Shown: positions 1 through 37,203 of the stretch, in pieces
Layout: each line of letters begins with the position of its first letter
Numbering within the stretch: the stretch's first letter is position 1
Assembly (NCBI GenBank): GCA_037924335.1
Contig: JAXSMZ010000013.1
Coordinates: 1 to 37,203, forward strand
Source of the DNA: Aquificaceae bacterium
GTDB lineage: Bacteria > Aquificota > Aquificia > Aquificales > Aquificaceae
Length of the DNA: 37,203 nt
Direction of reading: 5' to 3'
Notes under the pieces: generated by a model
Database searches by the model: none
What the model was told of the DNA's origin: nothing
The model's input: the letters and a program-made list of their open reading frames with translations, nothing else
Made by a program: the position numbers and the translations under genes

Positions 1-659
1 ATTGGAAGCTGTGTTCTAACATAGAGGTTTTAAAGAAAGATGGCAAGTGGTATTTAAAACTTGTCTTTGAGAAAGAGGTCAAGTTAGAGAGAAAAAAGCC
101 AAAGGGCATAGATATAGGATACAGGAAGCTAATCGCTACCTCAGAGGGGGAGGTATTTGGCAAGGATGTAAGGGAGATAATAGATAAGAGGATAGAACCC
201 CAAAAGCAAGGTTCAAGAAGGTGGAAAAGGGCGAAGCACTATTTAAAGACAGAGATAAACAGGATACTCAAGGGAGTAATAGATGGCAGTTTTTCTCCTG
301 TGCTTGAAGGATTAAAGAATTTGAAGAAGGGAAAGAGAAAAGTCTGGAGTAGGGCGGTAAACAGGAGATTTAACCACTGGTTGTATGGGTATGTTATAAA
401 GAGGATAAGGGAGCTATGTGAGGTCGCTGGCGTCCAGCATTACATAGTTCCTTCTGCTTACACAAGCAGGACTTGTCCTGAGTGTGGATATCAGGACAGG
501 ATGAACCGCAAAGGGGAACATTTCAAGTGCCTACGGTGTGGATATGAAGGAGATGCGGACATAGTAGGTGCGAGGAATGTTCTTATGCGGTTCACAAGGG
601 AGCTTATAGTCTCCTTGCCTGCGAAACCTCATTCTGTGGAATATTTTTCTATGGGATGA
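1..659 (+). CDS. tnpB: TnpB RNA-guided endonuclease (IS200/IS605/IS607 superfamily), 5' end outside window
   Basis: Frame of ORF 300..659 is open back to base 3: RuvC-I GIDIG, RuvC-II VLEGL, zinc finger CPEC...CLRC, RuvC-III DADIVGARNV. Confidence 0.9.
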   Translation, partial: WKLCSNIEVLKKDGKWYLKLVFEKEVKLERKKPKGIDIGYRKLIATSEGEVFGKDVREIIDKRIEPQKQGSRRWKRAKHYLKTEINRILKGVIDGSFSPVLEGLKNLKKGKRKVWSRAVNRRFNHWLYGYVIKRIRELCEVAGVQHYIVPSAYTSRTCPECGYQDRMNRKGEHFKCLRCGYEGDADIVGARNVLMRFTRELIVSLPAKPHSVEYFSMG

Positions 660-667
660 GGAACTAT
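595..667 (+). ncRNA. Putative 3' part of omegaRNA scaffold / element right end overlapping the tnpB tail
   Basis: Hairpin 595-617 (CAAGGGAG/CTCCTTG), 15-bp hairpin 627-661 with four G-U pairs, loop ATAGT (606-610) complementary to ACTAT (663-667). Confidence 0.55.
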
Positions 668-712
668 TCGGTCTTTCTTAGGATATATTTTACTCTTAGA
701 GGAGGTAAGAGG

Positions 713-1000
713 ATGTTAAAGAAGAGCTACGTTGGAAAACAAGCATCATGTGTGGTAACCTTCGTGGTTAACTTCGAAGGCGCAAATAAGGTTGAAGTGC
801 TTGGAGATTGGAACGGTTGGCTACCTGAGCCTATGAAAAGAAAGAAGGATGGTAGCTTTTGGCTCGCAAAGAGGTTAAAAACAGGTAGGGAGTACAAGTT
901 TAAATACTTAGTGGACGGTAACAGGTGGGAGAATGACCCTAACGCTGACGGTTACGTTCCAAACCCTTACGGGTCAACAGATAGCTTGGTAAGAGTTTAG
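713..1000 (+). CDS. CBM48 / isoamylase early-set (glycogen-binding) domain protein
   Basis: VEVLGDWNGW...MKRKKDGSF...YKFKYLVDGNRWENDP; GGAGG upstream of ATG 713. Confidence 0.8.
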   Translation: MLKKSYVGKQASCVVTFVVNFEGANKVEVLGDWNGWLPEPMKRKKDGSFWLAKRLKTGREYKFKYLVDGNRWENDPNADGYVPNPYGSTDSLVRV

Positions 1001-1021
1001 CATCTATGATAGAATTAAAGC

Positions 1022-1684
1022 ATGCTTTATGTTCTACCTTCAAGCAGTGTACAGTCCAACATAGTTGGAACTTTAGAAGTCTACGATGTAAAGTTTAACA
1101 GCTTTATTCAGCTAAATCAAAAGAGAAAAGAGACCATTGAATACTTTAACCTTACATGCCCATGCATTCCTGTTTGGAGAAGGTTTAAAAACAAATTCTG
1201 GGATCATCTTCAATACTGGATTCTTCCCGAAAGCGTTAAAGAGCATATAAAGGTCAGGTCTGTTGTCCTATCCCCTGCCTTTGGTCTTTTATCTGTAGAA
1301 GACTCCATACCAAGGTACAGTTTAACTTGGAGCCATCTTCATAAAGGTATCAGACTGAAGGAATACTGGAAGGAAGATATAAGAAAAACAACGAGAGAGC
1401 TTTTTGAAAACATGAATGTGCTTCTCTTTGTTGGCAAGGGTGAGATCCCCCTTTTGGATACATCAAAGGCAAAAAGGATTGTACTTTTTGAGTACTACAG
1501 GAAAGATAAAAAGGTAAAGAACTCTCTCACACACAGAGCATACACTCTCCGATACATAGCAGAAAAAGGGATAGACATGGAGGGGCTCCATAGGATAAAC
1601 TTTTACGACTACAGTGTTTCCAGTATAGTCCAGAAGGGCAAGCTTATCAAGGTAGTCCTAAAAAGTTCTGGTGAATACATTTAA
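1022..1684 (+). CDS. YaaA-like (DUF328) protein
   Basis: LSPAFGLL...IPRYSL...LKEYWK pattern resembles YaaA family. Confidence 0.55.
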   Translation: MLYVLPSSSVQSNIVGTLEVYDVKFNSFIQLNQKRKETIEYFNLTCPCIPVWRRFKNKFWDHLQYWILPESVKEHIKVRSVVLSPAFGLLSVEDSIPRYSLTWSHLHKGIRLKEYWKEDIRKTTRELFENMNVLLFVGKGEIPLLDTSKAKRIVLFEYYRKDKKVKNSLTHRAYTLRYIAEKGIDMEGLHRINFYDYSVSSIVQKGKLIKVVLKSSGEYI

Positions 1685-1701
1685 TCTTAAGGAGGTATGA
1701 T

Positions 1702-2706
1702 ATGGATGACTTTGAGAGGTTTATCATAGATGTTGGAGAAAAGGCTCTAAAGGATGAGCCCCTAACTTTGGAAGAAGCTGTAGGAATTTTGGAGGTTCCA
1801 GATGAGTATTTGGCACTTCTCGTCTACAAGGCTCAAAAGGTAAAAGATAAATTCTTTAATCCCTCTCAAGTGGAATTCTGTTCCATCATAAACGCAAAGA
1901 GCGGTGCATGCTCTGAAGATTGTAAGTTCTGCGCCCAATCCAAACTGTACAAAACACCCATAAACGTATATCCTCTCGTTCCAAAAGATGAGATAATAGA
2001 AGGTGCATACAGAGGAGCTAACTATGGAGCTAACAGGTACTGCGTTGTGCTTAGCGGGAGGAAGGCTTCTCCAGAGGAAGTAGAAAGGATAGCAGATGCA
2101 GTTTATGAAATAAAGAAGGTGGAAAAAATACCTATAAACGTGTGCGTTTCTGCTGGAACCCTTGACGAAGAATCCCTTCTGAAACTGAAGGAAGCTGGCG
2201 TAAGGAGAGTGAACCATAACCTTGAAACTTCAGAGGATTTTTTTACAAACATTGTCACAACACATACGTGGAGGGAAAGGTACGAAACCATACTGAGAAT
2301 AAAGTCAGTTGGACTTTCCACCTGCTGTGGTGGTGTATTTGGCATGGGGGAAAGCAACAGAGACAGGGCAAGCCTTGCTTTGACTTACAGAAAGCTTCAA
2401 GTTGACTCCATCCCTTTGAACTTCCTAATGCCTATAGATGGAACGCCCTTGCAAGGCTCAAAAGTGCTGTCCCCCTTTGAAGCCATTAAGATCATAGCCA
2501 TGTTCAGGCTTTCCAATCCAAAGGCTGAGCTAAGGCTGTGCGGTGGAAGGGAGCAAACCCTTAGGGACTTTCATGGTATGGCTGCCCTTATGACCAACGC
2601 TATGATGGTAGGGGGCTATCTTACACGTGCAGGCAGGGATATAAAGAAGGACTATCAACTTCTCTCAGATATAAAAGCAAAAAGATTGGAAAATGTCCTC
2701 GAATGA
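1702..2706 (+). CDS. bioB: Biotin synthase
   Basis: Radical SAM CSEDCKFC, NHNLETS, CCGGVFGMGE, LRLCGGRE; AGGAGG SD. Confidence 0.95.
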   Translation: MDDFERFIIDVGEKALKDEPLTLEEAVGILEVPDEYLALLVYKAQKVKDKFFNPSQVEFCSIINAKSGACSEDCKFCAQSKLYKTPINVYPLVPKDEIIEGAYRGANYGANRYCVVLSGRKASPEEVERIADAVYEIKKVEKIPINVCVSAGTLDEESLLKLKEAGVRRVNHNLETSEDFFTNIVTTHTWRERYETILRIKSVGLSTCCGGVFGMGESNRDRASLALTYRKLQVDSIPLNFLMPIDGTPLQGSKVLSPFEAIKIIAMFRLSNPKAELRLCGGREQTLRDFHGMAALMTNAMMVGGYLTRAGRDIKKDYQLLSDIKAKRLENVLE

Positions 2707-3305
2707 TAGAGACAAGAACAGGTTATGAGAATATGAGAATAGACTGGGAGAACCTTCTCGCCTTAGAGAGAGGGGAGAGGATGGAACCCATTTTCAGAGT
2801 TTACAAATGGAGTGAGCCAACTGTTAGCATAGGATACTCTCAAGGTATGATGGATTTCTGTGTATCTGTTGTGAGAAGGCCAACCGGCGGTGGTGCTCTT
2901 CTTCACGGTTGGGACATATCCTTTTCCCTTACAGATTACAAGAACAGGTGGGGCGATAGCTTCACTCGCATATACAAGGAAGTTGCGGGAAGGCTAATGT
3001 ATGCTTTTAAAGGGTTTGGCATAGATGTTGAGATAAGCAGGTACAGAGGGAATTACTCGGGATATTATTGCTTTTCATTTCCCACTTTGGGTGAGCTAAG
3101 CGTAAACGGTAAAAAATTTCTGGCTTGTGCCATGAGAACTATGAACAGAGCTTTCTTACTTCAAGGGAGCATTCTTTTAAAGGTTGACCGTTCAGAGTTT
3201 AGCCATATACTGAAAGTACCAGAAGAAGATATAAGGGTTGTATCCGCAGAAGAGCTTGGGTTAAAAGAGGGTCAAATTTTGCAAGTGCTTCTCAGAAGCT
3301 TATAA
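2703..3305 (+). CDS. Lipoate-protein ligase A / octanoyltransferase family protein
   Basis: RVYKWSEPTVSIGYSQ, VVRRPTGGGALLH, NGKK. Confidence 0.8.
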   Translation: MIETRTGYENMRIDWENLLALERGERMEPIFRVYKWSEPTVSIGYSQGMMDFCVSVVRRPTGGGALLHGWDISFSLTDYKNRWGDSFTRIYKEVAGRLMYAFKGFGIDVEISRYRGNYSGYYCFSFPTLGELSVNGKKFLACAMRTMNRAFLLQGSILLKVDRSEFSHILKVPEEDIRVVSAEELGLKEGQILQVLLRSL

Positions 3306-3314
3306 TTAAATTAT

Positions 3315-5540
3315 ATGGGCAAAGTTAGATTACAGGACGTGGCAAAAGAGCTTGGTGTTGGTGTAAAGAGTGTAAAAGACTTACTCAAGAGCTATGGTAT
3401 AGAAAAAACTAACTTCTCACATCTTGAGGAAGAGGAGCTTCAGATCATATACGACAACTTTTCCGCTGAGATGGAGGAGAAAAAAGGAAACATCCCCAAA
3501 GTAGAGAAGGAAAGCTCTGCTGAGAAAAAGGTGGAAAAGCCACCAAAGGAACAGGAAAAACAGATCAGAAAAAAGCCAAAACCTCCTCTGATAGAAAAGA
3601 AGCATGTAAAACCTAAAACAGAGCAAAAGCTACACCCTCCCCCACCGGAGGCAAAGGAACAAAAGGTAGAGGAGAAGCCGAAGAAGGAAGCTCCAATTGA
3701 GAAAAAAATCTCAAAGGAAGAGCACAACATACTCAAAAAGCTCGAACAGCAGATAGAAAAGAAGAAAAAGGAAGAGAAAAAGGAAGAAATAAAGATAGTA
3801 CAGATACCAGAGGTTGTAACAGTAAGGGAGCTTTCCGAGATTCTAAACACATCGTACAACCAAGTTATGGCTGAACTTTTAAAGAAAGGGATGCTTGCTA
3901 CAATAAACCAAACCATACCCCCCGAAGTAGCTGCACAGATAGCTGAAGGAATGGGCTACCTTGCAGAAATAAAGAGAGCGGAAAAGATCGTAGAAGAAGA
4001 AGAGATAGAAGAGTCAGCACCCGAGAACATGCAACCAAGGCCACCAGTAGTTGTTGTTATGGGACATGTAGACCATGGAAAGACCACACTTCTGGATGCT
4101 GTACGTAAAACAAACGTGGCTGAAAGGGAAAAAGGAGGGATAACCCAGCATATAGGTGCCTCTGTGGTTGAGCTTCCTGACAAGAGAGCCATAACCTTCT
4201 TGGATACACCCGGACATGAGGCTTTTACATCTCTCAGGGCAAGGGGTGCGCAAGTTACAGATATAGCTGTTCTCGTTGTGGCAGCGGATGATGGGGTTAT
4301 GCCTCAAACTGTTGAAGCAATAAACCATGCAAAAGCTTTCAACGTACCAGTAATAGTAGCAGTTAACAAGATAGATAAACCGGGAGCAGACCCTCAGAAA
4401 GTTAGGAGGGAGCTCTCAGAGCTAGGACTGATACCAGAAGAGTGGGGAGGGGACACCATATTTGTAGATGTATCTGCAAAGACGGGCAAAAATATAGACC
4501 AACTTCTTGAGTACATACTTCTCCTTGCTGAGATGCTTGAACTCAAAGCAGATCCAACTAAGAAGGCAAAGGGTACCGTTATAGAATCGAGGCTTGACAA
4601 GCAAAGGGGGATAGTAGCCACCATGTTGGTTCAGGACGGAACCTTAAGCGTAGGTGATGTCTTTGTTGTTGGCACTACACATGGAAAGGTAAGAGCCATG
4701 TTTGATGATAAAGGAAGAAGGTTAAAATTTGCAGGACCGTCCACACCCGTTGAAGTCCTTGGCTTTGAAGAACTGCCCATGGCTGGGGATGTATTTAGAG
4801 TTGTAAGCGATGAGAAGACTGCAAGGCACATATCAGAAGTTAAAAGGCTCCAAAAGGAACGTATGGAAAAAGTATCGAAGGGATTGATGCTCGAGGATAT
4901 CTTCAAGAAAATACAGGAAGGAGAGATAAAGGAGCTGAGATTTATAGTAAAGGCAGATACAGTTGGTTCCTTAGAAGCTCTCAAAAAATCCCTTTCTGAG
5001 CTCTCAACTCAGGATGTTTCTGTGAGAATAATACACAGCGATGTAGGTGGTATAACGGAAAACGATGTGATGCTTGCAAAAGCGAGCAATGCCATCATAA
5101 TAGGTTTCAACACAAGGCCGGATGTAAAGGCAAGGGATATGGCAGAGAAGGAAAAGGTTGACCTGAGATTGTACGGCATAATCTACGAAGTGATAGAGGA
5201 TGTAAAGAAGGCTCTAAAAGGTATGCTAAAACCTATAGAGAAAGAAGTGGTTCTTGGCTCCGCTGAGGTAAGAGCTGTGTTTAAGATAAAAGGAGTAGGA
5301 AACGTAGCAGGCTCTTATGTCCTCAATGGAAAGGTTCTAAGAAATGCAAAAGCAAGACTTATAAGAAACGGTGTAGTTATCTACGACGGTAGGATAGAGG
5401 GGCTAAAAAGGTTCAAGGATGATGTTCAGGAAGTGGCAAGAGGTTTTGAATGCGGAATAAAGCTAAAAGATTACAACGATATAAAGGTGGGTGATGTTGT
5501 AGAATGCTACGAAATAAAACTGGAAGAAGCACAGCTCTGA
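3315..5540 (+). CDS. infB: Translation initiation factor IF-2
   Basis: [40 protein letters not shown]. Confidence 0.98.
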
Positions 5541-6157
5541 ACATAAATGATGTCTACACAAGCGTACAAGGAGAAGGCATCTTTGTCGGTACTCCTTGCA
5601 TATTTGTGAGATTCCAAGGATGTAATCTGAGGTGTCCTTGGTGTGATGAGCCTTCCTCTCTCTCTTTTACCAATAGAGAAAGGCATTTAGAAGACATAAT
5701 GGATGAGATAGAAGCTTACCCACACAAGCATGTGGTTTTGACAGGGGGTGAACCCTTTGCCCAACATAACCTGTACAAAATAGTCTCTGAACTCCTTAAC
5801 AGGGGTTACTTTGTGCAGATAGAGACCAACGGAACCCTTTGGAACAAAGACCTTGAAAGTATAGCGCATGATATACACATAACGTGTTCTCCCAAATGGA
5901 CAGCTGGTTTTTATGTTCATCCAAAGATACTCCTTCACCTCAAAGAGCTCAAGTTTGTGGTTGACGATGTTTTTTCTGCCAGCGTCTTAAGGGAAAAGTT
6001 TATCTCCTTTCTTAAAAAGGGATGCGTTATTTTACAACCTGAGAGCAACAAACCAGAGTTTTTGTACAAAGCCCTATCGATTCAAGAGACCTTGCTAAAG
6101 GATGGGTATAAAGTCAGAGTCATACCACAGGTTCATAAGGTCATTGGCTTAAAGTGA
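5504..6157 (+). CDS. queE: 7-carboxy-7-deazaguanine synthase
   Basis: [32 protein letters not shown]; exact start uncertain (overlaps infB). Confidence 0.88.
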
Positions 6158-7328
6158 GCTGTTTATTACTGCTGGGGAAGAAATAATCCACTATAGACAT
6201 GTACAGAGCATAAGCAAACCTATCTTGGAAGTTTTCAGACGACATGAGCGTAGCCTCATCTGGGTTTGTTATGAAACCTGTTTCTACAAGCACCGATGGT
6301 ATTCCTGGAGTTTTTAGCACAGCAAAACCAGCTCTCTGTATACCCTTAAAAGCAACCTCCCTTCCAAGCTCCCTTGCAACACTTTTTGCTATCCTTTCAC
6401 CAAAGGAAACGCTTTCATAAAGCGTTACATCCATAGCTAAGTCTGCAAGAACTACTTTTGTGTTTGTTGAAACATCAGAATTGCCAAGTACAAGCTTTGC
6501 ATAACTGTCGTTGTTTATTATCTGCTGTTTCTTTCTTCTGGCTGCCTCCTGAGATATGGCAAAAACATAGGTTCCGCTCGCATGATGGGATATGCCGCTT
6601 GGTGAGGCATTGGCATGTATGCTTATGAATATGTCAGCCCTGCTTCTTAGAGCTATGCGTGCCCTTTCTTCAAGAGGTACAAAATAGTCACCGTTCCTTG
6701 TCATAAGCACTTTAAACCTTCCATCCTTCCTCAGATAATCAGCCAACTTCTTGGCTATTGCTAAGTTTATATCCTTCTCCTTTATCCCCTCGTAGCCTAT
6801 AGCCCCGGGGTCATGCCCACCATGCCCAGCATCAAGGACTATTATCCTCTTCTGCGTTATGACAGTACCTTTCTTTCGTTCACTTATAAGCCTTTCCTTA
6901 TCTTCAGCTTTGTACTGTATGACCTTAAGAACTGTTGGGTCAAGTATGGCTATTAGCTCATCATCCTGCGCTAAACCCTTATCTCCTTCTTTAAAAAGGT
7001 CTATAACTATTCTGAAAGGGTCATCCAGAGAAAAGGCTTTCACTGTTGTAAAATCCCTTTCAAAAACAACCCTTGTTCCCCAGTCGTACTTTCCAACTCT
7101 GTACTTTATACCCTTAGGCATCTTTAGGCTGGATTCTCCTTGAGAGAACACATCCACCACTATCCTTTTTGGGTTTTCAAGCACAAAGACCTTGTAATCT
7201 TTTCTATCTCCTAGGTCCAAAACTATCCTCTCCCTATCCCCATAGTTCCCATACCTTACCGTCAGCACTTGGCCAAAGGAAAAAAAGTAAGAAAACAGGC
7301 TAAAAATTATTAAAATCCTCAGGTACAT
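6141..7328 (-). CDS. N-acetylmuramoyl-L-alanine amidase (AMIN + amidase_3)
   Basis: Signal-peptide-like N-terminus, LENPKRIVVD, LDAGHGGHDPGA, FISIHANA, VLVETGFITN. Confidence 0.92.
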   Translation of the reverse strand: MYLRILIIFSLFSYFFSFGQVLTVRYGNYGDRERIVLDLGDRKDYKVFVLENPKRIVVDVFSQGESSLKMPKGIKYRVGKYDWGTRVVFERDFTTVKAFSLDDPFRIVIDLFKEGDKGLAQDDELIAILDPTVLKVIQYKAEDKERLISERKKGTVITQKRIIVLDAGHGGHDPGAIGYEGIKEKDINLAIAKKLADYLRKDGRFKVLMTRNGDYFVPLEERARIALRSRADIFISIHANASPSGISHHASGTYVFAISQEAARRKKQQIINNDSYAKLVLGNSDVSTNTKVVLADLAMDVTLYESVSFGERIAKSVARELGREVAFKGIQRAGFAVLKTPGIPSVLVETGFITNPDEATLMSSENFQDRFAYALYMSIVDYFFPSSNKQLTLSQ

Positions 7329-8958
7329 GCACCACCTCCTCTACTTCCTCCTTCTTTGTCGCCCAGGGCGGCTTTGGAAACCTAAGCACTATAGGGCTTG
7401 GTATGTCTGGTTGATAGAGTATCATTGTACCCTTTTTGAGCATTATGGCTCTATGCTTAAAACCACCCATTAAAAACTCATACTCTTTGCTAAGGACCTC
7501 ACTGCTGTCTATCCTACCGACAACCTTTATGGCTGAGTTGGCAAGAATTCTCTTCTCTATCTCGCTCGCAGTTTGCTGCGCTCCTATCAGGATCACACCG
7601 AGACTCCTTCCCCTCTCTGCTATATCAAGGATTATGTCCTTTATTGGACTCCATTCATCTTTCGGTGCATACTTGTTTAGCTCATCAAGAACCACAAAAA
7701 GCCTTGGATAAGGCTTGGACATATCCTCCTTCTCTTTAAAGACTTTTTTAAGTAGAGCGCCAACTACGAACATCTTGGCTATGCTATGGAGTCCACTTAT
7801 ATCAACAACGGATAGCTTATGTTCTCTCCACCTTACTGCATTAGAATCCCCTTCCCTTACCAATCTTTTAACATAAATGCTTGCCCTGTGAAACCTCCTC
7901 ATAAAGGCATAAGCTGTCTGAAGTGGAGAGTCCCCAAACCACTCTTTGTAAAGGGAAGATGCCCTATCCTGTTCCTTATCCTGAATGGCTTCCTCAAGGA
8001 CCTTCTCAAGGTCTTCTAAGCTCTCCATGTCTCTACCAAACCTGTCTATAAGCCTCCCTGATGGGCTATGCGCTGCAAGATTGTAAAGCTTGTTTGCCAC
8101 CTTATCTATGGCATAGTTTATGTTGGACATTCCTTCATCACCCTCTACAAACATGAACTTTATAAGCCCTTCCTGTGCAAACTCCCTCATACTCCAGTAG
8201 AAGGGGACAATCTTCTTATCCTGCCTCTCACAGTCTGGCACTTTTGGATTGTTCTCTTGAGGTGGAACATAGAATGTCACATCCTTAAAAGGTTCGGGTT
8301 TTAGCCCCATTTTCTTAAAAGAATCCATGTCCTCTTGAGAGAAATTCTTATTCTTCTTGTCTATCCATAAGAGGTCCTTACCCTTCACGTTAAAGATAAG
8401 ACCATGAACACCATTTTTTACATCATCAGCTTTGCTTAGCAAAGAGTATAGAAGAAAAAGGGCATAAGAGGTCTTTGTGGCTATACCCGACATGCCAGAT
8501 ATGCTAACGTGAGCTCCTTCTTTTCCATTTATAAAATGGTAGTTTATGTAAACAGGGTTCCCGCTTCTCGTTAAACCAGCAGGTATCTTTACATTCATCT
8601 GGTCATAGTAAAGGGACTTTTCAAAATGCACTCCAGAAGCTTTGAAAACGCTATCCCCTGGTCCTGGCGGTAGGAAAACTTCAGGCTCTATCCTTGTGAC
8701 GCTCACCCTTGCTATGTAAGCTACGCTGACTGGTATGATGCCTTTGCTGACAAGATGAGCATCGTAAACAGATTCTGCCCCTTCTAAAAACTTGTGAACT
8801 TCCTGAACTACACCGTAGAATATGACCCTATTCTTCCCCACTTGGGACTCTATGTAAACAACATCGTCAAGCTCCAACAGGCTATCCTCTTTTATACCTA
8901 TCCAAAACTCAAGGGGTGTTATTGGCTTTGTCCCTAAAACTATGCCTACATGTTCCAT
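7300..8958 (-). CDS. HerA-like ATPase (HAS barrel + P-loop)
   Basis: [15 protein letters not shown]alker A variant, VVLDELNKY Walker [15 protein letters not shown]. Confidence 0.8.
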
Positions 8959-9860
8959 CCGTAAACCTCCCTCAGTATTTCTCCTGCACCCTTCTCAAGG
9001 AGCTCCTTAGCAAGTTCTTTGCCTATGCTTTCAGCTCTGTGGACACCTCCGCTCCTCATTCCTTCTATAAATTTAATCCCTTCCAAGTCTGATACAAAGC
9101 CTTTTAAAAAAATTTGGTCATCCCCAATCCAAGAGTAAGCACCTATGGGAACCTGACATCCCCCTTGCAGTTCTCCCAAGAAGGACCTCTCACACATAGC
9201 CCTGACCCTGCTTGGTTTGTGGTCAAGTGCGCTCACTATCTTTAAAACCCTCTCATCCTCCTCTCTCGCCTCAATGGCCAAAGACCCCTGCCCTACAGCT
9301 GGAATAAAATCATCAAGCACCTGAACTATCCTATCCTCAAAGCCCATCCTTTTCACACCAGCATAAGCCAGCACTATAGCATCGTACATACCCTCATCAA
9401 GCTTTCTGACCCTTGTATCCACGTTCCCCCTTAGCAGACTCGTACATAGGTCTTTCCTCCTTCTTTTTATCTGTACTTGCCTTCTCAGAGATGATGTTCC
9501 TATGCGTGCACCTTCTGGTAAGTCTTGGAATCTTCTTCCATCCCTTGAGATGAGGACATCAAAGGGGTTCTCCCTCTCAGTTATAGCTCCCAAAGTTAGA
9601 CCTTCTGGAAGAACCATAGGTACATCCTTAAGGGAGTGGACTGCAAGGTCTATTTCTTTTCTCAAAAGGGCTTCCTCTATCTCTTTAACAAAAAGTCCCT
9701 TACCACCGACTTTCGCCAAGGGAACATCAAGCATCTTATCACCAGATGTTGTTATAAGTACAAGCTCTACATCATTCCCAAGCCTTTCCAACTCTTCTTT
9801 TATGTAATTTGCTTGCCAGAGAGCCAGTTTGCTTTTGCGAGTACCTATTCTAAGCTTCAT
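8946..9860 (-). CDS. hemC: Hydroxymethylbilane synthase (porphobilinogen deaminase)
   Basis: [41 protein letters not shown]; start placed at ATG 9860. Confidence 0.96.
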
Positions 9861-9881
9861 GGAAGACATTATAATTTATTC
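9861..9881. promoter_or_regulatory. Shared bidirectional -10 region for hemC and bioA
   Basis: Palindromic ATTATAAT (9868-9875) gives TATAAT on both strands, 7 nt from hemC ATG and 6 nt from bioA ATG. Confidence 0.6.
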
Positions 9882-11222
9882 ATGCTTGACCTTTCTGTTC
9901 TCGACAAATGGGACAAGGAGTACTTTTGGCATCCCTTTACACAGATGAAGGTTTACAGAGAAGAGGAGAATTTAATATTCGAAAGGGGAGAAGGTATCTA
10001 CCTTTACGATGTAAAAGGGAGAAAGTACATAGACGCTATATCTTCCCTTTGGTGCAACGTGCATGGACATAATCATCCTAAGATAAACTCAGCCATCTTG
10101 GAGCAGTTAAAAAGAGTAGCACACACAACAACGCTGGGAAGTTCCAACGTGCCTGCCATAATCTTGGCAAAAAAGCTCGTGGACATAGTACCAGAAGGTC
10201 TAAAAAAGGTCTTTTACTCGGAGGATGGGTCTGAGGCAGTTGAAATTGCCATAAAGATCTCATACCACTACTGGGTAAATAAGGGTGAAAGGAGGAAAAC
10301 TTTTATAACTCTATCTGAAGCTTACCATGGAGATACCATCGGCGCTGTAAGCGTTGGTGGAATTGAGCTTTTCCATGGAACCTACAAATACCTTCTCTTT
10401 GATGCAATAAAGCTCCCATCTCCTTATCTATTCTGTAAAGAAAAATACGGAAGGCTCTGTGATGAATGTAAAGATGAGCTTTTGAGGATGTTGGAAGGTG
10501 TCTTGAAAGAGAGGGACGATGTGGTGGCTGTTGTGCTCGAGTCTGGAATCCAGGCTGCAGCTGGCATGCTACCCTATCCTAAGGGTTTTTTAAAGGGTGT
10601 GAGGGAACTAACAAGAAGACATAACGTGCTTTTTATACTGGATGAGGTGGCCACTGGATTTGGAAGGACTGGCAGCATGTTTTACTGTGAGCAAGAGGAC
10701 GTCACTCCAGACCTTATGTGTATTGGAAAAGGCTTAACTGGTGGATATCTACCCCTTGCTGCTACTTTGACAACGGAAGATGTCTTCGATGCCTTTCTTG
10801 GTGAGTTTGGAGAGGGCAAACATTTTTATCATGGGCATACATACACTGGCAACAACTTGGCCTGTGCTGCTGCCATAGCAAACCTGGATATATTCGAAAG
10901 TGATAAAACCCTTGAAAATCTCAAGCCAAAAATAGAGTACCTAAAGGAAGGGTTAAAGGAGTTTGAAAAGCTTGAACATGTTGGGGACGTAAGACAGCTT
11001 GGGTTTATGGCTGGAATTGAACTTGTAAAGGATAAAAGCAGTGGTAAACTCTTCCCTTACGGAGAAAGAACGGGCTTTAAAGTAGCATACAAGTGCAGAG
11101 AAAGGGGGGTCTTTCTCAGACCCCTTGGCGATGTTATGGTTCTTATGATGCCCCTTGTCATACCCTTTGAAGACATGGAAAGAGTGTTAGAAACTCTAAA
11201 GTGGGCTATTGAGAGCTTGTGA
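9882..11222 (+). CDS. bioA: Adenosylmethionine-8-amino-7-oxononanoate aminotransferase
   Basis: WHPFTQM, SSLWCNVHGH, YHGDT, DEVATGFGRTG, GKGLTGGY; start placed at ATG 9882. Confidence 0.95.
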   Translation: MLDLSVLDKWDKEYFWHPFTQMKVYREEENLIFERGEGIYLYDVKGRKYIDAISSLWCNVHGHNHPKINSAILEQLKRVAHTTTLGSSNVPAIILAKKLVDIVPEGLKKVFYSEDGSEAVEIAIKISYHYWVNKGERRKTFITLSEAYHGDTIGAVSVGGIELFHGTYKYLLFDAIKLPSPYLFCKEKYGRLCDECKDELLRMLEGVLKERDDVVAVVLESGIQAAAGMLPYPKGFLKGVRELTRRHNVLFILDEVATGFGRTGSMFYCEQEDVTPDLMCIGKGLTGGYLPLAATLTTEDVFDAFLGEFGEGKHFYHGHTYTGNNLACAAAIANLDIFESDKTLENLKPKIEYLKEGLKEFEKLEHVGDVRQLGFMAGIELVKDKSSGKLFPYGERTGFKVAYKCRERGVFLRPLGDVMVLMMPLVIPFEDMERVLETLKWAIESL

Positions 11223-11920
11223 GTATGTTTACTCATATGCTGTGGTTTGAAGAGCTTCCTTCAACTCAGGACTTCTTGAAAGATAAAAGCCTTCCCTTTG
11301 GAACTGTAGTTGTATCCAACAGACAAACGAGGGGAAGAGGAAGGTACGGAAGGTCGTGGCACTCTCAAGATGGAGGGCTTTACTTTAGCTTCCTTTTGGA
11401 AGATATGAATAACCTTCAGGAACTTCCACTTGTTTTTGGCTTATCTGTGTGTGAGTTTCTTGAAAGCTTGGGCGTTGTACCAAGCATAAAATGGGTTAAC
11501 GATGTTTACGTAAAGGGTAAGAAGATATGCGGCATACTTGTAGAGAAGAGTAAGGGAAAAGTTATAGTGGGGATAGGTCTCAACGTAAATCAAGGTTCCT
11601 TTCCCAAAAACCTACAGGCAACTTCCATGCTTTTGGCCTCTGGGAGGGAGTACAAATGCGTTGATGTTCTCCTGATACTAACTGATTACATATTAAAAAA
11701 CTTGGACCTTTTTAAGAGTAAGGGGTTTTTAGCCTTGCGGGACAAAATAAAGGCTAGGTTACTTTTCCTTGACCAAGAGGTTATAATCTACAATGACCCT
11801 CCAGTTGTTGGTATACTTACTGACCTTTCTGAAAAGGGCGAGCTGGTGATTACAACCGCAGAGGGCAGTAAGAAGATAATAAGTGGAGAACTAACTCTGA
11901 GAGGCTTTGGGCTCTCTTAA
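11219..11920 (+). CDS. birA: Biotin-protein ligase (no HTH domain)
   Basis: STQD, QTRGRGRYGRSW, IKWVND, KKICGIL, GIGLNV. Confidence 0.92.
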   Translation: MSMFTHMLWFEELPSTQDFLKDKSLPFGTVVVSNRQTRGRGRYGRSWHSQDGGLYFSFLLEDMNNLQELPLVFGLSVCEFLESLGVVPSIKWVNDVYVKGKKICGILVEKSKGKVIVGIGLNVNQGSFPKNLQATSMLLASGREYKCVDVLLILTDYILKNLDLFKSKGFLALRDKIKARLLFLDQEVIIYNDPPVVGILTDLSEKGELVITTAEGSKKIISGELTLRGFGLS

Positions 11921-11922
11921 AG

Positions 11923-13392
<1,470 letters not shown>

Positions 13393-14154
13393 TTAATTAT
13401 ATTCCAATACATCCCTAAGAGTACCTTTGTCCCCATCAACTTTAAAGAGGTAGGCTTCTACGCTCCCAATAATAAAGCTAAGCTTCATCTTGACAGGAAG
13501 ATAGGTCCTTTTATCTATCCAAAGGTACCACCTGCCCTTGGGCTTTAAAAGCCCTTTCGTGTCTATGTTTGGATATACCTCAACCATCCTTGTCTCAAAT
13601 TCCCCAACATCCATAAGTACCCTATCTTTTTCAAGAACAGCGTATGGAAGTGTATACCTTTTGTCATCATAAAACATGAGAACGTCCCCATTCCCTTTTA
13701 CAGCCGTATCTCTGTAAAGTATGAGACTTGCTGTATAAGGGTCAACGTAGTTGGAGTAATCGTAAGTTTTCTCTTCGCTCTTTTCTATCTGATCGCTTAG
13801 CTTCTTGTATTTTACCTCTCTTACGTGTATCTTTCCGTCGTTAAATCTATACTCTTGATACCTTTTAAACTCACCCTCCTCTTGGTAGTATCTAAAGCTT
13901 ATAGGGCTTAGATGTTCCTTTCCAATAAGAGCTTCACCCCTGTTGTAAACTCTTTTTACAAGCTTACCTACGTTTATTGTTCTTACAAAGCTCGAAACGT
14001 GCAAAAAGCGCCCTTTATCTTCGTAGGTTATGCATGTCTCAGCTACTGGTATAAAAATAAAGTAAGCTCTGTAGCATGCTGTGAGTTCCTTAGTCCAGGA
14101 GAGTAAGGGGGAGAACATTAAAAGGATGATAACCTTCTGAGCTCCTCTACCCAA
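13393..14154 (-). CDS. Exported hypothetical protein (DUF3108-like)
   Basis: Signal-peptide-like start; beta-rich; C-terminal YLWID...LPVKM pattern. Confidence 0.5.
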   Translation of the reverse strand: MGRGAQKVIILLMFSPLLSWTKELTACYRAYFIFIPVAETCITYEDKGRFLHVSSFVRTINVGKLVKRVYNRGEALIGKEHLSPISFRYYQEEGEFKRYQEYRFNDGKIHVREVKYKKLSDQIEKSEEKTYDYSNYVDPYTASLILYRDTAVKGNGDVLMFYDDKRYTLPYAVLEKDRVLMDVGEFETRMVEVYPNIDTKGLLKPKGRWYLWIDKRTYLPVKMKLSFIIGSVEAYLFKVDGDKGTLRDVLEYN

Positions 14155-14441
14155 AGCTCAAACTCCTCAACCATAGACGGATGGTTATGCTTTTTAGCTT
14201 TTTCTATACCCTCTTTCAACACTTCAATAGCCTTTTCATAATCCCCTAGTTCTTCGTAACATTTGGCAAGAATTCTGTAGCCAGCTCCTTCATCCTCCTT
14301 GAGTTTTATATAGACCTCCATATGATGCACAGCTCTCTTATACTCTTCCCTTTTGTAGTACTCTAAACCAAGTGAGTAGTGAACCATGGGGTTGTTTGGA
14401 GCTTTTTCAAGTAAGTCCAGAAAGTAGCTCAGCTTATCCAT
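14118..14441 (-). CDS. Tetratricopeptide repeat protein
   Basis: P-N-P-VHYSLGLEY; YRILAKCYEELGDYEKAIEVL. Confidence 0.8.
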   Translation of the reverse strand: MDKLSYFLDLLEKAPNNPMVHYSLGLEYYKREEYKRAVHHMEVYIKLKEDEGAGYRILAKCYEELGDYEKAIEVLKEGIEKAKKHNHPSMVEEFELWVEELRRLSSF

Positions 14442-15108
14442 TCAACTCTTCCTTTTTCATCTTTTGGTAAGCAGAAAGGATGTATCCAAGGAAGGCATTC
14501 TCAGGCTGTGCTCCTACAAACTCAACCAAACCATTGTTTATGACTATCTTTGGAACACCAACCACCTGGAATTTCTCTGCAAGGTCTGAATTCTCGCTTG
14601 CGTCTATTATTGTAGCCTTTATGTTATCGTTGGCTATAGCAAAGTTTACTGCCATTATGGCCGCCGATGGACAGTATCCGCAGGATGTTGTCACAAAAAC
14701 CATGATCTCCATAGGTAAATCAACAGACTCCAACATCTTGAGAGTGCTCTCTGTGAGCCTTGCCTGTCCCTTGGACACCTGCAACATAGCCTGCACCAAT
14801 GTGGTGAACTCAAGCCCTGCAGGGAGACCAACGTACCTAATGCCGTAATCTTTTTCCCCTTCTATCACTATAGTTGGAACCCTTTCAATACCATAGGTCT
14901 TTGCCAGCTCCTTATCCAATACAGGAGAATGTATGCTAAGTACCACCTTATCGGGATCAACATGGGAGAGTTCCTTAAGGAGCTCCTCTGCAGTCAAGCA
15001 CGTATCGCATCCTATAGCTTGGGAAAAAAGTTTTAGCTTTACCTTCCCTTTTAGCTCCTTATCGAAGATATCCTTTAGCTGTGACCTCACATCAAGGCTA
15101 ATGAGCAT
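14434..15108 (-). CDS. Protein disulfide oxidoreductase (two thioredoxin folds)
   Basis: CDTC and CGYC motifs, GLPAGLEF, GVPKIVIN; GGAGG SD. Confidence 0.88.
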   Translation of the reverse strand: MLISLDVRSQLKDIFDKELKGKVKLKLFSQAIGCDTCLTAEELLKELSHVDPDKVVLSIHSPVLDKELAKTYGIERVPTIVIEGEKDYGIRYVGLPAGLEFTTLVQAMLQVSKGQARLTESTLKMLESVDLPMEIMVFVTTSCGYCPSAAIMAVNFAIANDNIKATIIDASENSDLAEKFQVVGVPKIVINNGLVEFVGAQPENAFLGYILSAYQKMKKEELNG

Positions 15109-15186
15109 AGCTTCACCTCCTTAAATAAAATATAAATATATTCTAATAAAATAGTAGCCTTGAACCGTAGTATATTTAAATATACC

Positions 15187-16008
15187 ATGAAACCAGTTCT
15201 CAAACTCTCAGAGACGCATAGAGTCAAGAAGCTCCTCAGAAGTTTGAAGTTAAACACTGTTTGTGAAGAGTCTCGATGTCCCAACATATCTGAGTGTTTT
15301 TCTTGTGGAACTGCAACCTTTATGGTGCTTGGGAATGTATGCACTAGAGGGTGTACCTTTTGCAATGTAAACAGAGGGAAACCAGAAAAACCAGATAGAA
15401 CAGAGCCATACAGGCTCCTTGATGCAGTAAAAAGGATGAAACTTAGGTATGTGGTTATAACATCTGTGACAAGGGATGACTTGCCAGATGGTGGAGCTTC
15501 GCACATAGCTCAATGCATAAGGCTCATAAAGAGCAACGATGAAAATATAAGGGTTGAGGTCCTTATTCCAGATTTCAAAGGTTCCTTTAAAGCCCTAAGG
15601 ACCATCATAGATGCCAATCCGGATGTCTTAAACCACAACGTGGAAACTGTACCTAGACTATATTCAAAGGTAAGAAAGGGAGCAAACTACGAGAGAAGCT
15701 TAGAGGTTTTGAAAAAGAGCAAAGAGATAGCTCCTCATATACTTACGAAGTCAGCATTAATACTTGGGCTTGGAGAAAGATGGGAAGAGGTAGAGAAGGT
15801 ACTCGCAGACCTACTTTCCGTTGGCTGCGATATTCTGACAATCGGTCAGTACTATCAGCCTACACTAAGGCATCATCGTGTTGAGAGGTTTTATACCTTA
15901 GAGGAGTTTGAAAAATTAAAGGATATGGCGTACTCTATGGGTTTTAGATATATAGTGAGTGGGCCAAACGTGAGAAGTTCTTACAAAGCTTTTGAGGTTT
16001 TCCCCTGA
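15187..16008 (+). CDS. lipA: Lipoyl synthase
   Basis: CEESRCPNISEC, CTRGCTFC, RDDLPDGGA, VRSSY; start placed at ATG 15187. Confidence 0.95.
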   Translation: MKPVLKLSETHRVKKLLRSLKLNTVCEESRCPNISECFSCGTATFMVLGNVCTRGCTFCNVNRGKPEKPDRTEPYRLLDAVKRMKLRYVVITSVTRDDLPDGGASHIAQCIRLIKSNDENIRVEVLIPDFKGSFKALRTIIDANPDVLNHNVETVPRLYSKVRKGANYERSLEVLKKSKEIAPHILTKSALILGLGERWEEVEKVLADLLSVGCDILTIGQYYQPTLRHHRVERFYTLEEFEKLKDMAYSMGFRYIVSGPNVRSSYKAFEVFP

Positions 16009-16011
16009 CCG

Positions 16012-17388
16012 TTATAAAAGGACTAGGTCATCATCCTCCAAATACTCTCCAACCCTCACTTCTATGACTTCTGCTGGAATAAAGCCCCTGTTTTGAATGT
16101 AATATGGAGTTGCCTTGTGTACATAACCGCTGTCTCCCACGCTTATGAAACCCTCCTTTCCATTGGACTTAAGGAGAAGTGTCCCACCCAGAACCATCCA
16201 TGTCCTAGTACTGTGCATATGCATCTGTGGACCTATATCTTTGTTGGGGTAAATGGTTATCCTGTATATCTTGTAAGATGGTCCTTTATCAAGCAAGAGT
16301 CTTTTCCCCCATCTTTCGTGAATTTCTACATGATGCTTTGCTTCTTCTCTGCCCATGCCTTTGAGCATGTTGACAAGGTCTCTGACCTTTGAAGACATGT
16401 CCTTCTTAATAACCAGTATGGCGTCCCTTTCCTCAACAACGGCTATATCTTTGACTCCTATAAGACCTATGAGTCTTCCTGTACTGTAAGCTAACGTGTT
16501 CTCTGAATCTATGCATAGAACGTCTCCTATATGCGCGTTACTGCTCTTGTCATCCTTATTTGGTAATATCCTGTATAAACCGTCAAAGGAACCAACATCG
16601 CTCCAGAGTATATCCATGGGGATAACCGCTCCCTTTTTTGTTTTCTCCATTTCAACATAGTCAAAGGCTATCTCTGGAAGCTCTCTGTAGTTTTTTAGAG
16701 TGTAGTTAAAACCCTTTTGTGCAAAGCTTCCTATCTCTGGAGAATGCTCAACAAGCTCTCTTAGCCCAGTTTCTATAGTAAAGACAAAATTGCCCGAGTT
16801 CCAAAAGTATCCTCCATCCTTGAAAAAAAGCTCTGCTAAGCTAATATCTGGTTTTTCAACAAACTCAGCCATACGGTACGCACGAAAGCCACCATCTTCT
16901 ATCAAGCCCTCCCCTATCTTTATGTAGCCAAAGTTGGTATTGGGCTCCCAAGGTTTTATGCCAAAGGCAACCACGTATCCCTCTTTTGATATGTCCCCAC
17001 CAAACCGCAGGTAGTTTACATACTTCTCAACAGGTTCTATGTAATGGTCCGATGGGATGACAAAGAATACCTCGTCCTCCTTTGAGGAAAGCCTCTCGAG
17101 AGCATAAAGCATACCCAAAGCTACAGTGGGACCTGTATTTTTTCTCTCCGGTTCAAGGATCACAGAGTAGCCATCGTAAGGATAAAGGTCGTTCCTGACA
17201 TGATACTCGTATTCTTCTGACGTTGCTATGATGATATCCTCCGGTTCTAAAAGGTTTAACAGCCTTTCAAAAGTTAACCTAAGAAGAGATTTTTGACCAA
17301 AGACTTTGAGAAACTGCTTTGGATACTTTTCTCTTGACAGTGGCCAAAGCCGTGTGCCGCTTCCACCGGCCATTATAAGAGCCTTCAT
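16012..17388 (-). CDS. manC: Mannose-1-phosphate guanylyltransferase with C-terminal cupin (PMI-type) domain
   Basis: AGGSGTRLWPLSR..PKQFL, FVEKPD, WNSG, WSDVGS. Confidence 0.9.
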   Translation of the reverse strand: MKALIMAGGSGTRLWPLSREKYPKQFLKVFGQKSLLRLTFERLLNLLEPEDIIIATSEEYEYHVRNDLYPYDGYSVILEPERKNTGPTVALGMLYALERLSSKEDEVFFVIPSDHYIEPVEKYVNYLRFGGDISKEGYVVAFGIKPWEPNTNFGYIKIGEGLIEDGGFRAYRMAEFVEKPDISLAELFFKDGGYFWNSGNFVFTIETGLRELVEHSPEIGSFAQKGFNYTLKNYRELPEIAFDYVEMEKTKKGAVIPMDILWSDVGSFDGLYRILPNKDDKSSNAHIGDVLCIDSENTLAYSTGRLIGLIGVKDIAVVEERDAILVIKKDMSSKVRDLVNMLKGMGREEAKHHVEIHERWGKRLLLDKGPSYKIYRITIYPNKDIGPQMHMHSTRTWMVLGGTLLLKSNGKEGFISVGDSGYVHKATPYYIQNRGFIPAEVIEVRVGEYLEDDDLVLL

Positions 17389-17518
17389 GCATATTATTAT
17401 AAGTGGCTTTGATGATTATCTATTATCAATTAATGCCAAGCTCTTTACAAACTTTTTACTGTAAGAATACTTATCAGTACTCCTACCCCAAATAAAAATA
17501 TAGTTTATTTTCGTCAAT

Positions 17519-17593
17519 TTTCAATCCTTGCTCCTGCAGGCTCATAGCCTCTCAACTTCCTGGGTAGCATTATGTGACTTTTGAAGTTACCCC
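17519..17593. repeat. 75-bp direct repeat, copy 1 (orphan duplicate of arsA 3' coding sequence)
   Basis: 74/75 identical to 21545..21619; single difference 17535 T vs 21561 C. Confidence 0.95.
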
Positions 17594-17638
17594 TTATGTC
17601 GCTTCCTGTCATGTTTGGTAATAATTTTTACAAAAAAT

Positions 17639-17654
17639 TGTAAAAAACAAAACA
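17639..17654. promoter_or_regulatory. NifA-type upstream activator sequence
   Basis: TGT-AAAAAACAAA-ACA; near-consensus GGT-N10-ACA at 17617-17632. Confidence 0.55.
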
Positions 17655-17673
17655 AAAAGCTCGTTGTCTTACA

Positions 17674-17689
17674 TGGCATGGATTTTGCA
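17674..17689 (+). promoter_or_regulatory. Sigma54 -24/-12 promoter
   Basis: TGGCATGGATTTTGCA, exact GG-N10-GC spacing, upstream of SD and ATG 17722. Confidence 0.85.
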
Positions 17690-17721
17690 CCTATCAAATT
17701 AAAACCCTAAAGGAGGTATAC

Positions 17722-18036
17722 ATGTGTACGTCAAAAGTTGTTTTTAAAAACAGTTGTATAGGAGCTTGTGAGGAAGGAGCAGACGTGAATGCCCAAAGGA
17801 CTGTGTGTCACACAGAGGAGGAAAAATACAGAAGTTTGAGCCTTGAGGAGCTCAAGGATGAAGTCAAGAAGCTCAAGATGATGGCAATAAACACAGCCAC
17901 AAAACTCCATGACCTGGCTGAGGAAGGGCTACCTGGAAAATGGGAAGAAATACCCCAAGTGGCGGAGGAAGCTTATAGAGTTCATAGGTCTTACTACACG
18001 GCCAAGAGGGTACTTGAAGAGAGAATTAAGTCATAG
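17722..18036 (+). CDS. CCE_0567 / Rop-like nif-associated protein
   Basis: LEELKDEVKKL...LHDLAEEGLPGKWEEIPQVAEEAY; AGGAGG SD. Confidence 0.78.
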   Translation: MCTSKVVFKNSCIGACEEGADVNAQRTVCHTEEEKYRSLSLEELKDEVKKLKMMAINTATKLHDLAEEGLPGKWEEIPQVAEEAYRVHRSYYTAKRVLEERIKS

Positions 18037-18059
18037 GTCTCTCATGTGTAAATTGGTCC

Positions 18060-18260
18060 TTATCTTTTGAACAGGTATGCCTCCTGGTCCTCTATTACCA
18101 CGTAGACCTTTTCTCCTGTCTTTAAACCCAAATCATCCACCATGCTCCTTGGTATAACCATCCTGACCTCTATGTTCTTAAACTTAACGGCTATATCTGA
18201 AAAAAACTCGCCAACATCAAGCTCGGTTATTATTCCCCTGAAGATGGCCTGTTTCTTCAT
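18060..18260 (-). CDS. Single TOBE/Mop-like domain protein
   Basis: FRGIITEL...DLGLKTGEKVYVVI pattern; last gene of nif operon. Confidence 0.65.
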   Translation of the reverse strand: MKKQAIFRGIITELDVGEFFSDIAVKFKNIEVRMVIPRSMVDDLGLKTGEKVYVVIEDQEAYLFKR

Positions 18261-18486
18261 TCAAAGCCTCCAGTTCATGTTCAAGGCACCCTACAAATAT
18301 GTTCAGTCTTGGAAAATACACAGTGTAAATTGTCTTTGTAAGCAAGAATGTGCCTATGTCCATAACTATACCTTCCTCCCCTTTATCCAAAAGGACTGCA
18401 TCCCAAGAGAGACCAGGAAAAGTTCCATCGTTCTTTATCTTCTTACGAGTTCTAACTGCATCGCCTACGTTAAACTTCCTCTCCAT
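18217..18486 (-). CDS. nifZ: Nitrogen fixation protein NifZ
   Basis: KIKNDGTFPG...GEEGIVMDIGTFL...YTVYF...VGCLEHEL. Confidence 0.9.
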   Translation of the reverse strand: MERKFNVGDAVRTRKKIKNDGTFPGLSWDAVLLDKGEEGIVMDIGTFLLTKTIYTVYFPRLNIFVGCLEHELEALNEETGHLQGNNNRA

Positions 18487-18488
18487 GG

Positions 18489-18803
18489 TTATCTTTTCTT
18501 AATTTCTAAATTCACTAAAAATGACCTGACGGCCTCCTTATGAACTTTGAACAATCGCCTTTCTATAGGGTTCGATGTGAGAAAATCCTGATAAGCTCTT
18601 TTTAGACATTCCCTAAGCTTATCGTATAAGCTTTCATCCTCTGCGCTCTCAGTGGTTCTAAGTGCTTCCTCCATGTACATGCTAAACATCTTAAGTATAT
18701 GTAGCCTGTAAGGCTTTACTATCCTTTCATCGTACTCTATGCCAAAGTACTTAAAGAAATCCTCTGCATCCTTCAAGTTTTTTAAGTCATTTAACACATT
18801 CAT
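18489..18803 (-). CDS. nifW: Nitrogenase-stabilising protein NifW
   Basis: LKDAEDFFKYFGIEYD...RLHILKMF...AYQDF...LFKVH. Confidence 0.9.
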   Translation of the reverse strand: MNVLNDLKNLKDAEDFFKYFGIEYDERIVKPYRLHILKMFSMYMEEALRTTESAEDESLYDKLRECLKRAYQDFLTSNPIERRLFKVHKEAVRSFLVNLEIKKR

Positions 18804-19011
18804 AACCCGTTCCCTCCAATCTAACTATGCATCCGTCTATGGGACATATAGCAACACATTGAGGTTCTTCATAAAATCCTTCGCACTCTGTACATAACCT
18901 TGGATCTATCTCAAACATACTCTCCTCATCATGGCTTATGGCCTTTGTAGGACATTCTTTCTCGCAAGCATAACACGATATACAATCTTCCTGCCTTATG
19001 AACATTGCCAT
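18787..19011 (-). CDS. fdxN: 2[4Fe-4S] ferredoxin, nifB-associated
   Basis: CISCYACEKECP and CTECEGFYEEPQCVAICP directly after nifB. Confidence 0.88.
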   Translation of the reverse strand: MAMFIRQEDCISCYACEKECPTKAISHDEESMFEIDPRLCTECEGFYEEPQCVAICPIDGCIVRLEGTGYECVK

Positions 19012-19012
19012 A

Positions 19013-20422
19013 TCAGACCTCTACTGTCTCATTCTTCAATACATACTTCTCATAGTATTTGACCAAAGCTTCCTCTATTGGAAGGTAAGCAAACTCGTCC
19101 ACACATTGGATTCCCCTCGGTTCCAGAACATCTCTTGGCTCAAAACCTATCTTGGCAGCGAGGACAGCTTTGCAGTCAGAAAGCTTAGAGATAATCTCCT
19201 CTAGCACCTCTCCTCCCTCAATGCAGGAGATGGACCCATGGCAGTAAGGCGTGACTTTTCTGTGATGTATAAACTTACACCCCTTTGAGGATACTTCATA
19301 TATGAGAAACTCATGAGCTGTACCAAAATGCTCGTTTACAAGCATATTACCTTTGCTGGCAACTGCAACAAGTACACTTATACCTTTATCTTCTCGAAGA
19401 GGAACAGATAGCAGTTCTCTCGCTTTTCTTAGCTTTTCCCTCTCCTTCTCTATCTCCTCGTGTATGGACTTTCTGAATTCTGGATTATAGTTTATCTCAA
19501 GTTTAGCTATCTTATCCTTGGTAAATTCCTGCCCCCGATCCTCACCCAAAAGCCCCACTGCATCAGCCCTACATTGCCTACAATGTCTCATCAAAGACAT
19601 ATGCCCCTCACACTTTTCTTGAACTTCTTTGAGCTGGCTTGGTGTTGGTGGTTTTATACCCATGCGTTGGTAAGCTGTTCCATCGCCTTCCACATAAGGC
19701 ATAATGTTATGGAGGAACGCACCCATACCTCTAACCTTCCTTGACAGTTCTTCCATCTCTTCCCCGTTTACTTCTGGTATAAAGACAGTGTTTACCTTAA
19801 CAAGTATGCCATTCTCTACACAAGCCTTTAGACCCTCATACTGTTTCTCGAGGAGTATCTTAGAAGCTTCAAGTCCTTTGTACCTTCTGTGGTTAAAAAA
19901 CACCCACGGATAGATCTTTGAAGCTACCTGTGGACTTATTGCATTTATTGTTATTGTAACATGGTCTACGTCTAACTCTTTTATCTTTTCAATGTACTCA
20001 GTGAGCTTTAACCCGTTGGTAGAGAGGCAAAGTTTTATATCAGGTGCTTTTTCCTTTATGAGCTCAAAGGTTCTAAAGGTACGCTCGGGGTTTGCCAGGG
20101 GGTCTCCTGGGCCTGCTATTCCAACAACAGTCATCCGAGGAATCTCCATAGCAACAGCCAGCACTTTCTTTGCAGCCTCCTCCGGAGTTAGAAGTTCACT
20201 AACAACTCCAGGCCTTGATTCGTTGGCGCAGTCGTACTTCCTGTTGCAGTAATTGCACTGTATATTGCAAGCTGGAGCCACAGCTACATGCATCCTGGCA
20301 TAAAAGTGGTGCGCTTCTTGGGAATAGCAAGGATGATCATGTATCTTTTCCTTTATATGGTCGGGAAGAGGGGAAAGCTCATCCGTCCCAACTCCGCATT
20401 TTTTGGCATTGCATCCACTCAT
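19013..20422 (-). CDS. nifB: Nitrogenase cofactor biosynthesis protein NifB (radical SAM + NifX-like domain)
   Basis: HPC, CNIQCNYC, ESRP, AGPG, TITIN, CRQCRADAVG, VNEHFG. Confidence 0.97.
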   Translation of the reverse strand: MSGCNAKKCGVGTDELSPLPDHIKEKIHDHPCYSQEAHHFYARMHVAVAPACNIQCNYCNRKYDCANESRPGVVSELLTPEEAAKKVLAVAMEIPRMTVVGIAGPGDPLANPERTFRTFELIKEKAPDIKLCLSTNGLKLTEYIEKIKELDVDHVTITINAISPQVASKIYPWVFFNHRRYKGLEASKILLEKQYEGLKACVENGILVKVNTVFIPEVNGEEMEELSRKVRGMGAFLHNIMPYVEGDGTAYQRMGIKPPTPSQLKEVQEKCEGHMSLMRHCRQCRADAVGLLGEDRGQEFTKDKIAKLEINYNPEFRKSIHEEIEKEREKLRKARELLSVPLREDKGISVLVAVASKGNMLVNEHFGTAHEFLIYEVSSKGCKFIHHRKVTPYCHGSISCIEGGEVLEEIISKLSDCKAVLAAKIGFEPRDVLEPRGIQCVDEFAYLPIEEALVKYYEKYVLKNETVEV

Positions 20423-20434
20423 GGTAATACCTCC

Positions 20435-20644
20435 TTACTCGCCAATTTTTTTAACCTCTATGGTTATAGGGAACCTTGGCTCTGATTCAAAAGATGGCAC
20501 TTGCAAAACCCACCCATTTGATAGCTTAAAAGTACCACCCCAGGAACCACTCTTCTGTATATCCACAACGATGGCTTCTATGTCTTTTTTAGGTATATAA
20601 ACCTCAATATGACCATTTGAGTTCTTTCTGAAGGTGGCCTTCAT
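20435..20644 (-). CDS. nifT: NifT/FixU protein
   Basis: YIPKKDIE...WGGTFKLSNGW...PITIE. Confidence 0.9.
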   Translation of the reverse strand: MKATFRKNSNGHIEVYIPKKDIEAIVVDIQKSGSWGGTFKLSNGWVLQVPSFESEPRFPITIEVKKIGE

Positions 20645-20648
20645 GATA

Positions 20649-21074
20649 TCAACCTCCTGTAAGAGCCTCTTCTCCCCTTTCCCCCGTCCTAACCGTTATG
20701 GCATCTTCAACAGGGAGAACAAAGATCTTTCCATCCCCATAATGACCTGTTCTGTTGACCTCAATGATAGCCTCTATGGCTTTTTCAACCTTGTCATCTG
20801 GAAGAACCATAACCAATAACTTCTTTGGAACGTAAACCACAGGCTTTGTTATAGTTGCTCCTTCCGCTACCAAGTAGGATGGGGTTGGTACTAACTTTGG
20901 TGCGCTTGTAGCATAAAGGGCAAGCTCACTTTCTGCATCTGACATGATAAAACCTCTCTGTTTACCCCTCCCCCATACAGAATGTATGCTCATGGCACCA
21001 CAACCTACTTTATCAAGAGCTCTCTTTGTCTCAGTATACTTTTCCCTCCGAATTATAGCCCATATCTCCTTCAT
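20649..21074 (-). CDS. nifI2: P-II family nitrogenase regulator NifI2
   Basis: MKEIWAIIR, TKRAL, GRGKQRG, long T-loop, TGHYGDGKIFVLPV. Confidence 0.85.
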   Translation of the reverse strand: MKEIWAIIRREKYTETKRALDKVGCGAMSIHSVWGRGKQRGFIMSDAESELALYATSAPKLVPTPSYLVAEGATITKPVVYVPKKLLVMVLPDDKVEKAIEAIIEVNRTGHYGDGKIFVLPVEDAITVRTGERGEEALTGG

Positions 21075-21394
21075 AGCTCCACCTCCCCAGTCCTGATGGT
21101 TATGCTCTTTTCTACGGGACTTACAAAGACCTTCCCGTCTCCTATGTTCCCAGTCCTTGCATGTTCCAATATGATGCTTTCAACCTTACTTAAGTCTTCA
21201 TCCTTTACAACCATAAGCAACAGAACCTTCGGGAGTTCTTCGTAAACTATATCTCCCACCCTCAATCCTTTCTGTTTACCTCTTCCCATTGCCGACATCT
21301 TCGTTAACGCTGGGAAGCCAGAACCTTCAAGAGCTAGCACAACTTCTTGTTCTTTTTCAGGCCTTATAAATGCTCTTACAAGCTTCATTTCCAT
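21071..21394 (-). CDS. nifI1: P-II family nitrogenase regulator NifI1
   Basis: IRPEK, GFPALTK, GRGKQKGLRVGDIVYEELPK, GDGKVFVSPV. Confidence 0.88.
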   Translation of the reverse strand: MEMKLVRAFIRPEKEQEVVLALEGSGFPALTKMSAMGRGKQKGLRVGDIVYEELPKVLLLMVVKDEDLSKVESIILEHARTGNIGDGKVFVSPVEKSITIRTGEVEL

Positions 21395-21413
21395 AACCTC
21401 CTGCTTTTCTTAT

Positions 21414-21429
21414 TGCAAAGAAGATGCCA
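21414..21429 (-). promoter_or_regulatory. Sigma54 -24/-12 promoter of the nifI1..TOBE operon
   Basis: Minus strand TGGCATCTTCTTTGCA, GG-N10-GC. Confidence 0.85.
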
Positions 21430-21458
21430 GCCTACGGCTCTAGGTTTTTGACGAAAAG

Positions 21459-21474
21459 TGTAATAAACATTACA
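21459..21474. promoter_or_regulatory. NifA-type upstream activator sequence
   Basis: TGTAAT-AAAC-ATTACA, palindromic TGT-N10-ACA. Confidence 0.7.
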
Positions 21475-21497
21475 AAATGGAATGTTTTGTAACAAAG

Positions 21498-22697
21498 TTA
21501 TGTGCTGTTAGTTCCCTTTACAAGCTTCACAAAGAGATGTCCGCTTTCAATCCTTGCTCCCGCAGGCTCATAGCCTCTCAACTTCCTGGGTAGCATTATG
21601 TGACTTTTGAAGTTACCCCACCTTATTATGAGCTCTCCCTCCGACTTTAAAAGGGATAACCCCTCCTTTGTTAAGAAGGGTGCCCTCAGTTTTACTATGT
21701 AATCGCTCCCTTCTTGCAAAAACTCATAGGGTTTTTCTTTAAAGAACACATGGGATGGGTCCTTATCGGCGTATATTAGGTCTGCGAGTATACTGAGTCT
21801 TTCCTCTCCTACAACTTCATCCTCAAGCATGGGAACTCTATAAACTGGAACGGGTGCAAAGAGAGCCTCCATTTCTTCAAGGTGTCTTTTTTGGGTCAGG
21901 ACCCACTTGGAAAAGTGTTCACAGTTTTCCACAATGGGAGGAAGAACCTTGTTAACTATCACTGCATCCACGTTTGCACCGAACAGGTTAAAGTACATAA
22001 AAGCTCTCTGGCTCTCCTTTAAAACCATCTTCTCCGGATTTGCCACAAGTCTTACAGAGGTTACCTCAGGGTTTATGATTATCTCATCTACACCTCTTAG
22101 CTTTTCATAAAAGTTTTCTAAGGCTTGGAAGTAAGAGTCATCTGGGAGGGGAACATCCGTGAGCCTTCTTGCCACTGGTCTTGCTACTCTCAGTATGTTT
22201 CTCTCCACGTTGAATATCTTTTTCATGTACCACTTTAGGACTGTGGGCATGGATACAAACCTCAGTGATTCGCCAGTTGGAGGAAGGTCAAGAAGCAGCA
22301 CATCAAACTCCCCTTCCTTGTAGTACTTGTTAACATAAAGGAGGCTTGTAACTTCTTCCATGCCTGGGAGTATGGCAAGCTCTTCAGAGACAACCTCATC
22401 AAGGCCAGTAGTACTAAAAAGTATCTCTAAGAATCTGTAAACATCATCCCAATACCTATCCACTTCCTCTTGTATATCTATCTCCTGGATGTAAAGCTTT
22501 TCGTTTATCTTTATAGGAAGGCCTTTTGCTTTCATCTTTTGGCCTTCTGGTATATCAAAGGCATCTCCCAAGCTGTGAGCAGGGTCTAAAGAGACAACTA
22601 TGGTCTTGTAGCCAAGCTGGGAAAGTCTGTACCCAGTGGCAGCCGATATGGTTGTCTTTCCAACACCACCTTTCCCTGAAAAGAGCAAGACACGCAT
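21498..22697 (-). CDS. arsA: ArsA/GET3-family ATPase with C-terminal HSP20-like domain
   Basis: GKGGVGKTT, SLDPAHSL, LPGMEE, DLPPTGE; single ATPase domain; arsenite function not implied. Confidence 0.88.
   Translation of the reverse strand: MRVLLFSGKGGVGKTTISAATGYRLSQLGYKTIVVSLDPAHSLGDAFDIPEGQKMKAKGLPIKINEKLYIQEIDIQEEVDRYWDDVYRFLEILFSTTGLDEVVSEELAILPGMEEVTSLLYVNKYYKEGEFDVLLLDLPPTGESLRFVSMPTVLKWYMKKIFNVERNILRVARPVARRLTDVPLPDDSYFQALENFYEKLRGVDEIIINPEVTSVRLVANPEKMVLKESQRAFMYFNLFGANVDAVIVNKVLPPIVENCEHFSKWVLTQKRHLEEMEALFAPVPVYRVPMLEDEVVGEERLSILADLIYADKDPSHVFFKEKPYEFLQEGSDYIVKLRAPFLTKEGLSLLKSEGELIIRWGNFKSHIMLPRKLRGYEPAGARIESGHLFVKLVKGTNST
21545..21619. repeat. 75-bp direct repeat, copy 2 (inside arsA)
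   Basis: Matches 17519..17593; encodes GNFKSHIMLPRKLRGYEPAGARIE. Confidence 0.95.
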
Positions 22698-22706
22698 AAG
22701 TTTATT

Positions 22707-24887
22707 CTAAGGTATCTCCTTTAGTTTCTTCAGAAGGTTTGGGTCTACTATGCCCTTTAGCTCATTTTCAGATGAGTTCTCCTGACCTGAACATATCCCT
22801 TGAGTACCATCAACGAAGACCATCGGTGTTGGACAGTTTACAATCACCGTCCCCTCCGGTAAGGGAAAGTCCTCATTTGGAAACATGTAGGCTGCTGTTG
22901 ACATAAAGTCAATCCATATGGGAAGCGCAACCCTGGCACCAGCCATGCCTTTCCCCATGCTTCTCTTTGTGTCAAAGCCGACCCATACACCTGTGACTAT
23001 ATTGGTAGAAAACCCAACAAACCATGCGTCCATATAGTCGTTGGTTGTCCCAGTTTTTCCAGCAACTGTCCTACCTAAGGAGCTTGCAGATGCACCAGTA
23101 CCCTCAAGCACTACTGCCCTCAGCATGTCTACAAGTACCCTAACCTCTTGGGGAGGAAGTACCTGTTCACATTTAGGGAAATTCTCCTCTATAACTTTCC
23201 CATCGGGAGATAGGATCTTCTCTATAAAATAGGGCTTGCACTTCACTCCTAGGTCTGCAAAAGCTTGATAGGCTGATGTAAGCTCTAATGGTGTCACTTC
23301 AATGCTTCCAAGAGCTATTGAGTAGTAAGGCTTTAAATCAATATCCAGTATTTTGCCAACCTCTATGGGCATATCAAATCCTATCTCAGAAAGGAGATTA
23401 ACTGTAGCAGTGTTTATGCTCTTTGCTAAAGCTGTTCTAAGGGTAATGGTTCCATAATCTTCACTCTCGTAGTTTTTGGGTGTCCACTCTTTTCCTTTGG
23501 ATGGGTCATAGAAGCTTTTTGGTGTTGCATCCACAGTCGAAGCTTGTGTGTAACCTTTCATAAGAGCTGCAAGGTATATGATGGGTTTTATGGCAGAACC
23601 TGGTTGCCTTTTTGCATACACGGCTCTGTTGTAAGGACTCCTGAGGTAAGAATACCCACCAACCATAGCTCTTATGGCCCCCGTCTTTGCATCCAGGCTT
23701 ACAAGAGCTCCCTCAAGGTCTGGAATGACCTCAGCCCTCAGACCTTCGCCCTTCTTCTTGATGATCTTTACAATTATATAATCCCCCTTTTCAACTGACA
23801 GCTGGTTCCTTGGCACTGAAAACTCATAGTTCTTCAATGCCACCTTTAGTTCATCCCCTCTAACTTCTAAAACCTTTCCTATGTATACCTTCGATGGTTT
23901 TAATTCTACAACTTGTTCTTCGTACCTTCTTTGAACCTCATAGGGGTCCTCTGGAAGGAAGGGTATGCCGTTGGCCTTTGCTACTCTCAAAACACCCCTT
24001 TTGACAGCTTCCTGTGCATACCTCTGGATATCCCTATCTATTGTGGTGTAAACTTTATAACCACCGGCAAGGATGGCTTCTCCGTACTTTTCTATCAGGT
24101 AGTCCTTGACATAATCAAGAAAGTAATCCATACCGTAATATCTGTTTTCCGCTTTGATCTTTATTGGCATGGATGCATACCTTCTGTACTCATCCTCAGT
24201 TATGTATCCATCTTCGTACATCCTCTTCAGCACATAATTCCTTCTTTCCTCTATTCTTTCGGGGTTTCTAAAGGGATTGTACTTTGTTGGAGCCTTTGGA
24301 AGCGCTGCAAGCAAGGCTGCTTCATCCAAGCTAAGGTCCTTGACGTGTTTACCAAAGTATATTCTGGATGCTGCCTCAACTCCGTAAGCACCCTGCCCCA
24401 AATATATGTAATTTAGGTACATCTCAAGGATTTTATCCTTTGGAAAGGACCTCTCTATTTTTATGGCTAAAAGGACCTCCTTTATCTTTCTCCTGAGGCT
24501 CCTCTCGGGTGTGAGGAATAGGTTTCTTGCAAGCTGTTGGGTTATAGTGGAAGCACCCTGCGCCACTTCCCTCTCCCTTACGTTTGTCACAAAAGCTCTA
24601 AGAATGGCCGTTGGGTCTACACCAAAGTGCTTATAAAAGTTTCTGTCCTCGGCTGATATGAAAGCCTCCCTTACGTATTGGGGAATATCCTTTAGTAGGA
24701 CATAATATCTTCTCTGAAGGGCTACATCCCCAAAGACTCTACCTTTGTAGTCGTATATAAGAGTAGCTTCTGGAGGTCTCCAATCTCTTAACTTTTCAAC
24801 GGATGGCAGGTCTGTGTACATTAAGTACAGAGGGATAAAAAACAAAAAGAACAACGCAGTTAAGGAAAAAATTAGAACTTTACGCAC
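22707..24887 (-). CDS. Class A penicillin-binding protein (PBP1A family)
   Basis: EDRNFYKHFG, GASTITQQLARN, SAIK, SIN, KTGT. Confidence 0.93.
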   Translation of the reverse strand: MRKVLIFSLTALFFLFFIPLYLMYTDLPSVEKLRDWRPPEATLIYDYKGRVFGDVALQRRYYVLLKDIPQYVREAFISAEDRNFYKHFGVDPTAILRAFVTNVREREVAQGASTITQQLARNLFLTPERSLRRKIKEVLLAIKIERSFPKDKILEMYLNYIYLGQGAYGVEAASRIYFGKHVKDLSLDEAALLAALPKAPTKYNPFRNPERIEERRNYVLKRMYEDGYITEDEYRRYASMPIKIKAENRYYGMDYFLDYVKDYLIEKYGEAILAGGYKVYTTIDRDIQRYAQEAVKRGVLRVAKANGIPFLPEDPYEVQRRYEEQVVELKPSKVYIGKVLEVRGDELKVALKNYEFSVPRNQLSVEKGDYIIVKIIKKKGEGLRAEVIPDLEGALVSLDAKTGAIRAMVGGYSYLRSPYNRAVYAKRQPGSAIKPIIYLAALMKGYTQASTVDATPKSFYDPSKGKEWTPKNYESEDYGTITLRTALAKSINTATVNLLSEIGFDMPIEVGKILDIDLKPYYSIALGSIEVTPLELTSAYQAFADLGVKCKPYFIEKILSPDGKVIEENFPKCEQVLPPQEVRVLVDMLRAVVLEGTGASASSLGRTVAGKTGTTNDYMDAWFVGFSTNIVTGVWVGFDTKRSMGKGMAGARVALPIWIDFMSTAAYMFPNEDFPLPEGTVIVNCPTPMVFVDGTQGICSGQENSSENELKGIVDPNLLKKLKEIP

Positions 24888-24907
24888 TTCCTATATTATA
24901 CACTAAA

Positions 24908-24980
24908 TCGGGGTGACGGGACTTGAACCCGTGACCTCTGGCCCCCCATGCCAGCGCGCTTCCACCTGCGCCACACCCCG
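24908..24980 (-). tRNA. tRNA-Pro(GGG), CCA not encoded
   Basis: CGGGGTG/CACCCCG acceptor stem, CTGGC-AT-GGG-GG-GCCAG anticodon arm, GGTTCAAGTCC T arm. Confidence 0.95.
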
Positions 24981-24985
24981 TTTTT

Positions 24986-25291
24986 TTATATTTTACTCTT
25001 TCTGGAGAGCATGTTGAGCCTTGCTATCAGTTTTTTGCTCGGTCTGAATTGCACGGTGTTTTTTGATGTTATGATACGCATCTCTCCAGTCCTTGGGTCT
25101 CTTCCCCTTTTCTCTTTTCTCCTTCTAACCTTGAAAGTTCCAAACCCAGAGAGCTTTACATTTCCTGTCTCAATGAGCACATCGCCCATCGTTTTGAAGA
25201 CGGCGTTAATCAAAGCATAAAGTTTTTTCTTTGTCATGGATGGATACTTATCACTTCTGTAAATACCTTCAGCTATGCTTTTCTTTGTCAT
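24986..25291 (-). CDS. IHF/HU family DNA-binding protein
   Basis: VKLSGFGTF, GRDPRTGE, FRPSKKL; follows rpsA. Confidence 0.9.
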   Translation of the reverse strand: MTKKSIAEGIYRSDKYPSMTKKKLYALINAVFKTMGDVLIETGNVKLSGFGTFKVRRRKEKRGRDPRTGEMRIITSKNTVQFRPSKKLIARLNMLSRKSKI

Positions 25292-25292
25292 G

Positions 25293-26879
25293 CTATAGCT
25301 TTATCCTCTTTCTCAGAACGTCCCCCAGTGTAAACCCACTTTCTGAGTTTGTAGTGATAAGTTCCTCATGCTTTTCTTTCTTTTCCTCCCTCATGCTGAG
25401 CGTTATCCTCTCCTCCTTTGGAGATATCTCAGCTATTCTCACCTCTACTTGGGAACCTTCAAGAAGCTCTACACCCTTTGGTATTTCCGATAGCGGGAGC
25501 AATCCATCCACACCTTCTGGGAATTCTAAAAAGACACCAAAAGGATGGGAGGATTTTACCCTTAACGTTACCTTCTGTCCAACCTTATACCTATCGGCTA
25601 TAAGGTCCCATGGATTTGGTGTCAGCTGTTTCCTACTTAGCTTTACGAACCTACCTTCTAAGGAAAGAACAACAAAGTCCATATCCTCCCCTTCCTTGAG
25701 AACTTCTTCTATCCTTCCGGGCTTTGTCCAAGAGAGGTCACTCCTGTGAATTATGCCCTTTGCTCCATTCCCTAAGTCTACTATAGCCTTTGCTCCCTCT
25801 ATCTTCTCAACCCTTCCTCTCACTTTACTTCCCGCTGGATGTTCTTTTATAAACTCCTCCCATGGTTTTGGCAGTGCTCTCTTTACGCTAAGTATCAACC
25901 TTCTCTTTGATGGGTCAAATTCAAGAACCCTTACCTTTAGCTCAGAACCTCTTTTGTAGCTAGCTTCTTCATGCTGTGGCACTTCCTCCTTTGGAACAAA
26001 ACCCTCAACCCCATCATGAATTTCAACTATAAACCCCTTATCGGATACTTCCAAAAGCTTAACGTTTACAATATCTCCTTTCTTTACTTTATCTTTTATC
26101 TTCTCCCATGGGTTTTCTTTCATGTCTCTGAGGCTCACGAATATGAAGTTTCCATCTTGGGGAACTCTCTTTACTTTTACTCTAAGCTTTTCACCTATTT
26201 CAGCGTAGTTGTATGGGTTTCTGCTCCTTCCCCAAGACAGTTCTTCCTTTGGAAGAAAGGCGCGAAGTGCACCCTGTATAAGAAGAGTTATCCCTTTCTC
26301 TGGGTCTATCTTTATGACTCTCCCATCAACTGTATCTCCAACTTTCAGCTGGCTTAATAACTTCTCCTTCCTTTTTTTCTCCTGCTCTAAAAGGTACGCC
26401 TTCTGCGACACCCTTACCTTTAAGCCATCCCTTGTGTCTTGAAGTTCTGTTATCTTTACGACCGCTTTTGACCCCTCCCTTAACCTTCTTCCAGCCTCGT
26501 TAATGGGCATGAATGCCTTTATTCCGTCTATGTCAACGACATAACCATCGCGCATCTTTTCTACAACTCTGCCAGAAACAAAGCTACCTTTTTCATAAGC
26601 AGACTTGAGAAGACGAACACATCTCTTCTCTACGTATGCTCTGTGAGATAGGATCGGAGAACCACCTCTTGCTATTCTTACAACTACAGCTTTGATCTCA
26701 TCTCCCTCCTTTGCATCCGGAAGCTCTTCTCTTGGTATTATACCCTCTAACTTGTAACCCACGTCGACGTAGACATTCCTACTGTCTACCTTTATAACTT
26801 TACACTTTATAACCTCTCCTTTTCTTATCTCTCGTGCTTCTTCAAGGCTTTTTTCAAGGAGCTTTTCAAATTCACCCAT
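25293..26879 (-). CDS. rpsA: 30S ribosomal protein S1
   Basis: Tandem S1 domains, VDVGYKLEG, IHRSDLSW, C-terminal TLGDVL; GGAGG SD. Confidence 0.9.
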   Translation of the reverse strand: MGEFEKLLEKSLEEAREIRKGEVIKCKVIKVDSRNVYVDVGYKLEGIIPREELPDAKEGDEIKAVVVRIARGGSPILSHRAYVEKRCVRLLKSAYEKGSFVSGRVVEKMRDGYVVDIDGIKAFMPINEAGRRLREGSKAVVKITELQDTRDGLKVRVSQKAYLLEQEKKRKEKLLSQLKVGDTVDGRVIKIDPEKGITLLIQGALRAFLPKEELSWGRSRNPYNYAEIGEKLRVKVKRVPQDGNFIFVSLRDMKENPWEKIKDKVKKGDIVNVKLLEVSDKGFIVEIHDGVEGFVPKEEVPQHEEASYKRGSELKVRVLEFDPSKRRLILSVKRALPKPWEEFIKEHPAGSKVRGRVEKIEGAKAIVDLGNGAKGIIHRSDLSWTKPGRIEEVLKEGEDMDFVVLSLEGRFVKLSRKQLTPNPWDLIADRYKVGQKVTLRVKSSHPFGVFLEFPEGVDGLLPLSEIPKGVELLEGSQVEVRIAEISPKEERITLSMREEKKEKHEELITTNSESGFTLGDVLRKRIKL

Positions 26880-26909
26880 AAATTTCCTCCAGAAAATTAT
26901 ATTATAAAG

Positions 26910-28352
26910 TCAACCCTTTAAAGTTCCAAGTGGTTTTAGTCTGACTACAAGCTTTGCTATACCGAGAGCATGCACAACGCTTACAACCTCTGTAACATCC
27001 TTGTACGCTTGTGGAACTTCTTCCATTACGGTGCCCTTCCCCCTTGCTACAACGACAAGATCTGCCAAAACCCTTTCAAGCCCTTCCCTTCTGACATACT
27101 CCTTAGCTTTTGTTCTGGACATGAGCCTTCCAGCACCGTGACATGCACTACCAAAGCTTATGTTCATGCTCTTTTCCTGTCCAATGAGTACAAAGGAATA
27201 TCTACCAACATCTCCAGGTATCAAAACGGGTTGACCTATCTCTTTGTATGCCTGTGGTATATCTGGATTGTAGGCTGGGAAGGCTCTTGTAGCCCCCTTT
27301 CTGTGCACCAGAACCTCTTTCTCCTCCTCATCCACCTTATGCTTTTCTACCTTGCCTATGTTGTGGGCAAGGTCGTAGATCACTCTGTATCCCATCTCCT
27401 CCCAGGATATTTTCAAAAACCTTCTAACTGTATCTGCCAGTAAGAAACCGAGCACCTGTCTGTTTGCAAAAGCATAGTTTGCGGCGCTATTCATAGCTTT
27501 GAAATAGTTCTGTCCCTCCTCTGAGCTAAAGGGCATACAAGCAAGCTGCATGTCTGGTATATCTATCTTATACTTAGAAAGGGCATCCTTAGCAACTTTT
27601 AAATAATCTACGCATATTTGATGTCCAAACCCTCTAGAACCTGAATGAATCATAAGGGTCACCGTGTTTAATCCAAGGCCTAACTTCTTCGCTATTTCCT
27701 CATCGTAGACCTCATCCACAGCTTGCACCTCAACAAAGTGGTTGCCTGATCCAACAGTCCCCAGCTCTTCAGCCCCTCTCTCGTATGCAAAATTGGAGAC
27801 CTTATCAGGGTCAGCCATCGGAAGAACTCCAGAGCTTTCTATATGCTCTAAGTCCTCTTTAAAGCCAAAACCGTGCTCTACGGCCCACACTGCACCCTTT
27901 AAAGAAACTTCATCCATCTGAGCCTTTGAGAGCTTTATCCTTCCTCTAGAACCAACTCCCGATGGAACGCTTCTGAGCACCTCGTCCATTAGCTCCTTCC
28001 TTACAGGATAAACCATATCCTTCGTTAGGTTTGTAGATATGAGTCTCACACCACAGTTTATATCGTAACCTATGGAACCTGGGCTTATTATGCCCCTTTT
28101 TGTATCTGTTGCCATAACACCCCCAACAGGAAAACCATAACCCACATGCACGTCTGGCATAACGTAGACAGCCTTTTCAACCCCCGGTAGCGTTGCAGCG
28201 TTTGCAGCCTGCTTTATGGCATCCTCCTCAAGGTTCTCAAAGAGCCTCTCGCTTATATAAAAGTAGACTGGGACTTTCTGCCCTTCTATCGTATTCTCTG
28301 GCAGTACATACACATAGTCAGACAGCTCAACAAGCTTATCCTTTAAACTCAT
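26910..28352 (-). CDS. rtcB: RNA-splicing/repair ligase RtcB
   Basis: MPDVHVGYGFPVG, GYDINCG, GSGNHF, HSGSRG, HRKGAT, HGAGR. Confidence 0.95.
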   Translation of the reverse strand: MSLKDKLVELSDYVYVLPENTIEGQKVPVYFYISERLFENLEEDAIKQAANAATLPGVEKAVYVMPDVHVGYGFPVGGVMATDTKRGIISPGSIGYDINCGVRLISTNLTKDMVYPVRKELMDEVLRSVPSGVGSRGRIKLSKAQMDEVSLKGAVWAVEHGFGFKEDLEHIESSGVLPMADPDKVSNFAYERGAEELGTVGSGNHFVEVQAVDEVYDEEIAKKLGLGLNTVTLMIHSGSRGFGHQICVDYLKVAKDALSKYKIDIPDMQLACMPFSSEEGQNYFKAMNSAANYAFANRQVLGFLLADTVRRFLKISWEEMGYRVIYDLAHNIGKVEKHKVDEEEKEVLVHRKGATRAFPAYNPDIPQAYKEIGQPVLIPGDVGRYSFVLIGQEKSMNISFGSACHGAGRLMSRTKAKEYVRREGLERVLADLVVVARGKGTVMEEVPQAYKDVTEVVSVVHALGIAKLVVRLKPLGTLKG

Positions 28353-28369
28353 AATTTAAATTTAATGCT

Positions 28370-29299
28370 TTAGACGTTAATGGTTTCTTCAATTTTATAG
28401 GGTTTATCTCCCTTGCTCTTGTAATAAATTCTAACAAGAAGCTCGGCTATTATACCAGTTGACACTAGCTGTATGCCAGCCAGAAGGGAAAGAACGCTCA
28501 GTATCAGAAGAGGGCGCGTGCCTATCCTTTCACCCCAGAAGAGCTTTATGAAGATAAGATAAAGAAGCATGGAAAAACCCAACACAAAGAGTAAAAAACC
28601 CAAGGAACCAAACACGTACATGGGCTTGTTTATGTACTCGTTCAAAAACTTAACCAAAAGTATATCAAGTATAACTCTCACAGTTCTACCTATCCCGTAC
28701 TTGGACCTTCCATAAAGCCTTGGATGATGTTTTACCTCTATCTCCGTTACCTTTGCACCTTGCCTCTTTGTAAGAGCTGGCAGGAACCTGTGCATGTCTC
28801 CGTAAAGTTCAAGCTCCTTTATGACATCAGACCTGTAAGCCTTGAGCGTGCATCCGTAGTCATGGAGCTTTACACCCGTGACTCTTGATATGACCCAGTT
28901 GGCTATCATGGATGGAAGCTTTCTTGAAAAGAGAGGGTCCTTTCTGTTTTTTCTCCACCCGCTCACTAGGTCATAACCTTCTTGGAGCTTTTCTATGAGC
29001 TTTGGTATGTCCTCTGGGTCATTCTGAAGGTCTGCATCCATTGTTATGATCACATCTCCACTTGCATGCTCAAACCCTGCGTACATAGCAGCCGTTTGTC
29101 CATAGTTCCTCTTGAACCGTATAACCTTTACTTTATCATCGCTGTTGGCTATGTTCTTTAGAACCTCAAAGGTACCATCCTCAGAACCATCGTCCACAAA
29201 GATAACCTCATACTCCCCTTCTAAAACTTGCTTGAGTTTTTCATAAAGAGGCTCTATGTTCTCTCTCTCGTTATAAGCTGGTATTATCACGCTTATCAT
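28370..29299 (-). CDS. GT2 polyprenyl-phosphate glycosyltransferase (ArnC/GtrB-like)
   Basis: VIIPAYNE, VDDGSEDGT, MDADLQNDP, two C-terminal TM helices. Confidence 0.9.
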   Translation of the reverse strand: MISVIIPAYNERENIEPLYEKLKQVLEGEYEVIFVDDGSEDGTFEVLKNIANSDDKVKVIRFKRNYGQTAAMYAGFEHASGDVIITMDADLQNDPEDIPKLIEKLQEGYDLVSGWRKNRKDPLFSRKLPSMIANWVISRVTGVKLHDYGCTLKAYRSDVIKELELYGDMHRFLPALTKRQGAKVTEIEVKHHPRLYGRSKYGIGRTVRVILDILLVKFLNEYINKPMYVFGSLGFLLFVLGFSMLLYLIFIKLFWGERIGTRPLLILSVLSLLAGIQLVSTGIIAELLVRIYYKSKGDKPYKIEETINV

Positions 29300-29312
29300 G
29301 GCTTTTTAAAAA

Positions 29313-29386
29313 CGGGCCCGGAGGGATTCGAACCCCCGACCTAGGGATTAGAAATCCCTTGCTCTATCCAACTGAGCTACGGGCCC
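29313..29386 (-). tRNA. tRNA-Arg(TCT), CCA not encoded
   Basis: GGGCCCG/CGGGCCC acceptor stem, AGGGA-TT-TCT-AA-TCCCT, GGTTCGAATCC. Confidence 0.95.
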
Positions 29387-31236
<1,850 letters not shown>

Positions 31237-31258
31237 ACTTAAATAGTATAATGTTCCT
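31237..31258. promoter_or_regulatory. Shared bidirectional -10 region for DUF62 gene and argG
   Basis: AGTATAAT (31245-31252): TATAAT 6 nt before argG ATG, minus-strand TATACT 8 nt before ATG 31236. Confidence 0.55.
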
Positions 31259-32458
31259 ATGAACAAAAGGGTTGTATTGGCTTACTCTGGTGGATTGGAC
31301 ACTTCCGTCATTGTCAGGTGGCTCACCGAAAGAGGCTATGAAGTTATAACTTACACAGCCGATGTGGGGCAAGGTGAGGAGCTTGGAGAAATTCCACAGA
31401 AGGCTAGGAGTTCTGGAGCTGTAGAATGGATAGTTGAAGACCTAAAGGAAGGGTTCGCAAGAGATTATTGTCTCCCTACGCTTAGGGCTTTGGCTCTCTA
31501 TGAGGGTAAGTATCCTCTGAGTGCATCCCTTTCAAGACCGCTTATAGCAAAAAAGTTAGTTTACTATGCTAAGAAGCTTGGTGCTTCTTACGTTGCCCAT
31601 GGTTCTACTGGGAAGGGGAACGACCAGGTTAGGTTTGAGTTATCAGTCTGGGCTTTGGAACCAGACATAGAGGTTCTTGCACCGGTCAGAGAATGGGACT
31701 TTAGGTCAAGAGAGGAAGAAGTAGATTATGCTCTAAGACATGGTATAAGTGTAAAGGCTACAAAGGAAAAACCCTACTCCATAGACAAAAATCTTTGGGG
31801 AGTCTCCATAGAATGCGGTCCCTTAGAAGACCCATGGACAGAGCCCCAAGAAGATGCCTTTGAGTGGACAACATCACCTGAGAAAGCACCCAACGAGCCA
31901 GAGTACTTGGATATAGAGTTCAAGGAAGGAACACCCATAAGTTTAAATGGAAAGGAGTACGGACTTTTGAGCGAGCTCATCCTTGACCTGAACAGAATAG
32001 CCGGAAAGCACGGTATAGGCAGGATAGATATGGTGGAAAACAGGCTTGTGGGAATAAAGAGCAGGGAAGTTTACGAAGCTCCAGCATCTACAGTGCTTTA
32101 CGAAGCTTACAGAGAGCTTCTCTCTTTAACAACGGATAGGTTTACATATCACTACTTCCTTTCCCATATTCCCCATGAGTACTCAAAGCTTGTTTATGAA
32201 GGGCTTTGGTTCACACCTTTGAAAGAAGCTCTTGATGCTTTTACTTCCTATTTAGCTTCTTTGGTAAACGGAAAGGTAAGGTTAAAACTCTACAAAGGTA
32301 GTATTTCTGTAGTCGGAAGAACATCTCCCAACTCTCTTTACGTAGAGGATCTGGCCACCTACTCGGAAAGGGATACCTTTGACCACAAAGCTGGAGCAAG
32401 CTTTACGAAGGTTTTTGGCCTTCCATTGAAGGTCTTGGGGAGAGTTAAAAAAAGGTAA
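31259..32458 (+). CDS. argG: Argininosuccinate synthase
   Basis: LAYSGGLDTS, HGSTGKGNDQVRFE, ENRLVGIKSREVYE. Confidence 0.97.
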   Translation: MNKRVVLAYSGGLDTSVIVRWLTERGYEVITYTADVGQGEELGEIPQKARSSGAVEWIVEDLKEGFARDYCLPTLRALALYEGKYPLSASLSRPLIAKKLVYYAKKLGASYVAHGSTGKGNDQVRFELSVWALEPDIEVLAPVREWDFRSREEEVDYALRHGISVKATKEKPYSIDKNLWGVSIECGPLEDPWTEPQEDAFEWTTSPEKAPNEPEYLDIEFKEGTPISLNGKEYGLLSELILDLNRIAGKHGIGRIDMVENRLVGIKSREVYEAPASTVLYEAYRELLSLTTDRFTYHYFLSHIPHEYSKLVYEGLWFTPLKEALDAFTSYLASLVNGKVRLKLYKGSISVVGRTSPNSLYVEDLATYSERDTFDHKAGASFTKVFGLPLKVLGRVKKR

Positions 32459-33117
32459 TGCTTATAGCAGTTCCGCTCACGGACAGGAAGTTTGAAGAGA
32501 ATTTAAGAACCTGTAAAGAGAAGGGTTGCGATATAGTTGAGCTCAGGGTAGACCTTTTTGAAAAAAAGGGTCTAGACTGGGTCTTAAGACATGTAGAAAA
32601 AGCTCAAAAGATGGGCTTAAAAACAATACTTACCGTAAGGAGCGAGAAGGAGGGCGGTAAAAAAGTAGAAAACAGAACAGATATATTTGAGAGCATATCA
32701 CCAGTAAGCGATTACACGGACATAGAGTTATCCTCTAAGGAGGTCATAAGAGCAGTAAAGGATATTGTAAAGCTATCTGGCAAGAAGCTTATCGTATCCT
32801 ATCACAACTTTGAACTCACACCCCCTTGCTGGGTTCTAAAGGAAATATACAGGGAGGCAAAGCGATTTGGAGCCGATATAGTAAAGATAGCAGTGAAGGC
32901 TAACTCTTACAAGGATGTTAAAAGGCTCTTGTGCATAGATGAGGATGGGGATAAGGTGCTTATAGCCATGGGGGAGCTGGGAAAGATATCAAGGCTTGCG
33001 GGCTTTGTCTTTGGCTCTGTTATCACCTACTCTTTTTTGGAAGAGGCGATAGCTCCAGGACAGATATCCCTTGAAGAGATGGTAAGGCTCAGAGATATGT
33101 TCTATGGTAAAGGTTAA
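32458..33117 (+). CDS. aroD: Type I 3-dehydroquinate dehydratase
   Basis: VELRVD, RSEKEGG, SYHNF, DIVKIA, AMGELGKISR, APGQ. Confidence 0.93.
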   Translation: MLIAVPLTDRKFEENLRTCKEKGCDIVELRVDLFEKKGLDWVLRHVEKAQKMGLKTILTVRSEKEGGKKVENRTDIFESISPVSDYTDIELSSKEVIRAVKDIVKLSGKKLIVSYHNFELTPPCWVLKEIYREAKRFGADIVKIAVKANSYKDVKRLLCIDEDGDKVLIAMGELGKISRLAGFVFGSVITYSFLEEAIAPGQISLEEMVRLRDMFYGKG

Positions 33118-33721
33118 GTTCTGCGGGATAAAAAGGGTTGAGGACCTTATAAAAGCCTGTGAGTTGAGCGTTGACTACGTTGGTTTTATCCTATACCCAA
33201 AAAGCAAAAGATTTGTAAGCTTTGAGGAGCTTGAAAAGCTCCTACCCTTTGCAAAGGGAGTTAATCGGGTAGCTGTTTTTGTAAATCCAAGCCACAAGGA
33301 TGTAAAAAGAGCTCTGGATATGGGAGTGGAGCTTGTACAACTGCACGGTGAGGAGAGCTTTGAATTTGCAAAAAGAGTAGGGCTTGAGAGAGTTATAAAA
33401 GCTTTCAGAGTCAAAGAGGGTTTCAAAGTTCCTGAGGAGTGGAAAAAGGCATACGCCGTGCTTTTAGATACATACTCAGAAGAAGCCTATGGTGGAACAG
33501 GAAAGACCTTTGACTGGAGTATAGCAAGGAAGACGGTAGAAAGGAGCTTTAGAGTCTTTCTCTCCGGTGGCCTAAATTCAGAGAACGTAAGAGAAGCCGT
33601 AAATTACGTAAAGCCCTACGCCGTTGACGTATCATCTGGAATAGAGAGATCTCCAGGTGTTAAAGACCATAATAAGATGGAGAGGTTTTTAAGGGCGCTT
33701 ACCACTATAATAAACCTATGA
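33104..33721 (+). CDS. trpF: Phosphoribosylanthranilate isomerase
   Basis: VKFCGI, VQLHGEE, GGTGKTFDW, SGGL, DVSSGIE. Confidence 0.95.
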   Translation: MVKVKFCGIKRVEDLIKACELSVDYVGFILYPKSKRFVSFEELEKLLPFAKGVNRVAVFVNPSHKDVKRALDMGVELVQLHGEESFEFAKRVGLERVIKAFRVKEGFKVPEEWKKAYAVLLDTYSEEAYGGTGKTFDWSIARKTVERSFRVFLSGGLNSENVREAVNYVKPYAVDVSSGIERSPGVKDHNKMERFLRALTTIINL

Positions 33722-34707
33722 ATTTAAAAACTGCTACAGTCAGCCAATACATTTCCATGAAGCCCTTAACCTGGGACGATTACTACGAGTACATTAAAGA
33801 GCACAAAACAGTCTGTATAGAAGACATGGAGGTTCCAATTGGAGAGAAACGCTCCATTAAGAAATACCAGCCAGAGGAATTTGAGTTGGAAACAACAAGC
33901 GTTTGGTCTTTTCCAAAAAGAGGAGACTGGGCTACACACAAAAGCAAGTACAGAGGCAACTGGGCACCCCAGGTCGTTAGAAACCTTATCCTCAGATACA
34001 GTAAACCGGGTGAGCTTGTCCTTGACCAGATGTGCGGAGGAGGTACTACACTAATTGAAGCTAAACTTTTAAACCGGAAGGCCATAGGAGTTGACATAAA
34101 CTATGAGGCTTTGATGCTAGCCTTTAATAGGCTAAACTTCAACACTCCATTTGAAAACCAAGAGGGAAAAGACGTTCACCTCTACCTCGGAGATGCCAGA
34201 AGCTTGGACTTACTTGGGGACAACTCTGTAGACCTTATAGCCACTCATCCACCTTACTTCAACATAATCTCTTACTCTAAGAAAAAAAGAATTCAAGGAG
34301 ACCTATCTTGTGCAAATACTTTGGAAGAGTACCTTAAGGGTATGCACCAAGTGGCGAAGGAGAGCTTTAGGGTTTTAAAGCCTGGCAGGTACACAGCAAT
34401 TCTGATAGGGGATACCAGGAAGAAGAGACATTATGTCCCGATAGCTTTTAGGGTCCTTGAGCAGTTCTTGGACGTAGGTTTCATACTCAGAGAGGATGTG
34501 ATAAAAGTTCAATGGAAGACAAGAAAGACCGGTAAAAAATGGGCTGGATTGGCAAAAACTGCCCAAGAATGCTGGGTAGAAAAACCAAAAGATGATAAAT
34601 ACTGGACAGATTTTTACCTGATAGCGCACGAACATCTTTTTATATTCAGAAAACCTAAGGAAGGTGAAAGCCTAAACGATTATAAAGAGAGTATGAAAGC
34701 CTTTTAA
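33718..34707 (+). CDS. N4/N6-type SAM-dependent (DNA) methyltransferase
   Basis: LDQMCGGGTT SAM-binding motif, ATHPPY catalytic motif, RVLKPG. Confidence 0.8.
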   Translation: MNLKTATVSQYISMKPLTWDDYYEYIKEHKTVCIEDMEVPIGEKRSIKKYQPEEFELETTSVWSFPKRGDWATHKSKYRGNWAPQVVRNLILRYSKPGELVLDQMCGGGTTLIEAKLLNRKAIGVDINYEALMLAFNRLNFNTPFENQEGKDVHLYLGDARSLDLLGDNSVDLIATHPPYFNIISYSKKKRIQGDLSCANTLEEYLKGMHQVAKESFRVLKPGRYTAILIGDTRKKRHYVPIAFRVLEQFLDVGFILREDVIKVQWKTRKTGKKWAGLAKTAQECWVEKPKDDKYWTDFYLIAHEHLFIFRKPKEGESLNDYKESMKAF

Positions 34708-34889
34708 CAGCACCCTTCTGTTAATATGATCGCAGTTACATTAATAGGGTCGTCTCCCTCTCCTACGATAGGTAGCGGTTCTGGGTCAGTGTCATGAGTG
34801 ATGAAATCAGTTAAGTAAAGATTTTGGGCGTATGAACAATATATACAGTAGTTTGCGGAAAAGTGGCATTTTTCCTTGCTGCGTTTACC

Positions 34890-35314
34890 TAGCGGATTGA
34901 TCTCTTTTTCTGCATCTTCAAAGTAAGTCAAAGACCTGAAGAAAAATGGCTATAGCCTTCATACACAAAATATCTCTATCTTTTGCTATGTATACACCCA
35001 AGTCTTCCCAAAACTCTGGTTCTTCCAATAGTGGATATTGATAGCTGAAAAAGGAGAACTTGATTCCTTCTATTAAGAATATGAGAGCCCCTCACTTATA
35101 GACACTATTTCTGCAGACGCGTTTCTGAGCTTTTCCACAAGCAGACTAACGCTGAACTTGTAAGAAGGGAATGTAAAAAGTCAAAATCCTCCGAAGGTCT
35201 GTGGCTATACCTAATAGTTAAAGCTGTTCCTCCTGCCAAATAAAAGCCCTCAGTAAGAGATAAAGAAACTACCCTCTCTAAAGTTCTTTTCTGAATATCT
35301 CTACTACCTTCCAA
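34890..35314 (-). pseudogene. AbiEii/AbiGii-like nucleotidyltransferase, inactivated
   Basis: FYLAGGTAL...HRPSEDFDF, then frameshifts near 35177 and 35090, KFSFFSYQYPLLE...MKAIAI joined out of frame to RSLTYFEDAEKE; 3' limit approximate. Confidence 0.8.
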
Positions 35315-35496
35315 AAGCTCCTATCTTTTCCATGAAACCTGTGCAGGTTGTTCAGAAATATCTTCCTTAGCTCTTCTTTGCTAAACAGCGGTGCTATCTC
35401 AAGAGGATTGGCAAATAGCATAGCCCTTATTAAAAGCTCCTCCCTGCTCTGCTCTCCATCCCAGGAGAAGGTCTTAAGAAATTCTTCCTGGGTCAT
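35278..35496 (-). CDS. Small partner (antitoxin-like, DUF6922-like) of the AbiEii-like gene
   Basis: MTQEEFLKTFSWD...SKEELRKIF...RSFWKVV; overlaps toxin start. Confidence 0.55.
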   Translation of the reverse strand: MTQEEFLKTFSWDGEQSREELLIRAMLFANPLEIAPLFSKEELRKIFLNNLHRFHGKDRSFWKVVEIFRKEL

Positions 35497-36022
35497 TACT
35501 GAAATTATAAGTCCTTTGAAGCTCTTCCAAAAATCTTTCAACTCTTTTCAGAAAATGGAAGAACTGAACATCCTTGATTGGTTTTATCAACTTCAAAACT
35601 TCTCTAATCTCCTCTGGCTTTATGTTTTCCGCAAGAGCCACCTCCAATGCATCTTCCCAGTCCTCTTGAGTTCCTCTACGGAGCTTGCTTATTATAAAAT
35701 CCACAGGAGAAAGCACATACAACTCCGCATTTCCCTTTTTCAAAGCATTGACCGCTCTGTCTCTATATCCTGCAGGTAAAGGCACAACTCCCCATCTATC
35801 TATGTCTTCACCATAGTCAGCTCTGATACCAAGCTCGTCAAGGATGGACTGAAGTTCCTCTATTTCTCCTTCAAACTCTGTAACCTCAAAATCAATATCC
35901 ATAGTGCTTTTTGCTTTGTTTACCTTATAAAAACTTAACGCACTCCTTCCTATGGCTATTAGCTTACACCTTATTCCTTTCTCAGATAACTTTTCCAACA
36001 GCTTTTCGTATACGACTTTCAT
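35474..36022 (-). CDS. Nucleotidyltransferase, DUF6036-like
   Basis: AIGRSAL...STMDIDF, PLPAGYRDRA, VLSPVDFIISKLRRGTQEDWED. Confidence 0.72.
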   Translation of the reverse strand: MKVVYEKLLEKLSEKGIRCKLIAIGRSALSFYKVNKAKSTMDIDFEVTEFEGEIEELQSILDELGIRADYGEDIDRWGVVPLPAGYRDRAVNALKKGNAELYVLSPVDFIISKLRRGTQEDWEDALEVALAENIKPEEIREVLKLIKPIKDVQFFHFLKRVERFLEELQRTYNFSNDPGRIS

Positions 36023-36275
36023 ACCACAACCTTTCTACAAAAGCCCTATAGTAATGGTTTAACTCCTCTTTTGGGATTCTCTGAGGTTCTTTTACTTTAA
36101 GTAAGAGTTCAAGATAATCGTTATGCAGGCTCAATATCTCAAAGTCCTTTCTAAAAGCCCAATACCAAGCAAGGGCTCTCTCAAGTTCTTGACTATCAGA
36201 GGGCAAACTTCTTGCTATATTCTCATCAAAAAGTGCGTCAAGCCATGTCCTTTCTATTACTTCAAACTCTGCCAT
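35982..36275 (-). CDS. Hypothetical protein coupled to the DUF6036-like gene
   Basis: ORF from ATG 36275 (MAEFEV...), overlaps next gene; no family recognised. Confidence 0.55.
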   Translation of the reverse strand: MAEFEVIERTWLDALFDENIARSLPSDSQELERALAWYWAFRKDFEILSLHNDYLELLLKVKEPQRIPKEELNHYYRAFVERLWYESRIRKAVGKVI

Positions 36276-36440
36276 TATATAAATTATGCCAGAAAAGTCA
36301 TGCCCACCCCTCCATCCAACGGGCAAAGGGAAATTCCAGAGGACAGACTAACAAAATTGAGTAGAATTCAAGTTTGCAGCGGGCTTAAGGTAATTTCTCA
36401 TGGCATGACTCCTTTATGGAGTTGAGTGAGCAGGCTTGTC

Positions 36441-36622
36441 GGAACTGTTTCATCCATTGTGTAAAAATAAAGTAGGGAGGTATTAACATGAGACAGCCAA
36501 GTAAGGAAAAAGTAGAACAATACCGATGAAGGACTGGGAAAGGGTCTATGCCCAGCTAAGAATTCTCTTTGAGGGTAGATTATGAGGTATGGTAGAATTT
36601 ACACAAATTTTGAAACAGTCCC
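36441..36622 (+). mobile_element. 182-bp internally deleted IS256-family element
   Basis: 25-bp terminal inverted repeats 20/25 identical (GGAACTGTTTCATCCATTGTGTAAA vs GGGACTGTTTCAAAATTTGTGTAAA); SD+ATG fused to TIPMKDWERVYAQLRILFEGRL-stop. Confidence 0.8.
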
Positions 36623-37093
36623 TCAAAACATGATATGGATATCCTTAGAAGTTATATTAACTGTATACCAGATGTAGTTTTTTTAGTGAAATATGAGATA
36701 AAACCATCTGTATTGAGAGATATAAAAAATAGTTTAGAGAACCAAGATAAGTATTACGATATAAACGATGCCATTGTATTAGGTAAACCAGATTTGATAA
36801 TTAGAAGACTTATAGATCATCATCTTACAAAGATGGAGCATTTACATAAGTTTAAGCTATTAGAAAATGAAATAATACACTTTAAGCATATAACAGTTTC
36901 AAAAGATGAAGCAAAGGATATAAAAGATATTATAGAAAGAGTTAAAAAACATGGGAAAAGCAAATCTTACGAGGAAAAGATAGAAAAAGGATAGACTTTA
37001 AATGTGAAGAAATTTTAAAGCATTATTATTTACCTATTGCAATTTCCAATACAGAAAAAGTAGATTTTATAAAGCATATAATTAAGGAAGAGA
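36623..37093 (+). pseudogene. Fragment of a probable type III restriction Res / helicase-nuclease gene
   Basis: Very AT-rich; frame starts right at IS256 end, shifts -1 near 36991 into KHYYLPIAISNTEKVDFIKHIIKEE, cut at 37094; family from recollection of motifs. Confidence 0.5.
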
Positions 37094-37203
37094 GTCAACT
37101 ACTCCCTAATGAATTAGGGAGCTTGCCCCTCTTGGGGGCATGAGGCTGGTTGACTGCAGCCCTTTAAAGGCTATATTAACTGCACCTACAAAATCTGCAT
37201 GTT
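37094..37203 (-). mobile_element. Right end of an IS200/IS605 tnpB element with omegaRNA scaffold (continues past window)
   Basis: Minus strand ends AAG-CTCCCTAA-TTCA-TTAGGGAG-TAGTTGAC; second hairpin TGCCCC/GGGGCA; GTCAAC (37154-37149) complementary to terminal GTTGAC. Confidence 0.85.
37106..37203 (-). CDS. tnpB: TnpB C-terminal fragment (5' part outside window)
   Basis: Manual translation from 37201: HADFVGAVNIA (RuvC-III) to TAG at 37108-37106. Confidence 0.75.
   Translation of the reverse strand, partial: HADFVGAVNIAFKGLQSTSLMPPRGASSLIH

Follow-up and report, generated by a model that had tools for sequence, protein, structure and literature searches.

The Salmonella Typhimurium wzy locus carries attL/attR-like 113-bp direct repeats, and its excision, circle formation and reversion have been measured; the available part of that report gives minimal lengths for RecA recombination of 23-27 and 44-90 bp (PMC12074656). 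In Acinetobacter baylyi, the accessible text on SPDIR microindels describes a short (3 to ~100 bp) ectopic patch, taken from the own genome or from outside, that replaces a short stretch (10.1101/2023.11.22.568220). Excerpts of two further papers describe HFIR and the single-crossover integration of circularised fragments (PMC3240628) and duplications made by transformation (PMC3784515). For nitrogen fixation genes, the available portion of a Pseudomonas stutzeri study reports an anchored island at cobS-gshP whose short flanking repeats vary by strain (PMC4174501), and the consulted sections on Aquificaceae nif clusters report a NifI-like P-II pair and a split nifK (PMC12780486). A literature search, with subscription papers and supplements outside its scope, turned up no publication that describes a nifB block flanked by repeats in Aquificaceae. 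By analogy, wzy excision appears to be the closest working counterpart of the locus analysed here.

The window, that is the whole stretch of DNA analysed, comprises 37,203 nt of contig JAXSMZ010000013.1 from a hot-spring Aquificaceae bacterium (GCA_037924335.1), and in it a nif accessory block between manC and arsA is enclosed by two copies of a 75-bp direct repeat. The features are as follows.

16012-17388, minus strand: manC (mannose-1-phosphate guanylyltransferase/isomerase), the gene next to the block on its distal side, both here and in strain X8
17457-17518, no strand: 62-nt block just beyond the left copy, with a different sequence at this place in X8
17466-17470, minus: empty target GTAT of a multi-copy IS200/IS605-type element, insertion point between 17467 and 17466
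17519-17593, minus: left (distal) copy, a non-coding 75-bp duplicate of arsA near its 3' end; the arsA frame reads ...ARIEN-stop
17594-17600, no strand: 7-nt spacer from the left copy to the block's ancestral flank; 7 different letters in X8
17598-21516, no strand: nif accessory block, its limits set by homology with locus L089, whose nif cluster is contiguous (89.5% identical)
17639-17689, plus: TGT-N10-ACA site (17639) and sigma54-type motif (17674, strict pattern) of the Rop-like gene, by consensus match only
17722-18036, plus: Rop-like protein, 104 aa (PF05082)
18060-18260, minus: TOBE-like ORF, 66 aa, weak Pfam match below cut-off, conserved in relatives' blocks
18217-18486, minus: nifZ (PF04319)
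18489-18803, minus: nifW (PF03206)
18787-19011, minus: 4Fe-4S dicluster ferredoxin (profile match)
19013-20422, minus: nifB (TIGR01290, 604 bits), the genome's only copy over cut-off
20435-20644, minus: nifT (TIGR02934)
20649-21074, minus: P-II family regulator, second of the pair (profile match)
21071-21394, minus: P-II family regulator, first of the pair (profile match)
21415-21474, minus: sigma54-type motif (21429, loose pattern only) and TGT-N10-ACA site (21459-21474) of the P-II to TOBE-like operon, by consensus match only
21498-22697, minus: arsA-family (GET3/ArsA) ATPase with HSP20-like C-terminal domain, 399 aa (profile matches)
21514-21531, minus: 18-nt arsA stretch at the proximal block edge; the X8 piece matching these positions sits at the distal edge, followed by an in-frame stop
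21545-21619, minus: right copy, inside the coding frame of arsA, with 47 nt between it and the stop

A repeat search of the window showed that the two direct copies, spaced 4026 bp apart, have 74 of 75 bases the same and share a longest perfect run of 58 bp, while the other direct-repeat families reach at most 35 nt and are far less alike. The sole mismatch, 17535 T against 21561 C, gives GCA versus GCG, both Ala in the arsA frame and hence synonymous. This geometry had been claimed in an earlier, sequence-only reading of the same DNA and was borne out by the repeat search and by reading the arsA frame; that reading also called the repeat the arsA 3' end, and it is indeed a copy of arsA, but not of the gene's end, as a further 47 nt separate it from the arsA stop (21498). 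A search of all contigs for similar repeats found the 75-bp copy to be unique within the 1.53-Mb assembly (E 2e-30). A pattern scan of metagenomes with the repeat gave 0 matches in a set that may lack near-identical records, and is hence not evidence of absence; no RNA data set was listed among those containing the sequence. Both copies were upheld by junction contigs in independent assemblies: in the Logan contigs of X1, X2 and X4, three runs under two study codes, all four junctions surround a collapsed 58-bp node (X1 may be the window's own source run). The depth of this node was about twice that of its flanks in X2 (35.5 versus 21-23) and X4 (18.4 versus 8-9), X1 being the exception with a local dip (6.9 versus 8-10), and by a coarse measure block depth was about flank depth in all three, without gross change. 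The repeat is real and not a misassembly.

Nine ORFs lie between the copies, namely the Rop-like gene (+), the TOBE-like ORF, nifZ, nifW, the ferredoxin, nifB, nifT and the two P-II genes. ORF, profile and motif searches confirmed the further claim that the repeat encloses nine nif-related genes and both sigma54 promoters with no integrase or transposase: none of the nine ORFs matched either enzyme family in profile searches, and there was no integrase among the 42 ORFs of the window. The motif scan used consensus patterns for sigma54-type promoters and TGT-N10-ACA sites. Genome-wide, one XerC/D-like gene was present, on a separate contig (C6), and no resolvase was found in the genome; in a composite-transposon test, no IS copy was seen at either block edge in the window. 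The composition of the block is genome-like and not foreign, with a GC of 0.422 against 0.424 for the genome and a tetranucleotide distance that ranks at the 68th percentile among 374 windows. Across the left junction there is a sigma70-like motif (10/12 match; 6 sites versus 1.5 expected), to which we attach no weight.

Comparison with relatives showed the same genes in place without the repeat. The X8 strain, represented by one 9729-bp contig of depth 66 and ~96% identity, carries the same block between manC and arsA, in unchanged order and lacking the 75-bp copy, and reads 16600-17456, 58 other letters, then 17601-22400. At its distal edge this contig, from a single run, bears a piece matching 21514-21531 at at least 85% identity, followed by an in-frame stop; its 33 filler letters had no match as DNA or peptide in the genome or the compared loci. 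In the sister species G006, block and arsA are colinear at 85% and the arsA junction is shared, with only arsA's own copy and not the 75-bp duplicate. The arsA dS between G000 and G006 is 0.555, while the repeat copies are 99% identical, and the comparison indicates that the link between block and arsA is older than the G000/G006 split. The earlier proposal of a recent integration scar is thus largely refuted by the condition set for it: the manC-arsA interval is occupied without a repeat in X8, the arsA junction that G006 has in common also lacks it, and no allele with an empty site came to light. Its alternative, a duplication remnant, comes close to our favoured reading of the left copy as an arsA-derived patch.

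In G005, G015, G038 and L089 the block sits in one continuous run with other nif genes; in G000 and G006 the nif cluster is divided over three loci. In G000, nifH, nifD and nifE were over cut-off on C1, nifK consists of two ORFs, and a nifA-like gene is on C3. By homology, the block is one of three pieces of a formerly contiguous Aquificaceae nif cluster. Of the earlier claim that the nif system is split or incomplete, the first half therefore stood and the second did not, as nifHDKEN and nifA-like genes were found on other contigs. We considered the split nifK as a sign of decay and rejected it: the split nifK has its own ribosome-binding site, the gene is divided in 7 of 8 family genomes that have it, and the split also appears in the consulted sections of PMC12780486. 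No edge repeats of at least 12-13 nt were found on the other two nif pieces, in G006 or in L089. Across the family nifB is patchy (9/81 genomes), nif genes have moved between genera in this group, and G004 seems to be without the whole block yet keeps nifHDKEN, so that block loss seems to occur.

At the proximal edge, the last five arsA codons are homologous to the block's non-coding flank in L089, and by this comparison the block edge falls inside the final arsA codons. The duplicate of the 18-nt stretch in X8 is likely the scar of an older insertion. The view of arsA as a landing site accordingly survives for that older event, to which both the block edge and the 18-base duplicate apparent in X8 point, but not for the 75-bp repeat as a mark of arrival. 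All 29 ArsA tails parsed from 30 loci extend 33-38 residues past the start of the NFKSH motif, and the tail of the ArsA predicted after loop-out would extend 24, the protein having 385 instead of 399 residues and losing 14 residues with a conserved strand. Judged from this reading frame, excision would not restore arsA but shorten ArsA. A 4026-bp circle carrying nifB, with arsA left ending ARIEN-stop, had been anticipated, and both the geometry and the ARIEN-stop hold as predictions; the cost to ArsA qualifies them.

The 62-nt block had no source in the assembly or the compared loci, and gave 0 matches among viral contigs, a set that may lack near-identical records; it is weakly like an ArsA tail one base out of frame, with a score reached by 57/3000 shuffles (13/3000 within the first 7 offsets). 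Contigs of X1, X2 and X3 have the IS200/IS605-type element in the GTAT target that is empty in the window, 52 bp outside the left copy. The IS was considered as the cause of the repeat and set aside: because its target sits in the 62-nt block, which is absent from X8, the insertion is likely later than the repeat. Microhomology between the repeat edges and arsA was not above chance (inner score reached by 153/600 random 30-mers; outer score 0, 600/600) in a test that saw the ancestral letters at the junction only in part.

An empty site was found neither among 47 genomes holding both genes, many of them fragmented (arsA near manC in 0/47), nor in six runs, whose k=31 contigs cannot show one directly; conspecific sampling behind the search was thin. 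In one of the six runs, X7, a 1054-bp contig of depth 6.9 joins 21561 back to 17536, as expected of a circle or tandem join. X7 has a coverage of 2-7x with no listed piece over 17470-17535 or 21620-21672, and the join may be an assembly artefact because a k=31 graph without those edges gives the same contig. A loose end of X7 at 17457, tried as an allele, had no match in the genome and was treated as another organism. Profile searches found recA, dprA and comEC, all over cut-off, competence itself being predicted only. By analogy with the published minimal lengths, the 75-bp repeat with its 58 perfect bp is long enough for RecA loop-out.

We consider it somewhat more probable than its negation that the nine genes are a piece of an old, three-way-split nif cluster, which lay at the 3' end of arsA before the repeat, and that the 75-bp left copy is a young host-recombination patch of the genome's own arsA; the patch likely arose without a dedicated enzyme and likely has no selected role. 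The comparisons show that the block landed in the last codons of arsA before the G006 split, giving ArsA a new five-residue tail. To judge from the one X8 contig, an 18-base copy of arsA and the original stop, pushed aside by this landing, would have stayed at the far edge, where X8 seems to keep them. In the lineage of the window, 144 nt (7 + 75 + 62) then took the place of 58 nt at this junction, presumably in cells that retained nifB throughout and through an illegitimate patch (SPDIR-like or made by template switching, for which the 18-base duplicate may have been the seed) or a duplication with a later deletion. The IS200/IS605-type element now segregates outside the left copy. A patch seeded at the junction seen in X8 would account for the new junction lying no more than 7 nt away from it. 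RecA could subsequently loop out 4026 bp, and such cells would be expected to stay rare because they lose nifB and carry an ArsA cut to 385 residues.

Several observations run counter to the patch or to the step before it. The left copy excludes the 18-base stretch that would have seeded it, so that a second event must be assumed; neither repeat edge has significant microhomology; the 62-nt block is without a source in the assembly; the single synonymous difference fits two once-coding alleles somewhat better; and there are the X7 join and the apparent block loss in G004. More drift would be expected of a non-coding 18-base duplicate that dates back to the G006 split, and its match to 21514-21531 is known only as at least 85%, from one X8 contig of one run.

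Some of these would fit loss followed by regain, an account we find doubtful. In it, this lineage would have lost the block, so that an arsA truncated at ARIE came to abut the 62-nt block and manC, and transformation with DNA of a nif-positive relative would later have restored it. Either a circularised fragment entered by a single crossover, or the DNA was joined illegitimately with homology as its anchor, and the 75 bp would be the recipient's own arsA remaining on the far side. The geometry equals that of single-crossover integration, for which the available part of PMC3240628 gives target duplications of 109-950 bp from circularised fragments in E. coli, and X8 has the same geometry with a different, shorter duplicate; the synonymous difference, the presence of comEC, dprA and recA, the weak ArsA-tail resemblance of the 62-nt block, and the patchiness and mobility of nif genes, including G004, agree with it. 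However, no empty site appeared in the 47 genomes or, within the limits of k=31 contigs, in the six runs, the intermediate would bear a cut ArsA, the nearest ArsA cluster has 3 members with a 399-aa representative, and the new junction within 7 nt of that of X8 is left unexplained. In an extension of the same idea, the arsA 3' end is a reusable landing pad for loss and regain of the nifB block in hot-spring Aquificaceae: separate re-insertions would have left scars of 18 bp in X8 and 75 bp in the window, the block would exit as a 4-kb circle complete with its promoters (the X7 join), and the host gene would lock the block in because exit cuts ArsA. We regard this as improbable.

It is very unlikely that the repeat serves as a reversible switch of the wzy kind, in which RecA-driven excision of the nifB block in the form of a 4026-bp circle is frequent enough to measure and cells regain or amplify it, tuning nitrogen fixation in the population. 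The 75 bp are above or within the RecA lengths in the available part of PMC12074656, X7 joins 21561 to 17536, and both promoters lie inside the repeat, so that a circle would be a complete expression unit; yet the X7 join comes from 1 of 6 runs at 2-7x and may be a graph artefact, block depth shows no gross change, excision cuts ArsA, and X8 and G006 are without the repeat, whereas the same source reports the wzy att in all 134 genomes examined. The direct repeats on either side of the block, of which one falls in the 3' part of a gene, and the integrase-less anchored nif islands described in the available portion of PMC4174501 would also suit a genomic island integrated site-specifically at arsA, with attL/attR repeats and an integrase acting in trans or since lost. 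This reading is mostly refuted, and we give it hardly any credence, since X8 and G006 have the block here and lack these repeats, excision fails to restore the target gene, no integrase is nearby, composition is genome-like and the other two nif pieces lack edge repeats. A mis-join that made the left copy might be suspected in a 39-contig assembly with a polymorphic IS 52 bp away, but has a negligible chance given the left- and right-copy junction contigs and the collapsed node in three runs of two study codes and the base at which the copies differ.

As it most likely stands, the locus documents cleanly, in three alleles, the origin of a short self-copied repeat at the junction of an old insertion, and it cautions that a near-perfect flanking repeat need not date the arrival of a gene block; a single recombination event would also be enough for the genome to lose its only nifB. 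Should loss and regain prove true, the locus would provide a small mechanism for patchy nitrogen fixation across hot-spring Aquificaceae (nifB in 9/81; the G004 congener with nifHDKEN but no block), and if the landing pad were true, nitrogen fixation would be switched at the population level by moving one small cofactor module and not the nitrogenase genes.

Set against the available texts on the systems introduced above, the locus resembles wzy in being a few-kb chromosomal block between long direct repeats without a recombinase gene, from which host loop-out would leave a circle and a single repeat. However, the wzy repeats are intergenic and serovar-wide, whereas here one copy lies inside a gene that excision cuts, the repeat is absent from the 96%-identical strain X8 and no empty site was seen. 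As in SPDIR, 75 nt of own arsA and 62 nt of no traced source replace 58 nt; unlike SPDIR, end microhomology is not above chance and the insert totals 144 nt, which needs two patches. With HFIR and single-crossover integration it shares a homology-anchored duplication of part of the target and the presence of competence genes, but HFIR usually deletes rather than duplicates, and no recipient (empty) allele was found here. Like the P. stutzeri island, it holds nif genes at a fixed site without integrase or transposase and has short flanking repeats that vary by strain, although that island carries the whole nif set and here a single 3.9-kb piece of a three-locus cluster has genome-like composition and a 75-bp repeat copied from the flanking gene. 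Compared with the published Aquificaceae clusters, whether in the contiguous layout of G005, G015, G038 and L089 or at three loci as in G000 and G006, the gene set is the same, including the two P-II genes and the two-ORF nifK.

Comparison of the two 75-mers confirmed a direct repeat with 74 identical bases, starts 4026 bp apart and a sole mismatch, GCA versus GCG, that is synonymous (Ala) in the arsA frame. The copies and the genes between them are arranged as follows.

17519–17593, minus strand: left copy, non-coding; its arsA-frame reading ends ARIEN-stop
21545–21619, minus strand: right copy, inside the arsA frame
between the copies, minus strand: two P-II genes, nifT, nifB, ferredoxin, nifW, nifZ and a TOBE-like ORF
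between the copies, plus strand: a Rop-like ORF

The sequence-only reading had called the repeat the 3′ end of arsA; the right copy is close to that end but does not reach it, stopping 47 nt short of the stop codon. The window makes up the whole of contig C13. The rest of it holds no other direct repeat of comparable quality, and the 1.53-Mb, 39-contig genome, assigned to the Aquificaceae through named homologues, holds no third copy. A census of same-contig direct repeats (at least 40 bp, 90% identity, spacing up to 20 kb) found nine in this genome, seven of them with a single partner; three others that we inspected were the shared start of tandem paralogues, a repeat located within a gene as well as at the end of a contig, and one flanking two ORFs. 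All nine nif-related ORFs and two predicted, converging sigma54-type motifs are enclosed as described, each motif with a TGT-N10-ACA site by consensus match. The enclosed stretch also proved free of mobility genes, including the integrases or transposases said to be missing. Elsewhere the genome encodes a single XerC/D-like recombinase (on contig C6), gave no resolvase match, and carries recA, dprA and comEC; the base composition of the block resembles that of the genome. At the left-copy junction, a sigma70-like site (TTGAAA, 16 nt, TATATT; 10/12) at 17497–17524 on the minus strand faces manC.

This stretch of DNA is present in eight public sequencing runs (X1–X8, three study codes), and the contigs of six were compared. 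In X1, X2 and X4 alike, one piece carries the left copy, a 58-bp node is collapsed, the block spans 17564–21591 and a further piece, in arsA, begins at 21590; this supports both copies and rules out assembly error as the origin of the repeat. The window may itself come from X1. Node depth was about twice that of the flanks in X2 (35.5 versus 20.7–22.9) and X4 (18.4 versus 7.8–9.1), and not doubled in X1 (6.9 versus 8.3–9.9). The ratio of block to mean flank depth was about 0.98 in X1, 0.95 in X2, 1.0 in X4 and 1.2 in X3; contig depth being a coarse measure, these values show only the absence of gross loss or gain. Loose ends at 17466–17469 in X1–X3 proved to be the left and right termini of an element that is present in many copies and retains part of tnpB. 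Because its left end is preceded by GTATT in 17/17 copies and its right end terminates in TAT in 19/20, the element inserts after GTAT without target duplication, the window representing the empty site. This polymorphic IS200/IS605-type insertion (17466–17470), carried by the X1–X3 contigs but not by the window, shows that the family has moved recently. The start of the window (300–670) lies in the 3′ remnant of a tnpB and in a right end belonging to this IS family.

A recent integration scar had been proposed, and related manC–arsA intervals did not bear this out. X8, from a third study, has manC, block and arsA in the window's order on one 9729-bp contig (depth 66) that is ~96% identical to the window and lacks the 75-bp copy: 16600–17456 aligns with 40 differences, 58 other letters follow, and 17601–22400 aligns with 192. 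Its ArsA, assigned to the contig by length, has 399 aa and the same tail. In the sister species G006, colinearity of block and arsA with the window starts at 17610; only the coding copy is present, and the distal neighbour is a different one. Both the distal edge of the block and the region upstream of manC carry ends of a short inverted-repeat element there (L034:3360–3400 and L035:10795–10955), which could account for the separation of manC from the block in G006. With one difference over ~90 sites free to change, 75 of them non-coding and 15 synonymous, and an arsA synonymous divergence between G000, the window's genome, and G006 of 0.555, we calculated a repeat age of ~4% of that divergence (Poisson range 0.1–22%), although gene conversion could give a younger look; by a rough estimate, ~6 differences would be expected if the repeat predated the X8 split. 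Both relatives have the block at arsA without the repeat and the copies look far younger, so the repeat cannot be a scar of the block's arrival.

The X8 junction seems to retain an older scar. The metagenome locus L089 aligns to window 17598 to 21516, and therefore the block's proximal edge lies inside the last codons of arsA; the five residues that end ArsA after KLVKG correspond to L089 sequence that is non-coding flank. The 58 letters of X8 divide into 33 + 18 + 7, and the 18-base piece, known by its placement rather than its letters, falls on 21514–21531, exactly at that edge. The letters after it on the minus strand encode Phe then stop in the arsA frame, giving an end KLVKGF-stop at 35 residues from the start of NFKSH, within the 33–38 of 29 relatives, and random genomic 58-mers matched the 50-nt region equally well in 4/20000 draws. 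From this one contig, the segment seems to be the displaced original arsA end, which at the block's far edge would make arsA–manC the ancestral site. Against an old 18-base duplicate, drift would be expected in a non-coding copy dating from the G006 split. Of the four bases before 17601, X8 shares all four with L089 and the window shares two with it, faintly suggesting that the window's junction is the derived one.

Where X8 has 58 nt, the window carries 144 (62 + 75 + 7). The cell's own arsA is the origin of the 75 nt, at a distance of 14 nt past the 18-base stretch; the 62-nt block has no source in the G000 assembly, the compared loci or viral contigs. The simplest account is that the old junction was altered by illegitimate patching or duplication–deletion, nifB having been kept by the lineage throughout; the left copy is thus likely a duplication or patch remnant, the former having been the alternative offered by the sequence-only reading. 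Pairing may have been seeded by the old 18-base duplicate, which could explain a new junction within 7 nt of that in X8. Two observations count against this: the 18 bases are absent from the left copy, so that a second replacement is needed, and edge microhomology was not above chance, 153/600 and 600/600 controls reaching the scores.

The main rival is that the block was lost and then regained by transformation. Single-crossover integration of circularised fragments is reported to have left 109–950-bp target duplications in E. coli (PMC3240628), and the synonymous nature of the difference between the window's copies favours regain. So does the congener G004, which carries nifHDKEN, nifA-like and nifV-like genes in one run (L140:686–15966); its assembly, 99% complete in 60 contigs, yielded neither nifB nor nifT nor any DNA of the block, possibly a natural loss of the whole block. 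Regain also draws weak support from a post hoc comparison in which the first codons of the 62-nt block, shifted by one base from the frame, resemble an ArsA tail; the score of 12.2, versus 21–23 for real tails, was reached by 57/3000 shuffles, and by 13/3000 near the junction. However, the expected empty site was not found: among 90 family genomes, 81 with arsA and 51 with manC, arsA lay within 10 kb of manC in 0/47 other genomes having both, many of them fragmented and family synteny being low.

The nif system, suspected to be split or incomplete, is split and not incomplete. On contig C1, nifH, nifD and nifE exceeded their cut-offs and nifK is divided into two ORFs separated by a ribosome-binding site, a split shared by 7/8 family genomes having nifK (81 searched); in G000 (C1:102697–104336) these are coupled, the first with a ~40-residue extra tail. 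A split nifK is also published for a related genus, noted there without being studied (PMC12780486). The best nifA match, on contig C3 (483 bits, below the 529 cut-off), adjoins nifV-like and nifS-like genes. Between the nifA-like and nifS-like genes lie an aldehyde ferredoxin oxidoreductase-like gene, a small ferredoxin and a MoaD-like ORF (C3:46686–48965), an arrangement that recurs in five family genomes (G004, G005, G006, G015, G038) and L089. The block is contiguous with the remaining nif genes in G005, G015, G038 and L089, and G006 (~85%) has the same three pieces as G000. The nifB of G005 (L064) is seemingly broken into two frames near residue 356–396, with a NifX-like end in the second, and G069 carries a second, broken nifB. 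The contiguous nif cluster of L089 (1–11785) is 89–93% identical to the G000 pieces listed here, closer than that of G006.

C1:97520–99320, nif piece matching L089
C3:44652–50666, nif piece matching L089
window 17598–21516, nif piece matching L089

The flanks of L089 share 90% identity with genomes of genus g12 (G044/G065) and 69% with G000, yet in an 11-row nifB tree L089 falls together with G000 and G006, with support of 100/100; the nif genes have therefore crossed genera, in one direction or the other. A tRNA-His gene adjoins the block in L089.

Loop-out of a nifB circle, as envisaged from the repeat, is a prediction. It would remove the genome's sole nifB and leave ArsA with 385 of 399 residues, ending ARIEN-stop; the missing strand has two leucines invariant in 27/27 relatives. 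One ambiguous hint comes from one of six runs, where a 1054-bp X7 contig at depth 6.9 connects position 21561 with position 17536 as a circle or tandem junction would. X7 depth is 2–7-fold and, among the matches listed, no piece covers 17470–17535 or 21620–21672, so that a k=31 graph from which these edges had dropped out would give the same contig.

In the searched literature, main texts only, we found no description of this repeat-flanked nifB locus; the papers compared included the anchored nif island of Pseudomonas stutzeri (PMC4174501), PMC2821919 and PMC3784515. On the tests applied, the locus does not qualify as an integrase-mobilised island. RecA recombination lengths of 23–27 and 44–90 bp (quoted in PMC12074656) suggest that 75 bp would suffice in length, and in Salmonella 113-bp repeats excise wzy as a circle in ~1/500 cells (PMC12074656), a locus that the window's repeat resembles in geometry only. 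SPDIR events insert patches of 3 to ~100 bp from the same genome (10.1101/2023.11.22.568220), and the window's 75-nt copy of its own genome's arsA is alike in source and within that size range.
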